Positions 1-64,000 are shown, counted from the first letter of the stretch. The stretch: 64,000 bases of DNA from Diplonema japonicum (GCA_964019335.1 OZ025733.1:248001-312000); one strand, 5' to 3'. Notes: generated from the letters alone by a model not told the origin. A program made the numbers and translations.

Positions 1-234
1 AGTGGAAGAACGTAACGCAGATGCTCAGGGTGACGAACAGGCAGCAAACTGCACGAGTGCAGAATCTTGGTTACCCGGGACGCCCCGGCTAGGGTTGAGC
101 ACACCGCACGCATTAAGGACACAACGCGGAACGCAGAAGAAGCTACAACTCGGCCGAGGAGCGCCCCCTGTAATCAAGTAGGTAGTTCGTGCTTCATTGC
201 ACGCTTAACGCCACCTAGTGTTGCAATCAAAGCC

Positions 235-240
<6 letters not shown>
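1..240. repeat. Dispersed repeat family R1, internally deleted copy cut by the window edge
   Basis: 1-181 is near-identical to 54381-54564 and 56881-57064; 200-240 (cttaacgcca...gtgttgcaa..aaagccccattt) matches ~54768-54810. Confidence 0.85.
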
Positions 241-269
<29 letters not shown>

Positions 270-530
270 ACTATTTATATATGTATATGGTCAAATATGC
301 GGTATTTGTCTTTACAAAAACCCTGTTTTCCCAAAAAAAAAAAAAGAACTTTTTCAAAGAAGATTTACAACAAAAAAAAGGGGGGGGGGAAAGAAATAGC
401 AGTATTTAACCACAAAAGTATCCCTAGAATATGTAAACTAACGAAAGAATCCATTTAAGCGGTCGAGTCGGTGAAAGGACCCCAGCACCACAGCCCAAAC
501 GTGGTTTTGATTGACCCGTTTTTTCGCAGT

Positions 531-565
<35 letters not shown>

Positions 566-644
566 AGAGAACGAGTGGTTGGAGCATTGCCGAGCTGTGC
601 AAAGCAACAATCAACTGTTCTTCTTCTTCTTTTTTTTTTTCGCT

Positions 645-679
645 GGCCGTTGCTAACCACTTCGTTCCTATCATAGTGA
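645..679 (+). repeat. 35-nt dispersed motif M35, copy 1 (GGCCGTTGCTAACCACTTCGTTCCTATCATAGTGA)
   Basis: Identical copy at 19681-19715; variants at 36678-36717 and 52455-52491. Confidence 0.9.
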
Positions 680-1712
680 TTTTTTTTTTTTTTTTTTTTT
701 TTTAGTTTTTAATTTAACTCCCTATTATACCACGTTTCCCTGTTACTTCCTTTCCCCCCCCCCTTTTTTTTCTTTCAGTTTTTTTTTTTTTAAATATTCT
801 TTTTATCGTGAGAGAGTCCTAACTCACAATAAGTTTACCTTGACACAGAGAATATTGTCAAACTATCTAAAAGACAAAAAAAAAAAAAAAAAAAAAAAAA
901 GAAAGCAAGCCCGATAAGATGGGAAGTGACCTTCCCGTTCTGCTGTACACCTGCATCACCAACGATGCTTTCTGATTTTAAACCCTTAAGCTTAAAAAAA
1001 AGAAGATGATGAGTCCCAAGGGCCAATCGGGTGGTGATCAGGTACCCCTGGATACCATTGGCATGCATCAAGAAACTAGCAACGCTCGGGTCAGAAAAGT
1101 TACTCGAAAAAAAAAAAGAAGACAAAAACCTATTGGTGATAATGGCAACAAGAGACACCTTGGGTGTTTACCCAAGTCTCAGGTCGAGCAGGAAAACGTT
1201 TTTTTTTTTTTTTTTTTTTTTTTTCTTAATCAGGGTAACATGTGCAGGAAAAAAAAAAAAAAAAAAAAAAAAAAGTGTTGTTTTGCTACAAACACCCCAC
1301 CCCACCCCCCAGTGCGCTTTGGAACTTGACGGTAAAAAGATTAATACCTCCCCCATGGGGCAAAGTTATTTTTTTTAAAACAGCAAAGAAATTTTAAAAA
1401 AAAATAATAATAATAAAGGAACGGATTTGAACAACAAAAAAGTAAGTAACCAGTACTACCCTGACACACACGGTAGGTAAAAAAAAAAACCTCGGCAAAT
1501 TTGTCTTTGAAGCGAGAAGAGAGGGGTAGATAAGAACGATGTTATTTGTCCCACCCTTCGGTGCCTGAGAAAGCAAACAAAGGGGAAAAAAAAAAAGAGA
1601 GAAAAGAAAAAAAAAAACGAAAAGCCTATCTTTCCTAACCTTTATTTTCGCTTGATTCACTTCTGTGTCATATGTAATTTCAACACAAATAAAAAAAACA
1701 AATAAAAAACAT

Positions 1713-1730
1713 GGTTTTTAAAAGGCTGCG

Positions 1731-1786
<56 letters not shown>

Positions 1787-1857
1787 TGCTAGGCAACAAA
1801 GTTGCAAATAGTCATAAAAACCATTTTTTTTTTTTTTGAAAAGATAAATATTTGTAA
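1713..1857. repeat. Dispersed AT-rich repeat family R5, copy 1
   Basis: aaggctgcgaaagg...gttgcaaatagtcataaaa...gaaaagataaatatttgtaa matches 58210-58348 in the same orientation and 46445-46596 inverted. Confidence 0.75.
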
Positions 1858-1956
1858 AAGAAGAAAAAAAAACAGTAAAGGAAAACACCAAATAAAATAA
1901 TGATATAAAAAAAAAAAAAAGGATTCTCAGAAAAAACAAAAAAGAAAAAAAAAAAA

Positions 1957-2074
1957 GAGGAACTGGCCGTTGGTTTCACACGTACCTCAGGTAAAAAACC
2001 TGGAGAAGTTTGTACCAGAAACAACGTTGCCAACGTTCCCCTTTTGTTTAGACAAGCCGAAGACTCGTTCTTGC
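1957..2074 (+). repeat. Dispersed ~115-bp repeat family R2, copy 1
   Basis: gaggaactggccgtt...cctggagaagtttgt...gttgccaacgttcccc...gtttagacaag...gttcttgc recurs at 25696-25933 (+) and 53373-53485 (-). Confidence 0.9.
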
Positions 2075-2176
2075 AGAAACAAAACAAAACAAAAAAAAAA
2101 CAAAAAAAAAGACAACAATGAAGTTCTTTCCGCAACCAACTTCTGTAATTCTTCCCCCTCCCTCTTTTTTTTTTTT

Positions 2177-2274
2177 GTTTTAACAATATTATTGTCGAGA
2201 CCAAAAGAAACTAGTGTGATGGCAGCGTAATGAGCTATTTTATTGGGTAAAAATCTGCTCGTGCGCACAAACAA
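2177..2274 (+). repeat. Dispersed ~95-bp repeat family R4, copy 1
   Basis: gttttaacaatattattgtcgagac...gatggcagcgtaatgagctattttatt...gcacaaaca recurs at 7160-7253. Confidence 0.85.
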
Positions 2275-2294
2275 TGAAGCACCATATTAGTTTT

Positions 2295-2326
<32 letters not shown>

Positions 2327-2823
2327 CCCCTTCTTCTTACCGTATCACTGTATCTTTTTGAAATAATAAAAAAAAGACGGAAAAAAAAAAAAGAAAAAAA
2401 AGCCCCCAAAAAAGAGTCCCACCCAAAATCTCTACCGTATTTGGGATTATTGTGTACCGCGAAAAGTCCCAAATTGGGTTAAAAAATCCGGGGAAAAAGA
2501 AAAAGAAGAAAAAAAAAAGGTACATAAGTTTTCACAGTGCAAACGTACATCAGAAATTCAAAAGTAAGTGCATTTGAACAAGAAAAAAAAAGATAAAAAA
2601 AAGAAGCAAGTTTTTTTTTTTTTTTTTTTTTTTTTTCCGCAAGGAGAAAAAAAAAAAAGAATAAAAAAAAGAACCTTACAAAGTAATTCTCCCCCCTACC
2701 CCCCCCCCCCTCTAGCGTATAATTCATGTCACATTTGTTGTTTTTTTATCCCCCCCCTTCAACCTTTTTTTTTTAAAAAGATTCTTATTCAATTTCTCAA
2801 CAACAAAAAAAAAGGAGCGTGGG

Positions 2824-2853
<30 letters not shown>

Positions 2854-2854
<1 letters not shown>

Positions 2855-4023
2855 TGCAACGGATAACTAGAGTTCTCCTCGCCATCCTAGGCATCCTTCT
2901 TCTAACCCTGCACGGTGTCAAATGGACCACCTCACAAGGAGGGATTAAAAGAGTGGCCCGTAGTTTGGGAGAGAACTGGCTCAACGGACCGGGCTCAGAA
3001 GAGCTGCGAAGAAGAACAATGCAAAACATGAAGAAGGCAACACGAATCCCCGACTTAACCAAGATCAGTTTCGACTTACACGGGGCAGGGGTAGTCCCAA
3101 ACGCTTTAACGAAAAACGAGGTGAGAAAAATAAAAAAAATGGTGTTGGAAAATTTTCTAAACACCCCGCAAGACCTCTACGGAGATATAAACACCCGCCA
3201 CCATAGGTACGACGTCCCCGTGTCGATAAATAACACCCTTGCAAGAACAACTCTGTGCAACACTGCTAGAAAAATGAAGAGTTTCATTACTGAGGTATTC
3301 GGCCCTACACCTGTTATTGCTGAGCTGTCATCGCTTCTCGTATTTCACGGTGCAATGGCTCAAGATATACATCGTGATACGTATGAAGACGAAACGGAGG
3401 TGTATGGTTACGACAACCCGGGGCCCTCGCCCCTCGCTTCATTTTTCACCCCGCTTGTTAACATCACGAACAATGTCGGTGGGACTGAACTCTGGCCGTT
3501 CACCGCGTCAGAGCGAACGGTTCTCCCCGTTGATCTCGTCAAGCATTCTCATATTGGCGAAGAATGTCCTATCGAAAGAGAAGCCCCCGGAATGACAACC
3601 AACACAGGATGTTACCTCGGTATGCTTCCATATTTATCAGCTGGGTCTGTTCTCGCCATGGACTCACGTCAGTACCACCGGTCCACCTCTCATACAAACA
3701 CGTATAATTTAGTTCGTCCTGTCTTCTACTTTTCCCTGCTTTCGCCGGACCTTCCGCTTCCTTTGGGGTCTACTTACACGCGGACTTTCAAAAGTCCTGT
3801 TTTGCTGTGGGATGTTTGCAATAATACCACTGCCACGCATGTCGAGCCCCCCACCGAGGAGGAGTTAGACGCTTTGATCTATCGTGCTGTGTGGCTTGAC
3901 AGAATGCTGACGTTGCAGGATTTTGTGTTCGGTTGGTGGGACACTGTGGGGGGTCTTCTGTGCTGTGCTGTTGTGTTCTATGCGGTGGTGCGCAAGGTGA
4001 AGGTTGTCGATAAACTGGAGTAG
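2854..4023 (+). CDS. Membrane-anchored PhyH-like Fe(II)/2-oxoglutarate dioxygenase
   Basis: QDIHRD (HxD), GGTELWP and AGSVLAMDSRQYHRSTSH...RPVFYFS match the phytanoyl-CoA dioxygenase-like fold; hydrophobic N- and C-terminal segments. Confidence 0.75.
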
Positions 4024-4973
4024 TAACCTTCTAAAAAAAAAAAAAAAAAAAAAAAAGGGAAGAATGACAAAACAACCAGCAAAGCATTTTATACGGTGTC
4101 GCCCATGTCCATCAGCAGTTGAGTGTCGCTTACAAACCTAATCTCAACTGGTCAGCGATGTCATGGGGCTTGTGGGAAGAGAACACCTGCACGGTCATGC
4201 TTCTAAAAAACAAAAAGGCCGCACGGAGCAAATGCCTCTGAAATTCAGAAAGGAAGCGAACCTGTAGTAGCTCTGTGGATTGAGTCCAGCGATCGGTAAG
4301 TGTCCAAATGTGTTAGGAAGGAACGACTACGGGGCAAAGAATCCTGCTTTCGGAGTGTCTGAATGGGCGCAAGCCTGGCACCATCGAGTTCTCGCCCAGA
4401 GGTGCTACTTCAATTTTATTGGCACCAATGGTGACTTGAGTGTCTCTGTGAATGAAATGACTACAGAAATGTGTGGCAACATAAGTTAACCGGCAGACCT
4501 GCCACGATAGTGACAAGACGGTGAGACTCGGGGTTTGAAAATTTTTGCTCTGTCGATCGGATGACTTGTATTTTCTATCTCCGTGAAGAAAACACATATG
4601 AAGTCTCTGGCCGATCATATTCTGAAAGGAATGTCACCTTTTACCTGTCTTTACCTGCGTCCGTTGACGCTTCTGAGCCACCACCTTACTGGCAGCCAAG
4701 TCCGTCTTTTTTTCATTCCCCTTGTTCTTCTGTTACTTTCAGTATTCTTTCCGGTAATGGACTGATACGGGCCTGGAAGCAACCTCTGCTTAATTCCTGC
4801 TACGTGGGAGGCTCCTCTTGAGGGTGTCAGTCACTTTTTATTCCTATTTTTATTCGACTTTCTGTTTTCGTAGTATTATCCCTTTTTTTTTTTTTTTTGT
4901 TTTTTTTTTTTTTTTTTTTTTTTCCACCTGTTTTGCAATATCACTTCGGTTACCTCCAGAGATCGTCCACGAG

Positions 4974-6727
4974 ATGGCAGACGCTTACGAGCGTCTCAGA
5001 TTCCTCGGGAAAGGCGGCTTTGGCGCAGTTTATGAATCGATAAATGGTGCTGGTGAGCTCTGCGCCCTGAAGGTACAGGTCTCTGGGAAGCAGGAGGGCC
5101 TCTCTGAATTCAGAACGGAAGTGGACCACATGAAGAAGTTCTCACACAAAAATATTGTCCCCTGCTTGGACAGCTTCGAGCAGGTGACCAAACTTCAGGA
5201 GTGGGAGCACTGCATAGTAATGCCATTGTACAAAGGTGACCTTTCCGTCCACGTGAAGGAGAAGGGACCGCTGAAACAAGAAGAGGTTACTTTCCTTTTG
5301 CAAGACATGGGGAAGGCACTTGACTACATCCACGGGAAGGGGTACATCCACAGGGATGTGAAACCTCAGAATATCATGATCGCAAAGAAAGGTGAGCAAG
5401 ACAACCTTCTGTTTGTGTTAGCGGACTTCGGTCTTGTGAAAGACGTGAAAATCAGTACTGCAAAGACCCTTAAAGGAACACCAGGCTTCATCGCCCCTGA
5501 GTTCGCGACTCCACCTTACTCAAACAAGATCGACATGTGGTCCCTTGGGGTAACAGGGTGCTGTTCTGTACTCAACAACAATGACGAAAGTAGAATGAGA
5601 AGGTTTCTCGATAACAACCACGAGGTGACAATGCGTGAACTGCGCCCTATTCTGGAGAATAACGTAGGCACGCTCGCATCCGATGTGTTGGTGGCTCTGC
5701 TGTCAGTAAACCCAGACAACCGCCCATCAGGTGCTGAGGTTGTCAAACAAATGAACGTCAAACCTTGCTTTTCTGCAGTTGCCCCATCTGTGGAGGTGGA
5801 GGCTTTGAAAAGAAAACTAGATATCGTGCAGGCACGTGAAAGGGAAAGCGCAGCACGGATCGCGGAACTGGTGAGGCGGAACGAAAGTCTCGAGGATGAC
5901 AACCAGCGGAAAACACAGCAAAACGAGAAACTTAAAGTCGAACTGCAGGAGCTCACAGACAGACGCTGTACCGAGATGGCAGCGGTTGATGAACACGCGG
6001 CTTGCTTGGCAGACGGCGCTGACGAGCTAGCCGATCTGTCCTCTGGGATGACATCCCGTAAGGAGGCGGAAGTGGCCATTGAGAACTGCAACGTAACTAA
6101 ACTGAAAGGATTGTTAGCGAAAGATTCCGAACTTCTTTTCCTGGCGGCGGAAAAAGGGAACAGACAAATAGTATCTGCCCTGCTAAGTTTCAGAATGAAC
6201 GTGAACTTGATGAACAGCGCCCATAAAACAGTGCTCCATGTTGCCTGCGAGGCCGGGAATGAAGAGACTGTTAGATGTCTTGTTGAGGAAAAGGCCAACG
6301 TCAACATGAAAAACTCCTGCGGCAACACTCCCCTTCATGTTGCGATCAAGGGAAACAGAATCGAAATTGTTGAGTATCTCCTCACCAATGGTGGTGACAC
6401 TGAAGTCGTGAATAATGATGGTGTCAGGCCGCTCCTCCTTGCGGCGTCGTGTGGATTCGAATCAATTGCACGTCTTGTGAGCACTACTGCAACTTACCGC
6501 AAAGGCTGTCGCCCTTCCCTCAGCGGGAACTTAGGTGTGGGGTGTCTGATCCGTGCTATCTGGTCTAATAATTTAGCAGCGGTCGCGCTGTTGATCGATT
6601 ACGAGGTAGAGCTCAACTCTGAATGTTCGCTCCGTGACGAATACCCTGGGTTGGGAAAAGACGGCAGTTGTATGGCAAAAAAAAAAAAAAAAAAAATAAG
6701 AAAAAATAAAAAAATACATAAAATGAG

Positions 6728-6765
<38 letters not shown>

Positions 6766-7080
6766 TATTCCGATTTTTGAAGCCGTTAAGAACTCTGCAC
6801 ACGACATCACCGCTCTTCTCCTGGAGAAGGGGTCGGACCCTGATGTGCGGTGCAACACGAAGTTTGGCCGAGGTATGAAATGGAGGAAGGAATGATATTA
6901 TAATAATGTATAGGCCGCTCTGTGCTTCATGAAGCCGTGAAAATGCAAAATATAAAGGCTGTGAACCTTCTGCTCCAGCATGGGGCAGACCGTTCGGTCG
7001 AGGACCGCAACGGGGACACACCGCTTGACATGGCACGCAGCAAGGGGTTCTTGGACATCGCTCGTTGTTTTCAGCGCTGA
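4974..7080 (+). CDS. Ser/Thr protein kinase with coiled coil and C-terminal ankyrin repeats; exons 4974-6669, 6765-6872, 6914-7080
   Basis: GKGGFG, ALK, HRDVKPQN, DFG and APE motifs; removing two GT-AG introns restores ankyrin repeats (PIFEAVKN..LLLEKGSDPD; SVLHEAV..LLLQHGAD..GDTPLDMA) ending in TGA at 7080. Confidence 0.88.
6670..6764 (+). other. Spliceosomal cis-intron, 95 nt, poly(A)-rich (GTATGG...AAAAAG)
   Basis: Removal joins T|GT (Cys) and restores the ankyrin reading frame. Confidence 0.85.
6873..6913 (+). other. Spliceosomal cis-intron, 41 nt (GTATGA...TATAG)
   Basis: Removal joins G|GC (Gly) and continues into a canonical ankyrin repeat. Confidence 0.85.
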
Positions 7081-7159
7081 GGGGGACGCAACATCCCCTT
7101 TCTAACCTATCTAACAGGAGGGGGAAAGAAAATTCCTTTCTTTTTTTGTTTTTTTTTTT

Positions 7160-7253
7160 GTTTTAACAATATTATTGTCGAGACTAAAAACTAGTTGATG
7201 GCAGCGTAATGAGCTATTTTATTAGGTAAAATTCCGCTCGTGTGCACAAACAA
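7160..7253 (+). repeat. Dispersed repeat family R4, copy 2
   Basis: Matches 2177-2274. Confidence 0.85.
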
Positions 7254-7331
7254 ATAGTTTTCTTTTTTTTTTTTTTTTTAAAGATTCTTCAGGGGAAGAA
7301 AAATAAAAAAAATATTTAAAAAAAAAAAAAA

Positions 7332-8867
7332 ATGAACATCTCGGTGTTCATCCGAACCCCCGCCGTGGTGTATGATGTTGAAATACATGGGAAGGAAACA
7401 TTACAAGATTTGTACAAGAAAGCAGCCAGCGTGGCGAATCTAGAGGAAGGGCGATTCACGCTAGTGTGGGATGGAAACATCCTGGACGCACACAGCAGAG
7501 AAGAATTCCAGGAGACCGGTATGACGGAGGGCACTGAAGTACAAGTAGAGGAAGAGAAGCCTGCAAAGTACCACGAACTGAAAACAAGAAGCAGCGAGTT
7601 TGAACAGAGAGTCACAGCATACCCCGATACTTGCTTTGTGGTTGACATTTCAGAGTGCGGTACACAATGCAACATGCACAGCCTCCCTGCAGAGCTTCAG
7701 TACCTAACCGTCACAGACCCTTCAAGGGTTGTTAAACAGTTCGCTTTTACAAAACCGGGATGCAACTATCTAAAATCGGTCGAAATTGATTTAGGAGGTT
7801 GGGTGTCTGTTCAGAGAGGCTTCCTAGCAGAGTGCCCGTCGCTCACTTCAGTCTCCCTGAACCACCTTAGCTCGGTCAAAGCTGTTGGGGACAACTTCCT
7901 GCGAAACTGCCCGCAGTTAACCTCAATAGATTTGAGCGGTTTAAACATAAAGGTCATCTCGAACAATTTCCTGTCCGGGTGTTCCTCCATCACATGGCTC
8001 GATATGAGCAGTGTGACAGACACAAGGTTCAAGGACAGCTTTCTTTCTTGTTGCAAGTCGCTCACGGGCGTAGACCTTTGCGGTCTGCGTCATGTCTCAT
8101 GTTTCGGGGACGAATTCATGTCGCACTGCACTTCTTTGAAAACGATTGATCTAAGCAGCTGCACTGGGGTGACACAGATCGGAGATGAATTTCTGGCAAA
8201 ATGCACCTCCCTTACAAACGTTGATTTGAGAGGCTTGGATGGTATCTCGTCAGCAGGCGACTGCTTTCTACGTTACTGTTCGTCATTGAAAACGATTGAC
8301 CTGGGCTTCCTCTACAATATTGAGATCGCCGGTGTGTTTTTCCTCGATGCCTGCACCTCCCTTACCTCTGTTGGTCTCAGCGGGTTGTGTGGTGTTAAAT
8401 GCATCAAAGACGGTTTCCTCAAGAACTCGACATCCCTTGCCACAGTCGATCTGAGCCGCCTTTGCAACGTGAAGATGATATGCAGTGATTTTTTGATGGG
8501 CTGTACTTCTCTGACATTGGTGGACTTGAGCGGTCTGCAGAACACGCAGTACATAGGGTGCTGTTTCCTTAAGGGTTGCACGTCGTTGTTGAATGTTGAT
8601 CTGAGCGGGCTGGGTGGCGTGGTGAGTGTGGAGAACGACTTTCTCTCCGGCTGTTCCTCGCTGCAGTCTGTTGAGCTGGCCCTGCCCAGCCTCGAACTGA
8701 GGCGCTGCAAGCATGGTGGGAAGCTACCCGCAGGCTTTTTGGAAAACTGCACGTCGCTGACTCAGCTTGACCTACGCCCCCTCAACATCAGTCACCTCGA
8801 TCGCAGTGTCGATCTCCAAGGGTGCGCATCGCTTGCGACTATCAAGCTCAGCCAGTGGAGTGGATGA
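7332..8867 (+). CDS. Ubiquitin-like domain plus leucine-rich repeat protein
   Basis: N-terminal ~75 aa with a ubiquitin-like pattern (VFIRT..VYDVEI...TLQDL...FTLVWDG..L......GMTEGTEVQV), then tandem ~24-aa LRRs FLxxCxSLxxVDLSGL. Confidence 0.8.
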   Translation: MNISVFIRTPAVVYDVEIHGKETLQDLYKKAASVANLEEGRFTLVWDGNILDAHSREEFQETGMTEGTEVQVEEEKPAKYHELKTRSSEFEQRVTAYPDTCFVVDISECGTQCNMHSLPAELQYLTVTDPSRVVKQFAFTKPGCNYLKSVEIDLGGWVSVQRGFLAECPSLTSVSLNHLSSVKAVGDNFLRNCPQLTSIDLSGLNIKVISNNFLSGCSSITWLDMSSVTDTRFKDSFLSCCKSLTGVDLCGLRHVSCFGDEFMSHCTSLKTIDLSSCTGVTQIGDEFLAKCTSLTNVDLRGLDGISSAGDCFLRYCSSLKTIDLGFLYNIEIAGVFFLDACTSLTSVGLSGLCGVKCIKDGFLKNSTSLATVDLSRLCNVKMICSDFLMGCTSLTLVDLSGLQNTQYIGCCFLKGCTSLLNVDLSGLGGVVSVENDFLSGCSSLQSVELALPSLELRRCKHGGKLPAGFLENCTSLTQLDLRPLNISHLDRSVDLQGCASLATIKLSQWSG

Positions 8868-9714
8868 TGTTATTAAGAAGAAGGGAGAAGTGCCCGATAC
8901 CTATACCGATACCGTTAGGACGAAGTAAAGCGGTCTTCACATTTGTGCAAAGAACGAGTCGCCAAACGAGCCCTTTTTTTTTTTTTTTTTTTTTTTTTTG
9001 CAAATAACAATGGACCCACCCGTGCGAAACTAGGGGGAAGAAACTAAAGGGAGGAGGATATCGGGGTGCACGGCGGAGTGAACAAGGGACGGGAAAGGCT
9101 TTTTTTATTTACTTTCATTCTTTCATGTTCACTGGGAACCACGGAGAGGTAGGGGGGAAAAGAGGTGAAAAGAGGTTCAAGAAAGTTGGGGGGGAGGGAG
9201 GTCAAAACTTGAGAGGAAGAGATGGAGGGGGGAAAAAGAAAAAAGAAAAATAGTTTTTTTTTTTTTTTTTAACACCTAGAACCCATATCAAACAATCTTT
9301 ATCATTTTCTTTCTTTTAAACTTTTAAACTAGGAAGATTAAAAATTTTAAGATAGAAAGAAAAATAAGAAAAAGAAACAACAAAGAAAAAAAAAATTAAA
9401 AATAAAACTAAAAATAAAACACAATTTAAACTAAAATTAAAAATAAAAATGAAAATAAGCTCGATGATTTAAAGGAAGCCGGTTGGGGCACCCTTTGAAT
9501 AAAATAAAATTAAAAATAAATAAAAATAAAAGTAAAAATAGAAAGGGAGAAGAGAAGCAGACAATCAATTGCTTTCTTCTCTTTCTTTTTTTTTTTAGTA
9601 GCACCCCCATGCACACTGAAATTTTATCGAGTTTTTTTTTTTTCCCTCTCCTTTCTTCTCATTCCGCCCCATGCACACGCACTCCCATTCAGGTTAATAT
9701 CTTTTAAAAAGAAA

Positions 9715-10308
9715 ATGAAATTACTGCTCCTTGTGTGCATCATCGCCCTCGCTGAAGGGCTCCGCCACCCAACTCTATGGAGTCTTGAGAAGCCCTGCCG
9801 CAGCGAGAAGAAGTGCAGGAATTGCGAAGGGAGGTGCGTGGAAGAAGAGACAGTGCAGTGCCTGAGGGACCCCTGCGAGGACTCGCCATGCGGTGACAAG
9901 GAGATGTGCGTTGCGAACTCCTGCGGGGAGTGCAGCGCCTGCTGCCTGAAGCCGAAGAAGTGCAACAAGCGCTCGAAGACGTGCAAGGACGGGAGTGAGA
10001 TCTTCAGGGACCCCTTCAACAACTGCAAGTACCCCAAGTGCCCTGTCCCCGCCTGCGCCCCGAAGGACACCACCACATTCTTCAATCCCAAGACTTAATG
10101 CGAGGAGGGCTTCGAGTACTGGGGCAACCCGGACTGTGGTTGTGGTTGCAAGCCGAAGGTTGAGGTCCCTGCCTGCGTCCCGAGGGGCAGCACATTCTAC
10201 GATCCCAAAACTTGTGAGATCAGCCTCATTCATTGCGAGGAGGGCTTCGAGTACTGGGGCAACCTCCCAGACTGTGGTTGTGGTTGCAAACCGAAGATCG
10301 AGGGCTGA
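9715..10308 (+). pseudogene. Secreted cysteine-rich repeat protein interrupted by in-frame TAA at 10096-10098 (nonsense allele, pseudogene or truncated 127-aa product)
   Basis: Signal peptide MKLLLLVCIIALAEG; the same frame continues after TAA with two CEEGFEYWGN.PDCGCGCKPK repeats to TGA at 10308. Confidence 0.7.
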
Positions 10309-11341
10309 AGAAAAGTTCTTTTTTTCAAGGAAACAAGATAAAGAAGGAAAGGAAAAAAAGGGAACTATTCCCACACCAACGGACCATTTTTGTCCACCAG
10401 GGGATAATTTTTCAAAATTTCAAAAAAAAAAAAATATTCTAACGCAACGCCGCCCCTGCAGAACTGCCCTCACCCTCGTTCGATAAAAGAGAAAAGAAAG
10501 AAAAGGGAAAACAGAAATATGTGAGCATGATCTATTGGCTGTGTCTCGGATACTTGTCAATGTCTGATCGGTTCTGGACCGGATGGAATTTTAAAAAAAA
10601 AAGAGTAAAAACAAAAAGAGGGCGTAAAAGAACGATAAAGGAGCGTAACAAGGCAACATTTAGCAAAGGCCGAAGTTCCTTGTTTTCGTATTTATTGCAT
10701 TTTTTTCCCTCTTTTATTCTCCATTTATTACTTTTCTTTTTTCTTGTCATACCGGTCCAAATGACCCACTCGCTTTTTTTTGTTTTTGTTTTTATTTCCC
10801 ATTCCTACTTTGCTCTCCTTAATTCTTCTCGACCCCTTCTCCCTCTCTTCGATACCCTGTTTTTCTATCTAAATATTCTATCTCAGGCGTCAGTCTTAGA
10901 CCCTCAAAGAAATATTTATCCAGTTTTTAAGGGGTGACTTTTTGTTTTATTTTTTATTTTATTTTATTTTTTTTTGGTAATTTTTTCTTTGTACTTCTCG
11001 CAGTAAGAAAGAAAAAAAAAAAAATGCAACTCACCATGGGTGCCGATCACCTGTGTGTGCAGTGGTGTTCTGCGTTGCAGCGTACGTTCAAAGCTGAGGA
11101 GCGGTATTGATTGGATAGCCGGTTTTTACACTTTCTTCCTATTTGTTGGTACGGCTTATTCTGTCCATGGTCCCCCCTCTACGTCCTGAGGATGTGGGTG
11201 GGTAGCACGAGTACCTTGCCATCTCATTAAACTTCTGTTCTTCCATACCATTCAGGAGGGCAGCGTTGGACGGGGAGGGGGAGGGGGGGGGGAGGTACAA
11301 AAAACAAAGCAAGAGAAAAAAAAAAAAGAAGAAGAAAAAAA

Positions 11342-12851
11342 ATGGGTTTCAATGGTGTACCGTACAAGTTGATGGCGTTCCCGTTCATCTCACTAATAAT
11401 GATAATGTACTTCTTCTTCTCAACAGGCACCCCGAGCGAGGAGTGGAAACCCGGCGAGGCCGCCACCAAAAAGCTGCAAAACGAGGAAAAAGAATTGGAG
11501 GCGGTGAAGAACGAACTGGCGAACTCGCGGAAGGCGATGGACGCAATGCGGAAACAGATAGACATCCTGGAAGAACTAGGAAAAAAGAAACCAGAAGACA
11601 CCTCAAACCACCACAAAGAAGAAAACTCCGAAAGGTGCTACTACGTTACAGGCAACGGTGTCGGCGACAGAACCAGCATGGGGATGTATCTGAAACACAA
11701 TGAAGACGTTAACGACAAGCACGTCTTTCACAGAAATAAAGGCGCATGGACCCGAGAAGAAAGATGGCTGTGCTCCTTAGCCGATGGGAGATGGATCCTC
11801 TCCGACTCGTTCGAGAACTGCAAAGCAGGACAAGCCACCTGGGTCTCAAAAACCTCATCCCAACACCCTTTAGACATCGGCCCCTGGTCCACATTAGTCG
11901 GCGATGGATGGACAGAAATCCCCGAGTTCAACATCATTCTAAAAACAGAAGTCGACTGTTCACTCACATCGAAGCTCGAAGGGAAAATCCCACACACCGG
12001 TCAAAGCAACCCAACCAAGGGTGTCAATTATGAAGCTGACTATGATGTTACAGATCCTAAGAAGGACGATGAGAAGTACGCGTATAAACCGGGAATAGGT
12101 TTTAAGTACATGGAGGATCGGGATGTTGAGAAGCCCCCCTTCACGGTCTTGTCCAACATCCCGAAGATTTATTTCTTCGACAAGCTATTGACAGACGAGG
12201 AGTGCGATGCCATTGTCCATGCGGCAGAGTCGAGGATCACTCGATCGGGCGTCGTACCTTGGAAGGGTTCGAATGCCTCAAACATCCAAGAGGTGCGCAC
12301 ATCGTCTCACACGTGGCTGACAGAATCTGTACCCGCTGTCAATGATGTGATGAACAGGCTTCTATCACTCTTCGGGTTCAAGGTTGCCGACCACGAGGCC
12401 CTGCAGGTCTTGAGGTATCAACACAATCAGAAGTACGACGCGCACCACGACTATTTCGACCCGGGATTGTACGGGAAACAGGTTTCGAACAGAGCCCTGA
12501 CGTGTTTTTTGTATTTGAATACGGTGGAAGAGGGTGGGGAAACGGTGTGTGTGTGGGGATAAAAAATAAGGGGGGGGGAAAAAAAAATACAGTGGTTCCC
12601 CCGTGCGAACGGTGGTGCTCCAACCGGTGACTTCAGAAGTTGCAACTTTGGTCTGCGGGCAAAGCCTGTTAAAGGTGTGTTCGTTTAATGGAAAAAAAAA
12701 AAAAAAAAAAAAAATTGCAGGCAGTGCAGCGTGCTTCTATGACATGCGGCCTGATCTATCTTTGGACGAGTATTCACTTCACGGAGGCTGTCCTGTCAAA
12801 CAGGGGGTGAAGTGGGGTGGGACTTTGTGGATGCACGTGGATGTGGAATGA
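11342..12851 (+). CDS. Prolyl 4-hydroxylase-like 2OG-Fe(II) dioxygenase with type II membrane anchor; exons 11342-12544, 12593-12674, 12721-12851
   Basis: EALQVLRY..NQKYDAHHDYF, YLNTVEEGGET|WFP and SLHGGCPVKQGVKW are restored by removing two GT-AG introns; N-terminal TM segment and coiled coil. Confidence 0.9.
12545..12592 (+). other. Spliceosomal cis-intron, 48 nt, purine-rich (GTGTGT...AAAATACAG)
   Basis: Removal restores the conserved GGETxFP motif. Confidence 0.85.
12675..12720 (+). other. Spliceosomal cis-intron, 46 nt, poly(A)-rich (GTGTGT...AAATTGCAG)
   Basis: Removal restores KPVKG|SAACFY of the P4H domain. Confidence 0.85.
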
Positions 12852-12878
12852 GGAAACGTAAAGGAGGAGAGAGTGTGT

Positions 12879-12913
<35 letters not shown>

Positions 12914-13198
12914 AAATTCTCTCCTCGCCTAATATATTTTTTGTGTCGATCCTTCACATAAGTTGAAGTAGCTTTTTTTTTCTTCTTTTTTCCTTTCTTT
13001 CGTCCCCCATTGACCTGCATGTCAATTTCTCAAAAGAGAAAGGGGTTTAAAAAAAAAAAAAAAAAAAAGACCACATGTGTCTGCTCTTCATTTTTTGTTT
13101 TCTTTGATGAGTGTTTGTTCTTTTTTCTTTCCTTCTCTTTTTTTTTGTATCCTCATACCCCCCCCTCCCCAGTGTATAAAAGAACGAAGAAAAAAAAA

Positions 13199-16100
13199 AT
13201 GGGCGCGTCCCAAAGCGATGAAAAGTCCTTAGAAGGATCACCTAAACACAGTGCAGCACGACGGGGCTCGCGGGCAAACCAGACACAGAGACGTAACAGC
13301 TATGTGAAGGCGTTCCCAGAAGTGAAACCGAAGGTTGTGGACAACTGTGAAAACGTGCAATTCGAAAGGGTACCAATGCCGCCGAGGCCCGGAGACACGA
13401 CAGTGTGGCCCGGTATATTCTCAGATGTGTCGTTGCCTGGGGGGCTGAACCCTTATGGGGACGGCGACAATGACACAAGGCGCAGCAACAAACAAGGCGC
13501 TTCTGGAATTGGTTTCATTCAATTCCTCCCAAGCCTTCCCGTCGACCTTCCTCGAAACGCTTTCTTCATACCAAACAAAGCCCTCCCTATCACAGCACGC
13601 TTCGCAAACACATCTTTAACCGACGACGCAGGCATGGACATTCGATCCTTCTCCATAAAGCTTGGAGAAGCAACAGACACCAGCCACCTAGACCTTCTCT
13701 TTCTAACAGGCGAGACTTCTCCATGGTGGTCTGCCTCAAGCCTCCGACAGTGGGCGTCGGCGCATATGAACGGAACAGAGGCATTGAAGGACTTCTTCAG
13801 GCAGCGGCCTTATTCATTCGACTCGTATGTGAAGAACCTCAAGAGAACGCCTTCTTCGTATGCTAATCTGTGTTATTACACGCATTCTGCTTACGAGCTT
13901 CGAGATCTCGATGGATGTCTTCACCATGTCAAGTTTAGAGTGTGCCCGTTGAATAAGAAAGATGAACCCTTGCCGGATCCGGATGCAGCCGCGCCGTGGC
14001 ATCCCGGGAGGTTGAAGGGCATCCCGCAGACCCGGCACTACCTCATCGAGGATTTTATGAAACGGTTGGAGACCCGCCCCGTCGTGTACACCCTCGAGGC
14101 GCAGATCGTCCACAACGTTGACGAGCTCGGGGATGAGTATCTGAACCCGGTGCTCCCCACCCAGCTGGAATGGAATGTCATCGGCGAGATCATCATAGAG
14201 GAACCCATACCTAACAGCATCGGTGATTTTGTGTACTACACTGTGGCAAACCACCCAGAATGCCTCCGCCCACCACCTGTCGGATCGCAGGACGATTTTA
14301 ACTCAGTACTGGCGATCCGGCAAGCGTGCTTCCCGAAACAGAAAGACGTCGAAAAACCGGTTTTGTACGATGGGCCTGGAGGAGGGCTCTCACGGTATAT
14401 CATCAGGATATCTGTGGGGGGCTGCAAGGGGAAGCAAAACAATGCCGCGGTGCACATTACGCTGATGGGGCAGCTCGACGGGGAGGAGATTGAAACAGAG
14501 CCGATGCGGTTGAGCCACTGGGCGGACAACACGTTCGGGCAGCTCTCCATCGACGAATGGGGCGTCTGCTCCACCGTGGGCCTCGACGAGATATCCATGG
14601 TGCGCATGAAGCTAAAACCAGTTGGCTCAGAGAAGTTCTCACGTTGGTTTGTAAAACGAGTCGAAGTCTTCGACCAGATGACGCAGGACAGCCCGTGGAA
14701 ACTCGGAATGACGGTCACCGTACATGCTGCCGACGAAATGGAAACCGTTTACAAAAGACTGGGGCGGCCCTGGCGGTCGGAGTACACATCACGAGCCGGC
14801 CATGAAGCTGTGATATCCGAAGTAAACACAACTGATAAAACAGCCCGCTTACAATTTTCCGACGGTGCACTTTCATGGTACCCTTCACAGTGCATTTCAT
14901 CTGTGGTTGTTGCACCAGATGACGGTGAACCCGACGCTACGCTTGGCTTGGAATTCGACGGCGAACGGCTGACCGGGGTACGGGACGGTTCCGCGGGAAG
15001 CTCAGCAGGGCTGAACTACTTCGTCGGCCGACGAGTCACACACGTCAACGGCCTAGTAGTAGCCGACATTGCAATCCAACAACTGATGGCCGACCGGACC
15101 GAAATCAACCTTGAGCTCTCCTTTGAAGATGAAGAAGGCCCCCTTGTCTTCCCCGCGTACAGATGGTTCGACGAAGGTGAGATCATTCTATTCGAGGGAT
15201 CTCATATGCTGCTGCACAAGGAGCACGATCTGGCTGCGTCACGGTTCCGCTCCCTCCAGCTTGACATCAGAAGAACGGAGTACGAATGGGGAGCGTATGA
15301 TGGACTACCATTTGGTTTGAAATGTATAGATGGCGTTATTGGTCTCCCTCCCGGTGAGCGTCCTGTGATGCTGTCTGATTTAGACTTGAAAATGCTGTTT
15401 GAACGGAAAAGCAAGGATTTGCTGTTGAGAAACCTCTCTGAGGGACCTGCAGGGGAGGGGTTTAAGACGCTTGACGAGTACAACGATTTGTATTTTTCGA
15501 TGCAGTCGTTCGGGCAAACACCGCTTCCCATGAGGCAGGACCAGTGGATGGCTGACCCCGACTACGGGCATCAATTTCTCGGGGGAAGCTTCTGCCTGTC
15601 CTTGAAGAAATTCACGACGGACATCATGGAGAGCCACGCCTCGTTCTCAATCCGCGCGGATTTGATCGAAGATCTTCTACCGAGCTCCGACAACAATCTC
15701 GCACAACTTCTTTCGAAGAATCTTCTGTACTGTGTGGACTACACTGTGCTCCATGGGTTGGAGTGCATTCCAGGACGCTATGTTCCGGCGCCTTTTGTGT
15801 TGTTCATGTACACGGACCTCCCTGGGTTTGAGGGGCCGCCTCAGCTTGTTCCCTTGGCGATACAGCTCAGCCCGAAGGATGCTTTCATATGGACCCCTGG
15901 GAATTGCACACCAGCTGAGTGGGCCATTGCGAAAACGTGTGTTCTGACCGCCGCGGCACATATTCACTTCTTCGGGTATCGAATGCTTTACACGCAGTTT
16001 TGTATGGAACCGTTCGTGGTGTCGACAAAGCGTAACCTCCCTGACCCGCACCCTGTTTTCAAAATATTGGAACCGCACGTGAAGAGGTCGTTGGCCGTCA

Positions 16101-16984
16101 TGGTTCAGAACAGGCAGTACTTGCTGGGGAAGAAAGGGCTGTGCGCAGAGGTTTTCTCACTAACCGAAAAGGGCCAGAAGGACCTGCAAAAAAAAATGTA
16201 CAAAGAATGGGGTTTCTTACAATTCTCGAACTTCGAGGAGAATATGGCCCACCGCGGGATGAACGACCTCCCCGTGTATTGCTACAGGGAGGTTGGTTGT
16301 CAGTTCTGGGACGTCATCGAATCATACGCCCTCGGGCTGGTCATGAAAATGTACCACACGGAGAGCGATGTCATAAAGGACACCGATCTCGCTGTCTGGG
16401 TGGAAGAGGTTAACACAGCGTTTGGAAGACAAGAAGTCCAGATAACAAACAGGAAACAATTGGCTGGCGTTCTCACAAGCTTTATTTACACCGTCTCCGT
16501 GCTTAATGCGGTTGTCACGCATTCCATGTGGGACAGCATGGGGTGCGTGCCTTTCTCGCCCTTTTCACTGTACGCGGAGCCTCCGAAGACGCATGATGAC
16601 AGCGCTGATGATGATCATGTCGATGAAAGGTTATTGAGTATGTTGCCGTCTCGTAGGGAGGCTGCTAAGCAGGTTGTGTTGGTGTGGATGTTGGCAACGT
16701 TCTCCTTCACAGATCTGCAGAAAGCGTATTCGGACTGCGATGTCCTCCGCCAACCTCAAGAGCACCATGGTGGCCTGCTGCCCCTCGCACATTGGAACGA
16801 AGACCTCTTTATCCACGAAGATCTCACGCACCTTGTATCCCTGTTCCAGTCGGACTTGTGCCACGCTGGCAACCTCACCGTGTCTCAGAACGCAAAACTC
16901 GCGTTTCCCTTCATCTACCTGGCGCCCCTTACCATCCCCAACTCCATTACTCCACCGCCTAAAAGGCGTATTTTAGAGACGTGA
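13199..16984 (+). CDS. Catalase-related allene-oxide-synthase-like / PLAT (split by SH3-like and PDZ-like inserts) / lipoxygenase-like fusion protein, predicted catalytically inactive, 1261 aa
   Basis: N-terminal domain resembles coral cAOS (ARFAN...DDAGMDIRSFSIK, TGE, YANLCYY, ANHP..L......DDFNS...IR); the C-terminal part is LOX-like (MEPFVVSTKRNLPDPHPVFKILEPH, LVPLAIQL, Y.YRE.G..FWD.I, YLAP..IPNSI); N-terminus MGASQS. Confidence 0.9.
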   Translation: MGASQSDEKSLEGSPKHSAARRGSRANQTQRRNSYVKAFPEVKPKVVDNCENVQFERVPMPPRPGDTTVWPGIFSDVSLPGGLNPYGDGDNDTRRSNKQGASGIGFIQFLPSLPVDLPRNAFFIPNKALPITARFANTSLTDDAGMDIRSFSIKLGEATDTSHLDLLFLTGETSPWWSASSLRQWASAHMNGTEALKDFFRQRPYSFDSYVKNLKRTPSSYANLCYYTHSAYELRDLDGCLHHVKFRVCPLNKKDEPLPDPDAAAPWHPGRLKGIPQTRHYLIEDFMKRLETRPVVYTLEAQIVHNVDELGDEYLNPVLPTQLEWNVIGEIIIEEPIPNSIGDFVYYTVANHPECLRPPPVGSQDDFNSVLAIRQACFPKQKDVEKPVLYDGPGGGLSRYIIRISVGGCKGKQNNAAVHITLMGQLDGEEIETEPMRLSHWADNTFGQLSIDEWGVCSTVGLDEISMVRMKLKPVGSEKFSRWFVKRVEVFDQMTQDSPWKLGMTVTVHAADEMETVYKRLGRPWRSEYTSRAGHEAVISEVNTTDKTARLQFSDGALSWYPSQCISSVVVAPDDGEPDATLGLEFDGERLTGVRDGSAGSSAGLNYFVGRRVTHVNGLVVADIAIQQLMADRTEINLELSFEDEEGPLVFPAYRWFDEGEIILFEGSHMLLHKEHDLAASRFRSLQLDIRRTEYEWGAYDGLPFGLKCIDGVIGLPPGERPVMLSDLDLKMLFERKSKDLLLRNLSEGPAGEGFKTLDEYNDLYFSMQSFGQTPLPMRQDQWMADPDYGHQFLGGSFCLSLKKFTTDIMESHASFSIRADLIEDLLPSSDNNLAQLLSKNLLYCVDYTVLHGLECIPGRYVPAPFVLFMYTDLPGFEGPPQLVPLAIQLSPKDAFIWTPGNCTPAEWAIAKTCVLTAAAHIHFFGYRMLYTQFCMEPFVVSTKRNLPDPHPVFKILEPHVKRSLAVMVQNRQYLLGKKGLCAEVFSLTEKGQKDLQKKMYKEWGFLQFSNFEENMAHRGMNDLPVYCYREVGCQFWDVIESYALGLVMKMYHTESDVIKDTDLAVWVEEVNTAFGRQEVQITNRKQLAGVLTSFIYTVSVLNAVVTHSMWDSMGCVPFSPFSLYAEPPKTHDDSADDDHVDERLLSMLPSRREAAKQVVLVWMLATFSFTDLQKAYSDCDVLRQPQEHHGGLLPLAHWNEDLFIHEDLTHLVSLFQSDLCHAGNLTVSQNAKLAFPFIYLAPLTIPNSITPPPKRRILET

Positions 16985-17251
16985 GTGGTGGGGTTTTTTT
17001 TATTGTCATGGTCCTTCTGGGCCTTTTTTTTTTTTTTCCCCTCTCTCTTCTATCTATAGATACAATAAAACAAAAAAAAAAAAAAAAGGAACGATTCTAT
17101 TCTTTTTTTTTTTTGTGTACAGATGAAACCCAAAAAAGAAAAAGAAAAAAAAAAACCTATTTACACCAATTTCTCGCTTTTTCTTTATAAAATTTATTTT
17201 TTTTGTGCGTATCCCATACTCCCCCCCCCATAACAAAACAAAGGGAAGAGA

Positions 17252-17833
17252 ATGCCTACCGTGACAGGGAAGAGGGTGTTGAAGCTTAGAAGTGACGGGT
17301 CAGTCGATGGTTTCGCGGGGATAGAAGTTCTGAAGGAAAAACAGGCCGACACGCTGAAAAGTTTTCGAACATGGGCGCGGAAGGGGGAGTGGACGAAGTT
17401 CCACAAGTCACACTATGACTGGTGGATGTTTCCTAATGATGAGCTCAGCGGGTATGGCGCGGCCTACACTCTAGGACCTGCAGACTGCATGGCAATCCAG
17501 AACGATAAAGAATTTATGGAAAGCCTCCTTGAAGGGGTCGACCTGCTCTTTCGTGCTTGGGGGTGGAACCTGACAGAGCGGAAAACGGTGGACAAGCCAG
17601 ACACCAAACAAGGTCAGAAATGGACCCAGTACCCAGTGCGCCTTTACAAGGCAGGCCTCTCCATGATGGTCCTTGACCAAACCGAAACACTGTCACACAT
17701 CAGGTTCTTTGCTGACTCCCTCCGTGCTAAAGGGGACAGGCTGTGCTTCTCTTCCAGTATACACCGCAACCAAGAGTGTCTGGTGCTGTGGGATACCCAC
17801 AAAATGCCTGATTACTTGCCTTGCAGATCGTGA
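17252..17833 (+). CDS. Hypothetical protein, possibly OGFr-N/DUF1810-like
   Basis: 193-aa ORF of normal composition; HxSHYDWWMFPxDExS resembles the H..I.W.FP..E.S motif of OGFr-like domains. Confidence 0.55.
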   Translation: MPTVTGKRVLKLRSDGSVDGFAGIEVLKEKQADTLKSFRTWARKGEWTKFHKSHYDWWMFPNDELSGYGAAYTLGPADCMAIQNDKEFMESLLEGVDLLFRAWGWNLTERKTVDKPDTKQGQKWTQYPVRLYKAGLSMMVLDQTETLSHIRFFADSLRAKGDRLCFSSSIHRNQECLVLWDTHKMPDYLPCRS

Positions 17834-18013
17834 AAAGAAAAAGAGAAAAAAAAAAAAAGAAATAAAATTAAACCCTCTAGCCTTTCTTTTTTTGTCTTTC
17901 TGAGGTGGTACGGCGTAGCACTGCCCTGTATCCACAAAAAAAACTTTCATTTTGTTTTTTATGCATATTTCAGCGGGGGGGGGGGGGGGGGGTGAACAAA
18001 AATAAAAAACAGA

Positions 18014-20294
18014 AAGCTTGTTTTCCGGGGCCCTGCACTCCCGCGCCAAAGGTGGGGAGGCCACTCAGGCTTGCTGCTATCACCTGAGGCGCACCACCCA
18101 TGGGGCGGGACAACCCCACAAATCAAGAAGTTAGGCCAGCGAGATTTAAAAACTTTCCAACCCCCCCTGTGGTTGTGAGAGATACCCAATACCATTTTTT
18201 TTCCCCCCGCAGACAAATTCTACCTTTGCGATAACAAAAGAAAAAAAGAAATAGTAAACATAGAAAAAAGCTTGTTTTCCGGGGCCCTGCACTCCCGCGC
18301 CAACGGTGGGGTCGTTCTTCAGAGACTTCCTGCTATCACTCGAGGCGCACCACCCATGGGGCGGGACAACCTCACAAATCAAGAAGTTAGGCAAGCGAGA
18401 TTTAAAAACTATCCAACCCCCCCCTGTGGTTTAGAGGGAAATATCATCCCCCCCCAGACAAATTTTACCTTTATGACAACAAAGAAAAAGGAAATAGTAA
18501 ACATAGAAAAAAGCTTGTTTCCGAGGCCCTGCACCCTCGCGCCAAAGGTGGGGTCGTTCTTCAGAGACTTCCTGCTATCACTCGAGGCGCACCACCCATG
18601 GGGCGGGACAACCTCACAAATCAAGAAGTTAGGCCAGCGAGATTAAAATAACTATTGCAATTTCTTTTTTGCAAAATCCGATTACCATCTTCCCCCCCCC
18701 CCCCCCCCCCCCTTGCATTCTAGCTTTTAATACAACAAAAAATAAAATAAAAGTAAACATAGAAAAAAGCTTGTTTCCGAGGCCCTGCACCCTCGCGCCA
18801 AAGGTGGGGTCGTTCTTCAGAGACTTCCTGCTATCACCCGAGGCGCACCACCCATGGGGCGGGACAACCTCACAATTCAAGAAGTGCCAAGCGAGATTAA
18901 AATTACTTTTCAACCCCCCCCCCCAGGGCTAGGTTAGTGGGAAATGTTGAAAAATAAAATATTTAGGGACAACGGCTCCAAAAACAAGATCCCGACACAA
19001 TACACCAAAAAGAATGGGGGGGAAAAAAAAAAAAAAGAAAAAAACATTAGTACCTGGAAACCCTTATAAAACTTATTTTAGCGACCCGAATAACTGTGGG
19101 TTTTCTGCACAGGATAAAGGGTGCCTTGGAAGTGGCGTTCGCATCACGAACAGGGAGTTTTTGATACCCCCTACCCACCCCATTGGCTTTAATTCTGACA
19201 AAGAAAACAAAATAAAAAGCTGGTTTCCGGGGCCCTGCACCCCCGCGCCAAAGGTGGGGAGGCCACTCAGAGGCTTGCTGCTATCACCTGAAGCGCACCA
19301 CCCATGGGGCGGGACAACCTCACAAATCAAGAAGTTAGGCCAGCGAGATTACTTTTTCTAACCCTCCCCCCCCCCAATTTGATATCATTTTCCCCACCCG
19401 GGTATATTCCGCCCTTTAAATACTGACGGCAACAAAAAGAAATGTCTCCCGCAAAAAAAACAAAATAAAAAGCTGGTTTCCGAGGCCCTGCACTCCCGCG
19501 CCAAAGGTGGGGTCGTCCTTCAGAGACTTCCTGCCATCACCTGAGGCGCACCACCCATGGGGCGGGACAACCTCACAAATCAAGAAGTTAAAGCTAGCGA
19601 GATTCAAATAACTATCGCAATTTCTTATTTTCTCTCTCTTTTTTGAAAATTGCCACCCGATTACCATCTTTTTTTTTCCGGGCCGTTGCTAACCACTTCG
19701 TTCCTATCATAGTGAATTTTTTTTCGTGTAGATAAGTTTTAGCGTTTTAATACAACAAAGAAATAAAATAAAAGTAACATAGAAAAGCTTGTTTTTCGAG
19801 GCCCTGCACTCCCGCGCCAAAGGTGGGGTCGTTCTCAGAGACTTCCTGCTATCACTCGAGGCGCACCACCCATGGGGCGGGACAACCTCACAAATCAAGA
19901 AGTAAGGCTAGCGAGATTAATGATTTTCCACCCCTTGGTGGTTCCCCACAAGTGAAAGAAGAGCTCTCCTTCTCAAGACGAGGGGTGGTTTCGCCATGTC
20001 TGTCAAGTCGCCTCTCCGCGGCCTCTGCCAGTGAAGCATGCCGTACTCTCCAGTGGTGTAAATGGCTTCTGTGGCCCCGCTCTCCTTTGGAAATTGCAAA
20101 ACCCGATATCATTTTTTTTTTTTTTTTTTTTTTTTCATGTTCTTTCCCCCGGACAAAACAAAAAAAGCTGGTTTCTCGAGGCCCTGCAACCCTGCGCCAA
20201 AGGTGGGGTGGTCCTCAGTGGCTTCCTGCTATCCCCGAGGCGCACTTATGGAACAGGACAACCTCACAAAACAGGAAGTAAGGCTAGCAAGATT
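18014..20294. repeat. Array of eight ~130-nt GC-rich foldable units separated by divergent AT-rich spacers (candidate ncRNA or SINE cluster)
   Basis: Units at about 18014-18145, 18268-18402, 18510-18644, 18767-18898, 19217-19350, 19470-19604, 19784-19918 and 20165-20294; consensus aagcttgtttccg.ggccctgcac.cccgcgccaaaggtgggg...cttcctgctatcac..gaggcgcaccacccatggggcgggacaacctcacaaatcaagaagt.aggccagcgagatt. Confidence 0.92.
19681..19715 (+). repeat. M35 motif, copy 2
   Basis: Identical to 645-679. Confidence 0.9.
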
Positions 20295-20397
20295 AGAAAA
20301 AAATATAATAATAGTAATAATAAAAGAAGTCTGTTATGGACAAGCTACTCTTTTTAACTTCAAAGAAAAAAAAAGAAGAAAAAAAAAGGCTGAAATA

Positions 20398-21264
20398 ATG
20401 CAAAAACCACATGAGAAAGCGGAGATTGTGAATTTATTCACATTGCTGGGGAGCGAAGAGGAAGCATGCAAGGCGGAGGGGATGCGGATGCTGGGCGTAA
20501 TGCGGCCGAAGGTCATTGCCGAACAAGGCATCCATGAGAAGGTCTTCACTAAGGTCATCGAGAACATGGAGGGGAGCTTGGATGAAAACGCAATGTGGGC
20601 CCTCCGGCACATCTTGTGGTCCACGGCCGAAGACAGGGACCTCACCATAACAGTACAGCAAATCGACAGAATCCTGAAACTATCAAGCAGGGACCTGATC
20701 GTCCCGGGTGTTGAAATTCTGGTCCGAATGATGGAATTCGCACCACTAGGGTTCAGCGTGCCCGCCCTTCACAGTGTACTACAGGTAGGTGCATTTCACG
20801 ACGATATTGAAGTAAAGCTGCTGACACACACATTGTCCACAATCGTGGAAGTGAGGTCGAGCGGGCATTTAACAGAATTGTTCACAACTCGGTACAACGT
20901 AAAGCTGCTTCAAACCCTTCAGGACTGTGTAGCATCAAGGGAGCACCGTGTCCGTGGTTCGCAGGTTATCCTTGACCTCGTGCAAATACTGCAGCTGCAT
21001 GGTGTGCTTGTTCCCTTGGGGCTTCTCCCTATGATGATGCCTCTGCTGCAGGCGTTCGCTGACCTTCCCCCTGACTCCATGCTCGCGGACCGGTTCGCGC
21101 AAATCGTTGCCAGCACCGCCGAGAACCCCAGGCTCCGCAGGCTGTTGTCCCCGCACATGCCCGAGATCATGAAGGCCTCCGCGTGCCTGCCGATCCGGGA
21201 AAACGACGTTCTCTTCAGAGAATCGACGAATTTCATGCTTTATAACATGTTCTCTGAAGGCTGA
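20398..21264 (+). CDS. Hypothetical helical (ARM/HEAT-like) protein, 288 aa
   Basis: GC-rich coding-like ORF starting at MQKPHE after an A-run; amphipathic Leu-rich helices. Confidence 0.6.
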   Translation: MQKPHEKAEIVNLFTLLGSEEEACKAEGMRMLGVMRPKVIAEQGIHEKVFTKVIENMEGSLDENAMWALRHILWSTAEDRDLTITVQQIDRILKLSSRDLIVPGVEILVRMMEFAPLGFSVPALHSVLQVGAFHDDIEVKLLTHTLSTIVEVRSSGHLTELFTTRYNVKLLQTLQDCVASREHRVRGSQVILDLVQILQLHGVLVPLGLLPMMMPLLQAFADLPPDSMLADRFAQIVASTAENPRLRRLLSPHMPEIMKASACLPIRENDVLFRESTNFMLYNMFSEG

Positions 21265-21393
21265 AAAAAAAAAAAAAAGATTTTTTAGGACAAAAAAAAA
21301 AAAAAGCAGACATAAAAAAAATTTAAAAAAAAAAGGGGGAGGTGGGGTGGAGGGGGGGAGAAAAAACAAAGAAGAGAAAAAAAAAAAAAGAAA

Positions 21394-22734
21394 ATGCGTT
21401 TTGACTGCTCGTTTGAAAGTGGGAATATTGGGAAAGTGCAGGCTTTGAACGATGTATGGAAAAAAAAAAAAAAAAAAAAGAAAAAAAAAATCCAGTTTGA
21501 ATTCGATGTCTCTGTCCGGCCCGACACGAACAACCCGCACTACAGGGTTTGGTTTTATTTCGCGGTGAGCCAGGTACAGAAGGGACAGCGGGCGATATTC
21601 CACTTCATCAATGGTTCGAAGACGAAATCCTTATATCGGTTGGGGATGACGCCGTTGGTAAGGAGCACCACAAAGCCAAAGTGGGAACGGGTCCCTCAAA
21701 AGCAGTGTTTCTACTACAAAAGCCCGAGGCTGAAAAAGAACTACGTGTTGAGCTTCGCGTTCCAATTCGATCGCGAAGATACCTACTACTTCGCGTACTG
21801 CTTCCCATTCACGTTCACATTCCTGCAAAAATTCCTGGCGCACGTAGAAGTTCAAAACTTCCACTTCTTCAAAAGAGAGCTTCTGTGCAGAACGGTACAA
21901 AAACGGCGTGTCGACTTATTAACCATAACAAGCCCTTCGGTATTAGCACCAAACGGAGACAGAAAGAAAACCGTGTTTATAACAGCTCGGGTTCATGCAG
22001 GGGAAACACCTGCTTCGTTTATATGCCATGGTTTGATGTGCCTGCTGCTCTCTGACCACCCTGCCGCCCGGTTGCTCAGATCTCGCTGCAATTTCAAAAT
22101 CGTTCCGATGCTGAACCCCGACGGTGTGTTCCTTGGTAACTACCGGTGCTCCTCCATGGGGTACGACCTCAACAGGAACTGGTTGAACCCGTCAGCATGG
22201 GCACACGCTCCAATAAAATACACGCGGGATGCGATTTTGAAACTGAATGAAAACGAGGCAACGGAGGTGGATTTTTTCATGGACATTCATGCTCATTCTA
22301 CTTGCACCAATGCGTTCATGTTTGTGAATACGAGCTCGGAGGGGGAAAAGCCTGGATCTGCAGTCATGGATGATCACATGAGAAGCGCGATGCACTTTCC
22401 CAGGCTGCTTGCTACCAACGACCGTACGTTTTCCGCCGTTGCGTCACGGTTTTGTAGAGAACCCTCCAAGCTTGGGACTGGGAGGCGGGCTCTAGGTGAG
22501 GTTCTTCGTGTTGCGCCGCATTGTTCTGCCCTTGAGGTCTCTATGTATTGTACGATCGACCACAGGCAGCGGCTAATCCCCTACACGGAGGAGATGTATC
22601 TGGATCTTGGGAGAAACATCGGGCTGACCTTCGTTGAGTTCTACAAGCTCCAGTCGTTGCTCAACCCGTCCCCGCGTTCCATGCCCCCTGCTGGGCAAGA
22701 AAAACCTGCAAAAAAGAAACCTTACAACAAATAG
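21394..22734 (+). CDS. Cytosolic carboxypeptidase (M14D tubulin deglutamylase, CCP6/AGBL4-like); exons 21394-21453, 21496-22734
   Basis: FESGNI, WFYF, AYCFPFT, ARVHAGE, NPDGV..GNYRC...G.DLNR.W, DIHAHS and LEVS motifs. Confidence 0.92.
   Translation: MRFDCSFESGNIGKVQALNDVWKKKKKKKKKKIQFEFDVSVRPDTNNPHYRVWFYFAVSQVQKGQRAIFHFINGSKTKSLYRLGMTPLVRSTTKPKWERVPQKQCFYYKSPRLKKNYVLSFAFQFDREDTYYFAYCFPFTFTFLQKFLAHVEVQNFHFFKRELLCRTVQKRRVDLLTITSPSVLAPNGDRKKTVFITARVHAGETPASFICHGLMCLLLSDHPAARLLRSRCNFKIVPMLNPDGVFLGNYRCSSMGYDLNRNWLNPSAWAHAPIKYTRDAILKLNENEATEVDFFMDIHAHSTCTNAFMFVNTSSEGEKPGSAVMDDHMRSAMHFPRLLATNDRTFSAVASRFCREPSKLGTGRRALGEVLRVAPHCSALEVSMYCTIDHRQRLIPYTEEMYLDLGRNIGLTFVEFYKLQSLLNPSPRSMPPAGQEKPAKKKPYNK
21454..21495 (+). 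other. Spliceosomal cis-intron, 42 nt, in-frame and stop-free, poly(A) (GTATGG...AAATCCAG)
   Basis: Removal gives KVQALND|FEFDVSVRPD and deletes an anomalous VWKKKKKKKKKKIQ insert. Confidence 0.85.
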
Positions 22735-23393
22735 ACTGATACAAAAAAAAGGGGGGAGGAAAAAGTAGTGGTACAAACAGATGCTAAAAAAAACCCCCCC
22801 CCCCGACTCTTTTTCTTTTTTTTTTTGTGGATAGATTTTAGACGTTTTGTTTTCTTCTCCTTAAGAATTCTTTTTTTCTGACATATATTGTTCGAGGGTG
22901 GCAGGCTTTGCAACCGTTTAGCTCCGAGAAGCGAAAAACAGAGGTTCGAAAAATAGCGTTTTTTTTCTTCTTTTTTTGCACGCGCGTTTTCAAGAATAAA
23001 ACAAACGGCGTGCATTGTGACCAATATGGTGTTCAAGCTTAGACTGGCCAGTCTGCACACACAGTGGTGCTGGACTACTTTTTTTTTTTACTTCGAATAT
23101 TTTCCGGGGTTTGCAGGAGGGCCATTTTGACATCCCCCCCCCCCCCCCCCCCCCGGACGAGCTCACAAGTAATATTCCCCGCTCCCCCACCCACAAAAAA
23201 GAAAATACAAAAAAAAAAAAAAAACTAACGGGTCACCTTTTTTTTTTTCCTTCCGTCTTCATTCTTCTGTCGTTTTCCTTCGGTCTTATTACTTTTTTTT
23301 CACCCCCCTACTTAAAAAGTACCCAAAACCATCAAAAAAAATAGAAGGTCCAGGGAGGGGCAAGATATTCAAAAAAAAAAAAAAAAAAAACAA

Positions 23394-25592
23394 ATGAGCA
23401 TGCAAGCGCAAGACACCCCATCAGCTTATAAAAGCATCGATATGGGGGTGCTCAGCGACAGCGGTGAAGGAGAACCGACGTTCGAAGGGAAGACAGCGAA
23501 GAAGGCGTGCGTAGAGGGGAGGGTGGAGATACTGTGCGCCATCATAGTGAAGGCAAAGGACGTTGTGAACGCACGGGACGAGATGGGCGACTCTCTAATG
23601 CACCACGCAGCAGGCGCAGCCCAAGAAGAATGCATACAATTCCTCCTAGACCACGGCGCTCAAGTAAACGCCCGTAACGACAGAGACGAAACACCCCTCA
23701 TGCACGCAGCACGTAACGGACACACAGTCGCCTGCACATTACTCATCAACAACGGGTCCGACATTGCTCTGGCAGACCGTGACGGGAAGACTGCGCTCCT
23801 TCATTCATTGCGGTGGCCCATCACCTTACATTGTCTTCTCCGATCTGACGCGACAAAGCAGCACCTGGAGCCCTCTGTGCTCCACTTCGCCGCAGCAAAC
23901 GATTTCTACTTCTCGGTCCTGTACTGCTTGGAACAGTTAAACATAGACGTTAACACGCAAGACGAGAACGGTAACACCGCTCTGCACCACGCGTGCCTTC
24001 AAAACCACAAATCCGTCGCGGGCATGCTCGCCAGCAAAGGTTGCGACGCAGACATACGCAACAACGCTGGAGAGACGTGTCTGCAAGTGAAGAATCTGGA
24101 GAGCGGTGTGGCGAAGGCGGTACGGACCCGCAATGGGTCTATTGACGGAAGCAACGTGAAGGTTCTTCGAGGAACGGTGAATCGATGCGTGGCAACGGCA
24201 GCGTGTATTCTCCCGAACGGTTTCCTTATCGCAGCGTCGATGCTCCCGCCGGTGTTGGGGTTTGCAGCATTGGTGGCGAACCTTGCAATGGTCGCTGTCA
24301 TCACACAACGCGCTGCGCATAAACGAACACCCGACCCAGGCCTCGCAGGATGGTACGCGGGAGGCCTTGTATCCGGTTCCGGTGTCGTTGTGTACGGCTT
24401 GTTCCCGCACATTGATTACCCGATTCTCGAACCGTTCTGGATCGTCGTTACATTTCTCATGATGCTCAGTTATTTCCGTGCTTTTCTCGGCGATCCTGGA
24501 ATTGTGGAATCGACGGAGCAGCACCGTGCAGAGCTGTACGCCAGTGTGTCGCAGGCGGGTGCCATTGATAAGAATGTTTTCTGCCCGACTTCGTTTGTGA
24601 AGAAGCCCTACCGGTCTAAGTTCTGCTCGACCACCCTGCGTCCCGTCCACCGTTTCGACCATTATTGCGTGTGGACTTGCAATGCTATCGGAGGCGGGAA
24701 TGTTCGGTATTTCTTCGGGTTCGCGGTGTTGCAGTGTATCAGTCAGTTTTTGACTAGCTTCTTCACTTACCGGTACTTTACGTCGCATCATCTGTACCCC
24801 ACTGCGTGGCAGTGGACAACACCTTGTGTTTGGTTTGATTTTTTCTTCCACCCTGATTTAACCTTGCTGACGTTTTATCTTGTGTTCTACAACTTCGCCG
24901 TGATGCTGTTCATCGTGTCCGTGTTCGCCACGCAGTTCATTTACATCTCGCGAAACATCACCAGCAACGAGGTTTGGTTCACAGAACGCTACCCGTGGTG
25001 CTTGAAGCTTGGCACACGGTCCTACACATTATATGACAATGGGTTTCTGTCCAACTGGAAGGATTTCTTTTTTGGAAACCTGGTGGGGTACACAAGATCT
25101 TCCCCCAACATGAGCACGCACCTCTCCACAAAGGTGGCGCAGTGGAACTCTTGGAAGGCACGGAGAGCTCAGAAGTTTAACCAACAGGTTGCAGATATGC
25201 CTGCTGGGCATCCGTCTTTGCCTAAAGAGATCGCCTCATCATCTATGACTACTGATGTTTCTAGCGGTTTAATGATACCTACTGCGTTGCAACAGCATTT
25301 CCTTTCTATGCCCATCGAGGCGAGGAAGGAGCTTGCCCACGTGCAGAAGGAGCAGCTTACGTCGCTCGGGTTGTTGTCCGCTTCTGGTGAGCTGCACCCT
25401 CCCACTGCGGAGCAGGAACAGGCTATTGTTGCGTCGCTTCAGCAGCGCATGAAGCAGCACAAAAACCAGCAGCCTCCTGCGGATAGGAAGAGGTACACAT
25501 CACCCCCAGGCTCCCCTTCGGGAGCATCGCCAGCATACACACGCGACGTCCTTCGGGGTAGATCCCAGCAGGGCACCCTCGCTACGGAGTAA
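23394..25592 (+). CDS. Ankyrin-repeat DHHC-family palmitoyltransferase (Akr1/ZDHHC17-like, DHYC variant)
   Basis: N-terminal ankyrin repeats; TM segments; DPG, FCP...KPYRSKFC...RFDHYCVW.CNAIG..N.R.F and NITSNE motifs. Confidence 0.93.
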   Translation: MSMQAQDTPSAYKSIDMGVLSDSGEGEPTFEGKTAKKACVEGRVEILCAIIVKAKDVVNARDEMGDSLMHHAAGAAQEECIQFLLDHGAQVNARNDRDETPLMHAARNGHTVACTLLINNGSDIALADRDGKTALLHSLRWPITLHCLLRSDATKQHLEPSVLHFAAANDFYFSVLYCLEQLNIDVNTQDENGNTALHHACLQNHKSVAGMLASKGCDADIRNNAGETCLQVKNLESGVAKAVRTRNGSIDGSNVKVLRGTVNRCVATAACILPNGFLIAASMLPPVLGFAALVANLAMVAVITQRAAHKRTPDPGLAGWYAGGLVSGSGVVVYGLFPHIDYPILEPFWIVVTFLMMLSYFRAFLGDPGIVESTEQHRAELYASVSQAGAIDKNVFCPTSFVKKPYRSKFCSTTLRPVHRFDHYCVWTCNAIGGGNVRYFFGFAVLQCISQFLTSFFTYRYFTSHHLYPTAWQWTTPCVWFDFFFHPDLTLLTFYLVFYNFAVMLFIVSVFATQFIYISRNITSNEVWFTERYPWCLKLGTRSYTLYDNGFLSNWKDFFFGNLVGYTRSSPNMSTHLSTKVAQWNSWKARRAQKFNQQVADMPAGHPSLPKEIASSSMTTDVSSGLMIPTALQQHFLSMPIEARKELAHVQKEQLTSLGLLSASGELHPPTAEQEQAIVASLQQRMKQHKNQQPPADRKRYTSPPGSPSGASPAYTRDVLRGRSQQGTLATE

Positions 25593-25616
25593 GTTGGTGA
25601 ATTGAGGAAAAATAGC

Positions 25617-25653
<37 letters not shown>

Positions 25654-25695
25654 GGATTTGGGAATATGTTGGACCGAGTAGGCGAAAAAAAAAAA

Positions 25696-25933
25696 GAGGA
25701 ACTGGCCGTTGTTTGTACGTGCCGGTCGCACTCCTCCGCATGCAATCCGCGAGGTGAGGGGCGCGAGTGCTTCCCGATGGGTACTCGAGGTCCGCGTATT
25801 GGACCAGATCATCCCAGTCTAGTGCCGTCATTTTTGTTTGTACGTGCCGGGTAGAACCTGGAGAAGTTTGTCAACCCGAAACACGTTGCCAACGTTCCCC
25901 TTTTGTTTAGACAAGTCAAAGACTGGTTCTTGC
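25696..25933 (+). repeat. Repeat family R2, copy 2, interrupted by a 108-nt insert
   Basis: Matches 1957-2074 and the reverse complement of 53373-53485 apart from the insert. Confidence 0.9.
25726..25833. mobile_element. 108-nt structured insertion with 17-bp target-site duplication (SINE-like or retroposed small RNA)
   Basis: ttgtttgtacgtgccgg is duplicated at 25709-25725 and 25834-25850; the R2 copy at 53373-53485 has this sequence only once (empty site). Confidence 0.8.
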
Positions 25934-26160
25934 GTTAAAAAAAAAGAGGTTGATAAGTCATTCCTTGGCAGTAGTTGGAGTGGTTTTTTTTTTCTTCTTT
26001 TTCTTTTTACCATAATTTTTCTGGTCCAGAATAAAACCGGTAAATATTTCGGCCCAACATATCCCCAAAGTCCAATTATATCAGATCGCTAAAATAGAAA
26101 GAAAAAGAAAAATGTGGAAGGGGAAGGGGAGGGGGGGCACTTTTCTCTTATTTCTCTCTT

Positions 26161-26219
<59 letters not shown>

Positions 26220-26747
26220 ATAAACAGAACTGTTATCAAAAAGAAAAAAAAAAGGAATGTTGGGGCAGCGTTAATGCGTTTACAAAATAATCTCCTTATT
26301 AGGTTTGGAAAAAAAAAAAAAAGAAAACAAAACCGTTTGTAAATCCGTTTTTTGCGCACAAAAACAAAAACAACAACAACAACAAAAAAGAATAATTTCG
26401 CCTATTATTATTTTTTTTTCTCTTTTTTTATTCGCTCTTCTTCTTTTTTTTTTTTTGAGGCGATCCTGTCACATACTGCAGGTTCCCTCAAAGACATCTT
26501 TTTTCCCTCCTCTTTCTCCTTCCTCCTTTATGGCAACATGAAATTATCGTTTTGAGGAGGCATGAGTGTATGATGGCAGCCCCCCCCCTTTTTTTTCTCT
26601 TTGCTCCATTTTTTTTATTTTTTTTTTTTCCCGTTGAGTACTTTTTTTTCCCCCCGATGTCCATAAAATCGTAGTTTTTTTTTCTTCTTTTTTTCCGACT
26701 CAGCTTCGGAGGAAAAAAAAAAAAAAAAAAAGAGGGGGGGGGGAAAA

Positions 26748-29700
26748 ATGGAGCCACTACTCGCACAGCTGATGAGCCCAGATGGGGTGTCCCGTCGTAA
26801 CGCCGAAGCAATTTTCATGGAAGGGGCGAAAAAAAGACCAGACGAAGTCGCTAAAGGGCTAGTTGCAGCTGGGAGCGGTGAGCATGCCCAACTAGCCATG
26901 CTCCTGCTCAGAAGATGTGTGAATGTCGAAGTTTGGGAAGGATTAGGGAACGTAAAAGACACCTTACTTGAAATGCTGACACACGAGTCTCTACCGAGGC
27001 TCGTGAGGGTCCAACTGGAGCTAGTAGTAGGCAACATTGCATGCCACCTCCTCCCCATGGGAGGGTGGAACGACTTTCTTCAAAAGCTCCTCTCTGCAGC
27101 CGATAACGAAGGCAGGCCCGCTGTCCGTGCCTCTGCGTTGGAAATCTTCACAGAAATTCTTATGGACTCTTGCACAGAAGACGTTGTGGCACCGATCATC
27201 CAGCATGTTTATTCCACCTTCGCAGCGAATATCTCCCACCCTTCCGCTGCCGTGAGAGAGACAGCAGCAACAGGAGTCTTATCCATTGCAGAGTTATCAG
27301 ATAGTGAGTTTTGGAAAGGGAAATTCGACACAATTCTTCCAGAGGTTATGACGTGCCTCTCGAATTTTCTGCAGTGTCCCGCTGAGGCAGACCGGTCCTG
27401 CGGTATCCTTGACGCTCTTACGGAGCTAGGCGAGGCGCGGCCTTTTCTCTTCAAAACGTACTGCAAAGACGTTTTAACTGCTGTTCTGCAAATAGTCCGC
27501 AACGACAGTCTTGAGGAACGTGTTCGTGTTGTTGCCATCGAGCTCCTCACGGTGGTGTGCGAAGGCGTTCCGAAGAAAGCAAAGAAACTCCCACAGATCA
27601 GCGAAGCCGTTGACCTTCTCATGCAGGTTATACAACATGAGGTCGAAGACCCTTCTGAATGGGACCCCAACGATGAAGAAGAGCAGGAAACGGAGCTTCT
27701 CGTCACCGCGAAGAACAGCACGGCCAGGCTGGCGTCGTGTGTCGGCGGAAAGAAATTCTATGATGCTATAAAAAAACGATTTGTGCTAACTGGCGCCTGG
27801 AGAGCAGTCTACGCAGGAGTCGTGGCATTGTCACAAACCGCGGAAGGTTGCGTTACAGCCATGTCGAAGGATCTGCAGGCAATGACAGAGGGCGTTGCCT
27901 CCTTGCTCACAAACGAGAACCCATGTCTTCGAATTACCGCGCTGGAGTGCCTCACGCAGTGGGCGAGCGACTTCCCCACCTTCATCGATGTGACACACAC
28001 CACGTTAATCCCCATCTTCGCGACGCTTACGCGTGACCAGCATCCTCGTATCAGAGGCTACGCGGCACACTGCATATCAGTCTTCTACTCGGGATCCCCG
28101 CAGGGTACTGTGGACCCCATTGTGGCGCCCGTTTTCGCCTCGCTCTTCATCGTGTTGAAGAACCCCGCCGAGATAAACTTTGTAAAAACAAGGGTTCTTG
28201 CAACGGTGGCTGAGATTTTAGAACTCGCGGGGGAACAAGCGGCAAGAGACGCCTACCCTGCGGTGATGGCGGAGCTCAGCGCGATTTTAAGCAACGAAAA
28301 GGACCCGAAAACCTTAGCAACGTGTGTGGAATGCGTCGGGCAATGTGCAGGGCGGGCGGGGGACCTCTTCATTAAAGACTCCGCGCCTGTCATGACGTGC
28401 CTAAAAAACATATTTGAAACGGTCGTGAACGCGGAGTCGGACCCGAGGAAAACGGCGGTGTTGGAAGCATGGGCAGACATCGCCTCGGGGCTCAAGGAAC
28501 AGTTCGTGCCGTACTTTGCAGAGGTCTTCCCGTTCCTCGCAAAGATGGCTTCTCAAGCCGACGATTCCCCGGCAGCTAGCGCGTCGATCCTGACAAACCT
28601 GAAAGACGAATCCTTGTACCGCACCGCAGTGCTCAACGACAAGCATGAAGCCTTGAACCTCTTAAACAGATACGTCGAGTCGATGCCGAACTGCCTTTCA
28701 CCACAAGTCACGTCTGAAATCGCGAGCATTGCCGATGCTGCGGTAGCGTACCCTCACAGGCACGACATTCGGCTGGCCGGAGCTGCTCTGATGTCGCAGG
28801 TCATCGCGTGCTCTAAGGTCGATAAAGCAGGATGCCTCGCGGCCTTTGGAGAACGGTTGGCAGAAATCGTCTTAGTGAGGGAAAAAAACGGCGACCCGGA
28901 ACGGATCGTACAGCTGTTGGTAGCGTTCAAGAACGCCCTGTTGAAAGGAAAGGGCTCCATGAGTGAGCAATGCGGGGCAGGAGTTGTTAAAATGCTGTTG
29001 GAATGCTTGGTGCAGTCCTCCGACAGAGAGCTTGAAGCGTTCGAAGACAGCGGTGACGACGATAATGAAGAAGATGATGAAACAACTGACGAATCAACCC
29101 CCGAGAAAACCGATCCTGAAGACGCTCTCAGACGACGTGCGTCAGGTGTTATCGAAGCTGTTCTGGTAACTCAAGGCCATCTCACCCATGCCCCTGTTTT
29201 GCTTGCAGAAGGATTCTGCGGTTTTATCGAAGAGGACACCTTCCTTCTTAAAGAGCTCTCAATCGCTGGTATCCAATCCCTACTCACCAAACGGATCACG
29301 TCCGTGGCACCGATCGTGTCACCGATTCTGCTGAAAAACACGAATGATGATGATTCAGATGTGCAAGTAGGTTGTTTTGAGGGTCTCGCTATGGTGTGCT
29401 CAATGGTGTCACCTGATACATTTGTTCCCAGTGTGTTGCCTGTTGTTATGAACAAGATTGCAGCTTCGGATTCTGATGAGGTAAAGGGTGCTGCGATGCT
29501 TTTGTTCTTTGAGATGTGTAAGATACCTGGAGCCGATCTCTCTTCGGGGCTTCCGATTCTCCTCGCGGGGCTGCCCTTGCAGACGGAGGTGGAGGCCGTG
29601 CACGAGGCGCACACGATGTTTCTCAAAGCAACCCAAGCCAGGGCATCCTTTGTCTTCGGCCCTCGCCGAGAGCACGAAACCCCAGTCCGCCGCATTGTGG

Positions 29701-29795
29701 TGGAGTTGGCAAAACCTGAAAATTCGTCGTTTGTCGACGAGGAGGGGTCGCAGATAGCGGCACTGCTTGCAAACCCAGCGTTTTGGAGAGGGTAA
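26748..29795 (+). CDS. Importin-beta family karyopherin (importin-5/importin-4-like, HEAT repeats)
   Basis: LL.QLMSPD...RRNAE N-terminus, W..FLQ.L, acidic loop followed by RLA..VGGK, AEGC and HPRIR.YAA HEAT motifs; 1015 aa. Confidence 0.85.
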   Translation: MEPLLAQLMSPDGVSRRNAEAIFMEGAKKRPDEVAKGLVAAGSGEHAQLAMLLLRRCVNVEVWEGLGNVKDTLLEMLTHESLPRLVRVQLELVVGNIACHLLPMGGWNDFLQKLLSAADNEGRPAVRASALEIFTEILMDSCTEDVVAPIIQHVYSTFAANISHPSAAVRETAATGVLSIAELSDSEFWKGKFDTILPEVMTCLSNFLQCPAEADRSCGILDALTELGEARPFLFKTYCKDVLTAVLQIVRNDSLEERVRVVAIELLTVVCEGVPKKAKKLPQISEAVDLLMQVIQHEVEDPSEWDPNDEEEQETELLVTAKNSTARLASCVGGKKFYDAIKKRFVLTGAWRAVYAGVVALSQTAEGCVTAMSKDLQAMTEGVASLLTNENPCLRITALECLTQWASDFPTFIDVTHTTLIPIFATLTRDQHPRIRGYAAHCISVFYSGSPQGTVDPIVAPVFASLFIVLKNPAEINFVKTRVLATVAEILELAGEQAARDAYPAVMAELSAILSNEKDPKTLATCVECVGQCAGRAGDLFIKDSAPVMTCLKNIFETVVNAESDPRKTAVLEAWADIASGLKEQFVPYFAEVFPFLAKMASQADDSPAASASILTNLKDESLYRTAVLNDKHEALNLLNRYVESMPNCLSPQVTSEIASIADAAVAYPHRHDIRLAGAALMSQVIACSKVDKAGCLAAFGERLAEIVLVREKNGDPERIVQLLVAFKNALLKGKGSMSEQCGAGVVKMLLECLVQSSDRELEAFEDSGDDDNEEDDETTDESTPEKTDPEDALRRRASGVIEAVLVTQGHLTHAPVLLAEGFCGFIEEDTFLLKELSIAGIQSLLTKRITSVAPIVSPILLKNTNDDDSDVQVGCFEGLAMVCSMVSPDTFVPSVLPVVMNKIAASDSDEVKGAAMLLFFEMCKIPGADLSSGLPILLAGLPLQTEVEAVHEAHTMFLKATQARASFVFGPRREHETPVRRIVVELAKPENSSFVDEEGSQIAALLANPAFWRG

Positions 29796-29961
29796 GAAAA
29801 ACGTTTTTTTTTATGTATTTTCTGTGTTTTTTTTTTCTTCTTTTTTTTTTAGAAATGAAAATCCTCCATCCCCCTTTGTTTGTCGATATATATATATTTT
29901 TGTTCTCTTTCACCCCCCCCCCCCCCTGAACATTGCAAAATTTTCATATTACAGTGCTGCA

Positions 29962-31368
29962 ATGCCTTCACAAAAAAAGATGGCCCACCTCATATCGTGG
30001 AACGTGGCAGGGTGGGAAACCGCTGTAAAAACGTTGCAGGCGGAGTGCGGTGGAGTGGAAGCGTGGCTTAAGCAACACCAAGCGGACATCCTATGCATCC
30101 AGGAAACAAAAACCGTGAGGGGTACCCTGGAAGGCCCAGCATTGAGGACCGCTACTAAAATAGAAGGGTGGGAGAGCTTCTGGGCCACGAACGAGGGAAA
30201 AGCCGCGCAGAGAAAAGGCCTGAACGGCGTGGCAACGTACGCGAAGAAGGGTCTGGTTCAGGGATGCGATACAAAACCGCTTGGGGTACCGGACCTCGAC
30301 GAAGAAGGAAGGTGCATCGCGACATTTCACGGAGATATAGTCATATACAACGTGTACGTACCAAACGACATGGGACAAGGCAGGCTGGCTTTTAAAATCA
30401 GATTTCTCGACGCGTTGAAAGAAGCAATGACAACACAACGAGCAAGGGGTTTACAAGTTATCTTATGTGGCGATTTCAACATCTCCCCAAACCCAGAGGA
30501 CCTCCACTGGACCCGCCGTGTGCTTCCACTGTCGACTATCGAATCCCACACAAAACTGAAACACACATGGCATCTTATACACGAATCGTGTAAATCAGCT
30601 ACATTATCAGACAACCGGACTGTTTTGCGCAATGTTGTAACCGGACGCCCTGTCACATTAACGAACAACCCGGGTACATCGGGCGGCGCACACCCTGATT
30701 ACACCGTCAGAAATCTTATGGAATATTACAGCAAGCTCACGGAGACAGATGTTTCGCGAGATGAATGGCGGAGATTATCCGACGCGTTCGGGACACAACG
30801 CCACGCACCGGAACTGATTGCTTGGTTCGCATCGTTGGTCACAGATGGTTTCACGGACACCTTCAAAGCCGGCAACGTTGGGTTTAAACAGCGATTCACA
30901 TGTTGGGACCAGTCGAAGAACAAGCGTTATGAGAATCTTGGCTCCCGTATCGATTTCATCATGGTGTCACGTGGTGTGCTGTGGCGGCATTTATATGCGC
31001 CCTCTCACCCGGAGGACGAGTCGGAGTCGCAGGCGCTTGTTGATGCCACCGCAAAGCATTTATTCAAACCCGCCCCTCCCACTGGAGGTGGTATCCCACC
31101 AGCACCGTCCTCCGCATTCGCCCACCAGTACGAACGTCTCCCTACTGTAACAGGTATTATCTACACCCCGCCGCATCTCAGTGATCATGTGGCCGTGTCT
31201 GTTTGTGTGGAGGTCGATTGCGGGTTGAACCTGAATGTTGACAAAAAAACTCGGGAGGGCCAGCCGCAAAACGCACAGCGCAGCATCCTCTCGATGTTTG
31301 GAAAAAGAAAAGCCTCGGACACGGGGAACAAACCCTCTAAGATACGGGAAACGATAGATCTCAGCTAG
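29962..31368 (+). CDS. ExoIII/AP endonuclease family protein (APE2-like)
   Basis: ISWNVAG, DILCIQETK, GVATY, DEEGR, NVYVPN, ILCGDFN, FTCW...NLGSRIDFI and SDH motifs; C-terminal QRSILSMF resembles a PIP box. Confidence 0.9.
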   Translation: MPSQKKMAHLISWNVAGWETAVKTLQAECGGVEAWLKQHQADILCIQETKTVRGTLEGPALRTATKIEGWESFWATNEGKAAQRKGLNGVATYAKKGLVQGCDTKPLGVPDLDEEGRCIATFHGDIVIYNVYVPNDMGQGRLAFKIRFLDALKEAMTTQRARGLQVILCGDFNISPNPEDLHWTRRVLPLSTIESHTKLKHTWHLIHESCKSATLSDNRTVLRNVVTGRPVTLTNNPGTSGGAHPDYTVRNLMEYYSKLTETDVSRDEWRRLSDAFGTQRHAPELIAWFASLVTDGFTDTFKAGNVGFKQRFTCWDQSKNKRYENLGSRIDFIMVSRGVLWRHLYAPSHPEDESESQALVDATAKHLFKPAPPTGGGIPPAPSSAFAHQYERLPTVTGIIYTPPHLSDHVAVSVCVEVDCGLNLNVDKKTREGQPQNAQRSILSMFGKRKASDTGNKPSKIRETIDLS

Positions 31369-31450
31369 ATATTTCCCCCCCCCCCCTTTATTTTTCTTCT
31401 TCTTTTTTTAAATATTTCTTTCTAAAACCCTGACTGACGCCGCCCCGTAG

Positions 31451-32147
31451 ATGGACATCCCTGCCGATGTTCTGAAGAGGGTCATAGAGTACGCATGCTT
31501 TCCAGACGTGGTGCGTGGACGCGGGGTTTGCAAAACGTGGAAGAAGTACTGCAAGGCAAGGATAGACAAGGTTGGTCAAGAGATCCACTGCGGGATCGAC
31601 AAGACAATTCTGGAGCAAGCAAGGCCTCTAGTGAACTGGGGCGTGGTCCCGCGTGCCTTTACACACAGGGGAAGTGCAGCATTCTACGACGTAGCAGTTT
31701 CGGGGTGTCAGATGTCCGGGTGTTCCTCTCTGTTCCGTGCATTGGTACCAAGTGATGACGGGACATGCTCCCGCACCCTTCACCTTCCCCGCTATGCAAT
31801 CACCTTGAATGACACCATCATCGCGGAGCTCTACTACCGCACCTCGGTCTTGGTCATTCTCGTCTACGACACTTCTCAACCCTTCTCTTCTTTTCTTGCG
31901 TGGCTCTCCGGACATCTCCACAAGATCCCTAGTTCTTGCATACTGGTAGGTACGAAATGTGACCTGCCGCCTGACCCTTCGACTGCTGTTCTCGCCGACG
32001 GTTTGTCTCATTTGCTGTGTGTGCCTCATGTGAGGACGTCGTGCTACAGCGGCAAAGGAGTGGGCAGGGTTGAAGCTTGTGGAGGAACAATGCGAGAGGG
32101 TGGCGAACTGGAAGAAGGGGACACCGACAGGGTGTTGTGCTCAATAG
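31451..32147 (+). CDS. F-box plus degenerate Ras-like GTPase domain protein; probable frameshift near 32061, with a CaaX end (CCAQ*) in the +1 frame
   Basis: IPADVLKRVIEY...V.RGRGVCKTW (F-box); VAVSGCQMSGCSSL, VILVYD, ILVGTKCDL and TSC (G1, beta4, G4 and G5-like); the +1 frame reads LKLVEEQCERVANWKKGTPTGCCAQ-TAG. Confidence 0.7.
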
Positions 32148-32352
32148 CTACAAAAAGAAGAAGGGGGAAAGAAAAAAAAAAGAAAGAAAGGAAACTTTTG
32201 CTATTGTGGACAAGACGATTGACCTGACCAAAATGCAAAAAAAGAAAAAAACGGCTCGGGGCTGGCTAAATAAAAAGGAATTCAATCAACCGCTTAAAAA
32301 ACAGATACACATTGGGAGAGGTTCAAAAAAAAAAAAAAAAAAGAGGAAAAAA

Positions 32353-33366
32353 ATGCAGCTGTACCTTGCTCTTTTCGCTGTGGGTGTTGCGGTTTCGCAA
32401 GCAACGGAGAGTCAGAACGCACAAGAGGACCGTGTGGGGGAGAAGGCCGCGGAGGATGTGTCGAAGAGCGCAGTGAGCGCGAACATGATTGGGGGCACCT
32501 TGTGGGATTGGGACCGCTGCATGGCGGAGCCGTGCAAGGAAGGGGAGGGGGATTGCGACTCCGATGCGGAGTGCAAAACCGGGCTGACGTGCGGCCACAA
32601 CAACTGCAAGACAATGCACCCTGCAGATGCAGACCTGTACATGACATACGCTGACTGCTGCGAGGTGATCCAGCCCTTCCACCTGGACTACTGCCAAGAG
32701 AAGCCTGGGTGTGGGTTCGGGGTCGGGGACTGCGACGACGACGACCAATGCGGAGCAGGGCTGGTGTGCGGGTACAACAACTGCAGGGCGATGCACGCAA
32801 GGACGGACCCCGTGTTGATCCACCACAGAGCCGACTGCTGCACAACCTGTGCGGCTGTGACTGTGGTGCTGGACGGGGTCCCCACTCCTCAGCCCCCGAT
32901 GTCCTTTGTTGGCGGGGAGCTCGTGACACCTGAGAGGACCCTCGCGAACCCCCCGAGTATCCTGGCGGGGTCCGTGGCGCACAGCCTCCCACCCCTCTCC
33001 TCTGACGATGAGATCAAACTGGAGTGCTGTGCGAAGAAGAACTCTCCTTGCAACTTCTTCGTTGCCGTGTACCACTGCCCGCCTTGCTCTGCCACTGCTA
33101 ACGGTGGGATTCCCGGCTTCCTTGCGTCTCAAGGGTGGATGGGTGCCTCCTGCGCTCCTGTTTTCACACCCGCTGGCTCTTCGCAAGCCCAGACAATGAC
33201 AGTCTTCCAGCAGACTCTCCGAGCTGGCGAGGAGCTCACCATCCCCCTTTCCACTGCTGCCCCTCACGTTGCTGTTTTCACCACTACTGGCGGGGTCGGG
33301 GATTGGTGCCCCAAGAGGGTTGCAGTTGGCACCACGGGTCCCAACAGACCTTGCGTGTGCCTTTGA
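32353..33366 (+). CDS. Secreted cysteine-rich protein
   Basis: Signal peptide MQLYLALFAVGVAVS; two C..G.GDCD.D..C..GL.CG.NNC repeats; C-terminal domain with YHCPPCS...NGG.PG.L...GW...SCAP.F. Confidence 0.8.
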   Translation: MQLYLALFAVGVAVSQATESQNAQEDRVGEKAAEDVSKSAVSANMIGGTLWDWDRCMAEPCKEGEGDCDSDAECKTGLTCGHNNCKTMHPADADLYMTYADCCEVIQPFHLDYCQEKPGCGFGVGDCDDDDQCGAGLVCGYNNCRAMHARTDPVLIHHRADCCTTCAAVTVVLDGVPTPQPPMSFVGGELVTPERTLANPPSILAGSVAHSLPPLSSDDEIKLECCAKKNSPCNFFVAVYHCPPCSATANGGIPGFLASQGWMGASCAPVFTPAGSSQAQTMTVFQQTLRAGEELTIPLSTAAPHVAVFTTTGGVGDWCPKRVAVGTTGPNRPCVCL

Positions 33367-33839
33367 GAGCGAACGAATAGCATTTCTTTTTTTTTTTCTT
33401 TTGGGTTGCCAAGAAATAACCATCCCCCCCCCCCCCCCCCCCCCCCCGTTGCCTTCTCTAAGCAGAAGGGCAGCAGGGGGAGAAAAACTTTTTTTTTGTA
33501 GGTTACCTTAGTAACCTATTATTTTTATCGTTCCTCTGGAATGTCAGTTCTCATCTTGCTTTTTTTACCTCGTAAGTTAAATTTCCTCCCCCCTTTTTTT
33601 CTTCTTCTTCTTCCTCCTCCTAAAAACAGTATTTTTGGAAAAAACAAAAGGTTATCATGAGCTTCCAAAACGCGAAAGTTATCTATTGCCTTTTTTTTTT
33701 TTGAGAACAACGGGGCGTCTCACAAAGACCTCCTTTAACTCATATATTTTTTCCCCCCCCCTCTCCCCCTTTCTTTTTTATTGATTGCCCCCCCCCCCCC
33801 CCCCCCCCCAACATCATTAAAAAGAAATACAAAAAAGGG

Positions 33840-36542
33840 ATGTTCAAAAAGTTCGAATTATTCGACCCGTCCATCCCGCGGCAATGGAGGAAAGCGGCTG
33901 TTATCACGGTGGCGATGTGGAGCGTCATGTTAATACCAATATTGATTTTTGCGCCGAAGCTGACGGGGACAACGTCGATGGATTTCATCCCGCCCTCGGG
34001 TTCTGATTCCCAACACGGCGCCGACGCCTTGAACAAGTACTTCCCCTCCGTGCAATCGACCAACCAGTTCGCCATTGTCATCGAAGGCCCGAAAATCTAC
34101 CCTCACAACCAACCTGTAAAGGAATACAGCAAGTTCATAGCCGATGGCGTTGTTCAGTACAATGCAGACCATCCTGGAGAATGGCCAGAAGAAGTTATTT
34201 TCTGCACGCTGAGCACGTATGCTGTTAACGGTTCGTACCAAGGATGCTTAGACGGGGAATACCTCTTTCCTTTGATGCGTTCCCGTGTGTTGGTGTCAAA
34301 AGACAACACCCTGACAATTTTAACAATCGTCTTCACCGACCCTACAGGTACAGTCGGTCTGTCTGCAACATCCGGCGACTTTCTTCAAGATTTTGCCGAA
34401 CACCTCCGGAACCACATGGTTCACAATATGGGTTCTTACAACAGCTCGTATTCTGCTAAGGCGACGGGCATTCTCATGCTGGGGATCGATGGTATGCAGG
34501 GCACTATGCACGACATGGCCCAGTCTGACATGATTATCATCCCGATCGCCTTCGCGATTTTCACGTATTACATTCGCAGTGTGAGGTTATTGTTGTTACC
34601 TTTCGTTTCGTTGATACTTTCTGTCGGGGCGGCCTTCGCCGCGGTGTACCCTATAAGTAAATATTCCGGGATGCAGTTCATGACCATGGTCCCACAGACA
34701 ATGATGTCCTGCTGCCTCGCGATCAGTTTGGACTACAACCTGTTCATTTTGATGCGGTTTCGCGAGGGTGTCGAAATGGGATTTTCCATCAAAGCGACTG
34801 TCGGAGCGATCGTACGGCACACATGCGGGCACACCATCGCTATATCAGGGCTTCTTATCACTTTGGCGTGGTTTGGGATGATGCTTATCCCTGCACAGCC
34901 GATTCTAACACAAGGCCTTGGTACTGGAATCGCAACGCTGATCGTTGTGCTAGTTAATGTAACAATGACGCCTGCCTTGTTAATCATCTTCCCGGGGTTT
35001 TTCAAGGTCAAAACAGATCTTTCCATAGTGAAGAATTTATGGGCGAAATACGTGTCGCGCTCGAACGGAAAGGACATGGCGACGAACACCGTTCAGGAGG
35101 ACGACATGGAAACCTGCGAGGATATGAGCGAAGGCGAAACTGAACGTCTTGTTCACTCCGCATCCGGAATTCCTGTAGACAAGGCCGCCTTGCAGAAGGA
35201 TGACGTTTGGTACAAAATTGCAAAATTCGTGCAGCGTCACTCCATCGCGCTCATCGTGGTGATTCTGTTGGCCGGCGCGCCGTTTTACATCAGAGCACCC
35301 GACATAAAAACATCTCTGGACCCCTTCCAGTTCGTCCCGAGAAACTCCGACTCTCTAACTGCATGGAGGGACATGGCAGCGAAATTCCCCGCAGGCATCT
35401 TTCTACCATACTTCATAGTCGTAGAAGACACAACAAACTCCGAGCTGATCAACACGACAATTGGGTACGAAATGCTTGGGAACCTGACGGACCGTATCAT
35501 GCATGGGACAAAAATGGCTGACTACCCCGATCCTGATGGTTATCTGGAGGCGATTGTTCAATTCCCGAATATTTCACATGTTGGGTTGTGTAAACCTCCA
35601 GGCGTTGAGATGTGGGACGGGGTCATTACGTGGGAATACTTATACTCTGAGGAACATGGTTTACTCGTCCACGATTCAGATTTCAACCCGTGGACCAAAG
35701 AGATCTGCAAGCTAGCTTACGAGGAGGTCTTCAGAAAGAATGTGAAAAACAACACAGCGACGTTCATGACCGTTGTGACCCCGTTTCAACCAACGGGTCC
35801 GGTATCGACAGATTTCATGGATGAGCTGTTTGACATTTTAGGGGATTTCAATGATAACCCGTACGGGTTGAGAATGTACATAACAGGAGGGAATACGGTG
35901 TCGAGGGATTTCAACAAGATTGTGGATAACGCAACGATTTTAATGCTTGGATCCATTGTGGGGTTTGTGTGTATGGTGGTGCTGGCTGCGTTCCGTTCCG
36001 TGACCATTCCCTTGAGAATGGCGGTTACGATCAGTTATACAGTCGCTACGACATTTGGGGTAGCATATTACGTGTTTCAAACTGACGCGTTTCATTGGAT
36101 GTTCCCGTACCTCAAGGATTTTGGACATTCGATTTTTTGGGCGGTTCCCACCATGGCCATTTGTATCACCGTTGCATTGGGCATGGATTATGACGTGTTT
36201 TTATTAACGAGAATCTACGAATACCGTACTCAATATGAGTACGAGTCGGATGCCGCTATCATCAAGGGTCTGACGAAGACCGGGCCGATCATCACAGGAG
36301 CTGGGATTATCATGACGATCGCTTTTGCGGGGTTGATTCTGTCTTCTTGTGTCGCGTTGAACCAGTTCGGGGTGCTGCTGTGCTCGTCGGTCTTGCTGGA
36401 CACATTCGTTGTCCGGTCCCTGTTCGTCCCTGCTACCATGTTCCTCAGCAAGGAATTGGTTTGGTTCCCTCGGTCCGTCCCTAAGGGCGCGCATACCGAG
36501 GATGAATTTGTTGATGAACAGGAAGACGTGGGGTTGGATTGA
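33840..36542 (+). CDS. MMPL/RND-family multi-pass membrane transporter
   Basis: Two halves, each with one TM, a lumenal domain and five TMs; ISLDYNLF..RFRE, GMDYDVFLLTRIYE, TG.IIT.AG.IM and LDTFVVR.L.VPA motifs. Confidence 0.9.
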   Translation: MFKKFELFDPSIPRQWRKAAVITVAMWSVMLIPILIFAPKLTGTTSMDFIPPSGSDSQHGADALNKYFPSVQSTNQFAIVIEGPKIYPHNQPVKEYSKFIADGVVQYNADHPGEWPEEVIFCTLSTYAVNGSYQGCLDGEYLFPLMRSRVLVSKDNTLTILTIVFTDPTGTVGLSATSGDFLQDFAEHLRNHMVHNMGSYNSSYSAKATGILMLGIDGMQGTMHDMAQSDMIIIPIAFAIFTYYIRSVRLLLLPFVSLILSVGAAFAAVYPISKYSGMQFMTMVPQTMMSCCLAISLDYNLFILMRFREGVEMGFSIKATVGAIVRHTCGHTIAISGLLITLAWFGMMLIPAQPILTQGLGTGIATLIVVLVNVTMTPALLIIFPGFFKVKTDLSIVKNLWAKYVSRSNGKDMATNTVQEDDMETCEDMSEGETERLVHSASGIPVDKAALQKDDVWYKIAKFVQRHSIALIVVILLAGAPFYIRAPDIKTSLDPFQFVPRNSDSLTAWRDMAAKFPAGIFLPYFIVVEDTTNSELINTTIGYEMLGNLTDRIMHGTKMADYPDPDGYLEAIVQFPNISHVGLCKPPGVEMWDGVITWEYLYSEEHGLLVHDSDFNPWTKEICKLAYEEVFRKNVKNNTATFMTVVTPFQPTGPVSTDFMDELFDILGDFNDNPYGLRMYITGGNTVSRDFNKIVDNATILMLGSIVGFVCMVVLAAFRSVTIPLRMAVTISYTVATTFGVAYYVFQTDAFHWMFPYLKDFGHSIFWAVPTMAICITVALGMDYDVFLLTRIYEYRTQYEYESDAAIIKGLTKTGPIITGAGIIMTIAFAGLILSSCVALNQFGVLLCSSVLLDTFVVRSLFVPATMFLSKELVWFPRSVPKGAHTEDEFVDEQEDVGLD

Positions 36543-36677
36543 TTGATTTTTTTTTTTTTTTTTTTTTTTTTTAAAGCGGGCTCTCTCCCCTTTTTTTTTT
36601 TCCGACTTTCGATGGGGGGGGAGGTTTTTTTTTTTTTTTTTTTTTTTTTTTCTCTTTTTCACCACGCCACCGCGGTG

Positions 36678-36717
36678 GGCCGTTGCTAACCACTTCCTTC
36701 GTTTCCTATCATAGTGA
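36678..36717 (+). repeat. M35 motif, copy 3 (small insertions)
   Basis: ggccgttgctaaccacttccttcgtttcctatcatagtga. Confidence 0.85.
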
Positions 36718-36780
36718 AATTCTTTTTGACAGCCCCCCCACCCCCCCCTCTCAATTTTACTTTCATACGCGTGCGCCTTG

Positions 36781-36830
36781 TTTTATTTCACTGCACAAAA
36801 TACGACGCTCCTAAGGAGGGTGAAATAAAA
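36781..36830. mobile_element. 50-bp mini element with TTTTATTTCAC...GTGAAATAAAA inverted termini
   Basis: Same 11-bp inverted termini as the element at 50848-51231. Confidence 0.45.
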
Positions 36831-38185
36831 CCAAATTCACGCCCAATGAGCTTTCTGCTCTCTTGGGGGGGGATCACACTCTCGAAGACTTGGATCGAGG
36901 GAATTTTTATTTTCCACTCAAGTGACAGAAAATTCATTGTTCGTTGGGAAAAATAAAGCTATAAATGTCAGCCTGGTCTGACAAATTCCCGGGCCACAAA
37001 ACGACCGTCCGTGAGATTTTCACTTTACAGTAATTTTTTGGGCAGGAAGGGGTGGGGTACTTTGCCTCCCCCTTTTCATTTGGTTCGTTCAAAAGATCTT
37101 TTTCTTTTTCCCCCTTTCTTTGATTTCTCAATAATTTTAAAAAAAGAACTCTAAAAGAATTCCAAAAAAAAAAAAAAGAAAAGACTGCGTAATTAAGAAG
37201 AAGGGGGGGGGGGAAAGAAGGAAAAAAAAAATGCCCCGGTTTTCTACCTCATGTGGTGCTTTTTTTTTTCGAGGGGAGGGGCAGGAGCACCTTTTACCTC
37301 TCCTCTGTAGTTCAAAAACTTTTTTTATTTCCGCTTTCACATTTTTTTTTTTGCCTCTTTCGATTTTAGAACAAGAAAGCAAACAAGTGTTTGTTTCGAG
37401 GGTATTCTTTTTAACGGGAAAATAAAATATTCTTTCAGAGGATTTTGTGGAACATATGTAATTCCCCATGTGGTTTATGACTTTTGAAGTAATGCCCCCA
37501 TTTTAAAGTCAATATGCTATTTTCTCATCTACCTTCTATTCTTTTCCACTACAAGGGAAAAAAGGGGGGTAAGTCACTTATTACCCAATCGGTAATGGTC
37601 TCGAGCCTCCAAGAAGCAAGAAAAGAAAAAAAGAAGAAAAAAAACCTTTTCAGTGACACATGATGGATAAGGCGTTCCCAGACTTAAACGAAAGTTATGA
37701 CTTTCTTTTGGGCACTAAGTGAGAGTTTCTGCATTTTTCTTGGATTTTATGTGAAGTACCTGCCCCCCCCCAAAAAAAAAGGAGAAAAAGAAAAGTTTGT
37801 GGGGAGGAGGAAGGTTGAGGCACCCTCCCCTCCCCCCTCGCTTCCTTTCCCTTTTTTTCCCTCTTCTTTTTTTTTTTCTTCTTTTCCTTTCTTCCTTCTT
37901 TATTTTCCCCCTGCATAGTTGCAGCTGATTGTTCTCGCGCTACGAATGGCAGAAGAAAAAAAAAAGAAAATGAGAGGAAATATTTTTTCTCCCCCCCCAC
38001 CTTGCTGCAGCAGTCTCTTTTTCCTTTTTTTCTTTTTTATTTTTTTTTTCTTTTCGCCACCCTCCCCGACCAGTAATCAATGGTTGAAAGTCAGTTTTTT
38101 TTTATTTTATTTTTACCCGTGCCATCGCAATTTTACGAGAAGGAGGGGGGGAGGGAGGGAGAAGGGGGGGAAAAAAAAATAAATA

Positions 38186-38519
38186 ATGCAGCCAACATCC
38201 GTTTTGTTGAATGCGCTCTTCTTCCTCGCGCTGATCGGGCCCGTCAGCGCGAAGTGCTGCCCCTACCGATTTGAAGACATATGGCAGTACATACTCACCC
38301 CTTTCATCACCTTGGGCATCGGGTATGGCACGAACATGGTCGCGGTTAAGATGCTTTTCCACCCGAAAGAGCCGAAAAAGCTCCTGTGCTTTACATTGCA
38401 CGGGATCTTCCCCAAGAGAAAAAGCACCTTGGCCGAGAAGATCGGAGACACAGTAAATACAAAGTTGTTGACTCACGCAGATATCAGGGAACACATGTTG
38501 AAAGATGGGTTTCAGGTTT

Positions 38520-38556
<37 letters not shown>

Positions 38557-38938
38557 ATTTTCTACTTAGATGTCATTGGTTCCAGTTGTGGAACAAATAG
38601 TTGAAACCCTGCTTACCACTGGTCTGGACGAGGTCCACCCGCAGTTTGGTATGATGCTTGCTGGTGCGCAGTCACTCCGCACCAAGTTGAAGCAGGATTT
38701 TGTGGCAGAGGTGGTGGAAGCACTCCCGATGCTGACGACGAAGATCTCCGAGCAAATGGAAAAAACCACTAAAATCGACGAGATGGTCCGGTCGAAAATC
38801 GAGGAGATGTCGTTGGACGACATGGAGCGCATGTTTTTGGACTTCATGGAGGAGGAGTTCAAATTCATCGAGTTCTTGGGGGGTTTTTTGGGGTTTTTTG
38901 TCGGTCTCATCCAGGCCCTTGTGTTTTACTTTACATGA
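38186..38938 (+). CDS. DUF445/UPF0754 (YheB-like) membrane protein with N-terminal signal peptide; exons 38186-38515, 38570-38938
   Basis: IGYGTNMVAVKMLFHP...GIFPKRK..LAEKIG and E.EFKFIEFLGG.LGF.VGL.Q are the N- and C-terminal signatures of DUF445; joined in frame by a GT-AG intron. Confidence 0.85.
38516..38569 (+). other. Spliceosomal cis-intron, 54 nt, poly(T) (GTTTGT...CTTAG), followed directly by ATG
   Basis: Phase-0 removal joins the two DUF445 halves in frame. Confidence 0.8.
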
Positions 38939-39023
38939 AAAGAAAAAAAAAGAAGAAAAAAAAATAGAACAAAATAAGAAATAGTGTTTTTTTTTTTTTT
39001 TTTTTATCCCCGCCAGAAATAGC

Positions 39024-39061
<38 letters not shown>

Positions 39062-39587
39062 CATACCTTCTCCCCATCATAGCGCGCCACCCTCTTTTTT
39101 TTTTCCCCCTCTTAGAAAAGAGGGGAGGGTCAAAAAAAAAGGGGGGTGGTTGTATAGATAGAAAAAAAAAAAGACCAAAAAAAAAAACTTACTTCGTTTC
39201 TTTCTTCTTTTTTTTTTTACCCGTCTTTTTTCTTTCTTTTTATATTTGTGTCAGAAAGAAAGGGGGGAAAGGAAAAGCCCCCGGATAGAGGAACTGAATT
39301 TAAAAAAAAAAAAAAAAAAAAACGCCCCTCCCCCATCTGCCCACATTTTAGGGAATCTACCCTCTTCCCTAGAAGAAGTAGAAGAAGGTTAGAAATAAAA
39401 AGATGTGGTTTCGTTGACAAAAACCTCTTTTTTTTTTTGTTATTCTGTTTTCCCCTCTCCAATCCTCTTTTTTTTTCTTTCTCCCCTCCCCCTCCCATGT
39501 CCTTTTTTTTTTTTTTTTCTCCCAACATCTGTCTTAACAAAACAAAAAAAAAAAAGAGGGAAGGGGGGACCAAAAAAAAAAAAGAAC

Positions 39588-42095
39588 ATGCAGGCGAGAA
39601 CACAGTTGGCGAAACAAGGGGAGAGAGCGTTTGAAAAAATGACAAAAATAGTATGATCCCGGATTTTTTTTTTTTAACCCATAACACTCCAGGGCCTATC
39701 TACTAGGGGTCCCTTTTTTGCTCCTTTTCATAATTTGAGGGGGAAAATGGCAGCATTTAACCCCCGTTTGCAGGTAAAACGGGTTTTTTGGACCAGGAAA
39801 ATTTAAAAAAAAAGTTCAAAAATTAAAAAAAAAAAAAAAAAAGAGACATTTAAGGGTACCTGCGGTATGTGGCAGGACGCCAAATTAATAAAAATACAAA
39901 GGGGATGAAGAGTTGAATGGCCGTAGGGTGCTCAAAAACGACCATGTCAAATGGGTTGTGCACGGGGGGGTGTAAATTGAGCATCTTGGGACAAAAAAGG
40001 CAGCATCAGGACCCCTCAGATGTCTCAGACCGAGAGAAGTGCCTATTTGCGGGTGGAATATCGGCCTCGAAATCGTCAAGAGGCCTTTTTGGGGTGACAG
40101 AAGAGTGGTACGAAAAAAGCACTTATTTGGACTGAGGTGTTGGTTTCAGGTGTAGCATTTGTAGATTGTGCGTTTTGTGCATCCTTTCAACCTGCAGACC
40201 CTAGAGGTGCCCCCTTTGAGTGGCTAGCGGTCACGTTTGGTGTAATCTGGGGTATCGGGGGTGTGTGCACCACTAGTTGGGTGCCGGGAGTGATGTTTTT
40301 GCAACGCTGGACCCATCAATCAGGCTCTGTCGAAAGCGCTCTTTAAAAGAGCCAGGGTTGTGTATCTCTTTGGCATCCCTGAACCATATTTTATTTGAAG
40401 TGCATGGCAGTTAACTATTGTCACTTCTAGGGCCCACCAGAAGAGTCCGCAACACCCCAACGAAATGCAAGCCCCTCACAGTTTTTTCACAGGGCTTCGG
40501 CCAGACCCACAGTCAAAAAGTAGCTATCGCAAACTACCGTGTTGTCATTTCCCCGGAAAGGCTCCGTTAACCCCAGCACCGCCTTTTCCACAACACTGAA
40601 ATCTTCAAGTGCGTGCCCCTCGATTTTGGTGGCGTGGATGTGAAAACGCAAAAGATAACCCGTGCTCGTGCAGTTTGCAGCAGATCTTTATGCCATATCT
40701 TTTACGCTTGAGAGGACAGTAGACCCGCAGCCCCCCAATTGCCCCGTGAAGGTACGAGTGTCTCGTCAATGCTTAAATATTTTCCTGGCACTGCTGCCTT
40801 TGCCCATTTGTCACCAATTCTGTCCAGAAACCCTCGTATCTTCACAACACATCACCGTTTGACTTCTGTGTGAGTGAAGTGGAGGCTACTTTTATTTCCC
40901 GGTAGCGTCTCCTGGGCATCGTGTTACTGAAAAGGGGGATTTTCATGGGTCCTGTGGACCACTACGACTGCTGATTCTGCGGGTTTCGCCGTAAACCCAT
41001 CGCAATGCTCAATCCGAGTAAGCGGTGGAGTCCTGGGTCGAAATTTTATCAATCTCAGCGTCCTTTTGCTTGTTTGTCTCTTCTTGGATGACGTCTGTGA
41101 GCTTCTTATAAAAAAACCGAAGGAATAACCATTTTGCGTCGTCAGGTTTCTGCGTACCACGGGACAGCTTTTTTTCTCCCCACTGGCCTATTTTATGGTC
41201 TCTATGGGTACCAACTCCCTTACCCATGAAGGTTGGACCTCGTCCGTAGCTGTTTTGGCTTTACCTTTGCGTTTTTTGGGAACAATTTGGGCACAGTATG
41301 CACACCCGTTATTTTGCGTTTTTAGCCTATCTACTCGGATTTGGGACCCACTGTGGGTGGATAACAAGGTAAAGTGATGCAGCGCAGCATGAAATGCAGT
41401 TGAAAATAACTCCTCACTATAGTCGTTCTTGGAGATCCAGGGGTCGTGGGGACGAAAAAGTACATAGAGAAAAAAAAAACGATTTTTCAAAACGACAAAT
41501 ATTTGCGCCTTGGAGTGTTATGGGTTAAAACAAAAAACACACGAAAGAACGCGGAATTATTCGTTATTACATATGGTTCCCTTGTAACACAGCTTCTAGA
41601 GGACACAGGGGGCTGTGTGGAAGAGGTGAACACACAGCTTGAGATGATGGGGTACAAAATTGGTGTACGGCTAATCGACGAATATCTAGCAAAAGCGAAC
41701 ACGAGCTGCAGGACTTTCAAGGACACAGCAGAAGCTATTGCAAAAGTGGGCTTCAAAATGTTCCTCGGGATCTCCGCCCAAGTGAACAACTGGGCCGAGA
41801 ACGGGGAGGAGTACAGCATCACTCTGGACGAGAACCCCCTCACAACATTTGCCGAGCTCCCTGCGAAATACCAAGGGCTTTGGTTTTCCAACGTGCTGTG
41901 CGGCGTCATCAGAGGAGCCCTGGAGATGGTGACATGGAGGGTCGAAGCTGTATTTGTGAAGGATGTACTAAGGGGAGACGAGTGTATGTTTTTATAAGGG
42001 GGAAAGAAAAAAAACTTTTTTTTTGTTTAGGTACCGAAATTAGAATCACTCTGCTCGAGCGTTTGAAGGATGAATTTAAGCAGGACGATGACTAA
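39588..42095 (+). CDS. BET3: TRAPP complex subunit Bet3 (TRAPPC3); exons 39588-39650, 41548-41983, 42031-42095
   Basis: Spliced product reads MQARTQLAKQGERAFEKMTKI|NAELFVITYGSLV.QLL.D...VN.QLE.MGY.IG.RLIDE.LAK...FKMFLG...ENPL..F.ELP...L.FSN.LCGVIRGALEMV...D.LRGD.C|TEIR. Confidence 0.93.
39651..41547 (+). other. BET3 intron 1 (GTATGA...GAAAG), about 46 nt plus an inserted piggyBac element
   Basis: Phase-0 join restores the conserved KINAELF of Bet3. Confidence 0.88.
39678..41524 (-). mobile_element. Decayed piggyBac DNA transposon, 1847 bp
   Basis: TTAA at 39674-39677 and 41525-41528; 18-bp TIRs CCCATAACACTCCA(G/A)GGC with 1 mismatch; broken minus-strand transposase with PGKYLSIDETLVP (~40750-40790), RYGIKI and LTEPFRGNDNTVVCDSYF..V.LAEAL (~40490-40570). 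Confidence 0.93.
41984..42030 (+). other. BET3 intron 2, 47 nt (GTATGT...TTTAG)
   Basis: Removal restores the RGDEC|TEIRI C-terminus of Bet3. Confidence 0.88.
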
Positions 42096-42324
42096 AAAAA
42101 TCTTTTCCCACGTGGGGGGGGGGAAGAACGGGGAAAAAAAAAAGAAGAAAAAAAAAGCAGTGTTTTTTTCCCCCCCTCCCTTTTTTTTCCCTTGCTTTTT
42201 TTTTTCTCTCCACAATTTCTTTACCCCCCCCCAACTTTTTTTTACAAAAAAATCCGTTTCCACAAAAAAAAAAAAAAAAAAAAAAAAAACGGAAAAGCAA
42301 AAAAAAAAAAAAAAAAAAAAAAAA

Positions 42325-44853
42325 ATGCTGCCCGTGAAAGTGGACGGTTCCAGGGAAAGCGGAGGTGCCCTATTTGGTTTGAAGTCAAAGATATCCCCAC
42401 GTGGAGTGGTGATTACAGCAGATGACAATGCAAGGTACGACGAGGCGAGGAAGCTTTGGAACGGAGACATCGACAAAAAACCATTGGCGGTGGTGGAGGT
42501 CGGCGGGCCGTCCGACATCCGGGCGTGCATCATGTGGTGCAAAGACCAAAACATCCCGTTCACGATGAGAGGCGGCGGCCACAGCATCCCAGGATGCAGC
42601 GTTCAGAACAATGCTATCGTCATCGACTGCCAACGCATGAAAAACATTCAAATCGACGTAAATACCAAAACCGCAAGAGCAGAATCCGGCTGCCTCCTCC
42701 GCGACCTCGATTGGGAAACATCTCTTCACAACCTTGCTGTCCCAGCAGGTACCGTATCCCACACAGGAATAGCAGGTTTAACACTAGGCGGAGGGTGGGG
42801 CTGGCTATCCCGCGCTTACGGCCTCACCATCGATTCCGTAACACAAATAGAAGGATACCTCGCAAACGGCGATTTTGTGGTTTGCAACAAAACAGAACAC
42901 CCGGATCTGTTCTGGGCCGCGAGGGGTGCGGGACAAAACCTCCTTGCGGTGACAGCATTTACATACCAATGCAAAGAAGTCCCATCTGTATACAGAGGAA
43001 CATTGGTCGTTCCGTTCAAAAACGCGGAAAAATTTTTAAACCTAGTTTTGAACTCGGTGAACGACGCACCTAACGAACTGAGTGTGAACAGCTACCTGGG
43101 ACACTACCCGGAACCTTCCGCGATGATGTCATTCTGCTACGTGAAACTCCCAGAAACGACACACCTCACAGAACAGAAATGCATGGAAATCCTGTCTACT
43201 TTACGAAAAACCACAGAAACCGATCTTTCAGGAAGCTCTGAAGGGTTTGAACACACACCATACATCCACATGCAGTCAGGCGCCGACACTGTAGTACCCC
43301 ACGGACGAGGATATTATTTGAAATCCGGAATGGTGAAGATGAACCCCGAACTCGTCGCGACACTTGTCGAAGGGTACCGATCAGTCCCAACGGACAACGG
43401 GTGCTTCATCGGTATAACCCACCTTGGAGGGAAGATCAACGAGTTTTCACTGAACAGCGCGGCATGGGGTAACCGAAACACTTCGCACACCTTAGAGATC
43501 ATCACGTCGTGGAACGACAGTGCCCACCGCGACAAGCTATACAACTGGACACGCGGCTTATTTCAAAAGTCAAAAGATTCTATTGAGGGAGTCTATTCAA
43601 ATTTCATTGGATCTGAAGAAGACCTCAAAAACGGGTCGTGGGGCGTCCACACAAAAAGACTTCAACGAATCAAATCAGTCTACGATCCGAGTAATTTGTT
43701 TAAAGGCTCGACACCGTTGTTACCTGATTCATCAGGCATAGAAGCATCTTCCATATTCAATGAGGAGTCTAAGGAAAAAGGTTTGAACTGGGCTAACACG
43801 GATCTTCTTCAATGGGAAGGCGTGCGGAAACCGCAAAGATACAACCTTGCGGAAGGAAAAGGAAACGTGGAGGAACAGTTCGAGGAGGACTTCGACCTGC
43901 AAACCGTCGACTGTTCGCTTATCTTGACAGATTTCGAAAAGTTTTCACAGACTCTCGGTACCGCGATGCACACCATAGGATTTTGCGTCTTAACCAACAC
44001 GGGAATCCCTTACGAAACCCATGAGTCTGCTAGGAGGGAAACCGAAAAGATCTTTTCCATACCCTTGGACAGAAAACTGTGCTTTTCCGCGTCGCGACCT
44101 TCCAACTCGTCAGTCAACCAAGGCTACTTTGGACACAAACAGACAAGCGGTGTTCATCCCGATCTCGTTGAAGGGTGGGTCTTCGCCAGGCGATCCTTCC
44201 CGAACCTTCCTTTAGACGCGGACGGAAGTTTGGAGAAGCGAGATGTGGGTTTGTGGCCTGAAGAACTCACCGAACAGCAGGATTTTTTCGAAGATTATGT
44301 CAGGGTTCATGAGAAGCTTGTGAAGCCTCTTACGACCGCTGTGTTGAAATACCTCGGAAAAGAGTGCTTGACAGAGGAGTTTTCAAAAAAGCTCGACAAC
44401 CCACAGTGTGCGGTGAGACTCAATTATTACCCGCCGGTGACAAGTACTGACAGAAAAACAGGGGCAGGGCGGTTGCTTGGGCATGAAGATGTTACGCTTT
44501 TCACGTTGCTCCCTGCACCCGTTTCAGAAGGGCTTCAGGTACTCCACACGAACGGAAAGTGGATTCGTGTCAAAGCACCCCCGGGATCCATAATTTTAAA
44601 CACGGGTGATTACATGCAGAGGATTACAAATGATGTGATGCCTTCCACTACTCATAGGGTTGCACAGCCTGTAGAGCTTTCAAGCAGCCCACGTATTACC
44701 ACTCCTCTTAATGTGTACTTGTGGGAGACAACCGTCCTTGAACCAATTGTGGAGAATAAGGACGGCAGGGAGTCTTACCCGCCTGTGGACGCGCTACACT
44801 TTCATACCTCGATTACGGAGAAGTACTATGGGAAGGGGTACAAGAAGGCGTGA
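42325..44853 (+). CDS. Fusion of an FAD-linked oxidase (BBE / 6-hydroxy-D-nicotine-oxidase-like) and an IPNS-family 2OG-Fe(II) oxygenase, 842 aa
   Basis: RGGGHS, G..SHTGIAGLTLGGG.GWLSR.YGL..D, DLFWA.RG.G and RL..IK..YDP.NLF; then GF...NTGI, RLNYYP, HED...FTLL, GLQV, NTGD..QR.TND..PST.HRV. Confidence 0.9.
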   Translation: MLPVKVDGSRESGGALFGLKSKISPRGVVITADDNARYDEARKLWNGDIDKKPLAVVEVGGPSDIRACIMWCKDQNIPFTMRGGGHSIPGCSVQNNAIVIDCQRMKNIQIDVNTKTARAESGCLLRDLDWETSLHNLAVPAGTVSHTGIAGLTLGGGWGWLSRAYGLTIDSVTQIEGYLANGDFVVCNKTEHPDLFWAARGAGQNLLAVTAFTYQCKEVPSVYRGTLVVPFKNAEKFLNLVLNSVNDAPNELSVNSYLGHYPEPSAMMSFCYVKLPETTHLTEQKCMEILSTLRKTTETDLSGSSEGFEHTPYIHMQSGADTVVPHGRGYYLKSGMVKMNPELVATLVEGYRSVPTDNGCFIGITHLGGKINEFSLNSAAWGNRNTSHTLEIITSWNDSAHRDKLYNWTRGLFQKSKDSIEGVYSNFIGSEEDLKNGSWGVHTKRLQRIKSVYDPSNLFKGSTPLLPDSSGIEASSIFNEESKEKGLNWANTDLLQWEGVRKPQRYNLAEGKGNVEEQFEEDFDLQTVDCSLILTDFEKFSQTLGTAMHTIGFCVLTNTGIPYETHESARRETEKIFSIPLDRKLCFSASRPSNSSVNQGYFGHKQTSGVHPDLVEGWVFARRSFPNLPLDADGSLEKRDVGLWPEELTEQQDFFEDYVRVHEKLVKPLTTAVLKYLGKECLTEEFSKKLDNPQCAVRLNYYPPVTSTDRKTGAGRLLGHEDVTLFTLLPAPVSEGLQVLHTNGKWIRVKAPPGSIILNTGDYMQRITNDVMPSTTHRVAQPVELSSSPRITTPLNVYLWETTVLEPIVENKDGRESYPPVDALHFHTSITEKYYGKGYKKA

Positions 44854-45297
44854 AGAAAAAAAAAAAGAAAAAAAAAGAAACTGGGGGGGTCTTGTTGAAT
44901 AGACCCATACACACCCCCTTGTTTTTTTTTGTTTTTTTGATTTTTTTGTACCCCCAAGGACACTGGCACCTTGGTTTTGGGGGTCAGAAAACGCAAAAAG
45001 AAAAAAAAAAGAACAGGGTGGGGACAAAAAACGTGTGAGATGGAATCGATCGTCTATTTTTTTTTTTGCTACCGGGGGGGGAAAAAAAAGAAGAAAAAAA
45101 AAAAACCTCATTGCCCCCGCTTTTTGCTCGGGGCAGTACTCAACTCACTCGTGCTGTGCCCAGCTTCGGGGATTCGAAAGGCTCTTTTTTTTTTCTTCCC
45201 CCCCCCCCCCGCCCCTCCGGCTCATTACTTCCTTCCCCTACTTTCTGCAAACCCTCCACAGATTTCATACACGTTTTCTTACAAAAAAAAAAAAGAA

Positions 45298-46197
45298 ATG
45301 TGTCTAGGCCCCATTCCTACAGAGCGCGTGTGCGTCGTGGAAAAGTCGAAAAGCGTCATGGGACAGCTGCTCTCCGTGCGAAAGAAGAGGTGCCTACACA
45401 ACTTCTTCGATGCCTTCATATCACCAAGGGCAGTGTGGGAATCGAAAGGTCTTCTCATGACCGAAAAAGCAGAAGGCAAACCCGCAATGCTGCGCCACTA
45501 CAACAAAGTGCTTGCAACGTCGCACCTTATCAACACGCACAGCTACGAGGAGCTGCCCTGCGAGGCTGGGATGTCCGCTTGCAAGTTTAACGTTGAAATG
45601 CTCGTCACCATCAGAGGAAAGACCGTTAAAAGAGACCCAGAATGGACCTTTAGCTATGACAACCACACGGGCCTTATTACCCGCATCGACTACAGCAGGA
45701 ACAATGGGAATGACATTCAACCCCCATCGCCCCCTGCATCCGACCGTCCGTGTGAACACAATTGTTGGGACTCTGTTCGGGTGAAGCGGCAGTGGTGTTT
45801 GCTTAGGTGCAGGGTGTGCGAGTCGCAGTGGCGTCTCCCAACAGGAAGCTTTGTAAAATGCCAGGCATTTTCCACCAAGCCGGGATGCCCTGTTGGGACT
45901 TCCTGTACCTTTATCCACATGAACGCCAGGAAGCAAACTGTAGCTGAGAGGCAGCTTGCCATTGACTTCGCTGACCACCCTGATGTGCTCGAACGCGCCA
46001 GGGTGGGGGCGTCGTCGAGGCCGTTCAAGAAACGTAGCACCAGGGTGAAGAAGAGCAAATCCAAGCAAGTGAAGGAGGGTACTTCTCCTGTTTTGCCTTC
46101 ACCCGTGCCTCTGCAGAGGTTGGGAAGGTCTGCTTCGATGATATGTGTGAGGGACTCTCTTTGTTCTTCAGGTCACAGGTCCAGGAGTTTGGAATGA
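45298..46197 (+). CDS. NTF2/SnoaL-like + Zn-ribbon + CCCH zinc-finger protein, paralogue 1
   Basis: AVWE....EG.PAMLRHY...GLI.RI (SnoaL-like); C.HN.WD..R......LRCRVC..QW; C-x8-C-x5-C-x3-H. Confidence 0.8.
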   Translation: MCLGPIPTERVCVVEKSKSVMGQLLSVRKKRCLHNFFDAFISPRAVWESKGLLMTEKAEGKPAMLRHYNKVLATSHLINTHSYEELPCEAGMSACKFNVEMLVTIRGKTVKRDPEWTFSYDNHTGLITRIDYSRNNGNDIQPPSPPASDRPCEHNCWDSVRVKRQWCLLRCRVCESQWRLPTGSFVKCQAFSTKPGCPVGTSCTFIHMNARKQTVAERQLAIDFADHPDVLERARVGASSRPFKKRSTRVKKSKSKQVKEGTSPVLPSPVPLQRLGRSASMICVRDSLCSSGHRSRSLE

Positions 46198-46350
46198 AAA
46201 AGATAATTTTTTTTTTTGTCTCCCTCCCAGTTTGTTTTGTTTTTGTTTTTTTGTTTTTTCTTCTCATGTTTTTAAAAAAATCTTTTGTTTCCCTGGGGTG
46301 CTTTCTCTCCCAGAGGTGTTGGGAGGGTTTGTACCTTTTTTCTAACGCTA

Positions 46351-46381
<31 letters not shown>

Positions 46382-46444
46382 CGCAGCTCGGCCGGTGAGC
46401 GCAAAAACGCATACCTTAAAAGAATAGTTTTTTTTTTTTTTTTT

Positions 46445-46596
46445 TTACAAATATTTATCTTTCAAAAATGATGATTTTTATAACTATATGCAACTTGTGC
46501 CGAAAACAAAAAACTTTTCCCAGCTTTTTTTTTTTTTTTAAAATAAACCTTTTTTGTTTGTGCGAACGACATATAGTCATAAAGAATTATTTTTTT
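46445..46596. repeat. Repeat family R5, inverted copy
   Basis: Reverse complement of 58210-58348. Confidence 0.8.
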
Positions 46597-46598
46597 AA

Positions 46599-46751
46599 GG
46601 TGGTGGGGATAACATGGAAATATAAGAAGTACATCAGATGTGTTGGTTTGCTGTTGTCACCTATGGTAGCGCCTGAGTGGTAGAATGTATTGCAGGTGCT
46701 CGGGTGATGAACAGGCAGCAAACTGCACATGCACAAAATCTTGGTTTCCCT
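46599..46751. repeat. Repeat family R1, truncated diverged copy
   Basis: ggtggtggggataac...tacatcagatgtgttg...gaacaggcagcaaactgcac...atcttggtt matches 54283-54455. Confidence 0.8.
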
Positions 46752-47257
46752 GTAGTTGATTGCGCCTAGCCAGTTGCTTGTACGCCATGCACTTTATAAG
46801 CAACCAAAGTCATTATTTTTTTTTTTTCCATTCATATTTTTCTTCTATTTGTTGTTGTTTTGAGGTTAAAAAAATGGACATTTTATGTTCCAGTCCCCTT
46901 TGAAATGATGCTCTGTTTTTTCATTTTTTTTTTTTTTGTCATTGCGCGTTGCATATTTAGAAAGAAACCAGCTCGCAAAATGGCGGCTTTTTTTGAAAGG
47001 AAATAAAATAAAATAAAATAAAATAAAATAAAATAAAAATAAAGGGGACACTAAGAAAGATGAGCACGCACACAAACAAGGCAAGTGAGAGATTGCGGGG
47101 GTATAATTTCTGACCCTCGAAAAATTCGGAAAAAAAAAAAAAAGACCCCCTCATTCCCCCACCCCTGCCACCCAAGGATACCTTCTTAATTTTTGTATCT
47201 TTTTACCCAACCTACCAATATGTGGTATTTTATTATGATCATGATAAAAACGCATAG

Positions 47258-47296
<39 letters not shown>

Positions 47297-47628
47297 TATT
47301 TTTTAAATTTGCCTCTTCTTCTTCTTTTTTTTATTCTTATTTATTTTTTTTTTTTTTGGAATATAAAAAAATAAAAAAATTGTCTACAAAAGAAAAAGTG
47401 CCGTTTTTGGCTGATATTTGTGGGCGAGATTTTTTGTTGTAATCACTGGGCCACTGCTGCCCTTCTCTTATATATTGTTCCTGTTTGGTTCCCGTTTAGA
47501 TATAGTTCTAACATGGCGCACCGCTTCCCATTCGTTTTTGCTGGAACAAGTAACAAACAAAGATTTTTGAAAAAAGAATTGTTCTTTGCACACATCAAAA
47601 AAAAAGGGGGGGTAATTCTCTCAGTACC

Positions 47629-47662
<34 letters not shown>

Positions 47663-48349
47663 TTCCGTTACCATTTTCAGTGAGATTTGGTACAGACCCC
47701 CAAGAAACTTTTTGGGTACGAAGTAGTGAATTGCCCCCCCCCCCCCCCCCCCCCTCGCAAAAAAACTATTTTATACAAGGTGCCTCCCTTTCTCTTATCT
47801 TTTCGCAAAAAGAAAAAAAAATAATAACAAATAAATAAATAAAAAACGACACTTTTTTTTTTTTTTTTTTACAATCTATTTCTTTTTTTTTTCTCTTCCG
47901 TGTCTCTCTCCGTTGTTCTCCAATTTTCTTCCCCCTAGTTTTTTTTCTTCTTTTTTTTTTTCCCCCGCTTCCCCCCCCTTTTTTTTTTTTTTCTCCTCCG
48001 TCTCATGGGGGAAGAAAAAAAAAAAGAAAAGAAGAAGAAGAAAAAAGAATGGGGAAAAAAAAAAAATCTAGGGGGGGAAACGGGGTTATTATATTATTAT
48101 TTATTTTTCGTCTTATTTTTTTTTAAAGGTTCACCCTGGCACAGAGAGACCGCAAAACAGCGGCAAAAAGAAAAAGAAAAAGAAAACTGCTATATCTGAA
48201 AGGTGGCGCCGCACAGGCAAGAAGCTCGCTCCATCCGTGTTGTTTGACTACAAACACCCGATGTCCTTTATAGTGCATTTGGAGTCGACTTTGGTGGTCG
48301 TACTGGGCGCCGTTTGACTTGTGCCACCTTGACGTAAAAAAAAAAGATC

Positions 48350-48382
<33 letters not shown>

Positions 48383-48565
48383 CCACCACCCCCTGTTATA
48401 TTGTTTTTGATCCAAAATACGGAATTGATTCCGCATTCTAAAAAAGATTGAAAACGAGAAAAGAAAAAAAAAGGAAAAAAAAAAAAGGAAATCTGGGTTT
48501 TTAAAATTCTTATTTTAACACAGACGAAAAAATAAATTTTCTTTTTTTTTTCCCCCCATTTTTTA

Positions 48566-49337
48566 CTTAATTCCGCAAAGTTACATGAGGAAATTTCTAA
48601 GAGCCATAAAAATCAGAAATCACTTTGCCGTTCACGAGTAAATGCAAAGTGAAGAATAAATGCAAAGTAATAGGCCGAATTTGGCTTAAAAAAAGTGCAG
48701 TAAATGCAAGGTAAAATCTGATTTTTACTCTGAGCAATTTTCGGGCTTTTTCGGTATTCGTCTTCATTTTTTGCATCTGGTGGCCGCTAACACCGCCTTA
48801 GGTCAGTCCCGAGGGACCGTTTTTTTGACCCCGATTTTATCGAAAAAGTTGGCGTCTCCAGGAGACTAGTGCGACGACATAACCACTGAGAATACGGCAT
48901 GTTGCGCTTTTACAAACGTCACTCGACATATAAATTAACTGGTTCGCAAAATATGAGACGAACCCAACCTGCCCAAAATACAGCCAGGTATCCCTTTACC
49001 AGGTTTCCGAGCCACCAAGCATCACACCTGAGGCCGGCAAATGCCGAAAATTACACCGGCCATGCATACAGGCGTTCTTTTACACGATACCTTGTTGATG
49101 AAGGAACCTGCTGGAAGTCAGACCTGATCAAGCCCCTGCACAAAACCAACAGTTTCTGAAGTGCGATGATCAAGTGCCGACACAAATTACACAAAACCTA
49201 CAGAATTCTGTCAATTTGACATCATCTTCTCAGGCAATCAGGCTTAGTTTTGACATCATGTGTGAACATTTCGCAGAAGTGAACATAAAGGGTTCACAGT
49301 GTCCGAAATTTCCTCATTTAACTTTGCAAAAATTAAG
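48566..49337. mobile_element. Non-autonomous TIR element (MITE-like, ~770 bp, flanked by TA)
   Basis: Left cttaattccgcaaagttacatgaggaaatttc and right gaaatttcctcatttaactttgcaaaaattaag form an imperfect ~32-bp inverted repeat. Confidence 0.75.
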
Positions 49338-49349
49338 TAAAATATCATA

Positions 49350-49509
49350 CTAAAATAAAAATCAGCCAGATTTTTACTCAGAATTTTTTTTTTTTTTTTT
49401 TTTTTTCCACTCGTTTTTTTTGAATTTCACTCGCTTCGCTCGTGAAATTCAACTACTCGTGAAAAAAAAGAAATTCTTCGTAAAAATCAGGTAATCTGAT
49501 TTTTATTTA
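49350..49509. mobile_element. ~160-bp palindromic MITE-like element with central hairpin
   Basis: aaataaaaatcag..agatttttac / gtaaaaatc..ctgatttttattt; central ttgaatttcac-tcgcttcgctc-gtgaaattcaa. Confidence 0.7.
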
Positions 49510-50708
49510 GTAAATAGTCATTTTTTTTTTTTTTCTCTTTTTTTTAGTGCGTCCAAAACGTTCAGCAATTAGGTGCTGTTCCCTCTCTGTTTCACTTTTT
49601 TTTTTTCTTGTTTTTTTTTTTCTCTTTTTGTTTATGAGACTTACCGCTCTTCGCCCCTTCCTCCCTTCTTCCCTATTTGCCATCGAGAGCCCTCTGGTTC
49701 TAGAAGTAACAGAGTGGTCATTCACAGGTAGCAACTGGCTGTTTATATTATCTTTTATACAATTTTTTTCTTCTTTTTTTGAGGTGAACCGTGCACATTC
49801 CTGACGCCATTAAGAGAGATTTTGTCTTCTGATATATTTTTTTTTAGAATAAAAAAAAAATAATGGTGGACGGGGGAATTATTTTTACCTTTCCTCTCTT
49901 CAACAGTTTTTCAGCTTCGCTACCCTCCCTCCCTACTCCCCCCCAAAAAAAAAGAAGAAAGAAAAAAAAAACGGAAAAAAAAGGAAAACAAATTTTGGCC
50001 ATCGTGTTTTCTTCTGACAAATATTTTGAAAAAAAAAAAAAAAAAAAAGAGAGAAAAAGGGAAAAGAAAAAAAAAATAGTAACTGGAGGGAATTGTAACG
50101 TAAACGGTGTATTTGTTGTATTCACTTTTTTTTTTTTTCAATAGTATGTGTGTACTTCCTTCCAAATATTTTAATTTCTTTTCCTCCTTTGTTATCCTTC
50201 CTGCCACCCTTCTTTTTTTTTCCTCCCCCGTCCTGAACTCTTCCTTCCCCACTAGTCTCGTTCCCTTTTACAACAGCTTGAAAACGGAAAATAAGAGAAA
50301 TGTAAAAGTTCAAAAAATTCTTGTTGTTTTTTTTTTTTTGTTCTATTGGTTGGCTTTCAAAAAAAAAAAAAAAAAAAAAAGTAACAGGAAAGAAAAAAGA
50401 TATCAACTTCTCACACCAAGCGCAAGAAAGTGCCTTTTTTTTTTTGTTTCGTTTTGTTCTTTTTCAAAATACTATATGGTCGATTATTTCGCTATTTGTC
50501 ACTTAAGGCTCGAGAAATGCTGCGAAGGTTTTCGCTCGAAGGTTTCCCACACGGGGCCCCAGGGGCCACACAGGGAAAATCAAAAAGATTTTCCAGAAAA
50601 TCCGTTGTGCCACCTATTGGGCCCAGGACGCAAATAAATCCATCCCAGCCCAAGGAAAAGCAATTGTAATCTTTTGGAGCTGCGCCGTGACAGGAAAAAA
50701 AAAAAAAA

Positions 50709-50850
50709 ATAGCTATTTATTGCCAACAAATAATGAGTCATTATTTAACTCGAGTTCCCGAATTCTTTGCACGAGGGCCCTGCGGGCCCTCGTGCAAAAA
50801 AACGGTAACGAGTGTTAAATAATGGCTCATTTGGCGGCAAGTAAGTCGTT
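50709..50850. repeat. ~140-bp imperfect palindrome with a perfect 15-bp core stem
   Basis: atgagtcattatttaac...tttgcacgagggccc-tgc-gggccctcgtgcaaa...gttaaataatggctcat. Confidence 0.85.
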
Positions 50851-51231
50851 TTATTTCACTTTTCGTCATTTGAGTCACTCACTCTTCACTGCTTTCACTG
50901 CTGTTTTTTTTTTTCACGCAGGTCAGCCTTTTTGGGGATTTTCCTAAGGTAATATGGGGTAGCTATTTCGCCGTGGCATTTAAAGGGGAAGTAAAGCACT
51001 TATTCCCACTTTTAAGGGCTGGAATGGCCTCAGATGGCCAAAAATAGTCAAAATACCCCCACCCCAAAAAGATTTTTCAAGGAGTTAGGTGCATTTTTTT
51101 CCACGGCGAGACTCATTTTTCCACTCTGAAGGGCCATTATTTCACTCTGAAGGGCTAGTTAAATAAGGCGATTTCGCGTTAAATAATGAGGCCCCTAGTG
51201 AGTGAAGAAAATGACGAAGAGTGAAATAAAA
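50848..51231. mobile_element. ~380-bp MITE-like element
   Basis: ttttatttcacttttcgtcattt / aaatgacgaagagtgaaataaaa, a 23-bp inverted repeat with 1 mismatch. Confidence 0.7.
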
Positions 51232-52010
51232 AAAAAAAAAAATAGCGCATAATCAACTGTACCAATACTATTATGTGGTTTAAAAAATGATTAATAAACT
51301 TGTCCTCTATATGCGAGTAAAGACTTACTTCTGCAGAAAGTTTTTTTTTTTCCTTTTTTTTTTTTCCTTCTCTTCTTCCTCTTCGAGGATAAAAAAAAAA
51401 TAGGGAAAAAAAAAAAAAAAAAAAAAAAAGAAAGAAAAAAAAAAAAAGAAACTTACCCCCGACAGGTTTTTATCATAATTTTTTTCCGACCTCACCCAGA
51501 CTGGAATTGCTTCTGTGAAGGAGGAGAGGGGGGGGGGGGGAAAGAAAAGAGAGAGAAGAACCGAGAAAAAAAAAAAGGAATACAAAACGAGAAGCTCCCA
51601 CCAACCTAAATGACAGATTTTCACAGACATGATGAGTAATTTTATTAGGTAAAATAACGTGCATATAGTTCTAAAGTACAACTAATGATGTCAAAAAATG
51701 GGATTTGATTTGGGGAGAACCCAGGTTGAAGATAAAAAAAACCTGAAACCTTCTCATTTTCTTTTTTTTTTATCTCCACTGAGTTCTTCGCTTTTTTTTT
51801 TTTTTTCTTTTTTTCTCCCTCCTTTCTTTTGTATTCGCAGCCCTTTCCCCTTCTTCTTTTTTTTGTTTTGTTTTTTTTGTTGTTATGTGCATAGTTCGGC
51901 GTGCAGATAATTGAAACCCGCTTCTTCTTTTTTTTTTTTTTTTTCATTCATCTTCTTTCTTCTCGCGGCGCTTTCTTTCATGTATAAAACGACGAACTAT
52001 AGCAAATATA

Positions 52011-52063
<53 letters not shown>

Positions 52064-52454
52064 ACCCCTTCCCCTCCTTTTTTCTTTTTTGCTTGTGTTT
52101 TAAATTTCGATAAGTCAATCTAAAATACCTGCAAGAAAATGAGTTGTTTTTAAACAGTACTAGTAACCCCCTTGCGTACAAATAAATGCAGCGCAAAACT
52201 GTTCCCCTCTTTTTTTTTTTTTCTTTTTTCTTTTTTTTTGGCACGATTTTTCGTAAGGGAGAGAAGAAAAAAAAAAACACTTTCCTTTTTTTCTTCTTCT
52301 TTTTTTTTTTCTCTTGAATGTGATCCATTATGGAAGATGAAGAAAAATGATGGATGGGGGGGGGGGGGGGGGGGACGGAGGAAAAAAAGACTTTTTTTGT
52401 TCTCTCTCTTTTTTTTTTTTTTTTTCCAGTTTGTTTTATTTTATTTTTTTTGTG

Positions 52455-52491
52455 GGCCCGTTGCTAACCACTTCGTTCCCTGTCATAGTGA
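52455..52491 (+). repeat. M35 motif, copy 4
   Basis: ggcccgttgctaaccacttcgttccctgtcatagtga. Confidence 0.85.
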
Positions 52492-52753
52492 ATTTTTTTC
52501 TTCTTCTTTTTTTTTTTTTTTTTTGTTTCTCCCTCTTCTTCGGCCTTTTAAGAAAATGAAACAAGGTATGATTTTGTTTTCTTCCTTCATTTTTTTTTGT
52601 TCTTATTTTGGTTCTCTCTCCCAAGACGCTAAGATACTAGCAGCAAAGTACTATATCAATGCCGCTCTGCTGCAGGTCACAATGTTGAAATTGCGACCAT
52701 TTTGAAAAAAAAAAAAAAAAAAAAAATTATAAAATGCTGGCGAGTGTTGCAGG

Positions 52754-52795
<42 letters not shown>

Positions 52796-53372
52796 GGGAA
52801 AAAAAAATAAAAGTGTAATGTTGTTTCTTGTGCCTGAACCTTGACTTGACTCTTTTGTACCAAAAGCAGCAAAAAAAAAAAAAAAAAAAAAAAAAAGCAA
52901 AAAAAAAAAAGAATTATATCTTGCGACATTCTCCCATCACTCTCTCTCCCTCTCTATCCTTTCCTCCTAGCTCTTTTTTTTTTTTTTTTTTTTTATATTT
53001 ATAAAGGAATGAAGAAAATAGATAAAAAGGAATAATGGAAGAAAGGGGGGGAAGGAGAAAAAAAAACGAGAGAGGGGGGGATAAAAAATGAAAAAACTTA
53101 ATTTTTGTATATTCATTAAAAAAAAAAAAAGAAAAAGGTGTTTAGGCAAACAAGACTGTTGATGAGTTGCAAAGTTCAATCATATTTTGGGTCCTAATGC
53201 ACTAAAAAAGATTTCTTTGCAACCTTTGCGGGGGAAAAAAATAATAATAATAATAATAAAAAAAAGAAGGAAAAAAAAAACCCCAAATAATTTATTAACC
53301 TTTTTTTTGCCTATTCTATTTTTTTTATTTTTTTTTTCATACCTCTCCTCTTCTCCTTATGTTTTTTTTTAT

Positions 53373-53485
53373 GCAAGAACGAATCTTTAACTTGTCTAAA
53401 CAAAAGGGGAACGTTGGCAACATGTTTCGGGTTGACAAACTTCTCCAGGTTTTACCCGGCACGTACAAACAACGGCCAGTTCCTC
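53373..53485 (-). repeat. Repeat family R2, copy 3 (uninterrupted)
   Basis: Reverse complement of the R2 consensus. Confidence 0.9.
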
Positions 53486-53646
53486 TTTTTACTTTTATTT
53501 GACGCCTCGTGTCTCTAAAACCCGGCACAAAAATTTGCTACTGTTTCAATTTTTTTTTTTTTGCCAGTTTTAGAGATGCGGGGTGTTTATTGTTATTATC
53601 ACACCAAGGAGAAAAAGTGCCGAAAATTCACTGAAAATGATGGTTT

Positions 53647-53679
<33 letters not shown>

Positions 53680-54282
53680 CATTCTTACCTCCAGCAAGGA
53701 CAAGTCTCATGGGGTATCGAGTGAATTCTTTTCGACTTTTTTTTTGGGGGGTATTCATAACTCCCTTATTTCTTTTTTTTTCTTTTTTTAGTAAACTAAA
53801 ACAGAATTAGCCTCTCAACAAATAACCACCCCCCCCCCCCTTCACAGTTACAAGATTACGGGGGGGTATTACCCCCGAATACAAAAAAATTTGTAACATC
53901 CCAATAAAGAAGCTGTCTAATTATTCCCAGGGGGGTGGCACCTCGGCGCATTTCTGAGCCCTCGGCATCAGAAATCCCCCCCGCCCCTCCGGAAAATTTG
54001 TGCATATTGGGTATGCTGTACTTAATGATAAACCCTGTTCGGTAAAAGAATTAGTGGTTGTTGTTTTTTTTTTGGGGGGGGATCTTTTTTTTTTTTTTCC
54101 TCCATTCCCCGTTTATTTTATACTCATGTGCCTCAAAGTAGCACAGGAGCGGCATCAAAAAACTTACTTACCGCCAAAAAAAAAAAAAAAAAAAAAAAAT
54201 GAGCCAAGCGCGGAATTTCGGGTTAAGTTATGACTCAATATTCTTGGTACAGCTTTCTTTTTTTCTTTTTTTCTTTTTTTTT

Positions 54283-54810
54283 GGTGGTGGGGATAACACA
54301 GAAATATGGAAATATAAAGAAGTACATCAGATGTGTTGTTCACTGTTGACCTCCACGTCGGTCATCACCGGTAGCGCCCGAGTGGAAGAACATGATGCAG
54401 ATGCTCAGGGTGACGAACAGGCAGCAAACTGCACGGGCTCAGAATCTTGGTTACCAGGGGCACCATGGCTGGGGTTGAGTTGCACACCGCACGCATTAAG
54501 GACACGACGCGGAACGCAGAAGAAGCTACAACTAGGCCGAGGCGCGCCCCCTGTAATCAAGTAGACGATACTTGTGCAGGGCGCCCTGCCACATACTGCA
54601 GGCACCCTTAAATAGTCTCTTTTTTTTTTTCCGGGGAGAGACGACTGGAACAATAAATTCGTGCGACCTACCTCGAACCAACCCGAAGAATTCCCACCCC
54701 ATCTGCCGATAAGAATGCAGCGACGCAGAAGGGAAATAACACAAGATAGACCCACCACCACGCTGCACACTTAACGCCAAATAGTGTTGCAACCAAAGCC
54801 CCATTTTTTT
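54283..54810. repeat. Repeat family R1, longest copy (~530 bp)
   Basis: Contains the segments found at 1-240, 46599-46751 and 56792-57089; bounded by T-runs. Confidence 0.85.
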
Positions 54811-55049
54811 TTTCATTTTCTTCTCGGGATGTGTTTCTTTAGTGACTACAGAAGTCGCCATCAAAATTTAATAAAAAAAAAAAAAAAAAGGAAGGGATGA
54901 AAAAATTGGCACTGGAGAGATGCCCCACATCCCGCCACATTATGTTTTTTTGGCCCTGGTGTCTCTGAAGACTTTCCCCCGCCCCTATTTTTTCATTTTT
55001 CTTTTTATACCTTTCTTCTTCCAATAAAACTCCCTCTCTATCTTTCTTT

Positions 55050-55081
<32 letters not shown>

Positions 55082-55200
55082 CTTGCTACCTTTCACATTT
55101 TTGGAGAAAAAAAAAAAGAAAAAAAAAAGAAGAAGGAGACAAACCAACCAAAAAAAAATTAAAAAAAAAAAATAGAAAAATAAAAAAAGAAAATTAAATT

Positions 55201-56756
55201 TTATATAAAGGGGCCCTCCGAATAATCCCTTTATTTGGGCAGTGGAGGGGGGGTGTTTGGGCTCCAAAAAAAAAAAGAATTATTTGGAATACACTTATTT
55301 GGGTTGTACTTATTTGGGCTGGGGGGCCTGCCACATGGAAAGCAGGGAGCGGGGCTTAGAGCAGCGGAAATCTTAACATGCCAAATCGTGCCAAGACTTT
55401 TTTCATGCCCTTTTTTTTTCCAAGGGAAATTTTAACAGTTTTTCTCCCAGGCTGTGGAGAACCCACAAACGTTGCAGACAAACCGCCTGGTTTTGGCGTT
55501 AGGTGGTTGCTGGGAGGTTGCAGGGGTCTGAGAGGCTTGAGAAACTGTCGGGGCTTGAGAAGCTTCAAGGGCTTGGGAGGCTGCTGGAGTCTCGTCAGGT
55601 GCAGTGTCCATTGTAACACCCGCAACTACATTCTGTGCTGCACTGTCTAAAGGGCCCGACTCCTTCAAAGTGCTTACTTCGCTAAGTGCCCTTAGCTGTA
55701 TGGTCTCCTCGGAACTACCTGGAAGGTAGCCGCAGGACCGCATACAGCTAAAGGTGCCGAGCAGTTGCATGACCTTTCTCATGTGCCTGCCCTACCCACA
55801 GTGCCACGTTGATTCGGCGCTCTGCAGTCATCAACCAACGTCCCAGCCTCGGCTGCTTGGGGCATGCCGCAGCCCCCCCTAACCCCTCAAAATGGCGGGA
55901 GGTCTGAATCGCCGGTGCCACACAGAAGCAGCCTCACAATACGTACTTTTCCTTTTCAATCGATTGTTATATTTGTTCTAATAAAATACACTACTCAAGC
56001 GACTGGCACCTTCCGAAGAAGGGCCTCCCACGTCGATCGAGGATGCCCCGGGGCGGCCGTTCCAGTCTGATCATGTCGCACTATAACATATTTCTCATCT
56101 TCTAGAAGAAAATGGGGTTGCCCTCGTAGCTCGCCGGGCCAGCATTCTTACTTGCGTAAGCAGCCTCACAATACCGCCAGTGGGCTACGGCACAGCTTTG
56201 GGATCTTGCTCAGGAATGGAAGATTGACATTGCGGGCCATGAAAGAAGCAAATACTGGATAAGTTGTCAACACATGAATCCACGTGCCCTTCCGGCAACG
56301 CAGAAGCACCCGGGCCACCCACAAGCGCCTTCGAACTCAGTGGTTCCGTGAAATTTTGAACCGTTCATCACGAACCATCTAGCTTCTTGCGTTAGAAAAA
56401 TCGTCCCCACAATAACCCCCAGGTGCTAAGCCCCGTGGTCCCTGTTCAAAATGCAAAAGAATTGCTTGTAAGTGCCCAAAAAGTGCCCAAAACCAGGCGG
56501 AAATCGACTTTTTGGTCAAAAAAGGGGTGAATACATGGGTTAGGTCGGCTAGTACCCTGCACAGGCATAACTGAGAAAAGCCCGTTGCGACTACCATGTG
56601 ACCCCCCCACCCCCCGGTCCCCCCCCAAAAAAAAAAGAAAGGGGGTCGGGAATTATTTGGGAAATTTGGAGCGGAAAAATCCCCGAAAAAAAAAGAATTA
56701 TTTGGGAAAAAATACATTATTTGGGAGGGAATTATTCGGGCCCCCCCTTTATATAA
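55201..56756. mobile_element. ~1.55-kb TIR element with degraded coding remnants
   Basis: Left ttatataaaggggccctccgaataatccct vs reverse complement of right end ttatataaagggggggcccgaataattccct; repeated attatttggg subterminal motifs; minus-strand remnant ...FVCNVCGFST resembles the start of a C2H2 finger. Confidence 0.65.
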
Positions 56757-56791
56757 CCACGCGCCAATTCAAAATTCTATCTTTTTTTTTA

Positions 56792-57089
56792 GGTGGTGGG
56801 GATAACATGAAAATATAAGAAAAACATCAGATGTGTTGTTCGCTGTTGACCTCCTCGTCGGTCATCACCGGTAGCGCCCGAGTGGAAGATCATAAAGCAG
56901 ATGCTCAGGGTGACGAACAGGCAGCAAACTGCACGAGTGCAGAATCTTGGTTACCCGGGACGCCCCGGCTGGGGTTGAGCTGTACACCGCACGCATTAAG
57001 GACACGACGCGGAACGCAGAAGAAGCTACAACTAGGCCGAGGCGCGCCCCCTGTAATCAAGTAGACAGTTCTTGTGCAGGGCGCCGCCA
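56792..57089. repeat. Repeat family R1, copy 4
   Basis: Near-identical to 54283-54590. Confidence 0.88.
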
Positions 57090-57282
57090 ACACCGGCCTC
57101 CTTTAACTCATATTTTTTAGGGTGGTCCTCGAGTGGGATTTGCCCTTAAACATCGCCCTTTTTTTTTTTTGGACTGTGTTTTTCTTCCTTTGGACTGTGT
57201 ATCCTCCAAATATTTCTTATTATTTCCTCCCCATTTCGTTCTTACTTTTTTTCATCCAACACAAGGAATTACGCAGAATAAA

Positions 57283-58182
57283 ATGAAAGACCCACCGGGC
57301 CCACCGCCTTCCGGACAGAGTGTATTAGAGCAATCAAAACGTCTTGCTCATGCCATTGTCACCGCAATGGACAAGGGCGCACTGCACGCCTTCTTCATGG
57401 CGCACGTAGCGGAGGATGCTGTGTGGGACGCACGTGGGCTAAGGGTGAGCGAGATAGCAGAAGGCAGGCCTGCGATGCTGCGGCACTACAACAAGGTGCT
57501 TGCAACATCATGGGGCGGGAACGGGTCCTCTATGTGCATCCAGACGCACAGCTACGAGGAAATCCCCTCCAAGGATGGGACATCAGCTTGCCAGTTCATC
57601 TTTGAAACCCACATCACCCTCGAAGGGCAGACCGTCAAAAGGGATCGCATTTGGGTCTTCCACATCAACGACATCACAGGTCTTATTGTAAGAATTGACT
57701 CCCTCCCAAGCAGTCCCTCTCTACCCCCATCGCCCCCTGCATCCGACCGTCCGTGTGAACACAATTGTTGGGACTCTGTTCGGGTGAAGCGGCAGTGGTG
57801 TTTGCTTAGGTGCAGGGTGTGCGAGTCGCAGTGGCGTCTCTCAACAGGAAGCTTTGTAAAATGTAAGGCATTCTCCACCAAGCCGGGATGCCCTGTTGGG
57901 ACTTCCTGTACCTTGGTCCACATGAATTCCAGGAAGCAAACCTTGGCTGAGAGGCAGCTTGCCATTGACTTCGCCGATCACCCTTCGTTTCTGGAGCGGG
58001 CCAGGGTGGGGGCCTCCTTCCGACCGTACAAGAAGGACGGGAAGAGGTGGAAGCGAGGCAAGAAAAAGAAAAGTGGTGAGGAAGGTGGCGACTCACAGAC
58101 GCCAGTGAGGCCGAGGTCTCGCTCGGTGGTGCGCGAACGAGGGGACGGACACTTAAAGGCCACGCGGTCCAGGAGCGTGTAG
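57283..58182 (+). CDS. NTF2/SnoaL-like + Zn-ribbon + CCCH protein, paralogue 2
   Basis: Same architecture as 45298-46197; ends RSRSV. Confidence 0.82.
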   Translation: MKDPPGPPPSGQSVLEQSKRLAHAIVTAMDKGALHAFFMAHVAEDAVWDARGLRVSEIAEGRPAMLRHYNKVLATSWGGNGSSMCIQTHSYEEIPSKDGTSACQFIFETHITLEGQTVKRDRIWVFHINDITGLIVRIDSLPSSPSLPPSPPASDRPCEHNCWDSVRVKRQWCLLRCRVCESQWRLSTGSFVKCKAFSTKPGCPVGTSCTLVHMNSRKQTLAERQLAIDFADHPSFLERARVGASFRPYKKDGKRWKRGKKKKSGEEGGDSQTPVRPRSRSVVRERGDGHLKATRSRSV

Positions 58183-58209
58183 GAGTTTTTTCTTTTGCGT
58201 GAACAAGAA

Positions 58210-58348
58210 AAAAATAATTCTTTATGACTATATGTCTTTGTTGTTCGCACGAGCAAAAAAGGTTTTTTAAAAAGCTGCGAAAGTTTTTTGCTCGGCACAA
58301 GTTGCATATAGTTATAAAATCATTTTTTGAAAGATAAATATTTGTAAC
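58210..58348. repeat. Repeat family R5, copy 3
   Basis: Matches 1713-1857 and the reverse complement of 46445-46596. Confidence 0.8.
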
Positions 58349-59043
58349 AAAAAAAAAAAAAAAAAAAAAAGGGCTTATTCTAATCAACCTGCTCTCGCGT
58401 GGTGCTTGCATGTGACATCGGCTTTTATTTGTTTCCGGCTTGCATAGTCGATCAGACTCTTTTATTTTATTAGAACAAATGCGGAGACCGTGGTCGGGAA
58501 AAGTACTTTCCATACCTGCTGGGACGCTAGTGGGAAGCCAATGTAGTACTGACCCTTTTTAGGGCATGCGGCTTTCGCTTTAGGAGTTTGCATGTTAATT
58601 TGAGTTTATTTTATTTACAAAAGGGGCAAACTTGTGTTGCAACCTTTATTTCCGGTTTTTTGAAGAAGAAAAAGAAAGGTTAGAAAGTTTCTTTCTTTCT
58701 ATATGTGCAACAACGCATACCTTACGGGAACAGTTCCTTTCCCCCCCCCCTCTTTTTTTTGGTGTGTTCTGAAAACACCGCTGTCGAAAGAAATTGAAGG
58801 TTTTTCGTGGCAGTTATAAAGAAGAAGGGGGGGGGGAGAAAGAAAAAAGAAGAAGAATCATAGGGAATTCTTTTTTCATTTCCCTTATTTTTTCCAGCTT
58901 TCTAGCTCCTTTTCACTTCCCTTTCACCCCCCCCCCCCCCCCCCCTTCTCACGGCAGGTGAGGGAACATAAAACATACCTATTTGAACTTTAATATGCAA
59001 TCCGAATTTTTTACACAGAATATAAAAAAAAGAAAATGTGCCA

Positions 59044-59916
59044 ATGCCCACGAGTCAAATGAGTGTTCTTGAGACCACAAAGCAGCTTATAGACAGCATG
59101 CTTGCAGCGATGGACAAGGGCGCACTGCACGCCTTCTTCGAGGTTTACGTAGCAGAGGATGCTGTGTGGGAGTCGACTCTGCTGGTGAACGAAAAGGCAG
59201 AAGGCAGGCCTGCGATGCTGCGGCACTACAACAAAGTGCTTGCAACATCATGGGGCGGGAACGGGTCCTCTATGTGCATCCACACCCACAGCCACGAGGA
59301 GGTCCCCTCCAAGGATGGGACATCAGCTTGCCAGTTCATCTTTGAAACCCACATCACCCTCGAAGGGCAGACCGTCAAAAGGGATCGCATTTGGGTCTTC
59401 CACATCAACGACATCACAGGTCTTATTGTAAGAATTGACTCCCTCCCAAGCAGTCCCTCTCTACCCCCATCGCCCCCTGCATCCGACCGTCCGTGTGAAC
59501 ACAATTGTTGGGACTCTGTTCGGGTGAAGCGGCAGTGGTGTTTGCTTAGGTGCAGGGTGTGCGAGTCGCAGTGGCGTCTCTCAACAGGAAGCTTTGTAAA
59601 ATGTAAGGCATTCTCCACCAAGCCGGGATGCCCTGTTGGGACTTCCTGTACCTTGGTCCACATGAATTCCAGGAAGCAAACCTTGGCTGAGAGGCAGCTT
59701 GCCATTGACTTCGCCGATCACCCTTCGTTTCTGGAGCGGGCCAGGGTGGGGGCCTCCTTCCGACCGTACAAGAAGGACGGGAAGAGGTGGAAGCGAGGCA
59801 AGAAAAAGGAAAGTGGTGAGGAAGGTGGCGACTCAGGCATCTCGAAGAGGTCTTCTTCTGTTGTTTGCGAAGTGGACAGGCACAGCCCAGAGGGCATGCG
59901 GTCCAGGAGCGTGTAG
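59044..59916 (+). CDS. NTF2/SnoaL-like + Zn-ribbon + CCCH protein, paralogue 3 (start uncertain; out-of-frame ATG at 59036)
   Basis: Nearly identical to paralogue 2 over ~530 nt; ends RSRSV. Confidence 0.8.
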   Translation: MPTSQMSVLETTKQLIDSMLAAMDKGALHAFFEVYVAEDAVWESTLLVNEKAEGRPAMLRHYNKVLATSWGGNGSSMCIHTHSHEEVPSKDGTSACQFIFETHITLEGQTVKRDRIWVFHINDITGLIVRIDSLPSSPSLPPSPPASDRPCEHNCWDSVRVKRQWCLLRCRVCESQWRLSTGSFVKCKAFSTKPGCPVGTSCTLVHMNSRKQTLAERQLAIDFADHPSFLERARVGASFRPYKKDGKRWKRGKKKESGEEGGDSGISKRSSSVVCEVDRHSPEGMRSRSV

Positions 59917-59976
59917 AAAATGCGAACCATTTTGTGTGTGATCTCAATGTCACAGCATGTGGTAAAGGCAGCAGGG

Positions 59977-60008
<32 letters not shown>

Positions 60009-60175
60009 ACATCTTTCATTGAGTTACACAAGTTCCTTTGCCTCCTTGTCTTCCTTCTCTTCATTGAGCGCACGCATGAGCGGCCTCAATCTCTTTCCCT
60101 CTTTTATTTTCCAAGTCCGCACAATTTTGCACTGCACAATGCCCCTTTGTATAGGTTCTTCATGCACATACGAAC

Positions 60176-61099
60176 ATGTGCCTTGGCCCCGTTGCTTTAA
60201 AACCCATGGATAGTGTAATTGAAACATCAAAGCAGCTCATGGACAGCATGCTTGCAGCGATGGATAAAGGGTCACTGCACGCCTTCTTCGAGGATTACGT
60301 AGCAGACGACGGGGTGTGGGAATCGAATGGTCTGCTGGTGAACGAAAAGGCAGAAGGCAGGCCTGCGATGCTGCGGCACTACAACAAGGTGCTTGCAACA
60401 TCATGGGGCGGGAACGGGTCCTCTATGTGCATCCAGACGCACAGCTACGAGGAAATCCCCTCCAAGGATGGGACATCAGCTTGCCAGTTCATCTTTGAAA
60501 CCCACATCACCCTCGAAGGGCAGACAGTCAAAAGGGATCGCAGGTGGACCTTCCACATCGACGACATCACAGGTCTTATTACAAAAATTCAGTGCGCCCC
60601 TAGAAAAGGCAATGCTTTGCCCCCATCGCCCCCTGCATCCGACCGTCCGTGTGAACACAATTGTTGGGACTCTGTTCGGGTGAAGCGGCAGTGGTGTTTG
60701 CTTAGGTGCAGGGTGTGCGAGTCGCAGTGGCGTCTCCCAACAGGAAGCTTTACACGGTGCCAGGCATTTTCCACCAAGCCGGGGTGTTTCGCTGGTACTT
60801 CCTGCACCTTTATCCACATGAATTCCAGGAAGCAAACCTTGGCTGAGAGGCAGCTTGCCATTGACTTCGCCGATCACCCTGAAATCCTGGAGCGGGCCAG
60901 GGTGGGGGCGTCGTCGAGGCCGTTCAAGAAGAGGACTGGAAGGTCTAGGAAATCTCGAAAGGCGGCAAAGAGGAATGTTTCGCCACCACCTGTGGTGCCG
61001 GCTGCTGCAAGGTCTTCATCAGTGAAGCTTGCTAGGGATAGGTTTCACTTCTCTGGCACCAGGTCTAGGAGTCTGGATGTGTGTACCCACGGTAAATAA
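60176..61099 (+). CDS. NTF2/SnoaL-like + Zn-ribbon + CCCH protein, paralogue 4
   Basis: Same architecture; MCLGP start shared with paralogue 1. Confidence 0.82.
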   Translation: MCLGPVALKPMDSVIETSKQLMDSMLAAMDKGSLHAFFEDYVADDGVWESNGLLVNEKAEGRPAMLRHYNKVLATSWGGNGSSMCIQTHSYEEIPSKDGTSACQFIFETHITLEGQTVKRDRRWTFHIDDITGLITKIQCAPRKGNALPPSPPASDRPCEHNCWDSVRVKRQWCLLRCRVCESQWRLPTGSFTRCQAFSTKPGCFAGTSCTFIHMNSRKQTLAERQLAIDFADHPEILERARVGASSRPFKKRTGRSRKSRKAAKRNVSPPPVVPAAARSSSVKLARDRFHFSGTRSRSLDVCTHGK

Positions 61100-61167
61100 A
61101 TCTCACTTCTTCAAGCGCTTGGTTTTTTTTTTATTTTTTTTTTATGTCTGTGTTGCCATTTGTGGAG

Positions 61168-61204
<37 letters not shown>

Positions 61205-61407
61205 CTATTGTCTTTGCTAAAAAAGAGTTAGTGGCAACTTTGTTGGTTTAGCCATCGCGGGTAAACCAGATCGTACAAGCAACTATCGCCGACTAAATGT
61301 GACAGAGAGAAATGAAAAAAAAAAAAAATACAATGAAACGTTCTTCCTCCCTCTACTCTCTCCACTTCGAATAAATCTTTTGTTTACCCTTGTTCTTGTT
61401 CCTTCTT

Positions 61408-61440
<33 letters not shown>

Positions 61441-62715
61441 CTTCGAAAAAAAGAAATTGTTTTTGTGGTATGTAGCGTGCAGCATGTATGAGAAGAAAAA
61501 AAATTTTTTTTAATTTTTTAAAAAAGGGGGAATAAAGAGAAGAGGGTTAGAGAAAGGGAAATGTAGCAGGAATCCTGTGAAAGTGAGCCTTTGGCCGAAA
61601 CGCTCAGAATTAACCTTATTCTCTTTCCCCCCGTTGAAAAAAAAAAATAAAATGCAAAGCATATCTCTATAAAAAGATTCCAAAGGGTTCTGGGCCCCTC
61701 CCATGCGCCAATAAAAACCTTTAAAAAAAAAAAAAAAAAAAAAAAGAAAGTAATCATGTTATCAAGAGTGTAAGAAACCGGATCTTTTGTTTTTACTCCT
61801 TTGATAATTAAAAAAGAGATATGAAAGCATAGAAGAAAAAGAATAAAAGAATAAGAAGGAAAAAAAAAAAAAAAAAAAACTTTTGTTTTACGTTTGTTAT
61901 TCCTCTCCCCCCTTTTTTTTTCCCTTTTTTTTTTCCCTGAATTTCTTTTTTTGAACCAAGAGTCTTTTTTTCTTTTTAATTTTTTTTTGTTTTTTTTTAC
62001 TGATTTCGCGGTGTGTTGTCTGACTTTGGAACGCAATTCAGCATTGTCTAAATTGTTCCCCCCCCTTTTTTTTTCCCTTTCATTTTTTATCGCTGTATTG
62101 AGCATTAATAACATGTGACTCCATTCTGTCAAACCCCCCAAGACCCTAAAGATAAATATGTTCCAGAATTCGAGATTTAAAAAAAAAAAAAAAGAAAAAT
62201 GTTATAAAATGAAATGGAACTACCTTGCTAGTTGATTGTGCAGTACCAAAATCGCGGCAGAAGAAGAAAAAAAAATTTTTTTTTTGACATTTTTTAATTA
62301 TTTATTTTCTGGATTCCCTCTATGGGGATTTTTGGCTAGAGCTCGGGAAAATAAAAGTTAATTAGTTACTTTTTTTTTTCCCCCCCCCTCATTCTGAAAT
62401 CAACAAATTTTTGGTTTGGTATTGTGCTGTGGTTGGTGCCCACCGTGGACGTTCGCCTTTCAGGCCAACTCGCAGCCGGTATTCTAAGTAGGGAGCTGTT
62501 TGGGTGGACAGCAGTGCACCCAGGTTCCTCAGGTTCATTTTCAGCCGCATCCGCCAGAAAGCCCAAAGTAGTACTTAATAGTAGTTAGATGTCCTGTACA
62601 AACAACAACGGACAGATTATCAGTCGCGGGAAATAAAGTCCACTTTATTTTTCATAAATCAACAGTTTTAAATATTTTTTAAGAAAGACGCTTCAAAAAA
62701 AGAAAAGAAAGAGGG

Positions 62716-62746
<31 letters not shown>

Positions 62747-62817
62747 ACAGTATCTTCTAGAGTCTAAACAATATACTGTAATTTCATCTTGCGGCGGGAA
62801 AAAAAAAGAAGAAAAAA

Positions 62818-62863
<46 letters not shown>

Positions 62864-64000
62864 CGTTCTCGCTCGTTATATGAAATGCACCATCCAAAAT
62901 TTTGGGGCTGGTTCTCTAGAAGGTAACTTTTTTCTCAAAATCCCAAATTCAAAGAAAGAATGAAACGAAAAAAAAATATATATATAAAAATCTTAGAATG
63001 TTGATTCTAAATTATTATTATTGTTATTTTTTTATTTTTTTTTGCGAAAGAAAAAAAGAAAGGAAACGAAAAAAAGAAAAGAAAAAAAACGTTTCACTTA
63101 TCACCGGGGAGGGGGAAGGGGGGTTTTTATTGATGAAGAGACAAACATCTAGTAAATTATCAAGAATTATGAAAGAATTATGGGAAAAAAAAAAAAGAAA
63201 AGAAGTGTTTGGGCAACATGGCGGCTTTTTTTACAAGTAAAATCCTCTTTTTTTTATTTAGGTATTAAAAAAAAAAAAAAAAAAAGATTTTTGTTAACCT
63301 TTTGACAGACGAAACGGGAACGAAGAAAAAATGAAGAAAGAAAAAAAAAAAGAAGAAGAACCTGAGGGAAATTAAGCTTCTATTTGTTGCCTGGCGGTTC
63401 AATTCTTTTCCTTCCCGCCCCTCCCCCTTTTTTTTTTCTCCCCCTTCTTCTTTCCCCTCTTATTTTTTTTTTTCTCTTTTTTTTTCTAAACATATATCGT
63501 GTGGCTCCCTGTCCTAGCTAAATGGTGTGAAACGTGAAAAACAAAGCAAAAAACCGGATCAAAAAAAAAAAAAAGAGATACGGGCATAGTCCTATGGTTA
63601 ATTCGTAAGATACATTTTTTTTAAAAAAAAAAAAAGCCCCCCTCTTAGTTTACTTCCAAAGTTCCCCCCTCTTTATGTCGCAATTTTATTTGCCGATTAA
63701 CCCATAAAGGACTGCTGCCTTTGGCCAAAAAGAAAAAAAAAAAAAGAAGGAAAAAAAAATAATTTATCGTTAGGTCAGAATCTTGGTCTGAATCTATTCC
63801 GTGATGCGCCATTCCATCATGTCACTATTTTCAGAACGCAAAGATTTGGGGGTGTCGTTGATTTTTTTTTTTTTTTTGAATGACTTCATGAGTTCCCGGA
63901 ACCTCCTGTTAACCGGATTTGGTTTATTGTACCGTATAAATTATGTATTTTTCTTTTTTTTTTTTTTTGGAGTTCCCAACTTTACAAAAAAGAATTGCAG

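What the first reader, a model, noticed from the sequence alone, without database searches (positions are those of the whole stretch)
13199..16984. Coral-type AOS-lipoxygenase fusion apparently converted into a double pseudoenzyme with a myristoylation motif
Seen: an intact 1261-aa ORF with catalase-like, PLAT and LOX domains in the order of the coral (Plexaura) allene oxide synthase/8R-LOX fusion. Aligned by eye to the remembered coral protein, the catalase-like domain lacks the distal His (RATH becomes RRSN, ~13478-13489), the distal Asn (MNTGE becomes FLTGE) and the proximal heme Tyr (RxxxY becomes RQACF, ~14318-14332). The LOX domain lacks its iron ligands: HxxxxHLLxTH becomes HFFGYRMLYTQ (~15965-15997), HAAVN becomes NAVVT, and the C-terminal Ile carboxylate is replaced by an extension (IPNSITPPPKRRILET). 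Structural motifs are kept, and the N-terminus MGASQS fits MGxxxS. Inference: an oxylipin-synthesis enzyme retained as a membrane-tethered lipid-sensing or scaffolding protein. I know of no description of such a protein.
Basis: partly seen in the sequence, partly recalled or inferred. Interest (0 to 1): 0.88.

Follow-up and report, generated by a model that had tools for sequence, protein, structure and literature searches.

The report
Dead AOS-lipoxygenase fusion turned scaffold protein
A marine protist (a diplonemid) keeps, expresses and conserves a gene descended from a two-enzyme oxylipin-making fusion that has lost its heme-binding tyrosine, its distal heme residues and its iron-binding residues and gained two protein-docking modules, so it is most likely a membrane-attached scaffold or lipid binder rather than an enzyme.

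Summary
Window 13199-16984 (+) is an intact, intron-free 1261-aa gene. Its best solved relative is the coral allene-oxide-synthase/8R-lipoxygenase fusion (3dy5, E 1.6e-82).

HMMER and MAFFT L-INS-i alignments put non-ligand residues at the proximal heme ligand, both distal heme residues and all five iron-ligand positions:
- Heme side: H67 to N97, N137 to L169, Y353 to F378.
- Iron side: H to R928, H to Q933, H to N1103, N to T1107. The C-terminal Ile carboxylate is replaced by Pro plus a further extension.

It is not a decaying gene:
- RNA contigs cover exactly 13190-17012 and start just after a trans-splice AG, 9 nt before the ATG.
- A close relative gives dN/dS of about 0.12.
- Orthologues with degenerate ligands, the same C-terminal extension and, where the N-terminus is known, the MGxxxS start occur in Artemidia, Hemistasia and a third, unnamed source.

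It folds as a Mind-bomb REP-type SH3-like barrel plus a PDZ domain, both peptide-docking modules.

The same genome holds at least eight ligand-retaining LOX genes and four more ligand-less ones. Other first readers of this scan noted those on other pieces of this genome.

Verdict: a conserved double pseudoenzyme, probably an N-myristoylated membrane scaffold or lipid binder. The function is inferred. I found no description of it in the held literature.

The parts
13188..13198 (+). Trans-splice acceptor AG (13188-13189) after a polypyrimidine tract, followed by a 9-nt all-A 5'UTR.
   Evidence: RNA-run contigs of X8 and X9 both begin at 13190 (table 8). The sequence is shown.
13199..16984 (+). 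Complete coding sequence, 1261 aa plus stop, with no intron.
   Evidence: RNA contigs are colinear with the genome and show no joints.
13199..13216 (+). MGASQS, an N-myristoylation consensus (Gly2, Ser6).
   Evidence: Conserved as MGAEQS in Artemidia and MGSSES in P0001. The start codon is fixed by the mRNA 5' end.
13217..13360 (+). Basic N-terminal linker with two RRxS motifs (RRGS, RRNS), then a conserved VPxPPRxGD..WPGxF arm.
   Evidence: Sequence. P0001 has RRMS. Alignment.
13361..14353 (+). Catalase-related AOS-like domain (residues 55-385), heme ligands lost.
   Evidence: 1u5u E 1.6e-28 and 3dy5 E 8.9e-31. L-INS-i alignment. It is the only such domain in the genome.
13478..13489 (+). RRSN in place of RATH. 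The distal His67 is Asn97.
13703..13705 (+). Leu169 in place of the distal Asn137.
14318..14332 (+). RQACF in place of RVAVY. The proximal heme ligand Tyr353 is Phe378.
14387..14680 (+). PLAT/LH2 beta-sandwich (residues 397-494).
   Evidence: AF2 model residues 13-110 against 3dy5_C 373-482: Z 12.1, rmsd 2.1. Pfam PLAT is weak, E 0.032.
14687..14905 (+). Inserted SH3-like barrel of Mind bomb REP type (residues 497-569).
   Evidence: Model 113-185 against 4xi6_A 314-400: Z 10.8, rmsd 1.8, 70 residues aligned. A related domain occurs in the L006 ORF.
14912..15136 (+). Inserted PDZ domain (residues 572-646).
   Evidence: Syntenin PDZ2: TMt 0.80, rmsd 1.9. Dozens of PDZ structures at Z 9-10. 47% identical to PDZ repeats of the L007 ORF.
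15137..16948 (+). Lipoxygenase catalytic-fold domain (residues 647-1250), iron ligands lost.
   Evidence: PF00305. AF2 mean pLDDT 89.2, pTM 0.92. Foldseek TM 0.82-0.84 to 5-LOX and 8R-LOX.
15965..15997 (+). HFFGYRMLYTQ. The ligand histidines are replaced by Arg928 and Gln933.
16505..16519 (+). NAVVT in place of HAAVN. The ligands are replaced by Asn1103 and Thr1107.
16949..16981 (+). TPPPKRRILET. The canonical terminal A-I is replaced by T-P, followed by a 9-residue basic extension.
   Evidence: Conserved as TPPPVRRV in P0020 and LPVS[KR]R... in Artemidia and Hemistasia. The last 6 residues have pLDDT below 50.

Best explanation
The gene encodes a conserved, expressed pseudoenzyme of a diplonemid (Euglenozoa). 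It descends from a catalase-related allene-oxide-synthase / PLAT / lipoxygenase fusion.

Shown:
- Both catalytic folds are kept, but the proximal heme ligand, the two distal heme residues and all five non-heme-iron ligand positions hold residues that cannot do those jobs. An invariant Arg sits where the first iron-binding His should be.
- Two peptide-docking modules, a Mind-bomb-REP-like SH3 barrel and a PDZ domain, have been inserted between PLAT and the LOX core.
- The mRNA is trans-spliced 9 nt before the ATG, so the protein starts MGASQS.
- The gene evolves under purifying selection.

Inferred:
- The protein is N-myristoylated and sits on a membrane. The basic RRxS-containing linker and PLAT may assist this.
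- It no longer oxygenates fatty acids or converts hydroperoxides.
- It works as a scaffold. Its REP and PDZ modules would hold short motifs or C-terminal tails of partner, probably membrane, proteins. The two dead enzyme domains would serve as rigid platforms and possibly as pockets for fatty acids or for oxylipins made by the organism's own ligand-retaining lipoxygenases.
For: Homology and residue equivalence:
- Pfam LOX.
- phmmer to 3dy5, E 1.6e-82, with numbering that places R928, Q933, N1103 and T1107 on H757, H762, H943 and N947, and N97, L169 and F378 on H67, N137 and Y353.
- L-INS-i alignments of 26 cAOS and 31 LOX domains give the same result.
- The roles of these cAOS residues are stated in PMC5617202.

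Fold retained: the LOX-domain AF2 model has pLDDT 89 and pTM 0.92, with TM 0.82-0.84 to solved LOXs.

Insert domains: PLAT Z 12.1, Mind bomb REP Z 10.8 at rmsd 1.8, PDZ Z about 10 and TMt 0.80.

Expression:
- Runs X8 and X9 carry spliced-leader tails at the next gene's acceptor (loose ends at 17243), so they are RNA.
- Their contigs cover 13190-17012 and not the spacers.
- Depth is 9-18 here against 62-221 on the neighbouring genes.

Selection:
- 12 synonymous and 5 non-synonymous differences to a close relative over 233 and 814 sites. dN/dS is 0.12 and the binomial p is 3e-5.

Orthologues:
- P0002 from Artemidia motanka, P0005 from Hemistasia, and P0001 plus P0020 on one ENA contig.
- All share Arg at ligand position 1 (where that region is present), degenerate other ligands and the IPNS[ILV][TL]P...R C-terminal extension. 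The MGxxxS start is seen in the two with a known N-terminus (P0001, P0002).
- The dead cAOS domain is among the best-conserved parts, at 47-49% identity (PLAT is 45-57%).

Candidate oxylipin sources: at least eight ORFs in the genome keep THLGxTH, HSWVN and a C-terminal INT/INV.
Against: - No direct evidence for myristoylation, membrane location, partner binding or lipid binding.
- N-myristoyltransferase (PF01233) was not found in the 62.5 Mb held, but the tool warns that the search proves nothing.
- Two orthologues keep the distal His, and Artemidia keeps 2 of the 5 iron-ligand positions. Loss was therefore stepwise, and some residual or altered chemistry in some members cannot be excluded.
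- The PDZ domain is absent from the Artemidia orthologue, so it is not essential to the family's core function.
- The REP assignment rests on a single structural match to a model of pLDDT about 80-88, with no Pfam hit.
- The dN/dS rests on only 17 listed differences from low-depth contigs.
Confidence: 0.6

Rival explanations
1. It is a regulator or decoy of the organism's active lipoxygenases. It would sequester PUFA substrates or hydroperoxide products, or pair with an active LOX, as many pseudoenzymes do with their active paralogues.
For: - The same genome has at least eight ligand-retaining LOX ORFs.
- It also has four more ligand-less LOX-only paralogues with MG N-termini.
- The LOX fold is very well preserved.
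Against: - The ligand-retaining LOXs belong to a distant, bacterial-type subfamily. A profile of the ligand-less paralogues does not even detect them, so heterodimerisation is unlikely.
- This reading does not explain the REP and PDZ inserts or the conserved dead cAOS domain.
Confidence: 0.17
2. It is still an enzyme. It would use a different cofactor arrangement, or metal-free chemistry, in one or both domains.
For: - Gln933, Asn1103 and Thr1107 carry oxygen or nitrogen donors.
- Artemidia keeps two His ligands and both other orthologues keep the distal heme His. P0001 has His at the proximal position.
- Strong conservation around the former active-site helices.
Against: - An invariant Arg sits at iron-ligand position 1.
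- The terminal carboxylate ligand is lost in every member.
- No residue is shared across orthologues at the proximal heme position (F, H, F).
- The replacement residues differ between orthologues, which is not what a new conserved active site looks like.
Confidence: 0.08
3. It is a neutrally decaying relic, or the ligand losses are an alignment artefact.
For: - Long stem branches lead to the diplonemid clade in both domain trees: 1.47 for cAOS, and 0.81 plus 0.62 for LOX.
Against: - The 3.8-kb frame is intact, and the gene is transcribed and trans-spliced.
- dN/dS is 0.12, p 3e-5.
- Full-length or partial orthologues occur in three further sources.
- The ligand columns lie inside strongly conserved motifs in two independent alignment methods.
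Confidence: 0.03

Closest known systems
Coral allene oxide synthase-8R-lipoxygenase fusion (Plexaura homomalla; PDB 3dy5, 1u5u, 2fnq)
   Same: - Same domain order: catalase-related domain, PLAT, then LOX core.
- Best sequence match in the PDB (E 1.6e-82).
- LOX fold TM about 0.8.
- Heme-propionate Arg64 and Arg102 equivalents are kept.
   Different: - All catalytic residues are replaced: H67, N137, Y353, the three His and one Asn iron ligands, and the terminal Ile.
- A 150-aa REP plus PDZ insert lies between PLAT and the core.
- There is a myristoylation-type N-terminus with a 90-aa N-terminal arm, and a C-terminal basic extension.
- It is not phylogenetically nested with animal fusions.
Uncharacterised 'AOS-LOX protein-like' genes of Branchiostoma and Lingula (e.g. 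XP_066267927.1, XP_035691859.1, XP_013388118.1)
   Same: They are fusions with partly degenerate heme and iron ligands in my alignments. Some end ...ITP or ...VTP instead of ...IAI.
   Different: - They form a separate, animal clade in the tree, so the degeneration is independent.
- They have no REP or PDZ insert and no MG N-terminus.
- Different ligand subsets are lost.
Scaffolding pseudoenzymes in general (pseudokinases, pseudophosphatases and the like)
   Same: The catalytic fold is kept, the catalytic residues are lost, selection is purifying, and interaction modules have been added.
   Different: I found no pseudo-lipoxygenase or pseudo-catalase-AOS described. No paper in the held library combines lipoxygenase with pseudoenzyme or diplonemids with lipoxygenase.
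Mind bomb 1 REP domains and PDZ scaffold proteins (4xi6; syntenin, MAGI, Scribble)
   Same: The inserted modules share these folds. In animals both bind short motifs in the cytoplasmic tails of membrane proteins (established knowledge).
   Different: Here they are embedded inside an enzyme-derived protein of a protist. Sequence similarity to the animal domains is only 14-25%. No ligand is known.

Membership tests
Lipoxygenase (PF00305) | Sequence and fold homology to the LOX catalytic domain. | tested here: met
   102.9 bits against a cut-off of 23.6. AF2 pLDDT 89, TM 0.82-0.84 to 5-LOX and 8R-LOX.
Lipoxygenase (PF00305) | Non-heme iron ligands: three His, one Asn (or His), and the C-terminal Ile carboxylate. 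| tested here: not met
   R928, Q933, N1103 and T1107 occupy the ligand positions. The canonical ...AI end is replaced by TP plus 9 residues.
Lipoxygenase (PF00305) | Dioxygenase activity on polyunsaturated fatty acids. | not testable with these tools
   Needs a recombinant protein assay.
Catalase-related allene oxide synthase (cAOS) | Homology to the catalase-core cAOS domain. | tested here: met
   1u5u E 1.6e-28 over residues 94-379. No Pfam Catalase hit.
Catalase-related allene oxide synthase (cAOS) | Proximal heme ligand Tyr353. | tested here: not met
   Phe378. The orthologues have His and Phe. The residue's role is given in PMC5617202.
Catalase-related allene oxide synthase (cAOS) | Distal His67 and Asn137. 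| tested here: not met
   Asn97 and Leu169. The distal His is kept in P0001 and P0002, and the Asn is lost in all three.
Catalase-related allene oxide synthase (cAOS) | Heme-coordinating Arg64, Arg102 and Arg360. | tested here: inconclusive
   The R64 and R102 equivalents are kept (R94, and the R of TARFAN). R360 aligns with Glu385, but at the poorly aligned end of the domain.
AOS-LOX fusion architecture | One polypeptide in the order cAOS, PLAT, LOX core. | tested here: met
   Two HMMER stretches on 3dy5 in that order, but interrupted by the REP plus PDZ insert.
N-myristoylated proteins | Met-Gly start with a small residue at position 6, on the true N-terminus. | tested here: met
   MGASQS. 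The mRNA 5' end lies 9 nt upstream, leaving no earlier ATG in the transcript. The motif is conserved in the orthologues.
N-myristoylated proteins | Actual lipid modification and membrane binding. | not testable with these tools
   The NMT family search of the held genome found nothing, but the control also failed, so it is uninformative.
PDZ domain | PDZ fold with a carboxylate-binding loop. | tested here: inconclusive
   The fold is met (Z 9-10; TMt 0.80 to syntenin PDZ2). The loop reads LGLEF rather than GLGF. Pfam gives only PDZ_Tricorn at E 0.055.
Mind bomb REP (SH3-like) domain | REP-type barrel fold. | tested here: inconclusive
   A single clear structural match: 4xi6_A 314-400, Z 10.8, rmsd 1.8, 70 residues. 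There is no sequence-family hit.

The most novel reading that the evidence does not exclude
This is the founding example of a class of 'pseudo-lipoxygenases'. Here a dead AOS-LOX fusion has been rebuilt into a myristoyl-anchored receptor or adaptor. Its empty substrate channels would read fatty acids or oxylipins made by the cell's own active LOXs, and it would pass that state on through REP- and PDZ-bound tails of membrane proteins. That would be a lipid-signal transduction device of a kind not described in any eukaryote. Independent ligand-degenerate counterparts exist in amphioxus and brachiopods.
Probability: 0.25. Interest if true: 0.85.

Novelty: new variant of a known kind. Interest (0 to 1): 0.64.

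Why it matters
Lipoxygenases and catalase-related AOS are treated in the literature purely as oxylipin-forming enzymes. I found no report of a catalytically dead, selectively maintained member.

This gene shows that both folds can be re-used non-catalytically. It also shows one route: loss of cofactor ligands together with insertion of peptide-docking modules and a lipid anchor.

Three further points follow:
- Automatic annotations such as 'allene oxide synthase-lipoxygenase protein-like' (amphioxus, Lingula) or 'ALOX5' (Hemistasia) cannot be read as evidence of an oxylipin pathway.
- Diplonemids are among the most abundant marine heterotrophic protists. This genome carries an unexpectedly large LOX repertoire, both ligand-retaining and ligand-less.
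- At least one diplonemid is genetically tractable (my own knowledge). The scaffold or sensor hypothesis is therefore testable if the gene occurs in that species or this organism can be transformed.

Tried and rejected
I could not inspect the 634,926-bp ENA contig that carries P0001 and P0020. I therefore cannot say whether an intron or a frameshift splits that orthologue, nor name its organism.
- **Pfam on the separate pieces** gave nothing for the cAOS part or the REP-like part, and only sub-threshold PLAT and PDZ_Tricorn hits.
- **Other searches on the insert** led nowhere: the protein-atlas search on the REP-like part gave no usable hit, and phmmer of the insert against PDB gave only chance-level hits.
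- **Two further homologous-protein searches** (the cAOS domain alone, and the C-terminal 402 aa) found no extra orthologues.
- **Two MAFFT runs on full-length proteins** timed out. I replaced them with domain-wise L-INS-i.
- **P0011** is not the Plexaura protein, as I had guessed from its length of 1066 aa. It is from Lingula.
- **A profile of the ligand-less paralogues** did not detect the other Pfam-LOX loci, so those are a distant subfamily.
- **Horizontal transfer from animal degenerate fusions** was considered and rejected. I raised it because of the shared ...ITP ending with amphioxus, but the LOX tree puts amphioxus inside the animal clade and the diplonemids elsewhere with a metagenomic sister, P0019.
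- **The NMT search** was uninformative.
- **Organism names of the runs are coded.** The diplonemid assignment rests on three things. The spliced-leader tail matches. There are 157 genomic copies of CTACAGTTTCTGTACTTTATTGGT. One copy (L014) extends upstream with 2 differences from the 'Euglenozoa 14' SL in PMC3795323, which from memory is the Diplonema SL. The named orthologues are diplonemids.


Full report
**The gene.** The window reads like a euglenozoan polycistron. Nearly all long ORFs are on the + strand and are separated by poly-T/poly-A spacers. The frame holding the finding is open from 13010. The first ATG is at 13199 and the stop at 16982-16984, giving 1261 aa.

**Organism.**
- Contigs of runs X8 and X9 carry loose ends ...CTACAGTTTCTGTACTTTATT directly in front of position 17243, 9 nt upstream of the next gene's ATG. 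That is the 3' part of a spliced leader.
- The genome held for this window (G000, 62.5 Mb, 132 contigs) has 157 copies of that sequence followed by GT.
- One copy reads ACCAACGATTCTAAAGCTACAGTTTCTGTACTTTATTG. It differs at 2 positions from the SL listed as 'Euglenozoa 14' in PMC3795323. From my own memory that is the Diplonema SL.
- The only close relatives of the protein that carry a name come from the diplonemids Artemidia motanka and Hemistasia phaeocysticola ('Hpha').

I therefore take the organism to be a diplonemid. The run records are coded, so I cannot name the species.

**Homology and the catalytic positions.**
- Pfam finds only Lipoxygenase (PF00305, residues 780-1169, 102.9 bits).
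- Against all PDB sequences the best hit is the Plexaura AOS-LOX fusion 3dy5 (E 1.6e-82), in two stretches. Residues 94-498 match chain 64-469 (cAOS plus PLAT). Residues 650-1172 match chain 472-1007 (LOX).
- The isolated cAOS structure 1u5u matches at E 1.6e-28.

Reading the HMMER alignment by its own numbering gives the following.

| Coral residue | Role | Window residue |
|---|---|---|
| R64-A-T-H67 | distal His | R94-R-S-N97 |
| N137 (MNTGE) | distal Asn | L169 (FLTGE) |
| Y353 (RVAVY) | proximal heme ligand | F378 (RQACF) |
| H757, H762 (8R-LOX His384, His389) | iron ligands | R928, Q933 |
| H943, N947 (His570, Asn574) | iron ligands | N1103, T1107 |

The heme roles of H67, T66, N137 and Y353 are stated in PMC5617202. 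The iron-ligand identities are established knowledge of the 8R-LOX structure.

L-INS-i alignments of 26 cAOS domains and 31 LOX domains reproduce every assignment. Canonical members show R-x-[TS]-H, MNTG, R-x-x-V-Y, H-x4-H-x4-H, QHAAVN and a ...PNS[IV]AI end in the same columns.

The window protein ends ...IPNSITPPPKRRILET. The position of the terminal Ile, whose carboxylate binds iron, is therefore Pro1252, and nine more residues follow.

Three small corrections are listed in the observation check.

**The folds are kept.** An AlphaFold2 model of residues 646-1261, built on a 38-row alignment, has mean pLDDT 89.2 and pTM 0.92. Only the last six residues fall below 50. Foldseek aligns it to 5-LOX, 8R-LOX, 12-LOX and 15-LOX-2 with TM 0.79-0.84.

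Between the two HMMER stretches lie about 150 residues that the coral protein lacks. A model of residues 385-660 (pLDDT 73; the sub-domains score 80-90) resolves three modules:
- **PLAT.** Model 13-110 against 3dy5_C 373-482: Z 12.1, rmsd 2.1.
- **SH3-like barrel.** Its one clear match is the REP domain of Mind bomb 1: model 113-185 against 4xi6_A 314-400, Z 10.8, rmsd 1.8, 70 residues.
- **PDZ domain.** Model 179-262. Syntenin PDZ2 gives TMt 0.80 and rmsd 1.9, and dozens of PDZ structures score Z 9-10.

Both inserted modules have relatives elsewhere in the same genome. A REP-like unit lies in an ORF on C11 (L006). Four PDZ repeats, one of which the genome search matched at 47% identity, lie in another C11 ORF (L007). 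The insert was therefore probably assembled from lineage-own domains.

**Expression and the true N-terminus.** X8 and X9 are RNA. They carry SL-joined ends, and depth differs 5- to 20-fold between neighbouring genes. Their contigs cover 13190-17012 with no differences in X9, one synonymous change in X8, and no joints. The spacers on either side are uncovered.

Both assemblies start at 13190, right after the AG at 13188-13189 that follows a long polypyrimidine tract. That is the usual trans-splice acceptor context. The 5'UTR is then nine A's, and ATG 13199 is the first possible start.

The protein therefore begins MGASQS. The Artemidia orthologue begins MGAEQS. P0001 has MGSSES at its second Met, and the gene caller probably started nine codons too early. 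Gly2 plus Ser6 is the classical N-myristoylation consensus.

The following linker is basic and holds two RRxS motifs (RRGS, RRNS; P0001 has RRMS). This would suit a myristoyl-electrostatic switch, but that is inference only.

**Selection.** Run X12 holds contigs of a close relative (95-99% identical). Of the 17 differences listed inside the CDS, 12 are synonymous and 5 are not. They fall over 233 synonymous and 814 non-synonymous sites. That gives dN/dS of 0.12, with binomial p = 3e-5 against neutrality.

The sample is small and the contigs are shallow. Sequencing errors would, however, push the ratio up, not down.

**Orthologues.** An exhaustive HMMER scan of 1.84 billion representatives gave 2032 hits. 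The top ones are:
- P0001 (908 aa) and P0020 (205 aa), which lie on one ENA contig and match the N- and C-terminal parts.
- P0002 (Artemidia, 1545 aa).
- P0005 (Hemistasia, a C-terminal fragment).

The ligand states across these orthologues are as follows.

| Position | Window | P0001 | P0002 | P0005 | P0020 |
|---|---|---|---|---|---|
| distal His | N | H | H | - | - |
| distal Asn | L | T | A | - | - |
| proximal Tyr | F | H | F | - | - |
| iron ligand 1 | R | - | R | R | - |
| iron ligand 2 | Q | - | H | N | - |
| iron ligand 3 | N | - | H | N | Q |
| iron ligand 4 | T | - | T | T | S |

All four C-termini are extended. Loss of the cofactor sites is therefore old and family-wide, but it was completed stepwise and differently in each lineage. 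That pattern fits relaxed constraint on chemistry, not a new shared active site.

The exception is the invariant Arg at ligand position 1, which may now fill the former metal cavity (inference).

Per-domain identity to the orthologues is 47-49% for the dead cAOS domain, 45-57% for PLAT, 36-46% for LOX, 41% for PDZ (absent in Artemidia) and 24% for the REP-like barrel.

**Phylogeny.**
- In a LOX-domain tree of 71 rows, the window protein, Artemidia and Hemistasia form a clade (SH-aLRT 99). Its sister is a ligand-degenerate metagenomic protein, P0019 (99). The clade sits on a long stem, and its deeper position is unresolved.
- In the cAOS tree the three diplonemid sequences form a clade (100) on a stem of 1.47 substitutions per site, again unplaced.
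- The amphioxus and Lingula 'AOS-LOX-like' proteins, which in my alignments are also partly ligand-degenerate, sit inside the animal clade. Their degeneration is independent.

'Coral-type' therefore describes the architecture, not the ancestry.

**Genomic context of the family.**
- G000 holds only one cAOS-like domain.
- It holds four LOX-only paralogues with no ligand left. Three of them begin MGxxxS, and two also carry CGCG.
- It holds at least eight further ORFs of 610-680 aa that match Pfam LOX weakly. These keep THLGxTH, HSWVN and a C-terminal ...INT or ...INV, so they are candidate active enzymes of a distant, bacterial-like subfamily.

Other first readers of this scan flagged these genes independently on other pieces of the genome. 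I had already seen them before that look-up.

**Interpretation.** Shown: a transcribed, trans-spliced, selectively maintained protein with two intact enzyme folds, no cofactor ligands, two inserted peptide-docking folds and a myristoylation-type start.

Inferred: it is a membrane-tethered scaffold. The former substrate channels may additionally bind fatty acids or oxylipins. I put about 0.85 on 'conserved non-catalytic derivative' and about 0.5-0.6 on 'membrane scaffold or lipid binder'.

Rivals are a LOX regulator or decoy (0.17), residual or novel catalysis (0.08), and decay or artefact (0.03).

**Literature.** In the held library, no paper combines lipoxygenase with pseudoenzyme or diplonemids with lipoxygenase. 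The AOS-LOX papers found all deal with active cnidarian enzymes. The library omits most subscription journals, so this is absence in what I could search, not proof.

**Limits.**
- G000 may be incomplete.
- The run and organism names are coded.

Noticed in passing
G000 C2:536466-536861, C21:642552-642791, C26:637623-640968 (two copies), C22:261776-269196 (three copies), C34:275144-275548; loci L009-L013: At least eight ORFs of 610-680 aa match Pfam Lipoxygenase weakly. They keep a full-looking ligand set (THLGxTH, HSWVN, C-terminal ...INT or ...INV). Some lie in tandem, and one begins MGGACG. They are candidate active LOXs of a distant, bacterial-like subfamily.
   Followed up: partly
L002 (C78), L003 (C33), L004 (C22), L005 (C42): Four LOX-only paralogues (524-800 aa) have every iron-ligand position replaced. 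Three start MGxxxS (MGDVQS, MGNTFS, MGLAPS), and two of these also carry a CGCG motif that would suit palmitoylation.
   Followed up: partly
P0003, P0004, P0007 (Branchiostoma), P0011 (Lingula), P0029, P0010: Animal proteins auto-annotated as 'allene oxide synthase-lipoxygenase protein-like' or 'ALOX5' also lack several heme and iron ligands in my alignments. Some end ...ITP or ...VTP instead of ...IAI. They form a clade separate from the diplonemid one.
   Followed up: partly
P0019 (JGI/IMG metagenome, 595 aa): A ligand-degenerate LOX (T/H/A/T at the four side-chain positions) is the supported sister of the diplonemid clade in the LOX tree. Its origin is unknown.
   Followed up: no
P0002 (Artemidia motanka EP01065_P018030): This orthologue has an extra SH3-like unit near the N-terminus and an insert of roughly 290 aa inside the N-terminal part of the LOX domain. 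It lacks the PDZ domain.
   Followed up: no
window 17243-17254: The trans-splice acceptor of the next gene (ATG 17252) is shown directly by SL-bearing loose ends in two RNA runs. That gene has 5- to 20-fold higher contig depth than the pseudoenzyme gene.
   Followed up: partly
L007 (G000 C11:649200-652346) and L006 (C11:155064-158366): L007 encodes a protein with four PDZ repeats of the same subtype (F[IV]GxR[LV]THVNG) followed by a B-box-like Cys/His cluster. L006 encodes a protein with a REP-like barrel among repeated CxxC-containing units. These are the likely domain donors for the insert.
   Followed up: partly
G000, 157 places (e.g. C24:7176-45967, six copies): Spliced-leader exon sequences followed by GT are scattered over most contigs, often near contig ends, rather than sitting in one tandem array.
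   Followed up: no
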